Assembly: GCA_965113315.1 (NCBI GenBank)
Contig: OZ220365.1
Strand: one strand, 5' to 3'
Length of the DNA: 64,000 nucleotides
DNA from: Podarcis vaucheri
Lineage: Eukaryota
Shown here: in pieces, positions 1 to 64,000 of the stretch
Layout: every line of letters starts with the position of its first letter
How positions within the stretch are numbered: position 1 is the first letter of the stretch
Notes under the pieces: generated by a model
What the model saw: only the letters and a program-made list of their open reading frames with translations
What the model was told of the DNA's origin: nothing
Database searches by the model: none
Made by a program: the position numbers and the translations under genes

Positions 1-240
1 AGAGGAGTTTGGATTTGATATCCCGCCTTTCACTCCCTTTAAGGAGTCTCAAAGCGGCTCACATTCTCCTTTCCCTTCCTCCCCCACAACAAACACTCTG
101 TGAGGTGAGTGGGGCTGAGAGACTTCAGAGAAGTGTGACTAGCCCAAGGTCACCCAGCAGCTGCATGTGGAGGAGCGGAGATGCGAACCTGGTTCCCCAG
201 ATTACGAGACTACCGCTCTTAACCACTACACCACACTGGC
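1..240 (-). mobile_element. tRNA-derived SINE, Squam2-like
   Basis: The reverse strand starts GCCAGTGTGGTGTAGTGGTTAAGAGCGG...GGTTCGCAT (A/B boxes), has a CORE-like TGACCTTGGGCTAGTCAC body and an L2-like tail. Older relatives lie near 11880-12030, 33230-33436 and 49120-49300. Confidence 0.75.
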
Positions 241-2761
241 TCTCAGTAGAGGGCAGTAGATATCTAAAAAGGTGTAGGCAACTGCAAGGCTGCCTGTTGC
301 AGAACCTCCCTCTAGCACTGTTTTTTGCAGCATTATGGATGAAAATAATTTGCAGTCAGAAACACATGGACTTCAGGTGAAGCTGTTGGTCTATACTCCT
401 GACAGTTACAACAAATGCCCTATTGAAAAACACTGACAGCTGACAATTTAACAACAAAACTCTCACAAGCATCACATAAATCAGGGGCAACAGAAGCAGG
501 AGGAAGAGGAAGAACAGCCCCTTTCACAGTTCAATTGCATCAAATGGGAAAAGAACATAACTTCCTTACCTTTGGTGTGATTATGCAACTCAGAAAGAGA
601 TGAATTTGGTACTCTAAAGCACTCTGAACACTATGTACTGCACTGCTTAGGATTCAAATTCTCTTAAGTACATTTCAGACAAAAGGAAGTTCACTTCAAT
701 TTGGCTTTGATAGCTTCTAATTTAAGACACTGAAGTTTCAGAGAAGTTTCAATGAGGCACTAAAACAGGGAGCGACAGAGTAAAGAGAAACCCCAGAGAT
801 AAAAAGAAAGGAGAAAAAGGAAATCATGCAATACTTTTAAAAAGTGTGTCCCAGGTAACAACTTAGGGCAATAAGTAGTCCTGACTCTGACATAATTGAT
901 CAACTGTGATGTCACAGAAACAACAAAACCTCACTGAAGTTGCCTTCAAGCTACTTGGGGATTGTTGCTGTTGCTGCTGCTAAATCCCACCACTGCAATG
1001 GTTAATATAGGAAAACTATGAACAGCAGCAACAGCAAGGAAAAATGTGTTTGTCTGTGTCTTGAAAGGAAGGAACAAAGATATTAAAAGGGGTGACTAAA
1101 TATGGGAATATATTTCTGCTACTTTCATCGTCTGAAGTACCACAACTCTTGGGAAAATAACCAGTTTGAATCAAACATTCAGTAGCCAGATACAGTTAAA
1201 GAAGAACTTCAGCTTCAAGCTAACCTAACCTGAACATGGTAGACTGGCCTTCTGTGACTTCACAAATCCATGAATGGGCTGTGGTTACCAAGGAAACAGT
1301 CTTTTAAGCTCTGTTATGTTCTTTGCATCGTCATACTCATTCTGGCCACTGGGAAAACATCTGGGGGGAGATGTACAGGTTCTGTGTTTAAAATATAGCA
1401 TCTCAAGCGCTGCTTCATGAGCAAGAGGGTGAAAAACCAGTAGCAGGGCTGGGAGCAATTCAGTATATTGTACAGAACATGTATGACTATGCCTGTTAAC
1501 AAAAGTCATGAATGCATGCTCAGTGGAGTGAGTTCCTGGCCTCAGGAAATGAGGTCATTCCCTTGAGGCCAAGGTGGTTTACCTGAAGAAGCTAAGAGAG
1601 GCAGAAAGGTTGGTGGATGAGGCCTTTGGAAACTTGATAGATGTGCCCTGCTCAGCTCCTCTGCTGTCACAGCAAGTGAAGGTCTCAGGAAAGCAGGGTG
1701 TCCCTTTGAGGGAAATTGTCCCTTTGAAAGGTCTCATTCCTTGGGGGACAAGAAGGTATCTTCTCATTCCTCTGCAGATGGCTTTTGGAAAAACTGTGTT
1801 GCCAGCTACACAGATGCTTGCACTCTTCACTCATTCCCCTTTGTGCTTACTGATCTAGAAGCTTTGATAATAAATCTCTTTTTTCCTTCCACAGCTTCCT
1901 TTTCTAACTTCACCAATTGGCACTGGCTCATGAATTACTAGCATTGCCTTACACACTCCAGTCTTATGATGGGAAGGCTCTTCATTAAACCACTTAAGAT
2001 TTTGATAATAAAAGGTCTGAACTCCAAATACAAAAGCAAACAGGTCCAAAAAGCTTTAAGACATACTTTAAAAGGCACAGAGCAAAGACACGAGGTGAGT
2101 AAAATTAATAGGGAATGTGGTCTGGGGGTAATCACCTGATATGAACTTCGAATAGAGTGATTAATGGATACACCAAAAGCTGAGTATTGTTGAAGAATAA
2201 TGTTGTATTTTTAAGTTGGAAAACAGATAACCAAGCTCTGTATGTTCTTTGTTAAAAATAAACGGATCATGTTCTGCCTTCTTCCACTGCCTGAATTATA
2301 AAGCCATAACATATAGAAAGATAAGAAATGACAGTTAACAGCCTGCTTAATTGCTTCTCAGCAAAGAAAGAGGTCTCTGCAGGAAACTCAGTCAAGCCCC
2401 TTGAGCCTTCCACTCAGAATCCCGTCCTTTGTGCCACATTTTCCGAAACAAATATATTATCCTTATCTGAGAGCTGAATTTCTTCTAAAAGGCAGGAACA
2501 AAAAATGATGTCTGACCAGTAGGGTGGCCTCATGAAATAGGAGGAAGGGCAGCTGTTCAGTGGGGATTCAAACCAAGACGACTGGGCTCCCTCACAGGCA
2601 AAACAGGATTCGGGCCTACATCAGATGTGGGGAAGGAAATGCAGGCTTCCCCAGTGGGAAAACTTTTTCTGCCCAAAGGCCACATTTCATTCTGGGGGAC
2701 AAGAGTTAGTGGTGGGCTGGGCAAGAGGCAAAAGTGGTCAGAAGCACTGGTGCAAATATTA

Positions 2762-3131
2762 AAGGTAAAGGTAAAGGGACCCCTGACCATTAGGTCCAGT
2801 TGTGACCGACTCTGGGGTTGCGGCGCTCATCTCGCTCAATAGGCCGAGGGAGCCGGCGTTTGTCCGCAGACATCTTCCGGGTCATGTGGCCAGCATGACT
2901 AAGCCGCTTCTGGTGAACCAGAGCAGTGCACAGAAACACCGTTTACCTTCCTGCCGGAGCGGTACCTATTTGTCTACTTGCACTTTGACATGCTTTCGAA
3001 CTGCTAGGTTGGCAGAAGCAGGGACCGAGCTATGGGAGCTCACCCCGTCACGGGGATTCAAACTCCCGACCTTCTGATTAGCAAGTCCTAGGCTCTGTGG
3101 TTTAACCCACAGCACCACCCGTGTCCCTACA
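2762..3131 (-). mobile_element. Sauria SINE (Squam1)
   Basis: GGGACACGGGTGGTGCTGTGGGTTAAACC head, (ACCTTT)n tail, TSD tgcaaatatta. Confidence 0.92.
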
Positions 3132-4035
3132 TGCAAATATTACCTTTGTACAATTGTCTCGTTTCTGTGTGCTATCCAGGCAAGCAAGAGACATTCTCAG
3201 AGTTTGATGATTTCTGGCCAGAAAAAAACACTTCAGGAGGGTGCAAAGCAGGGGGAGGTGTGTGGTCTGGGGAAAGTCCTGAGGACTAGATAGGGAGGCC
3301 TGGGAAGAGGGTGGGGTTTACAGTTGGATCCCCATCTCTGGAATAGGGTCAAAGCAGGTGGTTGTGAACAACTCGACTCAGTTTTGAATTTGTGAATGTA
3401 CGCCTGAAAAATTCTCTGGTACGTAAGGGCTCTTTCAACTCTACAAAACTAGGATTCTATGAAGTGGCAACTGAATATGAAAGCCTAAATCACTTCTAGG
3501 CATGTAATCAACAGAGATCCTTTGTCCTATGCCAGCTGCAGCGCTGTCCACCTTTCGGTCTGCACCCTCCTCTACCTCTGTGCCATTCTATATCAGCGTT
3601 ACGCAAGATCCTTTGGCAGCTTGACAAGCAAGCAATCTGGTGCCACAAACTGGCATGTGAAGCAGCTCCACATATTTACAAATGGGCCATGTTGTGTAAC
3701 ATGGCACAGCTAGAATCCGATGCAAAATATAGCCAGCGTGAAAGATGATTAGGACAGCCTGTGCTTCTGGGCTATGTGTTTAGCAAACACCTGCCTCCAT
3801 GACTCCTGCACTGGAGACATCTGGACTGGATAACTACACACAATCTATGTAGTTCTGCCTTTAAAACAGGCCTGGGGAACCTATACCCCTGGAAATGTTG
3901 CTAGACTACAGATCCTATCATCTCTGACCACTGGCCATGCTGGCTGGCTGATTGGGAGTCCAGCAACACCTGGAGGGTTCTCCATCCCTGCCATAAAAGA
4001 TGTTTTGCTGGCAGGATGATTGTAGGAGCAAGATA

Positions 4036-4545
4036 CAGTGGTACCTCTGGTTACATACTTAATTTGTTCCAGAGGTCCATTCTTAATATGAAACTGTTCT
4101 TAACCTGAAGCACCACTTTAATAAGAATAAGAATAATAAATTTTATTTATATCCCACCCTCCCCAGCCGAAGCCGGGCTCAGGGCGGCTAACAACAATCA
4201 AATAATCAAACAATCAAATAATCCAACATTCTAAAAACATTTCATTATAAAAATTAATTAAAATCAAATTAATGGCAACCGTTAAGCAAAATTCTGTGCA
4301 GGTTGCCAGAGGAGGGAGTCAGGCTGGGCCCTGACCAAAGGCCTGGTGGAACAACTCTGTCTTGCAGGCCTTGTGGAAAGCTGTCAGGTCCCCCATTTAG
4401 CTAATGGGGCCTCCCGCTGCTGCCGCGCGATTTCTGTTCTCATCCTGAAGCAAAGTTCTTAACCCGAGGTAATATTTCTGGGTTAGCGGAGTCTGTAACC
4501 TGAAGCTTATGTAACCTGAAGCGTATGTAACCCGAGGTACCACTG
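4036..4545. mobile_element. Tc1/mariner (Tigger/pogo-like) MITE family A, interrupted by an L2-type 3' fragment (4121-4395, minus)
   Basis: TIRs CAGTGGTACCTC...GAGGTACCACTG with TA TSD. The insert splits the motif cactttagctaatgggg that is intact in other copies. Confidence 0.85.
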
Positions 4546-4796
4546 TAGTCAGAACATTTCACACTTATCTTACATCAAATATGCTGGTCAGCGGTTCATT
4601 TCTGAGCTCAGTTTAAAGCGTTGGTCTTGACCTTTAGAGTCCATATAATGGCTTGAGATCAGGTTATTCAAAGGATCAGTTATACCCATGAAAACCCACC
4701 AGGGACTTAAGATGCCCTGCTTTCTGGCCCATCATTAGTTAAGATCAGATAGGCAGGTAACAGGGACAGTGGTGGTGCCATAACTGGTCTTTGAAA

Positions 4797-4940
4797 AATC
4801 ATAGAATCATAGAACTGTAGGGTTGGAAGGGACCCTGAGGATCATCTAGTCTAACCCCCTGCAATGCAGGAATATTTAGCTGTCCCATATGGGGATCAAA
4901 CCTTGGTGTTATCAGCACCATGCTCTAACCAACTGAGCTT
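4797..4940 (-). mobile_element. tRNA-Ile-derived SINE with CR1 3' tail
   Basis: The reverse strand AGCTCAGTTGGTTAGAGCATGGTGCTGATAACACCAAGGT is tRNA-Ile-like and is followed by the CR1 end ...CCCTTCCAACCCTACAGTTCTATGATTCTATGATT. A similar tail lies at 45556-45625. Confidence 0.75.
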
Positions 4941-5770
4941 TGCTGAAAAACATTGGTGGTGCCACAGCTGTGGGACTCTCCAAGGAAATCCCCACTCTCT
5001 TCCCACTTTTAGAAGAGCTCCAGAAACCTCCTTGTTTCCTCGAGGTTTCTTTTAGTGAATGGTGTATTCTTCTTGCTAGTTCTCAGATCAGATGTCTGTT
5101 GGTGTGCTTTTAATCTTCATGTGCATTTGCTGTATCATTTTACATTTATTTCATTGCTGTTGTGCTCTCTCGTGATTTTTAAAGGCAGCTTAAAATGTCT
5201 TAAATAAAGCTGGCTTAAAAATAAAATGTTCGGGCTTAGGCTGCAATCTTATACCCACTTAGCTGCGGATAACCCCACTAAACTCAATGGGACTTACTCC
5301 TGAGTAGACATGTCTAGAATTCTAGTCAGCTCTCCCTCCCTCCTAATAAAATATGTTTGGAAAAGTGTTCAGGGGGGCCTGTGTGGTATCCATGGGCACC
5401 ATGGTGCCCACTACTGCCTCCCTTGGCAGAGCCTCTCCTGCGCTGAACATGTCCTCTTAAATATGTCCATTTATTGAATACCCGCCCTTCCAACTCTTCT
5501 GAACAGAGGAAAAGTGGGAATCACTTCTCTCTGTGGGCAAGTGAAGTGGTATCTGATGTAGGTATCTTTTTCCTGTTGATGGGGGCTGATGGGGCAGGAA
5601 GCTATGCCTACACCATTTTGTGATGTCATCTATTTGTTGATTTGTGAATCACCTTCCATACATATATCCCAATGTGATTTATATCCTTAAAATTAATTAA
5701 AGTAATGTTAAAACAAGTACAAGATTATAAATTTTAAAACTGTAAAAAATAAACACCTAAGGTGGGCACA

Positions 5771-6253
5771 GAGATATCACCTTGCCAACAAAGGTCCGTA
5801 TAGTTAAAGCTATGGTTTCCCAGTAGTGATGTATGGAAGTGAGAGCTGGACCATAAAGAAGGCTGATCGCCAAAGAATTGATGCTTTTGAATTATGTTGC
5901 TGGAGGAGACTCTTGAGAGGTCCATGGACTGCAAGAAGATCAAACCAATCCATTCTGAAGGAAATCAGCCCTGAGTGCTCACTGGAAGGACAGATCCTGA
6001 AGCTAAGGCTCCAATACTTTGGCTACCTCATGAGAAGAGAAGACTCCCTGGAAAAGGCCCTGATGTTGGGAAAGATAGAGGGCACAAGGAGAAGGGGACG
6101 ACAGAGGATGAGATGGTTGGACAGTGTTCTCGAAGCTACCAGCATGAGTTTGACCAAACTGCGGGAGGCAGTGGAAGACAGGAGTGCCTGGCATGCTCTG
6201 GTCCATGGGGTCACAAAGAGTCAGACATGACTAAACGACTAAACAACAACAAC
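5771..6253 (+). mobile_element. 5'-truncated BovB (RTE-clade LINE) 3' end
   Basis: ORF 5826-6230 MYGSESWTIKKADRQRIDAFELCCWRRLL...LKLRLQYFGYLMRREDSLEK..LGKIEG is the BovB RT C-terminus; (CAA)n tail; TSD aaggtgggcaca (5759-5770, 6254-6265). Confidence 0.95.
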
Positions 6254-9200
6254 AAGGTGGGCACATTTTCATCTAGCTGGAAAGGTTTGTCAAAACAAAA
6301 ATGTCTTCAATGGTTTTCATAAAGTACTATTGGTTTTCTGCTCTTTTGTATGTGGCAGCCATTTTGCACTATGCCACACCCCCATGGCAGTCATTTTGGC
6401 TATTCCATGCCCTGGTGGCAGTCACTTTCTGAGTGGTGCCCACATGACTTTCTCAAAATTCCAGATGAAGCTACTGACCCTCAAAAGGTTGGCTAACTCC
6501 TTTGAACTCTACTTCCTTCTCTACTTTGAACTCTACTTCCTTCTCCCCCTCTACACACAGAGACCTCCAGCAATTCTTTTGATCACCTAGGTTAGCCTAT
6601 ATCGCGCTGCACTCTTAAAAAACCACACACAAAACACTTTCCCCTTGCTTAGTGCATGCTCAGATGCCAACAGAACAAATGACTGAACAGTAACTTCAAT
6701 GTTCAAAAAAAGCACAAGTGGGAGACAACTCTTCCAATATATTTCAAAACATTATTAAGTTGTTAACTTTCATTCTTATTTTCTGTCTCCCAAACTGCTA
6801 ACAGGGCTCTGGGTTGCTTTTTTCCCTGTCTTCTGAACTGAAGCAAATTTATGCAGTTTTTCTTCTTTTCAGACTATAAAGGTTGAGAACATAAAAAATA
6901 ATTGGACCATAGATACCAATCAGTCCCTGAAAGGATAACTTGCTATTAAAGAAAAAATACGTAATGCAAAATCAGAAAGAAAGAAAAAAGGAACCAGATA
7001 AAAATGTATAGTGTAAGACAATGAAACAAAAACTGAGATTTGTTTATTCAGATAATCCTTTTGGGTTTGGGTTTTAAAGGTTTTAAGCATGCTAACTGGC
7101 TGGCAGACTCTACTGAAGCAGGTTATGGGCACAACATTTTATTAAAATAAGACTGCTCATAAGCAGGGCACACGTAACACTAGGAAGAAGGGCTGAAGAC
7201 TGATGCCACATGTTTTCCCAGTTATCCTTTTCTCCAACAGCACAGATATCACAAAGCATTATAGTAATTTAAGGTTCCAGAATCCACACCACAATTTGTG
7301 TGTGTTGTGCAGCTATACAGCCACCAAGTAGGATTTGTAGGCCTGTTGCAACCTAAACTCAGCCATTGTCACAACAGGCTGCTACACTGTAGTTTAAAAA
7401 ATGGAATGCTCCTGAATCTGCATGGTGGGTCAGCATCCTGACCTAAGGTGAGTTGCAACAACAGCACTACCACTACACAAAGATATGGTTTAAAAGGTTG
7501 AGAAATGGGCTCCCAAATGCATGTTTGGATTAAAAGTGCGTCCCAGGTCAGAAAACCATTGAAGGCTATTGCTCTAGATCAGCCTTTCCTAACCTGGTGC
7601 CCTCAATGTGTTTTGGATCACAAATCCTATCATCTCTCACCAGTTACCAGGAGATGGGAAACTTCTGGAGGGCACTCGGTTGGAGACATCTCCTGGTCCA
7701 CCCAGAGCTGAAGAACTGCAGTGGTGACAAGGACAATGAGCAAGATCCTGCTCCCCCTTTGCACATTTGACTTACAGAGCTTCCAGCTGGTTGAAAGTGA
7801 GGAGGCTGAAGCTGATTACTATCTCTCAACACCGTATTGCTGGCTCTCAGTTCCTTACTCAAGAGTTGCATGAGCATCCTGAATAAGGAACTGATGTCCA
7901 TGGGCTTCTGCGCCCCAAAATAAGTCGTGGGCTACGCCATATCATACATCTCCATGACTGGCTGGGAACAAGGAAAATGAACTGAGAGCTAGTCACCTGT
8001 TTCAACCTTGGGCGAAAGGGGCTAACTGAATTCTTTTGGCTTAAATCCCCTGTATTCGGTAGTTACAACAGTTTATGGTGTCAAATTATTTTCACGGACT
8101 AATATTTCGACAGAAAGGGGTGATGGGAGGTATGTGTGCACTTTGCTCTGTTGAAGGCGTGAAAACAGTCAAATGTCTTCAAAGATAGCTTCTTGAATAA
8201 TGAAAAGGATTTGACATGCTTAAATGAAGCCACAGGGATGAAAACCACTTATCCTGAACACTCAGAGCCAATTAAATTGACACGATACAAGGGAGGAGAC
8301 TCTAATAAGCTTCTCCACAATGTTCTTCTTAGTACACAGGTCCAAAAAATGTCACCATTGGGACTATCTGGAAGGATTAAAAATGGTAGCCTGTTTTTGA
8401 CCCCTAGTAAAATTAGCAGTCGTCATTGCTATCCATAATGAGTAGTTTTATCTGGGGAAAACACATTCACTGTGTGTGTGGTAAAAGAAAGTAAAAAATA
8501 GAAATAGTCAATGTGGAGCTATACACTTGACACTTTTTGCCTAATCAGAGCCCAGCTAGACTAGAAAAGAAACACAATATACTGAAATGTGCCTATCCTT
8601 TTAAAGAGTGGGTTCAGCCTACTAAGCTATTATAATCTCGGGGTCTCTGTATTTAACCTTTTATTTGTTCTTGGTTAACAAAACAATATACACAACAAGT
8701 AAGTTTCAACATTATAACATTTAAACCAAATGACTGTACTATAGGACCAAGTGAACAGTTACACTAGCACAACAACTTTTACCTGCACAATGTAACTTCC
8801 CCACCCCTCTCCTGTGCGCCCCTTAAACCTGCTACACAGGGGTTCCCCTAACCATCTGCAGCAGATTTAAGGTGTGTGGGCCTCACACAGGGAGAGGAGA
8901 GGGCAAGGGAGTTACACTGTGCAGGTAAATATTGTTGTGCTTGTGTAAATGTTTAGTTGGATACCACTCAGTGTATATGTGCGTGTGTCAATCACGTACA
9001 AAACACACATTATTACAGCAACTCCACAATGCCTCCAATTTGTTTACCTTTTAGCATGTATTCGTAATGCAAAGGACCATGAGCATCACCAGTTTTTCTG
9101 TGAAATGAGTAGCGCTCATTACAGCTTCTTCAAATGTGACTCTGGGCTTGGAAAGGTTGGGGAGCCCTGCTTTAAATCTACACTAAGACAAGTTACGGTA

Positions 9201-9504
9201 ACAGCCTTTGTTCCACTATAGTGCTATGAAGAAGGCTGAATACTTGCTAGAAGTTCAAAGGCCCATTTAAAAGTTGGGATTCACACTGCAAAGGGACCTT
9301 GACAAGATGACAATTTTACTTATTTTTTATTGCTCTTTTTGTCCTTTGTTTTATCGCTTGGGTTTTGTTTGTTTTTTAATCCTAGATTCTGGCTTTTACC
9401 TACTATATGTTTTACATACATAATATTTTCAGTGTTTATATTTGCAAACAAGACATGTTGCATAATCTGTCTTTGACCTGGCCATTACAGAAGATAGGCT
9501 AGAG

Positions 9505-9654
9505 CAGAGCTTTCTACACTTTTCATGTTGGTGACACACCTTTTAGACATGCAGCATTTTGCAACACAGTAATTCAGTTTTACGAGCAAACCGTAGGTTA
9601 AACTAACCCCTTTCCAGCCACCTGCTGCCAACACACTAACCTTGTAAAGCTCTG
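9505..9654. mobile_element. hAT (Charlie-like) MITE
   Basis: CAGAGCTTT...AAAGCTCTG; perfect 8-bp TSD ggctagag. Confidence 0.85.
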
Positions 9655-12123
9655 GGCTAGAGTATGTGTAAAGTCAGCATATGTAGAAGTCGAAAGTACA
9701 AAACATGATTTACATAGGCCCATCAAGTCTGAATTGTGTATGTTTATCTAAAATTCTGCCATAAATAGGAAAGGATATTAAAAAAATGATCTTGTTCCCT
9801 TCTGATGAAAGCCAAAGGAAGTAGCTCCAGGATGAGGGCTTTTGAGAAGCCACCATTGGCACCTCTTCACAACAAAGGCTTCCATGTCCCATGCAAATGA
9901 GGATTTTCCCAATTCTTCAAAAGAGGCATTCCAGGGGATGAATAATCTACACAGGGCTTTGTAAATTAGGAAAGCCGCTCGCACCTTGTTGAAATGTCCT
10001 GCACAGAATGCTGACAATAAGGAGTCTTTAAAAGGGTGGATGGCTTTAGCAATCAGAACACTGTCTGCCAGTCCAAACTGCCTACATGAAATTCACCCTA
10101 GTCAAAAAGGTAGCAATTAATAACTGAACAAATTTCATTTCCATAACTATCTTTAATACAGCATATTTACAATCCCATCTGTCACAATTATAAACTGGTA
10201 AAAGAGCACAGTTTAGGGACAGATGCTTCTGTGAATAAATAAAAAGTTATTTAGCAGGGGAAACAAGGTGGGGTTTACTCCCTGCGGACACATTAACAAC
10301 CTAATCATCACCACAGTATAAAACAGAGAATTTATGGCCTAGCCTCTGTTTCCATATTAACCACAGGGACATGTTAGAAACCCTCCATCACTTTCTGAAC
10401 TCAGCTTTTGGAAAGCCATCACTAGAACTAAAGTGAGATGGGCCAGTCCTAATATTCGGCAGAATGAGAGGCTGCCTCAGGTGGTAGATGCTGGGGAGCA
10501 GAGAAGAGGGGGGCAAGAATGAGTACTGCCCTTGTTGAACACAAGGAGCAAATTGGAACACCCAACCACTGCCCATGACCACACACCCAATGAGCCAATG
10601 AGATTCTGTATCACACTGAGGTATCTCTCCTCTTGTCGATCAGGCAGAGCTATCACTAGCCGGAAGCTGACCCAGGAGTTCTGGAAACTGTGGTGTAAAT
10701 TGGAGGCTTACAACCAAAGGTCTGGTTTGCCTTCTTTCCTTCGGGGTTCTGTAGCTTCCTAATATTAAAATGGCATATTAACAGTATGCAGGAGTCATAC
10801 AAAAAGGTGGGAGAGAAAGGATAATGCAAACTGACCCTCAATGTGGCTGGCTGGACGATTAAACCAGAGCGGTCCTAGTTCACATGGGAGGGTTATGGGT
10901 GCAGTGTAGGGAAGAAGAGCTGTTTCCTGCTACTTCAGCAGTGCCTCCTGTGAAATATAGGAACCAGAGCTCCTTGCCTTTCTGTGAAAACTATGCAGCT
11001 GCATCTCTCTACTAATGTGAAAAACAGCCACCACAAAAACATGTTTCTCTCTCACCTCCACCCCACCTCCTGACCACTCAACAAAATAGAAAAGACTAGT
11101 GTGTTTTCCAACATTAACAGCCTAGGGATAGGAAAGGAGGTGATTGAAAGAAATTGCATTACAGAGGCAGGTAAATTATATTAGTCAGAGCAGGCTACCC
11201 AGCAAGAAACACTTTAGGCAGTGATAAACATCAAGGCATATTAAATTGTCCTTTAAAAAACCAGGTCATTTGTAATTGTTAAAACAAACAAAGAAAAGGA
11301 GTGCAGAGCTTTTAATTGCTTTTGCCACAGATGCCAAGCAAACCCATCTTATCAGGCTTATCTTTAAGAGAGGTAATTAGTTTCCAGCACATGTACCTGT
11401 GTAAGCAACATCGTGACACTGTCTCCTCCCCCCCCCAAAAAAATTAATATGCCCTTGTTTTAATAAAGACCATCTGCACAATGGTAGATGCATCAAAAAT
11501 TACAGATCCCCAGACAAGCCCTGCTCAGGCAGAATGCTAAATTTAATTAAACTTTCCGTATCAGTTGAGATTTATTTTTGTAAGGCAGAATGGCTCGCTG
11601 CTGCTGCTGCTACGTATCCCACACAGTTACACATCGCTAGTTGTTCCTTTTTCTCCCTTTTCTTTAATAAAAGTTCTCTATCTGGAAACATTTTCATTTC
11701 CTCTTCCTCACATGGTTTGGGCATAAAATATTAAAGGAAACAGATGAACAGATTCCTGTTTCCCAAAGTGAAAGGGGTCAAATTAAGTAGGCATTTGCAT
11801 GGTGAGAAGCTGCATAAAATATTCACAAGTTTCTAGTATGTTTGGAGGGTGGGTTCACATGACCCCATTTTTTATTTACTTAGTTATTTATTACATTTAT
11901 ACCCCATCTTTCCTCCAAGGAGCTCAAGGTGGCCACATGGTTCTCTCCCTCCCCGTTTAATCCTCACAACAATGCTGTGGTAGGTCAGGTTGTGAGAGAC
12001 TGCAACCAGCCAAAGGTCACCCAATAAGTTTTCCCATGCAACAACAGCTTCACCGTGTGCATATTTGCATATTTTCAGGTCCTGGCAGCTGTGGCATCCT
12101 TCAAAACAAGGTCTGATCAGCTC

Positions 12124-12468
12124 CAGTGGTGCCCCGCAAGACGAATGCCTCGCAAGACGGAAAACTCGCTAGACGAAAGAGTTTTCCGTTTTTGGAGGTG
12201 CTTCGCAAAACGAATTTCCTATGGGCTTGCTTCCCAAGACGACAATGTCTTGCGAGTTCCTGCTGGTTTTTTTCCTCCCCCCCCTTTTTCTAAGCCGCTA
12301 AGCCGCTTATCAGCTGATCCGATCAGCAGATAAGCCGCTAAAAGCCACTAAAAGCCGCTAATAGCGCTAATCCTCTAATCCGTCAATGGGCTTGCTTCGC
12401 AAGACGAAAAAACCGCTAGACGAAGAGAATCACAGAACGGATTCTTTTTGTCTTGCGAGGCACCACTG
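12124..12468. mobile_element. Tigger-like MITE family B
   Basis: TIRs CAGTGGTGCCCCGCAAGAC / GTCTTGCGAGGCACCACTG; internal AAGCCGCTA repeats. Confidence 0.85.
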
Positions 12469-13104
12469 TACTCGCTTTCAGTGCAAAAACTACTGCAGAG
12501 CTGTCATGACTGTGGAAGCCCAGCAGTGAACAATAAGAGGAGGCTGCAATGCCACCAGCTGAACAACCAGATCAGGTTCTTGGCTGTGAGCCGGATGTTG
12601 CTGACCAGGGAAAGTAGGAAGCTGCTGGGACTGATCCTAGAATTCCATGGTCCATAGAGCCAGACCAGAGACTCCTACAGGATCCTTCCTGTGGGCCTTA
12701 ACTAGCTCACCAGTCTAAATGTCACAGACTAGGTGGAAGGCCACTGACAACAGCAGAAGTGTGAATCTTCAGGCCAGGCAACTGGCCCTTAAAGAATCTG
12801 TAGCTCTCCAACAAAGGGGGCGGATGCAGTGCCCTCCAAAAGTTGCTAACTACAACTCCCAGCAACTCCAATGGTGAGGGAGAATGGGAGCTGAACTCTG
12901 ACAACACACTGGAGGGCACCATGTTGGCTACCCCTGGGGTAGAGCACAGGAGCGGTGGACTGAAGAAAAACCCATGTTGGAGCAAGTTGCTCAACAGGAG
13001 CTCTCTGTGGTGCTGTGACAACCAAACTGCCTCATCCTGCAGGCAGAGAACCAGAACGGGATAGCTACAAGGCAGGGGACCAGAACAGCAGCAACAAAGG
13101 CACA

Positions 13105-13474
13105 TGTTATGTACTGAGTTGAATAGGATCCAAACTGCAGCAGTCTGATTGGTCCTAGAACAATAGGATCCAAAATGCAGCAGTCTAATTGGTCCTAGAA
13201 CAATAGGATTCAGAATGCAGCAGTCTGATTGGTCCTAGAACAATGCAGCAGTATGATTGGTTAGCAGGAACCACCCAATCCTGCTCCAGATAAAAGTGAA
13301 TCCACAACCTGATTGGCTTACAGTAGAATTCCGGAATTAGCCAATCACGTGCAGCCCATTGTGTAAATAATGTATATAAAGCAGATACTGTGAGGGGACT
13401 TTCATTCATTCCTCCTCACCACTATGAGCTGAATAAAGAGCATGAAATCACTTTGCGACTCTGAGTATATTTCA
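13105..13474 (+). mobile_element. Solo LTR (370 bp) with 40-bp tandem enhancer repeats
   Basis: TG...CA termini, perfect 5-bp TSD gcaca, three and a half 40-bp repeats from 13122, TATATAAA 13373-13380, AATAAA 13432-13437. Confidence 0.9.
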
Positions 13475-13816
13475 GCACACCACACACCCTTTGCACTGGA
13501 GTCGCTGCCAATACAGAACCTGAGCAATTGTGTACCAATATTCCAACCGTAAAGGCTGAGAAATGTTATGCCTTGCAGTGGGACCTGTTTAAGCTCTCTC
13601 TGTTCTGACTTTACAGTCACCTGCACAAACAAGCTCTCTTGTAGGATAATCCAGCAAGAGGGTTGCACTCAACCACCATGGAGCATCGTAAGAGAAAGAA
13701 ATAAAAGCAGAAAAGATCAACAACGCAATACAAAGGTTGATTTGGTGTGGAAAATAACTCTAATAAGTTCAGTGCGTTTCAACTTCTTGTTGCAAATGTC
13801 TGAACGAATCCCTATA

Positions 13817-14313
13817 CAGGGCCATCTTAAGCATATCCGGCGCCGTGGTGCAAAGATCCCACCGGCGCCCCCCCCGGCAACTCCAAAACAAGGGATGGGG
13901 TGGTGGAAAATGTCCTCTGCCTCCCCCACCACCCCGATCCTCGGCGTGGTGGCAGCAATCAAGCAGGAAAACATGCTGGCGGACATGCTCTCCGGCGTCG
14001 GGGTGCCCGAGAAGGCAGCCCGGGAAGGCTTTCACCAGGAAGCAGGAAGAGGAAAACAACCCCGTCTTTAGCAGATGCAGAGACACGCAGCTTCCATCCT
14101 AAGCCTCTGCGGGGATCGGTCTCCTCCTGCAGAGACTTGGGAAGGAAGCTGCCCGCCCGCCAGCCATATAGTTGGCAGGGCGCAGCTGGCAGGCGTGCAG
14201 GGAAAGGGGAGGCTGCTGCAAAGCTGCGCAGCTCCCCAACTCGGTAGGGAGTCCCTGAGAGGCCGGCACCCTGGCACCCTGAACCACTAAGATCAATGGG
14301 AAAGACGGCTCTG
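13817..14313. mobile_element. Non-autonomous hAT element, GC-rich
   Basis: TIRs CAGGGCCATCTT / AAGACGGCTCTG; perfect 8-bp TSD tccctata. Confidence 0.88.
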
Positions 14314-14371
14314 TCCCTATAGCATCTGCAGCTCACTCAAATTCCCCCAGACACCCTCTCCCTCCTCCTAG

Positions 14372-14738
14372 GTAAAGGTAAAGGTAAAGGTACCCCTGCC
14401 CGAACGGGCCAGTCTTGACAGACTCTGGGGTTTGTGCGCCCATCTCACATCTAGAGGCCGGGGGCCAGCGCTGTCCGGGGACACTTCCGGGTCACGTGGC
14501 CAGCGTGACATCGCTGCTCTGGCGAGCCAGAGCCGCACACGGAACGCCGTTTACCTTCCCGCTGGTAAGCGGTACCTATTTATCTACTTGCCCCCGGGGG
14601 TGCTTTCGAACTGCTAGGTTGGCAGGCGCTGGGACCTAACAACGGGAGCGCACCCCGCCGCGGGGATTCGAACCGCCAACCTTTCGATCGGCAAGCCCTA
14701 GGCGCTGAGGCTTTAGCCCACAGCGCCACCCGCGTCCC
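14372..14738 (-). mobile_element. Sauria SINE, distinct CpG-rich subfamily
   Basis: Same architecture with diagnostic changes; TSD tctccctcctcctag on both sides. Confidence 0.92.
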
Positions 14739-16105
14739 TCTCCCTCCTCCTAGAGAGGAGCAAAATCTCTGGGCAGAAAAGCAACATGAGGTGATCCAAG
14801 TATTTTCTAATATATTGCAGTCTAGCAAATGAAGACTCTGTGTAAAGAAGATTGTAATATAAAATGTTCAAACTCCAAATGCAAAAGCAAAGAGCTAGGA
14901 AGAAGATTAGCAACACCAGCCTCTGTTACCCTGGTGCTCTCCAAGTGTTTTGGAATACAAATCCCATCAGATTCCTACTCACCCAACATAACCATGCTCC
15001 CATTAGCCCCATCATCAGACAGTTGTACTGGCTGAAGCTGATGGGAACTGTAATCCAAAACATCTGATGGGCACCTCCACATAAAGGACTGGTCATGATT
15101 AAGAGCTCCAAGCACAGACAAATCCACAAGATAATGATATAGCATGAAAACTGAGAAGGAAAACATGCCCTTCAGAACCAGATTTGAAAAGACTGAAATC
15201 ATGGATACGAGGAATCCAAGGAGACGTGACAGTACATGTTAGCCAGTGGGTGAAGAACACTAATTGTCAAATCCTTCTCAACTTGCTAACCCAGCAAGGA
15301 AGAGAAGCAGACCTTTCGCAGCTCCGTTTTTGGGAAGGTACAAAATCGAAGAGCTTGAAATGTTCCCTTGAGGAACAGAGATCAGAGCAGCATTTCAAAA
15401 TATACACTCAGAAAATGATTCCTTACTTGAGAAGGCAACAGTCAGGCAAAACAAAAGGAAAAATGAAGTAAGCAAGGCACAGACTGTTCTGCTCTTGACC
15501 CCACTGCATTTTTAAGCTCCAGGTACACAACTCCAAGCAGGGTAAGCCAGAGTTCTGTTCAGTTAGAAATGTATGCAGAATTGCAGACTATTTTACAGCC
15601 CTCAGATAATCTGCACTTCATTTATTTAAGAGCATCAACGGTTTCTCACCTCTCAGATGGGTGATCTTAAGAACCAACTCAGAAGCTAGAGAATTATTTC
15701 CATCTAGAAGATGAACTAAGGCAGGAGGGACATATGTCTGTTTCTAGCATCTTCAAAACACTCACACTGTTTTTGTAGCTGGGACATGAATGTGAAACAC
15801 CTCTGACAGCCAGACTCCTGGGAGCTCTGTGCCTGCTGAATATATTTTGAGTGTCAGCTACCTTTGTGTGTAAACCCTGTGGTGGGATCCAGAGTCCTTC
15901 TCTATTTCCACTGGCATCTAGGACTTAGGAAGCCACCCACCAGATACCACACTTGGACCACACTGTTGGAGCTAGGCTTGTGTGGCCTGTGGCTGTGTTG
16001 GATTGGCCTTGGAAAAACAGCACCCCCTTCACATATCTTCCCCATACATGAGGAAACTGTAGACCAGGATAGCCAAAATGGTGCCCTCCAGTTGTTGTTG
16101 GAGTG

Positions 16106-16595
16106 TGTCAAGGGTGCTCACCAGCCAAAGGAGCACACATAACAGATAGAGAATTCTTCACTGTCAAAGTGGACACTTACAGTCATTTCTATAGCTCCAA
16201 AAATTCACCAACACCAGTCTAGTATCTATTCCCAGGTCTGCACTCTATGAAGCAGTTGCAACAACAAGGGGTCACTCCCCCCTTCACCAGTTTCTGCACA
16301 CACAGCCAGCGACTACACCTGAGTGGAAGCTTCCTGTGCTCTTTCCTCTTCAACTTCCCTTTGATTCTGCGAGACAGTGGTGCAGGGAGAGCCCTTCTGC
16401 TGCTCGACCTGCTTCTTCTTCCTCTTCCACACCCGTGCTGTGTTCCACCCTCCAGCTCAGAAGCTTTCCCTGCCTCCAGCTCTTGCCTCCTTGCTGGTAG
16501 AGTTCTTCACAAATCATTGGCCCCCCTCTCCCAAGTCCAACTCCAGCCCCGCTTCACCCTGTGCACACTTGTCAGCATGCTGCTAGTCCCTGACA
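16106..16595 (-). mobile_element. Older Gypsy-like solo LTR
   Basis: Minus strand TGTCAGGGA...CCCTTGACA, flanks gagtg/gactg; purine-rich U3 with remnant KLKRKEHRKLPLRCSRWL (LRRSxRL-like). Confidence 0.6.
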
Positions 16596-19500
16596 GACTG
16601 TAACACCTATCACCTTCAGCAACCACAGCCAGGGATGATGGGATTTGTTGGTCTAGAGCAGCCTTTCTCGACCTTGGGTTCCCGTATGTTGTTGTACTAC
16701 CACTCCCATCATCCCTGACTGCTGCACCTGCTGGCTATGGATGATGGAAGTTGTAGTTCAACAACATTTAGGGACCCAAGGTTGAGACAGGCTGATTGAT
16801 CTAGAGTAAGGCCCTGTGTTGACTACGCTTACTCAGCTTTCATCATCCCTGAACACTGGTCATACTTGCTGGGGTTGAGAGGAGTTACAGTGCATCATCT
16901 GATGGGTCCCCCTGTTAACTATCTCTCTAGACTGCATGCATAAGACATGCAGGAGGGTCTTAGGACCTATAGAGTTGACACAATACAAATTCCGCACCAT
17001 CACATCCCCACTCTATTGCTATCACATTATAATGATTAAAGGGTGCCTACTAGGCTGTTTATGCACTTCTGCGTGGTCCTCGAACTAATTCAACCACAGT
17101 ACGAGCTCTAGAGTAATACAGCCTTACAGCTACTGTACAGCAACTGTTCTACTGGGGTTTTAACTCACTGAAACAGCAAATCATCATGCAGCGGAGCTGC
17201 TCACTTTTCGTGAAGCCTACAAGACAATCAATCTGCGACAGGCTATATGCATCGCAGGCACAGCATCTTTATTCAGAAAATAAATCTGGCATCTTTGTGT
17301 GAGCTGACAACTGAATCCAATGCCAAAATCAAGCAGCATCAACAAAGCAGCCTAGCTTCACGAGTATCAACTCTGCTGTGAAGCACCTGAGAAGTGTTTT
17401 CACCTCTCCTGGGCTCAGAAAGGAGGGAAATGTTTGGTCCCATAACAGGGAGGAGAAAACACTTCAAACACCACCAGAATGAATGTACTAGCAGCTGCCT
17501 CACCTCTGGAATATGCCTAGTTATCATAGAGGTGATAAACCAAATCTGGGCTGCACTATTTCAGACTGCTAACAAGACTGAATGCCCCTCCAAATGAAAA
17601 GTTCCCTCCACAGAGGGAGGTAAGGTTCTCATCTAGTCTTCTTCCTGACTTGCTAGTTTTGCGAGGTGGGGGAATGGCATCTTTTTGAATTATGTATGTT
17701 CAGTTACATGTGCCCCTGCCTGCAAGTAATGCAGCCAGACGCATGTTGACCACCTCAGCAGCATCGGTTCATACGCATGACGGGCGACATACAAATTTAA
17801 TAAATAAAACAATAAATAATGTATTAATTTAGAGTCAATGAGCAGCATGCTGGTGCAGACTGGTCAATAGAACCTGCCTCCCTGAACTAGCAAGTCCCCA
17901 CACACCATCACTGTCAATCATCTGGATGAACCCAGCACTAACTCAGATCTTGACCTCTCTCTAACATGCAAGCACAGCAACCACCTGCCTGTCCACAGGG
18001 AATCTGATCAAAACAATCCGACCAAAATGAGGCCAATCTTTAATTAACAGAAGTAGTACACACATAAGCTGCCTGTTACTGAATTCGCAGATTCCTTATA
18101 ACAAGAAAGGTTCTTAGGATGCCCAAAGCCCCATGTTTAAAACGAAAGACTCTACTGACTCCTGTTTTGGCAATAAGTGTATCAGAACAGGATGGAGAAT
18201 TTTAGAATAGTGTCAAGAGAATGGGTGACAAAAGGTATTGAAAGCTATGTTCACTAGATGCATCATAGGGTGCAAGGAGGTCTTAAACCAGGAGTTTTGC
18301 CAGCCTGGCTCCAGCAGCTAACGTCCTGTGCCACTAGGTAGAATCTCTGCTGAAAGAACAGCAGACTGAACTCTGCTATCCAGAAATGCCACCTGGGTGG
18401 TTATAATAAATGCTGCCACCTGACTTAGCACCCAGTCACATGAATCAAGATAACCCGGTCCTATAAAGCCACACCTGCAAGGCCTGCTCTTCAGTCTGAG
18501 CAACTTGTATCTCAGCAAGAGAGCCCTTCCAGACCACTTTCTCTCTACCCTGCCACGTGCTCTGCTTCTGACAAATGCATTAAGCCACCCGCTTGCCTCT
18601 TGGCTCATGACTGGCTCCCAGGGATGGGAGTGAGCACTGATCCGAACATCATTTCTTAACCTATTGTGGGAAAGCAACTTCCAGCAGCCCTGACAAATAT
18701 CTATCAATGCCACAAGCATGCTTCTAAATTTATTTTTGAAGGGCCAGAAAGCTCACTTTTTAAATCAAGAGTCAGAGGAATTCAAATTCCTAGTGATGTT
18801 CATTAACGAGACAACCAAACGCTACATATTTGAGAAATGTGTTGCTGCAAATGCAAGTCTACTGAGACGTGTGTGTGTGCTTCTACATGAACCACTTTGA
18901 GGTTGTTGGGTGGTTGTTGTTTTTACAATCAAGCGGTTTATAAATTTGACGAAAGAAGTAAGTGTGGCGAACCTGTGACTCTCCCAGATGCCGTTGGACT
19001 CCAACTCCCATCATCCTCTGCTAGAATGGCCAAAGGTCAGGGATGATGAGAGTTGTAGTCCAGCAACATTTGGAGGACCACAGAGTCTCCACCCATGTCT
19101 ATGCAATAGTTTAAAAGAGTGTGTGCCCTATTTCATTGTGGCACTTCACTTTATGGTATTTTGTTTATTGTGACACTTGTTAATTAGGGGGTTTGGGGAG
19201 GGGGTAAACCTACTTCATTAGATGTATGTGCACTTATCCTTTTTTAAAAATATGCATTTCAATCAAAGTATCTGGGTTTTAGCTACCCTATAAAGTTACC
19301 AACAGTAAATGAGAGGATTCATGTACCTCTAGTTAGACCGAACAAATACAAATACTGTATATCCTCTCTCAAACCTCAGAAAAAGGCCAACATATCATTA
19401 GCAGGGGCAAAAGATAGCAAGAGCATGACATCCGTGCACGTCCCTTGCAACCCATACTACCTGCTAGGCTTTGGATTTATTTTGCTTTGGAAATGTTACA

Positions 19501-20560
19501 ATAAAGCATACGGCTTCTGCTACAACAGAATGACATTTGACATGGGCTTAGCTTTATAGATTAGAATTTAATTTCCTGTTTTGCTTCTCTGCTCTCTGTA
19601 TTTCCACCCTTGCCCACAGCAATATATAAAGTTCAGTCCTCCTGAAGGATAAGATACCGCGCTTGGGAAAGGAACCAACACAGGTATCGGTGAGATTTCC
19701 TCCCCCGCAAGAACATCCTGTGTTCATCTTCAGATTCTAATCTTGTGAACTAAACTATGGTGCTTCTTTTAAATTCCAGCTCAAATTAGATCCCAAGGGT
19801 GGCAGTGGGGTGGGGGGGTGGGGAGAGCAACCTAGAATGTCTACGGCTTAAGAAAGACGTTTTCTAACCGTCTCAAAAGCACTCTCGAGAAAATGAAACC
19901 TAAGCTGCCTAACTGTAATTAAGTTTGAAAGTGAATATGGGAAAGGCAAGCAATTTATCTGCTAGCTCTGGTTCTTGTCCTGGGCACAGAGTCAAGGGAG
20001 TCAAAGGTAAGTGTTTGAAGGTAAGTCAAATCCTCTGTCCATTTGGCTCAGTCATGTCTACTCCAGCCAGGCTGGTTTATGAATAAGTTTTGCAGCAGTG
20101 ATGGGTCACAAAACCCACCGAACGAGGCAGCTCCACTTAGGAGCAGCACGTCCTGTTTTGCCACTTGAAGTGCTCTCTACTCTCTGTAAGTACCACAGGA
20201 GTCCATGGCCATTTTATACTAAACAATTACAACCCAAAACACCAAGACTTTTTCCATTTAAAGCCTTTTTCAATATAACCTAACTGCTAATGCATGGCTT
20301 TGTCTTCCAGAAGCAAATATGCTTTCGGGACTGTGAGTTGAAATTAAACAGAAAAAAAATGAAATAAAAACTTATGAAGCTGAACCACAATAGGAACATC
20401 TTGCTGCACAAATGGATAAAAGCAAACTTGTGGTGGTGAGGAATTCTTTCCCTTACCAATCATGCACATATTCCCTTATTTAAGGAACATTTGAATCCCT
20501 GACCTTTAAATATATGTCTCAAGGATTGAGGTTTTAGTTCCAGCCTATGCTATTCAGCTA

Positions 20561-20917
20561 GGGATGCGGGTGGTGCTGTGGGTTAAACCACAGAGCCTAG
20601 GACTTGCTGATCAGAAGGTTGGCAGTTCGAATCCCCGCAACAGGGTGAGCTCCCGCTGCTTGGTCGCTGCTCCTGCCAACCTAGCAGTTCGAAAGCACGT
20701 CAAAGTGCAAGTAGATAAAAAGGTACCACTCCAGCGGGAAGGTAAACGTCGTTTCTGTGTGCTGCTCTGGTTCGCCAGAAGCGGCTTAGTCATGCTGGCC
20801 ACATGACCCGGAAGCTGTTTGCCAGCTCCCTCGGCCAATAAAGCGAGATGAGCGCCGCAACCCCAGAGTCGGCCATGTCTGGTCCTAATGGTCAGGGGTC
20901 CCTTTAACTTTACCTTT
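20561..20917 (+). mobile_element. Sauria SINE
   Basis: Full length; TSD tatgctattcagcta. Confidence 0.92.
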
Positions 20918-21497
20918 TATGCTATTCAGCTAGAAACAGCTCCTTTTAGAAGCTGTAGCACTGCAGCTGCCTGCCATGTGGCTCTCATCCTACTCCGCCA
21001 TGGTAAGATTCTAGTCCTCACTATTGTGGGGTTGACTCCAAACTTTGAGAAATAATGGTGTATAAAGGACTAAAAGGAAGAAGCACCTCATTACATATGA
21101 GAGGAAGTTTTAAGACTGTGTGAATGGGGAAAGGGAAATGGAGCCGCTGGAGATGTCAGAGAGGCAGCCACACTGAACGATCCTGAAGGAAGCTTACAAG
21201 ACTTGCCTGCCCTTTCCCCACTATTATGATGAACAAGGCTTTCACTTTTTCAAAGACACATCAAGAACTCAAAAGCTGTGATGGTATTAATCTCCATTAA
21301 TTATTTTAATAAGCCCAATTCACATGTGCATTTTCAAGTGAGAACAGTTTCTCACTTCAAATGTCAACATTGGCTGTTCATTATGAGCACTAACGTCTCT
21401 ATGACCTTGGGAGTGAAGAGGAGGAATCCATCCCCTGCCCTGAAGGAACTATAATACCCAGATTTCCATTTTAAAAAGTAAGTATTTTTGTAGAAGG

Positions 21498-21554
21498 GAA
21501 CCAGAGCAGCGCACGGAAATGCCATTTACCTTCCCGCCGGAGTGGTACCTATTT
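21498..21554 (-). mobile_element. Internal Sauria SINE fragment
   Basis: gaaccagagcagcgcacggaaa...ggtacctattt matches the SINE body. Confidence 0.7.
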
Positions 21555-21787
21555 GAGTACCACCCTATAAAAGATAGCAGCTGATTGTCAGGAGTTGCTT
21601 AGCACCATGCGTGACACTTTCCAAGCCTCAACTCTCTGCGGAACATCTGCATCAGCAAAAACGGCTCACCAGGTAACACCAGGTGATAGACAAGTGAGCA
21701 GCCCCCACCCACCTGTCACAAGTTGTCCCACAGAGGATGGGGGATAAGAATTTGGCTAATTCCAGTTACCTATCCCTCATCTGTACA

Positions 21788-22141
21788 GGGACGCAGGTGG
21801 CGCTGTGGGTTAAACCACAGAGCCTAAGACTTGCCGATCAGAAGGTCGGTGGTTCGAATCCCTGTGATGGGGTGAGCTCCTGTTGCTCGGTCCCTGCTCC
21901 TGCCAACCTAGCAGTTCGAAAGCATGTCAAAGTGCAAGTAGATAAATAGGTACCACTCTGGCGGGAAGGTAAACGGCGTTTCCATGCGCTGCTCTGGTTC
22001 GCCAGAAGCGGCTTAGTCATGCTGGCCACATGACCTGTATGCCGGCTCCCTGGGCCAATAAAGTGAGATGAGCGCCGCAACCCCAGAGTCGGTCACGACT
22101 GGACCTAATGGTCAGGGGTCCCTTTACCTTTACCTTACCTT
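21788..22141 (+). mobile_element. Sauria SINE
   Basis: Near full length; TSD tatccctcatctgta. Confidence 0.92.
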
Positions 22142-22315
22142 TATCCCTCATCTGTATTTTTTAAATATAAAGCAAGGGTAGTGTTGCATCTGGAAACCAA
22201 CAGTTTAGGAAGCATGAGATGCAGAGCAGTACCTTATGATAAGGTGTATAAATTGGGTCTTCCCACACCAAAGTCTGAAAAAAAAAATCAGGTTATTGCA
22301 AAAACCCTACTTTGA

Positions 22316-22329
22316 CAGCCCTCTAGTGG
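22316..22329 (-). promoter_or_regulatory. CTCF consensus site
   Basis: Minus strand CCACTAGAGGGCTG matches the CCASYAGRKGGC core, in non-repetitive intronic sequence. Confidence 0.5.
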
Positions 22330-24680
22330 AAATGGAAGCAGTGACCAGCATGTGTTTCTCACCAATATAGGCATGGCTCGTTTTTGCTTTACATTTGAAA
22401 TCAGAAAACTAAATATTACAGAATATTATTTAGGGGGGAAAGTGGCACCTAATTTGTAGGGTACTCAGACTGCACTTGTAAACTCACTTACTGGGGAGTT
22501 GTCCCCCTGAACACAGTAGGAGTTACTTTCAAGTAAACCATTAGGCCACAATCCTAGGTGCTCTTACTTGGGAATTTGCTTCAGCAGGACTTACTTCTGC
22601 ATAATCAGACATAGAATTGGGCTGTCAGTTTAGTAAAGAAGACAGTTTAGCAAAGAACACACAGCAAAACTATGCATTGTTTTAAAAAGCACACCATCAA
22701 TAAAGCTGAAATCATCAGAAATTAAGTTGAACATAAAATCTGTCATAAGTTCCTCTCTTTCCTGAATCACCCAAATGGAAAACAGTACAAAAACCTCACA
22801 ACAGAGGTTAACTAATCTGACAATTTAATATCACCTCTTCAAGAAAGGGGGAAATAGCCAATACTTTGTTTATTTGCCCTCTGTAGGTTTCTACTGGCTA
22901 GTAGTCCTAAAACTATGAGGCAGTTTTATTACAATTCTGACAGGATAGAGCAAAAATCTGACCCATCCCATTATCTCTAGCTGATCGCAATAGCTGGATA
23001 TTTAAATTACCCCATAGCAAATACCACCTATCCACTCTCAAGGGTCAAACGACACATGATATTTTGTTTTTTAAGTTTTACTTAAACAGTGGGAGCTTGC
23101 AGGGAGCAGAAATCTAAACTGGATTATAGCAGCAAGTGGCGGCAGAAAAGGGGTTGAACCTTCTGCCTGCCACTAGTTTCCCCATCTAAATTAGTATGTG
23201 GATGGAGCCAGAAACCAGAAGTTGACATGACGTCTATGATACGCAAGCGCAAAAGGAATTTAACTTCTGACAGACAAGGATAGCTTATCCTGGTCTAATC
23301 TAAGGTAATAAACAAAACACACACACACTTACACACCCTTATGACTCTAAGAGGCAGAGGGCAATTATGCCATTTTAACCGCCTGTGTAAACATGTCAGA
23401 GAGGAAGTACAAATGGCGGATCACAACGTGATCTCAGACAGCATCACATGATGCAACATAGTGAGATGCCAAAGTCTATCTCTGCCCCTGCACTGTAGAA
23501 TAAAGAGAAAGCAGAAAACAGAAAGCAGACAGCAATATACTCAAACAACTCCAAGACCAAATACACCAAATATGCAGCACTGTAGCAGGTGTATCTGTCT
23601 GTCAAACTGGAGCAGAATACATTTTAGACTAGTTTAAAAGAAAACACACACAGAGTATTCCAGAAATGGGCATGGCTTGTGAGAGTAATGCTGGCATGAC
23701 TACAAGGAAGGTGTCGTAATCCCATATGCATAGGATGCCAGATCCCAACATGACCTTTCTAGTTACGGGATGTGAAGTAACAGAGCTGGGGCATCTACTG
23801 CCCACAACACAAGAGAGCTGAGTTTGAGGATTTCTGCTTGGCAGTATTTTGGTGGGCAAAAATAACATTCACTTCAAGGGAAGTAGGGCAGTCTGTCCCC
23901 ACTATACTTCTGTTTCCGACCATGTGACTGGATTCCACCTGCACTGAGAAATTTCAGAAGGATTTCAGACTAGCCTAGTTGCTTTCTTGTAACTACAACA
24001 ACGGCCACATGACAACCCTATTTTGAGATGCTATGTTTCCCTATTAGGAGCTACTAGAAAACCCTTTCCAAGCCCTCAAGCAGGTTCCCCCACCCCACCC
24101 TCCCACCATGTATCCTTGGTAGGTGTTTGTGACGTGGGGTGTGCTACTACAAATAGAAAGGCCAATTGTTGGTTTACTCCAGAGGGAAGTGGACAACTCC
24201 CTGTTGGGTGCTCTTCTACTTATACACAGACTGAATGGCTTCAGTCAGGAAGCAGGAAGAGAGTTTCCTTTTAAAAAAACCCCCAAAACCCTGAGTTTTG
24301 TGCCATGGTTTGTACTTCTATTTCCAACCAAAATTTTTCATCTTAAAGCTTATTTTGAAACTGCAGACATGACCTCATCGATTCATATTAAACTCGGTCC
24401 TCTGTCCACCAAAATAGTCCTCTGCCCAGGAAGAGAGAACAATTGAGAATGAGATAGCACAAGAGATTGCAGTAAGTCACCTTTGCCAGACACGAAGCAG
24501 GGAATGAATGATTCAGCAAGGCAAGTCGCCAAATCAACTTGACCCAGAACTTTGTGGCACAAATATAACTTTAAGCCAGCACTGCCGCGTGACAATTACC
24601 CCTATGGGGAAGAATCACAGCTCAGTGGCATGGCTGGGAATGCCCCCGTCTCCAACCCTGGAGCAAACACTGCAAGTCCC

Positions 24681-25121
24681 TGTCAGGGAACTGCCATCGG
24701 CTCAGGGGCGAGAGGGGAAAAGGCGGATGGATTACAGAGAGCCCCCAAAGATCGTGGGAAGCAGCACTTCCTCAGCGGAGAAAGGAAGCCACGCCTCTAG
24801 TGAGGAGGAGATGCAGGGCTCGGGGGATGCAAGGCGGTGCCAGGACACCTTGCCTGAGCAAAGCGGGGAGGAGAGAGATCCCCCTTTACCCAAGCCGTCC
24901 TTGCGCAGTCCTTGAGGGGAGGCGTAGGCTGGGGATCAAGAAACTACTCTGCTGGGGAAAGTTTAAGGACCGCCCACTCTCAGATTCTGCTAGTGAGTGA
25001 GCAAGATATGGAATAGAGGCGTTCTGCATTGTAGAGGTTTTAGCACCGATAAAGCTTTTGAAAAGACCAGTGAGGCATCTTGCCTGATCGCTCTTGAGCA
25101 ACCTCATCGATACTCTTAACA
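24681..25121 (+). mobile_element. Gypsy-like solo LTR with ORF-bearing U3 (copy 1)
   Basis: TGTCAGGGAACTGCCATCGG...TTAACA; flanks gtccc/gtcac (5-bp TSD, 1 mismatch); homologous to 27160-27594. Confidence 0.78.
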
Positions 25122-25381
25122 GTCACTGAAGAAAATGCTAAGATGGACTGATGGTCCAATTTGGTATAAGGTAGCTTCCTATGTTCTTAATTCTAAACTT
25201 GAATGAAAAGGTGTCATGATCCCAACTCTTTGAAACGCAAACAAATCATTCATATTCAAGCAAACAGCTGCCTAGTATCAAGAAAATGTGCCTAGTGTGT
25301 CTTTTTCTCTACCTGGCTATTCTGGGCAGGGGAAGGGGAACATAAGTGCCAATGAGAGTAATATCAGTGACAGTCCTGTAC

Positions 25382-25556
25382 CTGTGTCGACTTCTGTGGA
25401 TGCCGGAGAAACAAATGTGCCAGCAGGACTAAGAATCTCATCACTTCTCCCAGTTCTGGGATTCAGCAGAAAACTTTCTGCACTTATGACGCATGGTATG
25501 TCCAGCAAGCTGCTTTCTCCAGACTGGCAGCTTGACGTCGCTTCGCTTCCTTCCAT
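25382..25556 (-). CDS. SHLD1: Shieldin complex subunit 1 (C20orf196/RINN3), first coding exon (exon 25382-25566, ATG at 25556, 58 codons + 1 nt)
   Basis: Acceptor ttgcctttgtttcag|TGG at 25566, strong Kozak CTTGCCATGG, donor CAG|GTACAG at 25382. MEGSEATSSCQSGESSLLDIPCVISAESFLLNP...SPASTEVDT aligns with the remembered human N-terminus MAARDATSGSLSEESSALDLPSACDIRDYVLQ...YSSDVDP, including the LD[L/I]P motif. It is head-to-head with GPCPD1, as on human 20p12.3. The terminal coding exon was not found in the window. Confidence 0.85.
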
Positions 25557-26079
25557 GGCAAGACCACTGAAACAAAGGCAAGAATTGTTTTTGCTCTTTA
25601 GATTTATTTTGACAATTCACAGCCCACTTTTTCATTTCAGGATGTTGTGTAGTATTCCACTCCACCCATTAGAAAATAGAAAGGGGGAAATACTCCAATG
25701 CAAGCCTGTTTGCAATGAAGTGATCTGGACATACATACCTGGGTGCAAGCCCCACTGAACTCAGTCAGTCTTCCAATTTTGAGTAAATGTAGAATGAACT
25801 GAAAAGCAGCACCCCACCTGCAAACTGGGAGATTTATTATGCTGACTATGGATTTCTTCGCATGGGAACACCACCTTGACATATTTTAGCTTGGAATTGT
25901 CTTAAGATACAAAGCTGGTGGTTTTCTCTGTTGGGGGAATACTGTGTACGGTACATTCTGGAAACATGCTATAAAGCACTCCCAGTGGTAAGAGGTCCAT
26001 AGACAGCACTGAAGTATTTTGTTTCCTTCATGGGAGGGAGAAGAGTACATTGGAAATGCATATTGCCTTTCTGATATTC

Positions 26080-26810
26080 AGAGGCTCAGCCATGCAGCAT
26101 ATAAAGCCATCCACAGGCTCAGAAGCAGTGCTGACATCATAATTAAAGTAGCCAACAAAGGAGGAGCTGACATCATGATGAGCAAGTTGTGCTACACAGG
26201 AGAGGCTAAGAGGCAACTCTCCAGTACTGCGTTTTAGAGGAACCTCTAAGCCAGACATGGCCAAACTTGACCCTCCAGGTGTTTTGGGACTACAATTCCC
26301 ATCATCCCTGACCACTGGTCCTGTTAGCTGGGGGTGATGGAAGTTGTAGTCCCAAAACATCTGGAAGGCCAAGTTTGGCCATGCCTGCTCTAAGCAGACT
26401 CAACTGAGGAACACCAGAAGGGAATACATAACTTGATAAAATAATTCCAAACAGATGTGCAGGACCAAATCTTTAAAGACACAATCCAGCAGCTTCTATT
26501 GAAAAACCTTTATCCTTAGGGAGCATCTCTTCCTGTATGAACCTGCCCAGACCATTAGGTCACCACTGGAGGCCCTTCTCTGGGTGCCTCCTCTGGGAGA
26601 AAAATGGAGGGTGACCAGACCGAGAGACTTTTCAGTAGAGGTCCACCTAATACTTACACAACTATCTTTTTGCATCCAGGTCAAGAATCTACTCTCTGGT
26701 ATTGTGGTTGTCAACTGGTGGTTTGGCCTTTAAAGCACTATGCACCATTTGTTAAAACGCCTGATTACCCATCAAGTTTATCAGGCACAACCACGTTTTG
26801 CACAAACTGA
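26080..26810 (+). mobile_element. Degenerate Penelope-like RT fragment, interrupted by a hAT MITE and an L2 piece (~26500-26650)
   Basis: LSHAAYKAIHRLRSSADIIIKVANKGGADIMM...Y..EAKRQLS resembles the PLE motif IIKPADKGGAVV..Y..EA.RQL; a later SFIR...L.KL remnant follows. Confidence 0.7.
26252..26387. mobile_element. Palindromic hAT MITE (GGACTACAA..CCCATCATCCC family)
   Basis: TIRs CAGACATGGCCAAACTT; perfect TSD ctctaagc. Degraded relatives at ~3867, 7579, 12810, 14920, 16658, 18961, 35660 and 56215. Confidence 0.88.
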
Positions 26811-27159
26811 GAGCCAAGATCAGAATACGTATGGCAGCTACTCAAAATAATTTCTTTACCTAACTCCAAAAAGAAAAGAAAGATGAATTATCTGTTCCAA
26901 TGGGGTATGAGCGTCTGGAGTAACATCTGGAGGACCACAACTTTTCCAGAAGAGCAATCTCAAAGTAGGAAAAGCCTGTACACGGAAGTATTATGCGCAG
27001 CCCTAGTGCAGGCACAAAAATCATGCATGGGAATCATACTGCTGACAGTAGGGAGAATGTATCACAAAAATTGTGAGAGCGCTTCCTCATAGTTTGAATG
27101 CTGGGACGGATAGATGGGTACAAACTATGCTGCCCTAGCAGAGGCCCTTAGAAGAGTGG

Positions 27160-27594
27160 TGTCAGGGAACTGCCATCGGAGCTAGAAGCGGAGGGAAGGC
27201 TCCAGAGGGATGGCGGAGAGGGTCCCAGTAGGGAGAGAGGCAGCCCGTCCGCTGGGGAAGGAAATCAGCGTAACACCAGTAGAGAAGGGGGGCAGATGGG
27301 GGAATCGGAGAGGAGGCTCCAAGACTCCTTGCCGGAGACCAGCGGAGAGAGTACGGGTACTCCGCTGCCCACACCTTCCCTGCGCAGAAGACTTCCGCGC
27401 AGGGAGAGTAGGAGGAGACTTGGCGTCAAGGAACTTTTGTGCTGGAAGAAGTTTAAGAAACGCCCACTGACGGATTCTGCCAGCGACTGAGACAGTCACG
27501 ATGCTGGAGTCTGTTCAGTCAGAAAGGGTTTAACCAGGTAACCTCGCCAGGAGTGGTGGCAACTTACGCACGAGCAACCCCTAAACCCATTACA
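27160..27594 (+). mobile_element. Gypsy-like solo LTR with ORF-bearing U3 (copy 2)
   Basis: TGTCAGGGAACTGCCATCGG...TTACA; flanks agtgg/aatgg; frame 27161-27490 fully open. Confidence 0.78.
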
Positions 27595-29905
27595 AATGGG
27601 AATCAGTGGCCAGAATTTGTGGGGAAAACCGACACATCAGAAGTAATCTTTCATAACTGTATTATGTCACCCCTGTGTTTGAGAATATACAGACATATGG
27701 TTCTACAATGCCAATGACATTCTACCAAGTCGGAGAAGACGACACCCAAGAGCCCTTTTCCAGCACATTGCTATTGTCAAGCAAGTGAGAACAATTTACA
27801 CAATTAGCTTAGAGAAAGCATTACGCCTGCATGTGCTTTTGTATTTTCAACTGTCTGGTATGGTGAAAAGGGGTTCCAATATTCTCTGTTAGACCCACTC
27901 CACCCCTACAAACAAAAATGATTTTAAATAAAGACACAGAGAGAGATCTTTTCTATTGGCTCCAGATTGTGTGTGTGTGTCTGCTTCTACAGAATGCTGT
28001 TGAACTTGCCCTTTGCATCACACTTGCTAGTTAACTCCACAGTATCAGTTTTCTGATCAGAACATGATCGGTTTACTTGACCTAGAGAACGGAGGCAAGG
28101 TTAATGCTAATAAGAACAGTTTCCGTGTTAGAGAACAGCGACAGGGGTGAGGCAGGAAAAGCAAGTTATTGTCAAATGAAACTTTGGGTGAATACATGGA
28201 TGCATGAGGTCCCAAGTTAAGTTACCAGATTCTTCACTCAAAAGGCTTGACAGCAAAGCCTGAGACCCTCTGAAGAGGTGCTGCCATTCAGAGCAGACAG
28301 TACCAGGCTAGATGTACCAATGGTCACAGTCAGCATAAGGCAGCATGTGCTCATATGATTTCTGAGGTCTGGGATTTATATTAACAGGTGGTCAGTTTTT
28401 TGAGAACATAAACTACAGCCATTTCTCAATGAATATTTTGCCCAGTTCTTGTGTTTCATTGAACTAAACTAAATCAGCACAAAAGCATTGTTTAACTGAG
28501 CAATGTTTTTGTGCCAATTCAAAAAAAGTCTACTGTGAACAGCAGTAACCAAATCATCATGGTTTAATCTCATTCACTTGCCTTTTCTACTTCTCTAAAA
28601 GGAGAGTAGTAGAAAAGTTAAGCGACACATGAATCAGAAGAAGCAGGGGCAGAAAATGGTCACAAAGCTGATTGGGGATTAGCTGGAAAGCAGCTGATTT
28701 CGTGGAAATCTAAGCTGGAGCTAATGTTTTTGAAGAGCTCCTTGTTTCACTCACACCGAAGTGGCGAAGATTGCTCCGACATTTCGACTGTTCTTCCAGG
28801 AAACCTGCCAAAGACAAACAAGCTAGCTGCGTGCTCTGACAACACCTGTCATGCAAACAGCCGCCTTCCAAGAAATCCAGTCATGCTCTTTGGAATGAAA
28901 TAAACAGACAGAGTAAAACTTGACCATCACGGCGCCAGGCACAGCGTGACCTTTCCAAAGCATCTGTGTGCTTCAAGTCCACATATGCCCTAGTGTTTAT
29001 CAAATCCAGGACAAAGAAGACCATCACCTTCAGGAATAAATCAGTGATATATTGCTTTGTGAAGCAGGTGTTTCCACAGTTCTAATCTGCTGATCAGGCC
29101 CTGCGGACTCATAGCATTCCCAGAGTGGAGGAGCAAGGTCAACTGTTTGTGCTTCATGCTTAAAGCATGGACATCTTGTCCTCTGTAACAGAAATGGCTA
29201 ACACATCTGATCAACCAGCATTCAACCCTACAAAAAAAACGTAACTGCTCTCTGGCTACAAATGCATATATAGTTGAATGGGGCTGGGTCCTCCTCATAG
29301 CTGTTGCTGCCCCCCTCAATCTAAATTAGTGAGAAGTACAACAAAGTAAGGACATGTATGAACTAATTAAAATTTGAAGGCTCTGTCTAGACTCACCCGT
29401 GCCAGGATCACTGGGGGGGGGGGGCGGTTGATCCTTAGTTTCACGAGGCCATGCTATTCTTGCAGAAAGGAATGTTCTCTTTTATGGACACCCTTCAATC
29501 ATGGACAGCTGAACCTGGAAGACAGCAAACACTTACTGATTGTGTACCCTAAACATCTCAGCTGACAGTAATCAAGACACCTAAACGTTATATGTGCGCA
29601 TGTATAGCCTCTTCTTGGCACCCATTATATGATTTGTCATAGTCTGAAGACCAAGCACAGAAAAGGACTGCTAAAACAGGAAATTAATATTTCATTGTCA
29701 TTAGAAGGGCATAAATATGTTCTGCATGCTTGGCTGAAGCAAAGAAATTAAAGGGGGTGCAGTTTTCCAAAACCTTGAAAGCCCTGTGACATGGCAAGCT
29801 GCACCTGTGGAGATTCCCCCTACCACAAATCTGTTATATACACAGAATGTTGATGCCCTAATGCTGAATAGATGCCTCCCCACTCAATTGTAAAATTGGT
29901 TTATT

Positions 29906-30415
29906 TATTTATTTTTAAGATATTTTATTCAATTTTTACAAAAAAACATACAAAGACAAAAAAAATACAAAATCACAAAAAACAATACAGTACAAAAATA
30001 CAAACATTAAACACATCAAAAGAAAAAAAAGAAAAAAAAGATAAAAACACATATAATAACAAAAAACAAAAATTCCCTCTTTCTTAATTTTTCATCTTCA
30101 GTTGACTTATTTTCCCGACTTCCTCCCGTCTCCCGTCCCTGTATCCCTTTTTAGAAATTAAATCAGCAAATTCATATCCTATTAATTTATCTATTGTTAA
30201 TCCAATCTTATATTTTACTTTGTCGCTAAAGCCCCTGCGATTCATTTCAATGTCCTTAACATTCAAAAATTTTACAATATTTCTGCAAATAAATTTTAAA
30301 TTTCTTCCAGTCTTCCTCCACCGTCTCCTCTCCCTGGTCTCGGATTCTGCCAGTCATTTCCGCCATCTCCATATAGTCCATTAGTTGCATCTGCCAATCT
30401 TCTAAGGTGGGTAGG
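29906..30415 (-). mobile_element. 5'-truncated L1-clade LINE (ORF2 C-terminus, 3' UTR, A-rich tail)
   Basis: LPTLEDWQMQLMDYMEMAEMTGRIRDQGEETVEEDWKKFKIYL is an L1/Tx1-type ORF2 end; ~20-bp TSD aattgtaaaatt(g/a)gtttatt. Confidence 0.85.
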
Positions 30416-31189
30416 AATTGTAAAATTAGTTTATTCTCACTTAACCCAAGCACAACGTTGGCTGCTATAGAAAAGCTCTGCAATATGTATCATACCAATT
30501 TAATATTGTTCTAAAGGAGTGATAGCGGTTTGGCCAGAATGACTGCAAATGTCCCTTCCTAGGTCAGCGGCAAAGTTGCCAGGCAGATCTTCCGTTGGGG
30601 AAGCTGCGGGCAAAATGGTCCAGGAAGGTTTACTGACGAAAGGAAAAGTTGATATCCAATGGGTGAATGGGATGAGCATAACAATATTACCCTAATGGTT
30701 TCTAGGTCTGCTGAAATGACTGTAGCATACCAGCTATAGCAACTCTAGCTAGGCCTAGCTCCCACTAGAGGCAGGCTGCCTGATCTATAGCAAAATTCAG
30801 ACTGCAGGTGCATAACAGTCACATAACAGAATAAACGCTCCTCCATTAACAGCCTCCCCTTTAAAACAAAAACCATATACATGGAGAAGGGTTGAAGGTT
30901 AGTATAGCAGCCTTCTCTCTGACATTCTCGTTTTCTAGGTGCAGGGAGTGTTTTTTGTACAGTACCAACGCCATCTAAATTACAATGGGGTCAATGGTGC
31001 CAGATGTAAATCGGGCAGTATCTGTCAGCACCAGCAAGCTGGTGCTAGGAAAGCAAGGAAGCAAGCCCTCCGCCTGGCTTTTCACTCAAAAAAAGGGAGC
31101 CCAAGGCAAATTGATGAAGTACCACACAATAACTGGAATTCCTCGCTCTGCAAAGCACAGCCTTCCAACATGCCTTGGTACAAAACTCT

Positions 31190-31548
31190 TCTTTAAAGCC
31201 CTAAACGGCCTCGGTCCAGTATAGCTGAAGGAGCGTCTCCACCTCCATCATTCTGCCCGGACACTGAGGTCCAGCGCCAAGGGCCTTCTGGCGGTTCCCT
31301 CGCTGCAAGAAGCCATATTACAGGGAACCAGGCAGAGGGCCTTCTCGGTAGTGGCACCAGCCCTGTGGAACGCCCTCCCACCAGATGTCAGAGAAAAATA
31401 ACTACCAAACTTTTAGAAGACAGCTGAAGGCAGCCCTGTTTAGGGAAGCTTTTAATTTTTAATAGGTTATTGTATTTTAGTGTTCTGTTGGAAGCCACCC
31501 AGAGTGGCTGGGGAAACCCAGCCAGATGGGCAGAGTATAAATAATAAA

Positions 31549-31617
<69 letters not shown>
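31190..31617 (+). mobile_element. L2-clade LINE 3' end with (ATT)n tail
   Basis: FKALNGLGP...RAFSVVAPALWNALP...FRRQLK motifs; microsatellite 31549-31617. Confidence 0.85.
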
Positions 31618-31618
<1 letters not shown>

Positions 31619-32427
31619 CATCATCATCATCATCATATGTTCTCCTAGCCCGTAGAAATAAAATTATATCACTGAAGTTGCTTTGTTTCTAGCCAACTTT
31701 CTCACACACACAAACACGTGTGTTTCAGCCCATGTGATCATAGTCCAACCATGCTGCGAAATTCCGGAGGGATTTCAGACCAGCCCAGTTAATCTTCTGC
31801 AACAAAAACAACATGCAGCTGACTACCCCGTACTGAGGTGTCATTACGACATTTGACTAGGAGGATTTGCTGGAAACCCGACGGCTTCCCCTTTCCAAGC
31901 CCTCCAAGAGCGCTCCCTCCCCCTGACACGTGTCTGCTTGGTAGATATGCTTGTCTCACAAGAAACGTGGAATTCCAGGAGCAAAAAGGCGAGCCTCCGC
32001 CGGACCCCCTTCTACTTGACTTACAACGCAGGCTCAGCACCTCCAGCCAGGCAGTTCCTGAAGCAGCAGAGGCACGAGAAAACACAGGCAAAAAAAGCAA
32101 TCGATGTTGGCTGCAGAGCAGCTCATTTGCCTGCAGACCGGATTTCCTGGTCTTTGCTGATATTTTGTTTTCTCTCTCGTTGGAGTGGCAGCAGCGCGTG
32201 GTGTTTATACAAATTACAGATGGTGTGTTTTTTTTAATGCTTTTATTGTTAGTCGCCTTGGGACCTATCATGGGAAACAATGCATAAATGGGGGGGGGGG
32301 AGAGACGGGCGAACACACAAGTGTCCAAAATAGAAGCAAAAGACAGAAATGTTTTCCCCCTCAGCCTCCATGTGGTAGTGATTAAGAATGCAAAATAAAA
32401 TAAAATAAAACTTGCACAGATGCTTAC

Positions 32428-32560
32428 TCGGCTAGGGAGGAAACGAGCCCGATATTCTAACCCCTCCTTCCTGCTCCTAAACGTGAGAATAAGGCAACGC
32501 TGCCATCTTTGTTGAGGGCGCGACGAAAAGGAGGTGCACCGAGAGACGAGGATGAAATTT
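32428..32560 (-). promoter_or_regulatory. SHLD1: Probable SHLD1 promoter and non-coding first exon
   Basis: Local CpG enrichment (~31.8-32.9 kb), YY1-type AAGATGGC on the minus strand (32502-32509) and a minus-strand donor CCGA|GTAAGC at 32428. The TSS position is inferred. Confidence 0.5.
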
Positions 32561-32954
32561 GTGGTGTCAACCGGTATTATTATAGGAAAACTTGAAGCAT
32601 AATTTTGCGGGGGAACTGTTGGGGCATGGAGTGGAATTCGAGAAGGAAATCCTTCCAGAGTTCATACAGTTAGAAAGCGCTTGGTGGGGGGGGGCTGTGG
32701 TTTTTTTTTAGGGGGGGGTCAAAAAATAGAAGCAGAAGCACCAACAACTTGCATTCCGAAGCATGGCATGTGCACAGCGAAATTTACTTTTAGCCTGTTC
32801 AGCGGGGCTTTGCACCCCGGGAAATGTGCATCGGATTGCAGAAGCACGCATTGTCTGCCAGTGCAAACAAGCTTTCCGTTCTTTATTATTATTATTGTGT
32901 GTATAATGTAATTTCTTAAGACTGAAATCCAATATTATTATTTTTGTTATTAAT

Positions 32955-32955
32955 C

Positions 32956-33004
<49 letters not shown>
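32955..33004. repeat. (AAT)n microsatellite (L2 tail)
   Basis: Read directly from the sequence. Confidence 0.9.
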
Positions 33005-36000
33005 TTTATTAATATTCCGCCCTCCCCAGCCGAAGCCGGGCTCAGAGCGGCTAACAACAGTAAAATAACACAGCATTGTAAAATCAATTCACCATAAAAT
33101 ATAGCCCGCCTTTTTCCTCCAAGGAGTTCAAGATGACATACGATAGGAGGGTTATTGTTTTGTTTTATTATGTGTTTTGTTTTATTGTTTTGTATTTTTA
33201 TGTTGTGAACCACCCAGTGATCTTCAGAGGAAGGGAGTCATACAAATATAATAAACAATAAACAAATAAATGCATGGTTCTCCTGCTATGCATTATTCCT
33301 CACAACAACCCCGTGAGGTGGGTAGGCTGAGAGGCCATGACTAGCCCAAGGTCACCCAGTGAGCTTCATGGCCAAGTGGGGATCTGAACCCTGGTCTACC
33401 AGGTCCAAGTCCAACACTCCAACCACTACAACCCTGCGAACAAGCACCATTGAACTGGATGGGACTTACTTCTGAGTCGATGTACACAGGATTGTGTTAA
33501 ACTCGCAATCCTATGTGTGTGTACGCTCAGGAAATGCTATTATGAGCTACCATGAGTGTCTTTAGACAGAAAGGCAGGATAAAAATATTTTAAATATGTA
33601 AGTACAGAAACTGAAGGAGGAAATGTTATGGAATAGAGTCACAGGAAACTGACAAGTTCCAATAATAATAGCTACAGACAAGCTTGGATAAATAGACCCG
33701 GTTGCTAGGTTTCAGCAGCATATCAGATATACAAGACCATTTCAGTAGAACTAAAGTATTTGGGGCCACCTAGGACATTTCAAACCGGCAACAACGGAAG
33801 AAAAAGAAAAAGTTTGTTTTTATTTTATTTATTAAATTTGTATACTGCCCTCCACCCCAAGATCACAGAGTGGTTCGCAACATAAAAATACAGTATAAAA
33901 ACACAAAATACATAATAAAAACAAAAACAAACCAATAACCCCACTCCCACTATACATTTAAAAGGACATAGAATGTTAATCAGCCAAAGGTCTGGTTAAA
34001 GAGAAAGATTTTCACCTGGTGCCTAAATGAGGCCTTCCTTAAGATCTGGTTGGCTACTGTGAGATCTGAACAAGGTGGACCATTGGCCCAATCTGGCAGG
34101 CTTGTTTTATGTTCCTAACTGTGGTTACTGGGGATAAAGTAACTTAGAACCATCGTTTACAGAGCTGTCTTATTTTCACTGGCTGTAGTTTAGCCACAGC
34201 TTGTATGTGTTTGGACAATGCACTAAATGGATTAAAACTGGAGTGAAATTTTCTGATCTCTTCTTCATGCCATGCTAAAGGAGGCAGGTGGAGCATGCAG
34301 GCTCAGGAGGAGGCTAGTAACATTAAACCACAGCTTAGCACTATATTCAAATGCAGCCACTGATATGGCGGAACTGGTTTGAACACACATTCTCTGGAAT
34401 GTTGTGAATGTGTATCTAAGGTACCTCTACCATACTTTGGATTGTTGTTCTGTCTTCTAAAGATTCCTAGTATAGTGAATTCTGCACCAGATAAAAGCCA
34501 ATTTCAAGTTCACACAGTGACTGTGATCATTGCTTATGAAACATTTTAAACAGAATGCTTAAGCACTTACCTAAATTAAGCAATCAGCCTGTCAAGCTGA
34601 AAAAGATTACAGCTTCACAGTATGTTGACTGGGCCTGTCATTTTTAACATCTTTTTTTTTTTTTACAATGATGTGCAGTGTTTTTTTAAATAAAAAAATG
34701 CCTACTCTAATCTGAACTCAGTATTTATCCTTGATAAATTGTCAATAAGGTATTGTCAATAACTTGCTGATAAAAACCAGTCAAACCAGTATAAGTCCCG
34801 AAGATTCAAGCTAGAGTTATCCAGGCAAAAAAAGGATATTACATGCAACAAATACTATGGGTGTCCAAAGTTTTCTTGTTTTTTTAAATTGGTACTTTAA
34901 AGCGGAATGTGTCTAAGCACATGAGAGTTTAGGACCAGCAGCATTTGTTTGTGTTATGGTGCAGGTGTGGTGTGAAAGCTAGTAATTTGAAGCAAACTAC
35001 CTTTAGCCTTCCTGTTTAGGGTAGCAACAGCCCTACAGAAGAGACGTGTAGAAACACAGAAATGAGCTTGTTACTGGTGGCACTGGTGTTATGGAGTGCC
35101 CTGTTGTTGGCACCTGTCCGTCTTGAGAGACAATGGAATGCCCTCCCTGCTGAATAAAGGAGGCCCATCTTTATTGGCATTCCACTGCCATTTGAAGACA
35201 CATCTGTTTGCTTACTGTTTTTATCTGCAGATGTCCGAGTTATATTTTAAACTGATTGTTCACTGTATGGAATTTATCATGGTTTTGGGCTAGTACAATA
35301 ATCTTATTTTGATGTAAAAACAATGCCTTTATAAGGCATCAGCATCCTATTGAGGTAAGTTTCCCACAGCAAACTCAGTAGGACCCACTGGGAGCCCTCC
35401 AGGGTCCTGACTCCTGGACAGGGCTTGATCCTGCTGGACCTCACCTGCCTTCTGCCCCTGCTAGCTGTGAGCCTCAGCGAAACAAATATGGTATTGGAGC
35501 GCCTATGCTCTGGTCACATGTCACTTCAGCTTCCAGCTGTGTTTGTTTCATAGGGAGCAGCAAGAGTGGTGCAGCTCCTGATATAGTGTTGAGCTCAGTG
35601 GAGAAAGTAAAATCGAGAAATAGAGTGAAGGGAGCCTTTGTGTCTGCAATAGCTATTGTGGTGCTGTCCAGATGTTTTGGATCACAAATCCCGTTATGTC
35701 TGATCATTGGCCACACTGGCTGGAGCTGATGGGAGACCACATCGTCTACCCTTACTTCATGCAATCAGTGGTCAAAACTGAATAGTGTGAAGGTTGCCCT
35801 TTTATTTTAATTTTATGATTAAACATTTCCACAAGTGTAAGTATTTGTTTTTCATACCTATTAGATAGCTGATTAGGAAAGCCATTACTATTTTACAGAT
35901 CCAGCAAATGGCCACTGCACTGCAGTGTCATAAAGTGAATTTGTATTGCAGTGTTATGATCATAAAGTGTCTTTAAAAAAAGATTTTTGTTGTGGTTCTT

Positions 36001-36660
36001 CTGACCTTTCTCTTTGCTTATGCATTAAGCAAACAGCAGAAAAGAGCTGGCATCTCTCACCAAGGATTAAAACTGGGTGGAACAATCAATCGATGAGTCA
36101 GAAACTTGGCTTGTCCTCTTGGGTCAACAGTCAGCAATATTATTGCAATATTATCAGTTTGTCTCAGAGTCTATTTCAGCAGGCAGCCTTTAAGAAAATC
36201 CAACACCTTAAATGTTGACAGTAATTTGCTGAAGTGGTTCCTGTTTCAAATATGCATTGTGAAATTGGGCTGAGGAAGGAACTGTGAAATTCACCTGCTT
36301 TAAATAGAGCAGATTTTTCCTGGTTGCAAAATGCATATACTGCGCCAGTTGTTAATGACACAGGAAATGGTGAGAATGCTTTCATTTTAAGTATCTGGGT
36401 AAACAAGCGGCAGACACACAAAATTTTAAAAGTGGGGAGGAGGGAGGGCAGGACAAAGAGGAGGAATGCTGTAGCAAGGGAATGGTAGGAGGTCTATAAT
36501 GGGAGTGGGAGCTGAAGGATGTGCCTTAGAGGCAGTGGGTAAGGCACCTATATTCCTCCTCACCTCCACTTTTTAACCTACTATATCTGTATGCTTGCTA
36601 CCCACTTAAATAGCAGATGGGATACTAATGGAGTGGTTTAAGGAATGTTGTTAGGGGACT

Positions 36661-36698
36661 TGTTTGTTTGTTTGTTTGTTTGTTTGTTTGTTTGTTTA
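36661..36698. repeat. (TTTG)n microsatellite
   Basis: Read directly from the sequence. Confidence 0.9.
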
Positions 36699-38194
36699 TT
36701 ATTTCATAACATTTATATACAGATTGTTTAAAAACCCCCACCTCAGAATGGTTTTATTCTCAGTGCAAACAAAATGCACTATGTCCTTGTTTAAAAGATT
36801 CTGTGGCATAAATCTTACAATCCTGCACCTTGTTAATCCAAATTCTTCCTCAAAAAGAATTCTTCAATCAATGTAAATTAAGGGAACTTGAGCAACTTTT
36901 CTCATTTTACATATTTATTCTTCAGTTCTTATTATTTTTACATGATCTATTTTGGCTTTGCTCAGCATTGGAAGGGCAATGGTTCTTCATAGGAACCTTC
37001 ATAGGAAAAAGATTCCCAACCCCCATGGACACACAAAAAAGTTGGCCGCAAAATAACAGAAATGTACGGAAATCTCCCATCCCAGGATACCAGCAATGTT
37101 TAGCAAGGTGTTTAACATTCTTTGTTTACTTTTCAAAAGTGGTTTTCACTTCGGCCTTGCTCAAACAGGGAGTTAAACCATCAGTTAGCTTTATTATCAT
37201 TGGTGCAACCTGGCCAAGCATCCTCTTCTGGTCACAAGGAGGAGCCCAGAGGACACTGTAAGGTAACAACCACAGAGAGCTCTGAGCTAGCAACTTGCAG
37301 CAAGGAGAGTTTTTGAGCTTCCACCTGTTGTCCACCTCTCCTGTATACTACCCTTTTGGTTGGACAATTGCAGACTCTTAAAGGGCCAATAGTCTGGCTT
37401 GAAAGTGGGCTCTGCTCCTTTGCTCAATGGCCTACCACCTGCACCATTGGACTGGTGAGGTAGTGTAAGAAGCAGTTAGTTCTTACTGAGAGGCTTCCCA
37501 CCTTCTGGTTCTATGGACCCTGCTGCTGTTGGATCTATTCAGAATGCTGTTGGTGTGCGATGCCAGAGGACTCCATCCCAGCTGTCATGCAAGGGGCATG
37601 ACTCTTTCATTTTGGTATAGCCTTGCGCTAAAAGGCAAAAGAATTTCTTAACACCAACACAGAACATTCCTCAGCATGCAAGGGTTCTCCAAATTGGACC
37701 TCAGGTTGAGGCCCCTCTGAGCTCAGACCCAAATAAAGTCTCAGTTGTTTGGTTTGTTGTCTTTTGACACAGCTTCAATCATTTGCAAGTTTAGGCTATC
37801 AACCACGTTTTGTAAGAACAAGCATAAATTTTGCATAAATTTCAGCAAAGGCTGTTGCAACATTACTCAGACATTTAAAAAAACACCCTTCTGTTGTGGA
37901 AATCATATGATACAAGTGAAGACAGCCTATGATAGAGCTAGCAGAAGTCTACAGTGTAGGCAGTGTTTCAATACAGAAGTCAGGAGAGTAACTCTGAAGC
38001 TTCTGGCTGTGGGTAAATCTTGGGCTGGAACATTGTTTAGCAGGGTTTGTTGTGGAGGGTTGCTGCTGTTGTTGCTGGGGTTATTTGTATCTTTGATTGT
38101 TACGATTTACGTGGAAATTGTTCAGTTTGGTTGTGTACTTTTTGATGTTTTGTTTATTGATTATGACTACTTTTCTTATGTTTGTAGCCACATA

Positions 38195-38533
38195 CCGTAT
38201 TTTCCGCCATATAAGACGCACCCGGCCATAAGACGCACCTGGTTTTAGAGGAGAACAAGAAATAAAAAGTTCTCTCCCTCTCTGCGCAGCACCCCTTCAG
38301 CGAAGCAGCAGGAGAAACGGAGCCCCTTCCATTTCTCCTCCCACTGTGCTCAGGAGGCTTCGGGCGGCTATCCCTGAAGCCAGGAGAGCAAGAGGGATCG
38401 GTGCGCACCGATCCCTCTTGCTCTCCTGGCTTCAGCGAAAGCTGCGCAGCCTGCATTCGCTCCATAAGACGCACGCACATTTCCCCTAATTTTTAGGAGG
38501 GGGAAAGTGTGTCTTATAGAGCGAAAAATACGG
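38195..38533. mobile_element. pogo/Tc2-like MITE family C with internal palindrome
   Basis: TA+CCGTATTTT...AAAATACGG+TA; repeated ATAAGACGCAC subterminal motifs. Confidence 0.85.
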
Positions 38534-38682
38534 TAATTTTTATACGTTGCAAGCCGACTTCAGCAGGGTTTTAACTCTGGAAAGGCGGCATGTAAATAAA
38601 ATGACTGATTGACCTTGGGACTGATTTGCACATGGGAAGTAACAAGGGTCCTTTCCCTCCCTGAAAAGCTTTCGCTTTAAGT

Positions 38683-38903
38683 TACAGATAGGTAGCCGTG
38701 TTGGTCTGCCATAGTCAAAATAAAAAAATCCTTCCAGTAGCACCTTAAAGACCAACTAAGTTAGTTCTTGGTATGAGCTTTCGTGTGCATGCACACTTCT
38801 GAAGAAGTGTGTATCTGAAGAAGTGTGCATGCACACGAAAGCTCATACCAAGAACTAACTTAGTTGGTCTTTAAGGTGCTACTGGAAGGAATTTTTTATT
38901 TTG
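38683..38903. mobile_element. Penelope-type terminal-repeat insertion (inverted pseudo-LTR pair)
   Basis: TSD gctttcgctttaagt (38668-38682, 38904-38918); ~84-bp inverted arms 38716-38799 and 38820-38903; typical GTAGCCGTGTTGGTC end. Confidence 0.85.
38811..38848 (+). ncRNA. Minimal type I hammerhead ribozyme motif
   Basis: GUAU-CUGAAGA-A-GUGUG(CAUG)CACAC-GAAA-GC-UC-AUAC: stem I GUAU/AUAC, intact core, stem II, palindromic AGCU in place of stem III; predicted cut after C38844. Confidence 0.75.
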
Positions 38904-41198
38904 GCTTTCGCTTTAAGTGATTCCTTGACCATTTCAGATGGCTTGGCCCATCTAGTCCAGCATCCTTTTCTCACAGTGGCCAGCCAGATGCCTGCATGAG
39001 GCTCAGTTGTGCAGTGATCCTTGGCAGAATAATGCACACTTATCAAAAACCTCAGTTTAGTTAGATGAAATGGGAAAGATGCATAACAGAGCTCCAACAG
39101 TGCACTTATTAGCATCTTCAAATTAAAATGACTGCTAAGATGAATTCACTGAACACCTGCAGCTACACAAAGGGAAATAATTTCCCCTCAAGAAATGCCA
39201 GATGTGAAAACTGAACTTGCCAGCACTGGTATACAACTGAGCTTTCTCTCTCCACTATGGGATCTTTATACTTGCTTGAAAGAATAATGTGGTATGGAGT
39301 TTGATGTAAAGAGTCCAAGGCTTATTCCTTTAAAAGGGTTAGAGTAAATGCTGAGAGCTCTCCAACATTCAGGGCTGTGTGTTGCTCTGAATATCTCTGC
39401 CAATGCTGTGCAAAGAATCTGGCACAGAATTTGGCTGCCCTGAGCTTTGCCTTGCCTTTCATTTCTAATATTTCTAGTCTGTGTGGCTGTGAAAAAAGTG
39501 TGAAAGTGTTGTGCTGGCGCTCTGAGCACCAGCACAATTATCCTGTGTTGCCAGGGATAATATATAGAAGCATGATGGGCAGCAAATATATAAAATCATC
39601 ATCGTCATCTGCAGTTATTTGGCTGACATTGAGGAAAATGGGTGTTCAAACCCACTCTCACACACTATTTTTCTCCTACACAACCATTTAGGGCCCCTCT
39701 TGTGCACACCCAGGACACTGTCATTTTTTGAAAGATGAACAGACAGAATGATAATAGGCTGGTCCTGAAAATCTTCAACCATCTGTATCAAAGTAATCGC
39801 ACTGGCCACAGAAGAGATTGCTTTGGAGTATGTGATTTATTCACTATTGTTTAAAAATCAATACTCCTAAACCTACATTCCAATCCTAGGGAAGACAGTA
39901 TAGTTGCTTAAAGGAGCCGTGTTCATGGCAACTTAGGTAACAGTCCTAATCACATCTACTCAGAAGTAAATCCTGTTGAATTCAGTGAGACTTACTCCCA
40001 GTGAGGTGAGGATTGCAGCCTTAATGAGACAGACTGTTCATTTGATGGCTGCACTGTATTCTGTGCATATCACTTCCACCTTTTGACCCACATCTAACGA
40101 GAAAAGTTGTGTTCCATAGTAGAACAAGCAGATGAAAGTGCTGAATCAGAACAGGCAATGTTCCCATCTGTCAGCCACACCCCCACAGCCAGCTATAACC
40201 ATTGGATCTGGGGAAACAAATGATGTGGTTTGCACACAAGTCTTATCAAGCTGATCAGTAGTCTCAGGGTTATTTGAGGCTCTTCCAAAATCCTCCTGGT
40301 GATCTGTTTACTGTAGTCTCTTGGAGCCTCCTACCCTAGCATTATGCTACAAGCCATTAGTCATACTGATACAGGACCCACATGTAATTAAGAAGGCCTG
40401 TAGGCACTATCAAAAGACTGGATTTGTGCCAGGTCTTCTTCTTTTTTGAAGTGTCAAGATGACACAGATGTCCAGTTATAAAAACTAGTAAACAGATTAA
40501 AGGAGACCTGTTGGGCATCTGTCTGACGAAGGAGACAAGAGGAATGATAGTCTCTGCTTGGGGAAATCTCTGCATGGGCTTGGATTCCAGCTACTGCAGA
40601 CAGAGCTCCATTAAAAAGGCAGTGCTTTCCTGTCTCCCACTTCCATCCACCCCTTGTAAAAAGCTGTTCCTGAGGTTTGTGGGGCTCACTAGAACAGCTT
40701 GGAGTGCAATGCCAGGGAGTGGAATAAGCTGCTGCAGAAAGGGAGGATTGCGGGTCCTCCCTTGAGCAAGCAAAAATGCCTTCGGCTTGCACTAGGGCAC
40801 ATTTGGGTCTAAGCCATAATCATTTCTGCATCTTAAGACTGTGATAGTTTTCCATACCAGTAAAATATTAACAGAAATGAGCAGCCACTTCTAAAAAGCT
40901 GCCTGTAGCTGAAGCCTGTCAGACTCAGTCTGTTATGATGGAAACTACAACAGGCATTAAAACTACTCTGCGGTGTCCATTTAAGCATATGCTAAGAAAA
41001 TTTCTCCCAATATTAAATAGTTTAAAGTGATGCCACTTTTGTATCATCTCAGTTCATGTCATACTCCTGGCTTTTCCATGAGGCCAGTTCACAAAGTCAG
41101 TTTTGCAGCTGTTTAATTTCTGGTGGTCAAGTGCAAAGAAATCAAATGATGTAGGAACCAACTTTCAGCAGAACAGCACAGGGACTGAAGTGTGTAAT

Positions 41199-41395
41199 AG
41201 GAGCATAGGAAGTTGGCTTAATCCATGGCAGACCCTGGGTCCTTCCAGCTCTGTACTGCCTACACTGACTAGCAGAATCTCTCCAGGACTTCAGACATGA
41301 TTCCCTCCCAGTCCTACCTGAAGATGCCAGGGATTGAAGCCAGGGCCTTCTGCAAGCGAAACAGATGCACTACCACTGAACTATGGGTCTTCCCC
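41199..41395 (-). mobile_element. tRNA-derived SINE, Squam3-like
   Basis: Reverse strand TAGTTCAGTGGTAGTGCATC...CTTCAATCCCTGGCATC...CTTCCTATGCTCCT. Confidence 0.65.
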
Positions 41396-43445
41396 ATATA
41401 AAGGGTTTGTTAAACCTGAAACAACTGCCCCTTTGAATTTGGTTACCATATTCTTGCTTTGCTTAGGTCTTTATAATCACCTGTCTTCACTGCAAGTTTT
41501 TTCTTGTGCGTTTTTGTATTCTGTGGTTGCAATTTGTCCAGTTCCTCCATCTCTTGTTTGGTGGACACAAGAAAAAAAATCAATAGAGCTAAGGTAAACA
41601 GTATCCTTGCTTTGCTTTTTACGTCAGCTCTGCACAAGCTTTGGTGTTAACTGTTGGGAGGGTGTCCACTGGGCAGAGATGGTGGGACAGGACAAATTAT
41701 TACAACCACAGAATAAGACAAAAACAGCTATTAAGACAGAAGAATTTATGGTATAAAGCAAAGCAGGACTATTGAGACTTACTACTGCTCACTCGCTCTC
41801 ACCTAAAGAAGAAAACAGTGCAATTTTTGCTATACCTCCCCAATCACACAGACACATCTAGTGTGTGCAAACCAAAACTGAGCACCAGATGAAACAAAGG
41901 ACAGATTTGTATAGCTGATATGGGCACCATCAAAATAAAAGGGAAATGTTAATCAGCAACTGCAGACTTTGCCTTTGTTGTTTTTCCTCTACTACATTTC
42001 ATGCAAAGGTCACATAATAAGTTGTTTGGGCAGCAAGCACTCCCTGGATTTGTTATGCAATAGTCTCTCAGCAAAAAGAAGAAAAACAACCCGTTTGCCT
42101 TGTAAGGTTTCAGTGATCCAATCCAAATGACTGCAGAGACAGCTGGATTGTATTCTAAATTATCCCTTGCAAACTATAAATCAAAGTGTTTGGGCCAGAA
42201 CAGCTAACAATGCTCATCTTCCCTGCAGTTCTAAAGGGCTGTGTTCATGGCGCAACTCCTGGACACAGCTCTGGATACTGTTGATTCTGTAACTAGGAGT
42301 AACTTTCATCAATTTAGGCTGGGGCAACAGCTGCAGTTTCTCTTGGCCACATCTAGATGGGACTTCCTGGAGGTAGTATATATAGTCATCATGACCAGTA
42401 ACCATTGATAGCTGTGTTCTCCACGAATTTAATCTCCTTTAAAGTCATCCAAGTAAAGTCATGAGCTAAGTAAGGGCACGACCAGTGTTCAGTAAGTCAT
42501 CGTGACCCTTGTGCAACCACTCTCACAACATTTCCAACTCTCAGGGGAGAAGTTATGAGATGATAATGCTGTTGGTACATTTTCCCAACAACAAAATATT
42601 TTGCTTTGTGTTTTGGGGGAAACAGTATTTCCCCCGATAAAGACCTGATGATGATGAGAGTTCTGGATTTCTTGAATCAGCTTCCTAATTTCTGAGCATA
42701 TTTATTTTTAAAAATGAAAAACCCTTCAAAGGCCTGCATTTTCCCCAGCAACAAAATATTGTGCTGGCAGACTGTGGTATCTATCCTATGGTCTGGATCA
42801 CTGAAAAGCATGAGTTGCAATTGTCCTCCTGTTCCTATCCATCCACTTCAAAACATGATCATAACTAAAATAAATAAAGAAATAAATCTGTGCCATTTGC
42901 CTGCCGGTCTCATTTTATGAGCTGCTGTAATAGTCCATGACACAGACCTGACAAACCACAACACCGCAGGAAGTTGGTATACTATGCAGCTATTTTGCAA
43001 GGCTACTTGTTACCCTAGCAATACTACACTGTAAACAAAGATCTCAGGAATTTAGAGTGAAACAATCAGAGCTAAACAAGTAGGACTTTCCAGTATGTGA
43101 CCATACTAGAAAGCTGCAGACCTTTTTGAATACTTGAATACTTCCAGAATTTTTTAATTATTCACCCATATTGATTTTGCTTTGGATTCTTGGTTACGCA
43201 TAATATTTAAAACTTATTTGTTTTCACTGCTTAACAACCAGAGCTACAGAAATCCATACAAATGTGGGATGAATGGCCCAACATCTGAAACGCTTGCCAC
43301 TATTAATCTGATTGTCATTTTCTAACTCCATTTTTCTTCTTTTCAAGAAAGAATATGTCAATAGAGGAAGGCTTTATAAACCACTGCTACCCTTTTTGGC
43401 CAAAAACTAAACAAGCCCAATTAGAAAATCCTACACTAGATATTA

Positions 43446-43795
43446 GGGACGCGGGTGGCGCTGTGGGTTAAACCACAGAGCCTAGGACTTGCCGATCAGA
43501 AGGTCGGCGGTTCGAATCCCTGCGACGGGGTGAGTTCCCATTGCTCAGTCCCTGCTCCTGCCAACCTAGCAGTTCGAAAGCACGTTGAAGTGCAAGTAGA
43601 GAAATAGGTACTGCTCTGGTGGGAAGGTAAACGGCGTTTCCGTGCGCTGCTCTGGTTTGCCAGAAGCGGCTTAGTCATACTGGCCACATGACCCGGAAGC
43701 TGTACGCCGGCTCCCTCGGCCAATAAAGTGAGATGAGTGCCGCAACCCCAGAGTTGGTCACGATTGGACCTAATGGTCAGGGGTCCCTTTACCTT
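43446..43795 (+). mobile_element. Sauria SINE
   Basis: Full length; TSD tacactagatatta. Confidence 0.92.
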
Positions 43796-45039
43796 TACAC
43801 TAGATATTAAAAGCCTTTCCCCCAACCTCTTGCACAGAAACCCGTAACTTAATTTATTAGTCAATAACTATACAAAGGCCAAAGCATGTGACTGTTCTGT
43901 TCATGGAAGACAATTTTTTATGTTCATGAATGCCTTGGTGCAAGAGGTAGTTCAATGGGAGCAAAGCTTGACTGGGTTGGAAAATGCATGTATAAATTTA
44001 TTTAAAAATGGATCCCTTCTGGCATCATTATGTGGGATTCAATTCTGTTTTGTCAAAAGCAGCTTGTTGAAGCACTTTGCAATACAGAGAAAGGCAGCAT
44101 ATTATTCTTGTTTTTCAAAGACTGATAATTGGGTGATGCCAACATCCATCATTTCAGATTTAAAATCCCTTTTAAAGTGAGATGCATTTTAATTAATTTT
44201 CCACAGCACTCGTTATTATATCCTGTGTCTCATTTTATGTTTAATTAACATCACTGCTAGGCTGACCTGTCAAACCAGCAGATCAGATTCCAGGGCCTCA
44301 TATAAGCTTCTAAAACAGATTGGTTGGGAGGAGAAGATCAACTGACAAACAAGCAGGGCCAGGAAAGAAATTCATTTGGTTCGCATTTTAATGCAAACCT
44401 AATTCATACTTTCTGAAGCAGTGTACAAACTGAAACACAGCTAGCTATCCTTCAAAATCACACTTCTTCGACTTTTCCTTTTTTAAAAAATCACAAACTG
44501 ATGTGAACTGAACTTAAGAATGGGAAACTGAAGAACTGAGAGAAACCAAAATTGCCAGATTTGTCAATTCCTAGTAGTGCTCTGGCTCCGTATTTTGTCA
44601 AAGTGGAAGCAGAAAATCAGAGTTTTTCATTCATTCAATAGCACATTGAAATGAACATTTGCATGCAATTTGTAAACGGCATATAGCATACCAATGCCAA
44701 CAGTATGAGTGTATTGTGATGCTTTGGGTGTGATGCATAAGTACGTAGTTTAATCATTTTGGTTTACGGTAAGAATGTTGATACTGGTTTGGATCTCTAG
44801 TCCATCAAATGCATTGCCTCTTAAAACAGGTATCACTAGATGCTTATGAGGAAAGGTTGGGGAAACCTCAAAGCATTTATAATTTGATCAGGAAGTTAGG
44901 ACAGATATCCATGATAGTTATAGCAGGAAGATCCAGCTCTTTGGTTCCTACGTCATTCAAGACTTGGTTCTGTTTCGGAATCTTCACTTAGTAGTGCAAA
45001 GACTCCCTAGTCCTGTAGTTTGACAAAACACAAATTATA

Positions 45040-45430
45040 TACAGAAACTATTTATTTTTTAAAAGACAGATTTTTACTCATTGATTAAGGGATTGTCCAA
45101 TGATATCTCAAGGGACCCTTAGTTCTATACAAGACACCATAGGTATGAATAAACTTACATATTATAACCAAATGAGAGAAAATAGAAGGTATGAAAATAT
45201 ATTTATTGAAAAATGGGTGATTTTTATTGCCTTTTGGAGTGAAAAATATATTAGGCCATTTTCATGATTTTTCGTTAGTTGAAAGCAATAGCTTTTTAGT
45301 TTATTTTTTGTTTGAATGGTTCTTTTTGCTGGCAGATGATATAAACTTCCTTCTATACTTAGGATATATTTTGCTTATGCATATTTTCTTAATTATTAAA
45401 TCTTGTTATTCAATTAAAAATATTTTAAAA
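45040..45430 (+). mobile_element. Old L1-clade 3' fragment
   Basis: Remnant IGMNKLTYY...FIEKWVIFIAFW resembles the MEKLTY..F..KW..F end of ORF2; T-rich UTR follows. Confidence 0.5.
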
Positions 45431-45731
45431 GATTGCTTATTTTGATGCATCCTCAATAGATTTTCTCCATCTGCCTTCTTTCTCAATTTGAAACTACTTT
45501 TTTATTTTAATACAAGTAGGTATAATCAGCAATGAACTGAGACAATTCTTGACAGACTTCTGCATTGCAGGGGATTGGACTAGATGACCCTTGGGATCCC
45601 TTCCAACTGCATAATTCTAAGATTTTAGGGCCATGGGTTTAATTGCAGGACAGGAAGGCTCTCTATTGGCTCTAGATCAATAGCACAGAACATGGTCTTG
45701 GCAAGTATATTGCTGGGGAAGGGGGCAAATA

Positions 45732-46126
45732 CAGTGGTACCTCGGGTCAAGTACTTACAGTGGTACCTTGGGTTACATACGCTTCAGGTTACATACACTT
45801 CAGGTTACAGACTCCGCTAACCCAGAAATAGTGCTTCAGGTTAAGAACTTTGCTTCAGGATGAGAACAGAAATTGTGCTCCGGCAGCGCGGCAGCAGCAG
45901 GAGGCCCCACTAGCTAAAGTGGTGCTTCAGGTTAAGAACAGTTTCAGGTTAAGTACGGACCTCCGGAACGAATTAAGTACTTAACCCGAGGTACCACTGT
46001 AATTCGTTCCGGAGGTCTGTTCTTAACCTGAAACTGTTCTTAACCCAAGGTAATATTTCTGGGTTAGCAGAGTCTGTAACCTGAAGCTTATGTAACCTGA
46101 AGCGTATGTAACCCGAGGTACCACTG
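45732..46126. mobile_element. MITE family A with a second copy (45758-45999) nested in inverted orientation
   Basis: Two TIR pairs; the inner copy is flanked by TA at 45756-57 and 46000-01. Confidence 0.88.
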
Positions 46127-46338
46127 TATATGTATTATAGTGTGCATTGGCGAGGTGCCATGTCACGCTTTGGACATGATCTATTGAACACTTCCCTTAA
46201 AGGGTTGGCTGCCACCAATTTACTGGATGACAATAACCATAGATATAGGGTATTGGCCAATATGGAATATATCAAGCACTGTGCAATCAGAGGTATGGGG
46301 GAGAATAACATCTACCAGAGATGGGAGAAGAGTTTATT

Positions 46339-46963
46339 GAGCCATAGCTCAGTGATAGAGCATCTGTCTTGCAAAGAGGAAAGTCCCAGGTTCAATCCCC
46401 AACATCTCCAGATTGGGAGACCCCTGCCTGAAATCCTGGAGAGTTGCAGCCAGGAGATGTGGACGATACAAGCTAGGTGAACCCAGAGGCGTAGCGTGGG
46501 GGAGGGGCTCCGGGCACAATTTTGTGAGGGGGCGCCCCCACAGCTCTGCCCCTGGGTCATACGTGATCCAGGGGAGGAGAGTGTGAGAGTGGGCAGCAAC
46601 GATGCCACCCACCTTCCTCGGGCATGGAGCGCCTTGCGCCCAGCCACAGCAGCTCCGCCGCCGGATCAGGCTTGATCCTGCGGCAGAGAGCAGGAGGAGA
46701 GTGGGTGGCAGCTTCTCCACCCCTCTCATCCCCTGTGACGCCCAGGAGGACGCCTTCTGCCCCCCCTTTGGGGGTGCACTCCGTTTCGTGACCAAATGAT
46801 CTGACAAGTGCTGGCCTGTCCATGAGGATGACCAAGACAGTTGCCTCAGGGGGCAGAATCTAAGGGGCACCTCTTTCCACTGGAGAAGCATGCTGCCTAG
46901 GGCAGCAAAATGGGACACCCCTGGATCCGACTCAGTACGTATAAGGCAGTTTCCTGCATTCCC
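46339..46963 (+). mobile_element. Squam3-like SINE split by a GC-rich hAT-like insert (~46484-46923)
   Basis: The tRNA head GCCATAGCTCAGTGATAGAGC...GGTTCAATCCCC resumes as GACTCAGT..ATAAGGCAGTTTCCT after the insert, which has CAGAGGCGT / ACACCCCTG ends. Confidence 0.55.
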
Positions 46964-47461
46964 ACAAGCATTCATTTGAATTTGTTTGTGGGGATGTCAG
47001 ACAACGTCGCCACTTCAAAGCAAGTGCCACCCCACTCTACTTTCTGGTGTCATTGCTTTGCTTCATTTCTTGATGGGGGGGCAGCTGCCCCCCTCTTTGC
47101 TATGCCCATTTTGGGAGAGACTCCTGGCTGAAATCCTGAAGAGGCAATATACAAATTCAATTAACAGTAACATTCAATGTTTAATGTTTTATTATATTTT
47201 AAATAGGTTTGGAAGCCGCACAGAGTGGCTGGGCCCACCCAGTCAGATGGGCAAGGTATAAATAATAAAATTATTGTTATGATTATGGAATAGGACATCC
47301 CTGTTTTCATTGTAGAAATGTTGTTTGTTTGTGTAATAATAATAATATCTGTAAGCCCCTTTCAGTCACAACCTTCTGACAGGGACTGAAAGGGGCTTAC
47401 AGATAATTATATATTTATATATATATATTACATATTACATACACACACTCCTGAGCTTCCC

Positions 47462-47609
47462 NNNNNNNNNNNNNNNNNNNNNNNNNNNNNNNNNNNNNNN
47501 NNNNNNNNNNNNNNNNNNNNNNNNNNNNNNNNNNNNNNNNNNNNNNNNNNNNNNNNNNNNNNNNNNNNNNNNNNNNNNNNNNNNNNNNNNNNNNNNNNNN
47601 NNNNNNNNN
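47462..47609. other. Assembly gap (148 N)
   Basis: Run of N immediately upstream of the CpG island. Confidence 1.
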
Positions 47610-47829
47610 GGACGCACAGCCCTAACCATTTTGTGATTCTTTGTACTTTTGTCCATTTACTGTATTTATTTTTCCCCATTTGAACTATAAAACGGTGATA
47701 TCCTTGAGTCAAAACGAGAGTACCCCTAAACATTGTTTTAGGGGAAAAAGAGCACTGGTTGTTATTATTATTACATACCCTCCCAATATATTTCTGTATA
47801 TATTAGTAGCCATCATATTCCTCGCTCTT

Positions 47830-48760
47830 CTCACGGGGGGAGGGGGCGGGAAATAGGCGGGTTAGTCGGCGCGGAACCCGACCGCGTCTGAGGCGCCCAT
47901 GAACGTGCGACGAATCTCACCCGAAAGCGGCAACCCGGCTTGGCCTTTCCTTCCCTTCCTCCGCCGGTCACTCCGCCTCCGCCCGCCCGGCCTGCCCGCC
48001 TCTCTCCCCTCAGCTTTGCCAAGGCCGCGCTTTCTAGGAAAAACCGCCGCTTGCCCCCTCGCGGGCGGCTGAGGCGGCTTCTCTCTCCCCCTCCCCCAAC
48101 CCCTTCTCTCGCCCGCCCTGATTGGCCGCGGGGCCGTCACGTGCTCCCGGGCGCCGGCTCCGCTCCCCTCCCCCCTCCGCCCGTGGCGGCTGCGCCGGTG
48201 GCGGCTCCGGCCGGGGCGGCTGTAACCGGTTTGAGGCAGGGAGGGGAAGAGGCTCGCCAGTCGTCAGCGCCGCCGGCTTTATCCTCGCCGAACCCGGAGC
48301 TGGGCTGGGAGAGGAAGTCGGGTCTCGCCGTCGCCCGTGGGCAGGTCAGTCACAAAAGATGGGGTCGCGCGTGGCTGTGGGGAGGCGCCTACGCTTTTAT
48401 TTGCGCGTTTTCTGTGAGGAAACCTGTCTTCCTCCTCCTCCCACGGCTGCCCCCCCCTTTCCTGCTCCGTGTTGGTTTAATCCACTCCCCCCCCACAAAA
48501 ACACCGAGCTAACGGTAGGATTCGAACTCTGCACTCGGGCGTCAAGGTGTGCGTGGGGGGTGGGACATGGGCCGCTGGGACTGTGTGTGAAAGCGCAGCC
48601 TTTAACAACAACCCCGTTTGGGAGGACTGGTGCTGCGTGGGAAAAGCGATCCTGTGCCTGGCGGGTTTTTCTATGATCCTCTGCGGAGATCCCCGCGTCG
48701 CAGTGGGGTTGGATACCAGATGGCCCCACGGAGGCACCTTTCCTGTTGTGAACCGCCCTG
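47830..48760 (+). promoter_or_regulatory. GPCPD1: CpG island / GPCPD1 promoter
   Basis: Very GC- and CpG-rich. Contains GC boxes, E2F-like GGCGGGAAA (~47845), STAT5/BCL6-type TTCTAGGAA (48032-48040), inverted CCAAT (48121-48125) and E-box GTCACGTG (48136-48143). Confidence 0.85.
48200..48344 (+). other. GPCPD1: GPCPD1 non-coding exon 1 (5' end approximate)
   Basis: Donor CAG|GTCAGT at 48344/48345 inside the CpG island, downstream of the CCAAT/E-box module. Confidence 0.6.
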
Positions 48761-49664
48761 GGATCTTTGGATGAAAGGGGGGGGGGTGCAAATTTAATAA
48801 ATAGTAGTAATAGTAATATCTTCCATCTAACTGCAATTCTAATAGTAGTAGTAGTAATAGTAGTAATAGTAATCAACATCATCACATCTTCCAAGAGTGA
48901 TTCTGTGATCTCCTTCTTTGACAGCTGGAACTGCCCCTGCTAATAGGGACAATAGGCAGCTTCCTCCCGCTGAGCCTGAAACAACCATCTTAACTCAGGG
49001 CTTATCCATAATTCCCAGCCTTGCCATGGAGAGGATGGAAACTGAGCATGGAACTTTCTGTATGCGCTGCTGTTGCTGAGATATTTGCCCCCACCACAAG
49101 CTAGCAAAATGGTTATTTTTGTAATGTTACATTTTCCTCTTGATTCCTCAAGGAGCTCAGGCTGCTGACTCCCTCACCTTTTATCTTTACAAGGGCCTTG
49201 GGAGTTGAGTCAGGTTGAGAGATGGTGGCTGGGTCCAAGGTGACTTGTGCAGTGAGCATTGTGGTGGATTTGAACCCGTTTCCTCCTTGCCAGCCACTGT
49301 TCATCTTCATTGGGCCCAAGGAACTTCCATAATTCCAGTTATGCAAGATGGGACCTGGCTTAAGTTGTTTACTGAATGTGCCCATCTTCCCTTTTCTCTT
49401 TGTAGGATGATCAAGATGCAAAGGAAGACAGCAGTACCTCTGCAGTTTTAACAGCTTTGTAGATGAGAGAACTTCAGCAGGTGCAGCTTCCTGTGCAGAG
49501 AGAGGAAATGTGCACCTGTTGAAAGCATCTCTACTACATGACAATCGGAGGTGCAAAGTTCTTTCCTTCTTACTATCTGGCAATTCTTACTTTAAAAAAA
49601 GAGGATAAACAGGAAAATGATGCCATTGGTGTGACTAACCAAAGAGAGTCAGTGTTGTGTAGTA

Positions 49665-49934
49665 CAGTGGTGCCTCGCAAGACGAAAATAATCCGTTCCG
49701 CAAGTCTCTTCATATAGCAGTTTTTCCGTCTTGCGAAGCAACCCTATTAGCGGATTAGCGGCTATTAAAGGCTTAGCGGCGGAGCGAAAAAAATCGGAAC
49801 ACTCGCAAGACGTTTTCGTCTTGCGAAGCAAGCCCATAGGGAAATTCGTCTTGCGAAGCAGCTCAAAAATGGAAACCCCTTTCGTCTAGCGGGTTTTCCG
49901 TCTTGCGAGGCATTCGTCTTGCGGGGCACCACTG
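49665..49934. mobile_element. Tigger-like MITE family B (opposite orientation)
   Basis: Same TIRs, TA TSDs. Confidence 0.85.
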
Positions 49935-50285
49935 TACACTAGACTTCAGCAGAAGCAGGAGAGTGCAGTTCTACTTGTTAAAAGTTCAACAAGAGAAGCA
50001 TATTCTGTATTGGGCAGGGAAAAGTGAATCCCTCTTACAGTTTTGCTTTATTATAAAGGTATTTCTGTTCCGCCATATCAGAAAATATCAGGGGCAGTTC
50101 TATAACAAAAGAACATAGACAGAGAATAAGGTGGCCCTTCAAGATCTTACTTCTCTCTGTGTTTTGCGGAGGTGGGAGAGGAATCTAACCTGTGTTTGAG
50201 CTGTACTTCTTCAGACTGCAAGTGGGAATTCACATGACTGAATACTTTTCCATGTCTAAATAATTTACTGCATATATATTTATAT

Positions 50286-50485
50286 TACAGGCTTCAGGTT
50301 ACAGACTCCGCTAACCCAGAAATAGTACCTCGGGTTAAGAACTTTGCTTCAGGATGAGAACAGAAATCATGCTCCGGCGGCGCGGCAGCAGCAGGAGGCC
50401 CCATTAGCTAAAGCGGTGCTTCAGGTTAAGAACAGTTTCAGGATGAAACAGGAATGAATTAAGTACTTAACCCGAGGTGCCACTG
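50286..50485. mobile_element. MITE family A, lacking one end
   Basis: Body and one TIR GAGGTGCCACTG+TA. Confidence 0.8.
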
Positions 50486-53400
50486 TATTTATATTTATTC
50501 TGGCATGTGAGGAAGAAGGCTAGGTTAGCAACCTTCTTCCTGACATTACAACTTTGTGTGCAAAGAATTGTTTAGGTATGTGAGTTCACGTGAGTTCCCA
50601 CCAGCAATGTGAAATTGTACAGCCTAGGCACAGATTGGCCACTGCAGTGAAACCGCTAGTCTCTCCCTCTTCTTCCTTCTCAGTGGTTTTGGCGGTGTTA
50701 CGCAATAGTCCCTTTTTATCCCACCTCTCTAGAGTTATATGGGACAGGTAGTTTTGTAATGCTCCTGGTTAATCCAGACAGTGGTCTGTCTTGCAGAGGG
50801 AGGAAAGAAAAGAGGTCTAGGTACTGGTTTGGCTTCTGTGTGCTTGTCTGCCTCTTTGGTGCAGAGTCTGTGGGAAAGATGCCAGATCCTCCTAAGAAGC
50901 TGTCATGGAACTGGGGAGAAGCCAGCCAGAGAGAAGGGCGTTAGTGAAAGGTTTTTAATTACTGTCTTTGCTATTGGTCATAGTCACACAGACTGGGGTG
51001 GCAGGAGGCAAAGAAATGTGTTAAAGGTCTTTCTACGTTATGTAATGTATGTTACGATAGAAAAGCTGGTGCCAGCTGATATGGAGCAGCTGTCTAGGGA
51101 GGAATGTGACTGTATTAAATAACATTAAGCTAGCTGCAGCATGGATGACACACTCTTTTGAGCCTTATATATCCTTAAAAAACAAACAAGCTCTTCAGAG
51201 GTGAAGGTTTTGAAGAATAGCGGTCCTTTAAGTGGGATGCTATAGATGCCTTCTGTGTACAGTAGGGAAAACTATACTACTTTTATAGGTATGTAAGCCA
51301 CTTTTTTAAAGATTGATGATAATGTGCACATACATTTGAGTTTGATAATATTGTAAACTTGGCGTTAAACAGTAGACAGTCCTTGGGATTTGCTGGTTTA
51401 CCTGTGATTCTGTTTACCTTTTTGTTTATCTCAGTCTTAATTGTTTTAAACAAAATTAATCACATTGGCTCAGGATTGTGGAATTTGAACATAAGCTTCA
51501 GTATATAGACCATGTATTTCTTGTATAAAAAGTACCAGATAGACTTGAGTAACATAGCACAGGGTGACTTAAAGCTTCCAATATGTGTCTGTTGACCTCA
51601 TCTTGTAATTCTCTGACAAATTTGTTATCAACCAGTTTATCTCTTCTCCAAAGCAAATGAAATACTAGCAGTGCAATAATAAACAAGCATGCTAGGCCGT
51701 AATTGTGTTGAAGTACATTGTGATGCAAGTTATTTATGTTCATTTATGGTAGCGATTAAAGAATTGTACTCTTCCACCTGTACTATTATGTAGCATAGGC
51801 AAAGGGGCTCTCTGGACCCCTCTCCTGTGATGTGAGGAGAAATTTTTCCAGGACCCCCCCCCCCTTCTTAAACATCTCAACCATTCTGCTCTGTATGTAT
51901 GTTGGCATGGCAAATAGAGAGGTGCTGAGGTTCCTAAAGGAAAGTCTTTGTACCTACCTAAAGCATCAATGGGGAAAGAGAAGCGTCAGTATGGAGCCTA
52001 TATTGCACATTTCAAAATATGGTTTCTATTAAAAATAGTTTCTGACCAGGGTGTTAAAGCAGTAAGGTGGTTTAATCCTAAATACACTTAGGGCTTTCTA
52101 ACCTGAGGACTAATATCTGAAGCAGATTTGGGTTATTTGGGGTGATGGTGGTGGAGATGAAGGTGAAGTCTCATTGGTGAGTAGAGGTCTGTTCTGCTCA
52201 TATGCCACTGGATTTCACCCTTAGTTAATACTTTTCTGGCTTAAGATCTCATGCTAAGTATGTATTCCTCAAAGCATATCACTTTGCTGTTGTAGAATAC
52301 AATTCAGCACCTCAATTTTATAGGGCTATAGCTGAAAGAAACAGAAATGCTTCATTTCAGTTTATCAGTAGCATTCTGCATTGATACCATGCAATTCTCC
52401 CTCCTGAACTTGAGTAGGCTGGGATGCTGCAATGCAGTATCAGAACCATAAATACTCTGGTTGATTTATTTCTCTGTGTGAAGAAGTTGTCAACACTTTG
52501 GGCTATCAGCTGAGAAATAACTTGGATGCTGCTGTTACAAACCCTGCAGTGTACACAGATCCTTTGACCGACGTCATGGAAATTATGCAGTTCCACCGAT
52601 GGATATTAGTTCTACTTTAAGGAAAATGGGTAGTAAGTGCAGTCCTACTCCGAGTAGATCCATTGAAATCAATGGTCATGGATAACTTGGGTTCATTAAT
52701 TTCATTGGGTGTATTCTTACTAGGTCTACAACCTAATGTTAAGACACAGCTGCATTAAAAAAAACACATGCAAGAAACATCATTTTAATTGATTTCATCC
52801 CCCCCCTCCTTATTGCACATAGCAAAACAAAGCCAGTTCTGCATTTTGGTATGTTTCTGCCCAAAACGGAACTGCTGAGCACAGTAGCTTGTAATTGTAT
52901 GGGCATTTTAGAACCATTGGGTATGGGTGTGTGCCCTGCCATTCTTTCACTTTTTGTTTTTAAGCTTCACGTTTTGTTTTTAAGAAAATGGCAGCCAATC
53001 AGACGTTTTCTCGAGATCAAGTTATAAAACATTTTAATAAGAATGGAAAGCGATGTTTTGAAGTCTCCCCAGGCCCAGCTGCTTCTTCCTCTCTCTTCAT
53101 CAGAAAAAGCAGCAGTGGCTTCTCCTTCCTTAATAACTCTCCCTAAAGACTCCTGCCACTGTTCCCTGCTACACAAAGTTTGTGTGGATAGTTGTAGTGC
53201 AGTTGTTTGATGTCCACAGAGAGCACATGATCTGAAAGAATATCACTTCTTCAGAACGATGCCAAAGACAGTGTGACTGCAGAATGAATCTCCATGCATC
53301 TCCACAGATCATGCAAAGAAAGCCAGGAAAGCTCCCTGCAGGGTTTCATAGTCCTGATATTTACAGCAAAGTACCAAAACAAACAAACAAAAAATTTGCT

Positions 53401-54462
53401 GACCCTGATAAATAGGAACCCGCAGAAAAATTGTAAACATATGTAAATGTGTAGTTTGACCGCTTTGGTGCCTGGACTACAAACTCAACCTAGCTTATCT
53501 CACACAGCTGTTGTGGTGATAAAAGTAGGAAGGGGAAGGCAATCAACACGGTCTGGAGCTCCTGAGAGGGAAATCGAGATACAAATATACAAAACATATA
53601 TGCACTCAAAACATATTGCCTGCCTTGATTTTAAAGAATATTTGCATTAAAATACCTTCCTGCGTCCAGCTTCTCCTACTTTATCTGTTGCTCTTTGGTG
53701 GGGATGGTCCACATTCCTTCCGCTGATGGCTTAGCAACAGTGATTAAGTGTCCTTAGCAATGTTGCTGCCTGTTGAGTTGCCGAAGCCTTCGTGTTTTGC
53801 TCTCTAACTTCCTTCAGAAATGTCCAACTGAGTGACTTTTTTTTGGGGGGGGGAGAAAATTAAGAATCTGGGGCAACTGTTGGTCTTGCCCCCCCCCCAT
53901 CTGACCTCTTCTACGCATCTGTCAGCAGGCCCTGCTCAGTACTGCCTCATGGCAGAGTTTCTGTTGATTGTAAGCAACCTTACAAATATTTGTATTCTTT
54001 AAAGTCGGGATATAAATCAGGTGGGGAAACTGAGGCCTGGGGACCAAATGTGGCCCTTTAAGCCTCTCTGCCTGGCTCTCATAATTTTCCTTAGGCCATA
54101 CCCCTCACTGGCCTTTCTTCACACCTTGAATGTTTTTGCCTGGCTTGAATGTGTCCCTGAACTCTGATAATTCCTCTTGGTTGTCCGCATGGAAGATAGA
54201 GAAGGATGTGTGAGTGTGTGTGGAAACTAACCTACTGTGCAAAGGTAAAATTTGCATTCTTTGCTCACATTTGCCTCTGGCCCCACCCTCTCCTGACATG
54301 CGGCCCTTGGAAGATTCTCCAGAAGGGAATTCAGTATAACTGGATTTTTTAAATAAAGGTATAATATTGAGATGTATACAGAAATGACCTGCTCCTAAAC
54401 TAGAGCTTTTTTTGCCCCCTTTTTCAATAGGGTACAGCAGCCGTTGAACATCATTCACAAGC

Positions 54463-54511
54463 ATGTCACCTTGCCGCATTACCTTTGAAGTAAGAGGAAT
54501 ACCACCACCAG
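54463..54511 (+). CDS. GPCPD1: GPCPD1 (GDE5, glycerophosphocholine phosphodiesterase) first coding exon; exon 54431-54511; MSPCRITFEVRGIPPP(G)
   Basis: Acceptor ttttcaatag|, donor CAG|GTACAA, phase 1. Matches the remembered human MTPSQVAFEIRGTLLPG. Confidence 0.92.
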
Positions 54512-55864
54512 GTACAAAACACTTGTAACAAGCTTTGGCTTTCTGACATGCAAGCGTATGCATGCATGCTCATGTCCCTTGTAAACTTTGGCACCAGTGT
54601 TTTTTCCAACCCACTTGTATTCTCTTCCTCTTTAGATAGAGAGAGAGAGAGATAAAAATTGAGTACCCTACATACTTGGTCCCCTTCACACAGCTTCCTA
54701 GGTCTCTGTCTGCCCTTTTTCGACCTCTCTTTATATCTCCACCCTCCACTGCCGAGCTCTGCCAACAAAGCTGCATTGATCTCGTAACAACTACTGTCCA
54801 AGTCACCTACTTGATCCTTTTCCCTTGCCAGGTGACCTGTTCAGAAATATTACATAATGGCCCAAGCTCACCAGGCAGCAGACAAGTTATTGGTGTCTCA
54901 GATAACAGTCAGTCAACTGTTTTTAGCTTAGTACACATAACCTGTATAAATGCTTACAGGACTTATTTAGTGTAAGAATGTGTCACACAAATGTTCCTAC
55001 AAGGCTGACCAGCAGCTTGTACACAGCTTTGGGATATCATTTCACCTCTCTCCACCCCACCCCTGCCCTTCCCCCATGGATCCATATAGTGTTATGTGTG
55101 TATCGAGTAGTGCTGGGAATGGTATTTCACTGCAGTGAATAAATGCTTAGGTTGCCACTTTCCAGGCTCACAGCACATACAAATTATCTGTTTCCTTTTC
55201 TTCAATCCTCGCTTTGTTACTGCAGAACAGCCTGGTTTAGTGAACTAATTGTAACTAATTAGCAGCCCCCCTCCCAAATAAGCGTTGAAAGGTTATCTGC
55301 TAACAGATTGATACATGGGCAGGGTCTGTTCCCAGAGGGCTTTAGCACCCTGTTGCTGGGCTTTCTGAGTGAGAGAAAGACTGAGAGTTGAATGCAAAAA
55401 AGTAATTGTGTGAGTGGAACAACTTCCATTTGTACAGTGGAGCCATCCCTCACTCTTCTGCCGCCCATGTCCCCTCAAATCTCTTCCAGGGGATTAGGAG
55501 AACCCTGGAACAGATGGGGGGGGGCATGGCAGGAGGAGAGTGAGCAGAAGTTCCACCCATGTAGTAACTTCATGAGATGCAAGTCTTAGAGATTCGCCCC
55601 CCCTCCTTAGGTCTGCCTTGCCTTATGTGTGCTTGGACAGGCACATAAATTCCTCTTGCTGCTTGTTTAGTTCTATGATTTTCAGATAGCGTTTTGAATA
55701 TTCTTAAAAGAAAAGCAGTTCAGAAGTTGAATAATTTTGAGTCTGCGTCTGTTCTTAGTGTGGGCCTGATACGTTACATAATATTGGCAAAAGTGTGTTG
55801 TGAAAACTCTTAAATGTTCAGAAGCTTTATTGTATGCTTTCTAGCATATATTTCTTTTTTCTAG

Positions 55865-55961
55865 GAGAAGTTTTGGCAATATGTGGCAGTTGCAATTCTC
55901 TGGGAAGTTGGGATCCCCAATCCGCGGTAATCCTACAGCCGGAGGAGGAGGCTGGTGATGT
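55865..55961 (+). CDS. GPCPD1: GPCPD1 coding exon 2 (97 nt), CBM20 domain: EVLAICGSCNSLGSWDPQSAVILQPEEEAGD(V)
   Basis: Sites tttctag|GA and GT|GTAAGT; phases fit both neighbours. CBM20 motif G-x3-LG-x-W; human EVFAICGSCDALGNWNPQNAVAL. Confidence 0.95.
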
Positions 55962-56468
55962 GTAAGTTTCTTTCAGTAGCACATTTTGAAATTCTCAACC
56001 ATGCATGCAGGCTGGCTTGACACCAATTATACAGTTCAAGTGCTACTTCTTGTTCTTTACCTCAACTTCTGAGCACCTCATTCTAGAAGACAAATGACAC
56101 TCGAGGTGGATTATCCCTTCTGGCTTGGTACGTCTTTCAATCCTGCTTAAGCACTTGAATTGCTCACATTTGTTTCAAGCATGCCTGTAAAAACGTACTT
56201 TCACCCACATAACACATTCAACTACAGTGTCCATCGCCCCAGTAGCATGGCCACTGGTCAAAGATAATGAGGGGTGTAGTCCAACAATATATGGAGTGTC
56301 CATTGGCTACTCCTGCATACCTTCATCAAATGTTACCTTTTCCCCAGCCCCTTCCAGTGTGATTCAGAAAGCTGCACAGTGAGTTCTTTGCGTGCAGTAG
56401 GCATCTTGTTCCTTTTCTTTACCCCAGCAGTTTCCTCTTGCCTCATGAGAAGAGACAAATCTGATGTA

Positions 56469-57041
56469 CCGTATTTTTCGCCCTATAGGACGCACTTTTC
56501 CCCCTCCAAAAATGAAGGGGAAATCTGGGTGCGTCCTATGGGGCGAATGCAGGCTTTTGCTGAAGCTTGGAGAGCGAGAGGGGTCGGTGCGCACCGACCC
56601 CTCTCGCTCTCCAGGCTTCAGGAAGACATCCGCAGCCTAGGCAGCCCTGCGGGAGGTCCTGCAGGGCTCCCCACGCTGCGGATAGCAGCCTGCCGCCCAG
56701 CGCGAGGGGCGCCCTGAAGCAGAGCGCCCCCCGCGCCAGGCAGACATCCGCAGCGTGGGGAGCCTTGCAGGAGTTCCCCGCAAGGCTCCCCATGCTGCGG
56801 ATAGCAGCCTGCCGCCCAGCGCGAGGGGCGCCCTGATGCAGAGCGCACCTCGCGCGGGGCAGACATCGGCCAGCCCCACAAGCTCGAGGGACAGCAGGGA
56901 GGCGCAGCGCCGCCATCCCGCTGTTCCTCGACCTGGTTCTGTTTCCCCGACCTGCTTTTGTGGGGGTAATAAAGGGAATTTTTTCCCCCTTTATTTCCCC
57001 CCCAAAAAAACTAGGTGCGTCCTATGGGACGAAAAATACAG
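56469..57041. mobile_element. pogo/Tc2-like MITE family C with internal palindrome and ~118-bp GC-rich tandem duplication
   Basis: TA+CCGTATTTTTCG...CGAAAAATACAG+TA; accounts for the cluster of spurious GC-rich ORFs at 56.4-57.1 kb. Confidence 0.85.
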
Positions 57042-57231
57042 TAGCTTTAAGGCCTCTAAGTTCAGTTTTTTAATACTATCATAGCAGTGGTTGCACTTAG
57101 GCGGGGGGAAATCCCTGGTGTCTGCTTTTCTCAAATATAACTGAGAACTCAGCCCTTATTGGATCACTGTGCTATGAATGAGCGCCACTCATTTTCCACG
57201 TGCAGCTAATTGCATGGATGCTTTTAAAATA

Positions 57232-57458
57232 CAGTGGTACCTCGGGTTAAATACTTAATTCGTTCTGGAGGTCTGTTCTTAACCTGAAGCACCACTTTAG
57301 CTAATGGGGCCTCCTGCTGCCGCTGCGCCGCCGGAGCGCGATTTCTGTTCTCTCATCCTGAAGCAAAGTTCTTAACCCAAGGTACTATTTCTGGGTTAGC
57401 AGAGTCTGTAACCTGAAGCGTATGTAAGCTGAAGCATTTGTAACCTGAGGTACCACTG
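57232..57458. mobile_element. MITE family A
   Basis: Both TIRs present, TA TSDs. Confidence 0.88.
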
Positions 57459-57627
57459 TACATAGTGTCACTGCAGAAATGGCCCTTTGAAACAACATGG
57501 AAGAAAAAGTCAGATACCTTGTATTCCGAGGGGTGTGCGCGCACACAGGGATTTTTAAAGCAAGTGTCATTGTTGTACAGCCATCCTATATCTTTTCTAA
57601 AATGTTTTCAAAAACACTTTTCTGCAG

Positions 57628-57712
57628 TCTGCTATGGAGAACTACAGTTCAACTTCCTAGGGGAGATGAAATTGAATATCGATACTTTCAGGGGACCTTT
57701 TTAGAACCCCAG
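57628..57712 (+). CDS. GPCPD1: GPCPD1 coding exon 3 (85 nt): LLWRTTVQLPRGDEIEYRYFQGTFLEPQ
   Basis: Sites ttttctgcag| and CAG|GTACGT. CBM20 W...EY[RK]Y motif; human MLWKATIVLSRGVSVQYRYFKGYFLEPK. Confidence 0.95.
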
Positions 57713-59327
57713 GTACGTATGCCTAAATAAGCACCAATATAACTTGTTGACTAACTCTTAGGGATAAGTTCCCAGTGGTATGGTGTTTGGAAATAGCCCA
57801 CAGCATAGTTGGCTGTTGGATTCATTTTGAATTCAATTCTCCTGTTTTTAACTTCAGTAAAAGCTTCCTACCCAGAAAGCAGTTGTGTATGAGACCTTGA
57901 ATTCTGTGTGGAGAGTGTGCCTGCATGTAACCTTCTGCACAGTATTTGCAAACCACAAATCACTGCTTCCCAGCTTGCGTGCTGATCAAAATACTTATGT
58001 AAACTGATGCATGCCGTGATCTGCAAATCTTATGCTTTTCCTACCCAAGTGCTTTCTATGTAAGAAAGATGTAGAACGTGAAGCATATCAAGCTTAACTG
58101 GTGCATTCCCAAAAAATTATTGTTGCTTGTAACTTGTATTTAAAGAGTTTTAAACATGGCACAAGCATTTAACATACTAGCAACGTAAGTCCAGCAGTAG
58201 AAAGTAGCTAGATTTTGCCTAAGTAGTTTTGCAGCACACACTAGAAATCGGCGAAGGCTTGTGGACTCATAAGCCAGAACCCTTGCCGAAGTTAGAATTT
58301 ATGCCTTTCTGCCCACACCCTTTTAAATATTGCCAAATGTCTAAAGTATGGAAGAGAATTCAGCTACAATGTAGTGGGGTTTTTTTTAAAAGAAAAACAA
58401 TCTGAAGTAAATCAAGTTCCCTTGTAATACATGCAAACTTCACAGAACGTTTTTGGTGAGTTTGTTTCCTTTTAAGTAGGTGCTCTGTATTGTGCACTCT
58501 GTAAGTTCCGTGTGACGCAGAGTCTTCTGTGGTAAGTATGAATTTTATGGAATAGCAGAGTAGAGACATATGGATAGAGCCCATATTGATGGACACTGTG
58601 AGCCCCGATATTGGCAAAAGTGTGCATTTTTATTGCAGTGTGGTTATTCTAGCATAAAGAATGTATTGTTCCCATGTGAGGATATAATACAGTGAAGCTG
58701 AAAGCAGGAGCGATACTAAGAACACAAAGTAGAATGTGGCGACTGACTGTAACATAAGTAAACGTAACATTAAATGCTCCTGTGTATTGAATTAATAATC
58801 TGTGCTTTCATTAAATGGCTTTTCCTGTTGCATTTTTTCCATTTCCAGTCATTTCACTTATCCCTGATTGGTGTTAATGACTAGTATGTTTTGTAGTCAT
58901 TATTATTATTTGTCCAATTTATATACCGCCCTTTATCCAAAGATCCCTGGGCAGTGTTCAACATTAAAAATACATTGCAAAACATTCACATTTTTTTATA
59001 AGTTGAGAAACTGCCTACAATTAGACTAAGGCTCATATAAGAGCCAAATGAAGGGGTTTTTATACACAGAAATGTGTCAAGTGTCATGAACCAGGAAATA
59101 AAACAGACTTTCTAGTTGCAGTCTTAATGCTTATAGGGCAAGTTAACAGGTTCACTGTTTTTTACATAAACTTTTAAACACAAGGGTGATAAATCTCTGA
59201 TTTTACCATGATGTTGTGACTAACACCTTAGAAGGTGAATCACAAATTTGTTGTTGATAGAAGTGCATTTAGAATACTAAATATATGTTAACGATTTCTT
59301 AGACCATGACAGAAATACCTGTCAAGA

Positions 59328-59785
59328 TAATAATAATAATAATATAATAATAATAATTTTTTATTTATACCCCGCCCTCCCCAGCCAAGGCCGGGCTCAG
59401 AGCGGCTTACAAGCAATAATAAAAACAAGATGAATGATTACAACTTAAAAACAAAAATAAAATACAACATTAAAATAATGGAACATTAAAATATTAAAAT
59501 GTAGCCTCATTGCAGGAGAAGGAAAAGAAAAAAGAAAATGGGGGGGAGGGAATCAAATTGGCTCCAAGCCAAAGGCCAGGCGGAACAACTCTGTCTTACA
59601 GGCCCTGCGGAAAGAAATCAGATCCTGCAGGGCCCTGGTCTCATGAGACAGAGCGTTCCACCAAGTTGGGGCCAGTGCTGAAAAGGCCCTGACTCTGGTT
59701 GAAGCCAATCTAACTTCCTTAGTGCCTGGGACCACTAGGTGTTGTTATTTATGGACCTTGAGGCTCTCCGTGGGGCATACCAGGC
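59328..59785 (-). mobile_element. L2-clade LINE 3' end
   Basis: RAFSALAPTWWNALSHETRALQDLISFRRACKTELFRLAF; (TTA)n tail. The same family tail occurs at 32955-33100 and 4121-4395; further L2 tails at 60885-61055 and 47180-47285. Confidence 0.85.
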
Positions 59786-62700
59786 GATTGAATATGTAAA
59801 CCTAAACCTAGGCCTGGTTCATAATTTGAGTAGTCCAAGTGGCATTTTTCTGCTAACATGTGTAATGTATGACTCCATCTTACTTTCAAATATATGAGAT
59901 AATTGACATGATGCTTCTTTAAATATTATTACCAAGGAGACTGACTTCTTGTCTGTTACTGCTGTTAAACTCCTCATTAAGTGGTCTTGGACTAATTTGA
60001 ATTGGGGCAGATGACAGCTATGTAGTCAGTTGTTATTATTGGGAACAGTTACAGTTCCCTAACTTCCCAGTTGTAAAAATAGTTCACATTGCTTAGATGC
60101 TTGCGAAGCTTGGTTGGGCAGAAAGCTATGAAGATGATTTCTTGAATCTAGAGCATTATTCGTTAGCTTTGTTCCCCAACTTCCTTAGTCCCTCACTATT
60201 GGCTAAACTGACGGGATTATGGGAGGTTTACTCCAACAACATTGGGGGACACAAGAGTGATCTATAGTAGCTTAAGAGACAGCAGTTCACTCTCATCAGG
60301 CCCTCTCCTTTGCTTTAGAAATAAAATTACACTAAGAGACCATGGGCAGAGTACAAATAGCTGGCACCTTCTTGGCTCTCTAGGAAGCCATTTTCCTTTT
60401 TATATGACGCTTTCCTTCGAAACATTAAGCAAATATTTTTCTATACCCCATCCCATACTTCTATTGTATTCTCTTACAAGATCCTTATGCTTTCTTAGAA
60501 AATTACCTGACCCTGGTAACTCAAAAGTTAACTTTCTGTTGTTAATCATCTGTTTCTAGAAGTGTCTTACAAAAACCCCACCCACCCACTCTGCTAGCAG
60601 CCATAGATACTGGCTAGAAAAGATAAGTCTATCCAGTATGAAACTGCTTGCACAACTTTTTTCAAATAAATTTCATTTGGGGTGCATATGCCATCCATTC
60701 TGATTTAGCTACTGAATAGCACAATGTCCACAAAAGATAATACTGCCTTATAAGTTAAAAACATATTGCATTTTCAGATGATTTATTTTATTTAGTGTGT
60801 GTTGTATGACCATAGATCCAGTTGTACAAACATTTAATTTAATAAGCTACATGGGCTTAATGGCTCAAAGACACAAACTAATCTCCCTGTGGAACGCCCT
60901 CCCATCAGATGTCAAGGAGATAAATAACTATACAACTTTTAGAAGACATCTGAAGCCAGCCCTGTATTGGGAAGTTTTTTAAGTCTGATGTTTTATTTAT
61001 ATGCATTGGAAACCACCCGGAGTGGGTGGGGTATAATAAAATAATAATACTAATAATTGTTATATTTTGAACTTGTAAAACCTCAGCAGATGTTGTATGG
61101 ATGACTCTGTTGTTCCCAGTGTCTGAAGTGAGAACAAATGGTCTTGGGTCTTTGTGAATTATACTGTGCTTTTGATTTTAAAATATATGATTCTTAAATA
61201 GATTTTTAATCTAAAAATAGGAGGGTCAGCTCTACAGCTGAATAATGGCAATAACTGTAGGCGGAAGCACAATTCTTTGCTTTGTACTTGGAAGGAAGGG
61301 CAGAATCCAGTGTTGTGTGAATGGACTTCCACTTGTGTAATGGGATTTCATCTTCCTCTCCTCCCCCTGCAGTCCCCCTCACACCCTCAGGATCGGCTCT
61401 GGAGGGCTGGGGAATCCTCTAAAGCAGATATTGGGAGTATTTGGGACTGCAGGAGGATGGAGAGTCATTAAAAAGCGTATGTCTGCTTCCATGCGAACAG
61501 CATTAGATACAACCCTTTGTCTCACTATTTTTAGTGGGGCTTATTCCCTGGAAAATGTGTTTAGAATTGCAGTCTTAGGTTCTTAAATAAATGTTTGCTA
61601 ATTCAAGTAGATTCTTTAGGAGTACTGTATTCTGTGAATGCATACACTTGGATTGGAAGAAGAAAGAGTTCTCAAAACTTAGTAATGTGTACAACTTGTT
61701 TACAGTCTATCTGGATTCTGAGCAGTTCCTATTTTTAGGATGTGTTGAGACATAGACATCTCAAGAAGTTTCATTACTATTTTCAGGGGGGCACGGGGCT
61801 CATTTTTGATGCCAGCTAAGAAATTGCATCATGTGAAAACAAGCATGCTGTGATTGGCTTCTAATGCCACACTTATCCATCCTGTGGGTTACTTTTTGTC
61901 AGTGGTGGGGAGCCCTCAGGCTGTGGGCCTAATCAGGCCCGCAAGTCCTCCCCATTTGGCTCACAAGTCCATTTTGTCCAAACTGTGGCCACCTGTACTA
62001 CACCATAGATTGGCGGGGGGGGGGGCTTAGCCAAAAGGGGGTTTGCAGACACCCCCAATCAGCTGCAAACCAGGCTTTATAGATCAGCTAAGAACCCTCA
62101 AAATGGCAAATTTTGAGCACTCAACTCCTAAATAGAAATTTCAGCTGATCAGGCTGAAAGAGACACATTAATGATTCTTTTTTCCTTCCTAGCCTTCTGC
62201 CTTGTTCATTTCTGAGTTATACACATTCTCTATCCCCTTAACCAAAAATATACAAAAAAAACACACAACAACCCAGGAATATGTGTGTGTGTTTAAGGAA
62301 CTTTATTATTGGCATTCATTTTGAAATTCAGGCCTCTTGTTTTCACTGTGCTCAAAGCAATGGGTTGGATCCAAATAGCTGCTAATTCTCTTCCTCAGAC
62401 AATTGCACAGGAGTTCATACAGGGTTGTACTACATGGGTTATGATGGAGTTGTTATTCTTGTGAAAACTCTTCTATACAAGCAGGAAATTTTCACATATT
62501 TGGCACAGAAGCACAAAGCAGCCCTTCTTTGAACCGAAGACTCCTTCCACATGTGGAAAGGGAGCCTTAGATCCCCATTGTTTCCTATGCTGGTTCAGTG
62601 GTGGGGGGTGTTGTATCTGCATATATGTGCAGAAGATTTGGGGCTATGGTATGCTGTGCAGGCTTTGTGCTCTGTGTCACACTTGACTTCTGTGTCTGAC

Positions 62701-63332
62701 GCACTATAGAAAGCAAGAACAATTAGTTAAGCGCCCAAATTGGTTAGCATGCGTTTGCAATTTTTTGTGACTAGTTATACCCATACAACCGTTCCAAAAT
62801 TGGCCTGCTAGCATGTATGACGATTGCAACTATACTGGAAAACCCTACACTTGTCAGAATTTGTCACCTCTTAGGCTAGCTCACATAGCCATCTGGACCT
62901 GTGGAGTGGTGTCTGTGCATGGGATTGCATCCAGTGGCCTAGATCCTGACCCACATGTTCAGTCTAGCCTCCAAGCAGTACTGACTCATGCAGGCACTGT
63001 TCAGAGATTAGGCTGAATGCATAGGTGAAGGGGAAATGGGAGGATAGACTAAGGGGCTGCCATTGCAATCCCACCCACCCACCCCCCTTCAGTATAAGAT
63101 GGCAGTGTGATTTGAATGGGGTTTTTTGTCATAGGGTGATGAGATCCGTCTTAATGACATCAATGATTAATTATGGTATACATGGTGTGAATTAAACTTA
63201 AAGCTTTGCACTTCAAAGGTGGTATAAGTAAACTACGCTCACAAAGGATTGTAAAATGGCATCACTGGTTAAAAGATAAATAAATCGGGATTTAACGAAA
63301 ATTATTGCAGACATTTAACTTTTAAATTACAG

Positions 63333-63408
63333 AAAATCGGTGGTCCATGCCAAGTCATAATTCACAAGTGGGAGACTCATCTACCACCACGATCAATAAC
63401 CCCATTAG
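63333..63408 (+). CDS. GPCPD1: GPCPD1 coding exon 4 (76 nt): KIGGPCQVIIHKWETHLPPRSITPL; gene continues beyond the window
   Basis: Sites ttacag| and TAG|GTATGG. Nearly identical to human TIGGPCQVIVHKWETHLQPRSITPL. The four exons join in one open frame (49+97+85+76 nt). Confidence 0.95.
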
Positions 63409-64000
63409 GTATGGGCATGAACTGCATCTCTTTTGAGGCATATGCATAAGATTACTAATATTTTGCAAAACAGTTTAGTGGAATTGATAATATTTTGTAG
63501 GATTAAGACCACTGCTACAAAGGCACCATTTTTAGCACAGCACGAGCATTTAAAGTGTTTGTGAACAAAATAGTGTGGATTTGAAACGTAAATTCCATTT
63601 GTGCCTTCTTCTATTTAGGGGTCCACAGATTTTGGCTGTCTGCTAGGGAGGGTGCGCTGCCTCGTGATTTCACATTGGGCTTTGGAGGTGAGACATGGAT
63701 GAGCCCCATTCCTCCTCCCAAGGGCTCATAGCAGCTGATGTGCTGCTCTTTGAAGATCCTCTGCACTGAGGCTTGCCATGCTCACTAGACAGAGGAGGAA
63801 TTTGTGAACCCCCGGAGTCTTCATTAAAAGGAGGAGACAGGACATTTTAAAATTGACAATAGTCACTGCGCTTGGAGATTAAGCGCTCATGATTATGTTT
63901 TGTTTTGTTCTTTACAGACCATTTCTCTGTGGTGGAAACCATAAATTGACTGTGGCTAACATTAAGTCAGAGTACCAGTTGTTTTCGTAAGAGAGATTAT

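Follow-up and report, generated by a model that had tools for sequence, protein, structure and literature searches.

Solo LTRs in Podarcis vaucheri contain a reading frame that very probably encodes the C-terminal tail of a Gypsy chromovirus integrase

The window, a 64,000-nucleotide stretch of Podarcis vaucheri contig OZ220365.1, contains two solo LTRs on the plus strand with a likely host-gene exon between them. The features, in window coordinates, are:

24676..24680, no strand: left target-site duplication (TSD) of copy 1; the right copy is at 25122-25126, with one mismatch
24681..25121, plus strand: solo LTR copy 1 (441 nt), with chromovirus (Sushi-type) ends
24682..24906, plus strand: copy 1, codons 1-75 of the putative integrase tail (predicted disordered linker; codons 51-75 under purifying selection)
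24914..25000, plus strand: copy 1, final 28 codons of the tail motif with the TGA stop, moved out of frame by an 11-nt loss
25382..25567, minus strand: likely host-gene exon, with AG/GT ends, an open frame and full coverage by two runs guessed to be RNA
27155..27159, no strand: left TSD of copy 2; the right copy is at 27595-27599, with one mismatch
27160..27594, plus strand: solo LTR copy 2 (435 nt), with an empty site in run X8
27161..27490, plus strand: copy 2, open putative integrase tail of 109 codons plus TGA
27350..27487, plus strand: basic motif conserved at the C-terminus (final 46 codons), of net charge ~+10
27425-27454, plus strand: predicted helix within the basic motif, residues 89-98

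The two LTRs have the termini TGTCAGG…CTTAACA and TGTCAGG…CATTACA, both of which match TGTYANR…CNTNACA, the attachment motifs given for Sushi-type chromovirus LTRs in Table 3 of PMC3601003. Each copy is flanked by its own 5-bp duplication, GTCCC/GTCAC for the first and AGTGG/AATGG for the second, in agreement with the sequence-only reading, which had described two solo LTRs with different TSDs. The empty site of copy 2 is present in a contig of run X8 (organism F) that lacks exactly 440 nt, equal to the 435-nt LTR plus one 5-nt TSD; this gap fixes the boundaries of copy 2, and its insertion is therefore polymorphic or species-specific. Both LTRs are antisense to the likely exon that they flank, an arrangement consistent with insertion into a gene body at this single locus. 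A very abundant palindromic short repeat also lies between them (26252-26392). Elsewhere in the window, a ~370-nt interspersed repeat occurs in five copies (2758-3129, 14370-14739, 20559-20920, 21787-22140 and 43444-43798), and a fragment at 5808-6227 resembles the terminal part of a reading frame from an RTE/Bov-B-type LINE.

In both copies the frame starts at LTR base 2 and aligns without gaps across 75 codons, after which copy 2 stays open to codon 109, while copy 1 is 11 nt shorter near 24910-24913 and picks the frame up again to end at the same TGA, all as previously described from the sequence. This 11-nt loss has no counterpart in four listed contigs of other copies, and thus is likely decay of copy 1 alone. 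Among related proteins the tail is 100–115 aa when complete and its linker differs in length, so gap-free colinearity is not a trait of the family. The chance of finding no stop, given base composition, is 0.087 and 0.019; as the DNA is T-poor, openness is weak evidence of coding. The frame and its stop occupy ~330 of the 435 nt, and neither TATA nor AATAAA occurs in the remaining 3' part of either LTR; the earlier placement of the frame inside U3 is thus not established. Some contigs of the copy 1 family have a variant at ~25048 that yields a canonical poly(A) hexamer, at a distance of ~70 nt from the end of the LTR; the stop would then lie ~50 nt upstream of the hexamer.

Comparison of the two copies provides evidence for purifying selection on parts of the frame. 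First, 21 of the last 28 residues are identical, nine of them through synonymous codons, a count made earlier and confirmed here; mismatches at codon positions 1, 2 and 3 number 8, 1 and 14, and none of 20,000 randomisations attained 21 identities. Second, dN/dS is 0.15 in these 28 codons (Fisher P 3e-4) and 0.16 in codons 51–75 (P 3e-4), rough ratios because dS, at 1.3–1.6, is close to saturation. Third, the shifted sense frames of the last 28 codons give 0.6 and 7.4. The antisense frame that shares third positions gives 0.27 over the same codons and was rejected as a signal of its own, being read as a shadow of the sense frame. Codons 7–50 yield 0.56, which is not significant (P 0.14), and the first 20 nt, which include the integrase attachment end, are identical between the copies. 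Purifying selection is therefore detected only in codons 51–75 and the last 28, ~55 comparable codons; the earlier claim of selection on the frame holds for these two segments and not for codons 7–50.

Relatives of the frame link it to integrase. The copy 2 peptide as query found three proteins among 518 candidates, and onward searches found 27 among 6,567 and three among 2,335; P0004 and P0005, two of the four matches of a 1.84-billion search, proved to be repeat proteins and were set aside as chance matches. Scans of metagenome and viral contigs yielded no relatives, as none of 594 and none of 44 pattern matches were confirmed. The best of the three proteins, P0001, has 474 aa and is encoded on a 1,528-nt contig. 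It comprises, in order, the last part of an integrase core, an SH3/GPY-F domain (134–195), a chromodomain (221–269), an acidic region and the complete tail (373–474), with 64% identity to copy 2 across 109 aa. The 474 codons take up nearly all of the contig, which suggests an unspliced frame. The chromodomain matches PF00385 at 43.3 bits against a cut-off of 25.1, and SH3_Tf2-1 is also matched. In fold comparisons of related proteins, the Ty3 integrase 7q5b is the best match and the chromodomain matches those of HP1/CBX. The precomputed Pfam sets of P0006–P0008 contain the Gypsy Pol domains RT, RNase H and integrase; these Pol assignments describe the related proteins, not the solo LTRs themselves.

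Five Podarcis Pols (P0001, P0006, P0007, P0008 and P0033, the last four named Podarcis muralis Gypsy) have a Gly/Glu-rich stretch followed by Asp and VREL. In three of the five, P0001, P0006 and P0007, the sequence extends as far as the same motif at the C-terminus; the records of P0008 and P0033 end earlier. The order in the Podarcis Gypsy Pols is integrase core, GPY/F, chromodomain, acidic region, a stretch like a polypurine tract (PPT) and VREL. All nine junctions that were examined allow a T-ending codon just ahead of the tail, and the seven preceding codons can be 16–18 of 21 purines, as back-read from protein sequences, several of which are automatic gene models. Among the contig loose ends listed, most of which belong to a repeat near 26.26–26.39 kb, none displayed the PPT junction. 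The Gly/Glu-rich residues would then correspond to the PPT, and the first T of the LTR to the third base of the Asp codon, so that the frame would open at base 2. The frame thus very probably corresponds to the C-terminal tail of Pol/integrase in a Gypsy chromovirus of lizards. Since it runs on from integrase in the related proteins, neither a separate start codon nor splicing is needed. The suggestion of an integrase extension in a lizard Gypsy lineage is thus borne out: pol is continuous at the protein level through the putative PPT into VREL in the five Podarcis Pols, and the frame, which has no ATG at its start, would be entered from the integrase upstream.

The chromodomain of these Pols is degenerate. 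In family A, the lineage of copies 1 and 2, the middle Trp of the aromatic cage is kept and the third site is Glu in 6/6 proteins; the first site is non-aromatic in four, His in one and Tyr in one. Family A does not belong to group I, which has three cage aromatics, and five of the six proteins have the plant group II pattern, in which the first and usually the third aromatic are lost and the middle Trp stays. Sister family B lacks the middle Trp as well (kept in 0/4). The other chromodomains retrieved have three aromatics in 18/18 cases (17 by script, one by eye); P0031 lies outside this count, as its sequence ends before the chromodomain. The ten degenerate-cage proteins (P0001, P0006–P0012, P0032 and P0033) comprise families A and B, which form one branch (support 100) inside a squamate group (99) in a quick tree of 26 rows with no named reference element among them; in it the lizard family is placed within the Gypsy Pols of Anolis, Naja and other Podarcis elements, adjacent to those of fish and frog. 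According to PMC3605345 (Weber et al. 2013), group II chromodomains were until then known from plants only. The tree suggests that the group II-like cage loss in lizards arose in parallel to plants and not by common descent.

Between the chromodomain and the PPT lies a second candidate element. A putative helix, linker and FxGF motif follow the chromodomain in 9/9 family A and B proteins tested versus 0/18 intact-cage relatives, with shuffle P values of 5e-5 to 0.011, although the pattern was defined after the data were seen and the nine proteins represent one origin. In P0001 the motifs lie at 277–298 and 325–344, with helices at 277–285 and 325–332, each just before FxGF, predicted at low to moderate pLDDT; equivalents occur in P0006–P0012, P0032 and P0033, all outside the window. 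The motif occurs twice in family A and once in family B. Strict FxGF is found in 5/5 second motifs and 2/6 first motifs of family A, the first F being replaced by L or M in the other four, and in 4/4 of family B, where the linker is Ser/Thr-rich, not acidic. FxGF is also found in the RT domain of most Pols, in a basic context, and alone is thus not diagnostic. A PDB sequence search with the FxGF region returned only two matches, both to papillomavirus E1 at E 1.1, and none of the known TND-interacting motifs (TIMs), and an Atlas search gave scores of at most 0.82 and no TIM-bearing family. TIMs are defined by a helix with F/V/L/I anchors, an acidic Ser/Thr linker of 8–16 residues and FxGF, a feature of all known partners of LEDGF/HRP2 (PMC9987994, 10.1101/624023). 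The motifs after the chromodomain fit this definition at the sequence level, and they resemble the published TIMs of JPO2, MLL1, IWS1 and JIL-1 in combining a predicted helix, an acidic or Ser/Thr linker and FxGF, in tandem. Unlike those TIM/IBM proteins, however, the lizard motifs lie in a retrotransposon integrase and are candidates for binding.

The tail itself consists of a variable linker, predicted to be disordered, and a basic motif of ~46 residues in which a single helix is predicted. Full-length tails have a net charge of +9 to +11 in the last 45 residues, and 15 of the last 28 columns are invariant among six sequences, including R-R-R, K-x-L-L-C-W, F, P-L and D-S-x-S; the earlier description, a disordered linker with a basic CW-containing tail, is accurate. 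Two structure predictions both place a helix on the motif and leave the linker unstructured; helix pLDDT is 77–84 in the single-sequence model and below 50 in the full model, in which the tail is predicted, at low confidence, without confident docking on the rest of the protein. Between subfamilies, identity is 61–63% in the last 46 residues, modestly above the linker (50–54%) and far below the integrase core (85–86%), which counts against a specific role of the motif. Patterns like a classical bipartite NLS, whose two basic clusters lie ~10–12 residues apart, are present in copy 2; in copy 1 the second cluster contains G and D, which breaks K(K/R)x(K/R), and the hydrophobic core is kept. The invariant residues, most of them hydrophobic, would suit a motif for binding more than a simple NLS. 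Pfam contains no family that covers the tail, the PDB gives no sequence match up to E 10 and Atlas no usable match, and the motif that was not recognised from any named family has thus remained without a match in all three.

Families A and B share only low-complexity matches in their tails. Two other Podarcis chromovirus families have long unrelated tails after junctions of a similar kind: up to 209 aa after D/VRGSG in P0009, P0011 and P0012 (the slash marks the start of the tail), and 117 aa after G/VMAW in P0015, where the tail ends Arg-rich. Judging from their junctions, these four tails are likely also LTR-encoded. As the cage of P0015 is intact, a long tail does not require cage loss.

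The lizard family resembles several known systems in part. In CRM group A elements, Pol continues into the 3' LTR, where the CR motif is encoded (PMC3059260, Neumann et al. 2011). The lizard family is like them in that Pol, here at the protein level, runs on into the 3' LTR and has one conserved motif within an integrase terminus that otherwise varies. However, in CRM group A the CR motif takes the place of a chromodomain, whereas the lizard family keeps a chromodomain fold upstream of the PPT; and CRM elements are centromeric elements of plants; the host here is a lizard, and both copies flank a likely exon. The earlier comparison with CRM therefore stands for layout and not for membership, as a chromodomain is kept ahead of the PPT and the LTR motif is probably not the CR motif. 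Reina Bingo1-4 and Bingo7 of sugar beet share with the lizard family a chromodomain upstream of the PPT, an ORF that enters the LTR and a group II chromodomain without the first and third cage aromatics; they are plant elements, though, and the accessible text of PMC3605345 describes no conserved LTR-encoded motif under selection in them. In layout the lizard family thus resembles CRM and Reina, yet it is not CRM. With vertebrate and fungal Sushi-type chromoviruses it shares the Pol domain set, GPY/F plus chromodomain, and the LTR end motifs, and differs in its degenerate cage, its FxGF motifs and the 175–250 residues that follow the chromodomain anchor, compared with 55–96 in 15 of 17 intact-cage relatives; the exceptions are P0015 (182) and P0018 (211, likely a chimeric model). 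The Ty1 integrase end contains a bipartite NLS that holds the host-binding peptide TD1 in its linker (PMC7459421). It is similar in its disordered C-terminus and in the short conserved peptide that two basic clusters flank there, but Ty1 belongs to the Copia superfamily and its tail is not LTR-encoded, so that the likeness is one of analogy only and no sequence similarity is claimed.

By this analogy, it is plausible, at a probability of roughly 0.6, that the conserved basic end of the tail serves the integration complex as a module for import into the nucleus and tethering to chromatin. Pol would be read without a stop through the PPT into the 3' LTR, where the frame would supply the integrase C-terminal tail. 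Reverse transcription would place the coding stretch in both LTRs, and solo LTRs would keep the frame without a start codon, although they would not themselves be expected to translate the tail. Within the tail, the short hydrophobic helix (x-K-x-L-L-C-W-x-x-F) would lie between an Arg-rich cluster and another basic one, a layout like that of the Ty1 integrase end. With the cage aromatics lost, targeting may have moved from the chromodomain to the tail and to the FxGF motifs upstream of the PPT. A more tentative proposal, which we hold to be somewhat doubtful, is that a lacertid lineage dropped methyl-lysine reading, that tandem FxGF motifs instead bind LEDGF/HRP2-type TND domains and so steer insertion into transcribed gene bodies, and that a new LTR-encoded basic motif adds import or a second tether. 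If true, a retrotransposon would have reached the lentiviral tether by convergence, through a different, host-like interface that mimics cellular partners.

DNA binding is common among integrase C-termini, and the tail end is strongly basic and Arg-rich. It might accordingly bind nucleic acid, such as element RNA or cDNA ends, or serve particle assembly or integrase multimerisation. Such a role appears rather unlikely, as the invariant hydrophobic helix and Ser/Asp end look sequence-specific and not merely cationic, and in the full model, itself of low confidence, the tail is not confidently docked on the rest of the protein.

That the tail is a mere spacer, left after the stop drifted into the LTR, with the conservation reflecting promoter or enhancer elements in the DNA, is improbable. 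It would accommodate the lack of significant constraint in codons 7–50, the attachment site within the first 20 nt and the unrelated tails of the sister families. However, of the 23 differences in the last 28 codons only one is at a second position and 14 are at third positions, and DNA elements would not give this pattern together with the ratios of the shifted sense frames; for the last 55 codons this reading is largely refuted.

An accessory protein like nef or sag, made from a spliced transcript that enters the LTR frame, had also been proposed. The missing ATG would suit it, as would the frame pieces in the host gene models P0002 and P0003, where splicing into the frame is at least predicted; but integrase continuity in five related proteins explains the absent start without splicing, so that the proposal is not needed and seems quite improbable. 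Release of the tail from integrase as a free peptide by the element protease, to which the long disordered linker ahead of the motif would lend itself, is very improbable, since that variable linker shows by eye no conserved cleavage-like site.

Extension of Pol into the 3' LTR is already known from plant CRM and Reina elements; the motif itself matches no family or structure searched. No description of the lizard tail, or of FxGF in a retrotransposon integrase, was found in the mostly openly accessible literature covered, and the lizard families themselves may already be catalogued in repeat databases. To our knowledge, insertion-site choice of vertebrate Gypsy elements has been little studied. 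For import and tethering as for gene-body targeting, this lineage offers short candidates, an LTR-encoded selected motif without family match and FxGF beside a decayed-cage chromodomain, and it provides an animal parallel to the solutions of CRM and group II in plants. For annotation it also matters that an LTR can be protein-coding over most of its length, as pieces of the frame are present in two Podarcis host gene models. These are the C-terminus of P0002, with 91% identity to copy 2 across the final 46 aa, and the N-terminus of P0003, P. muralis models of a phospholipid flippase and a Gla-domain gene, respectively; the pieces reflect either annotation artefact or exonisation.
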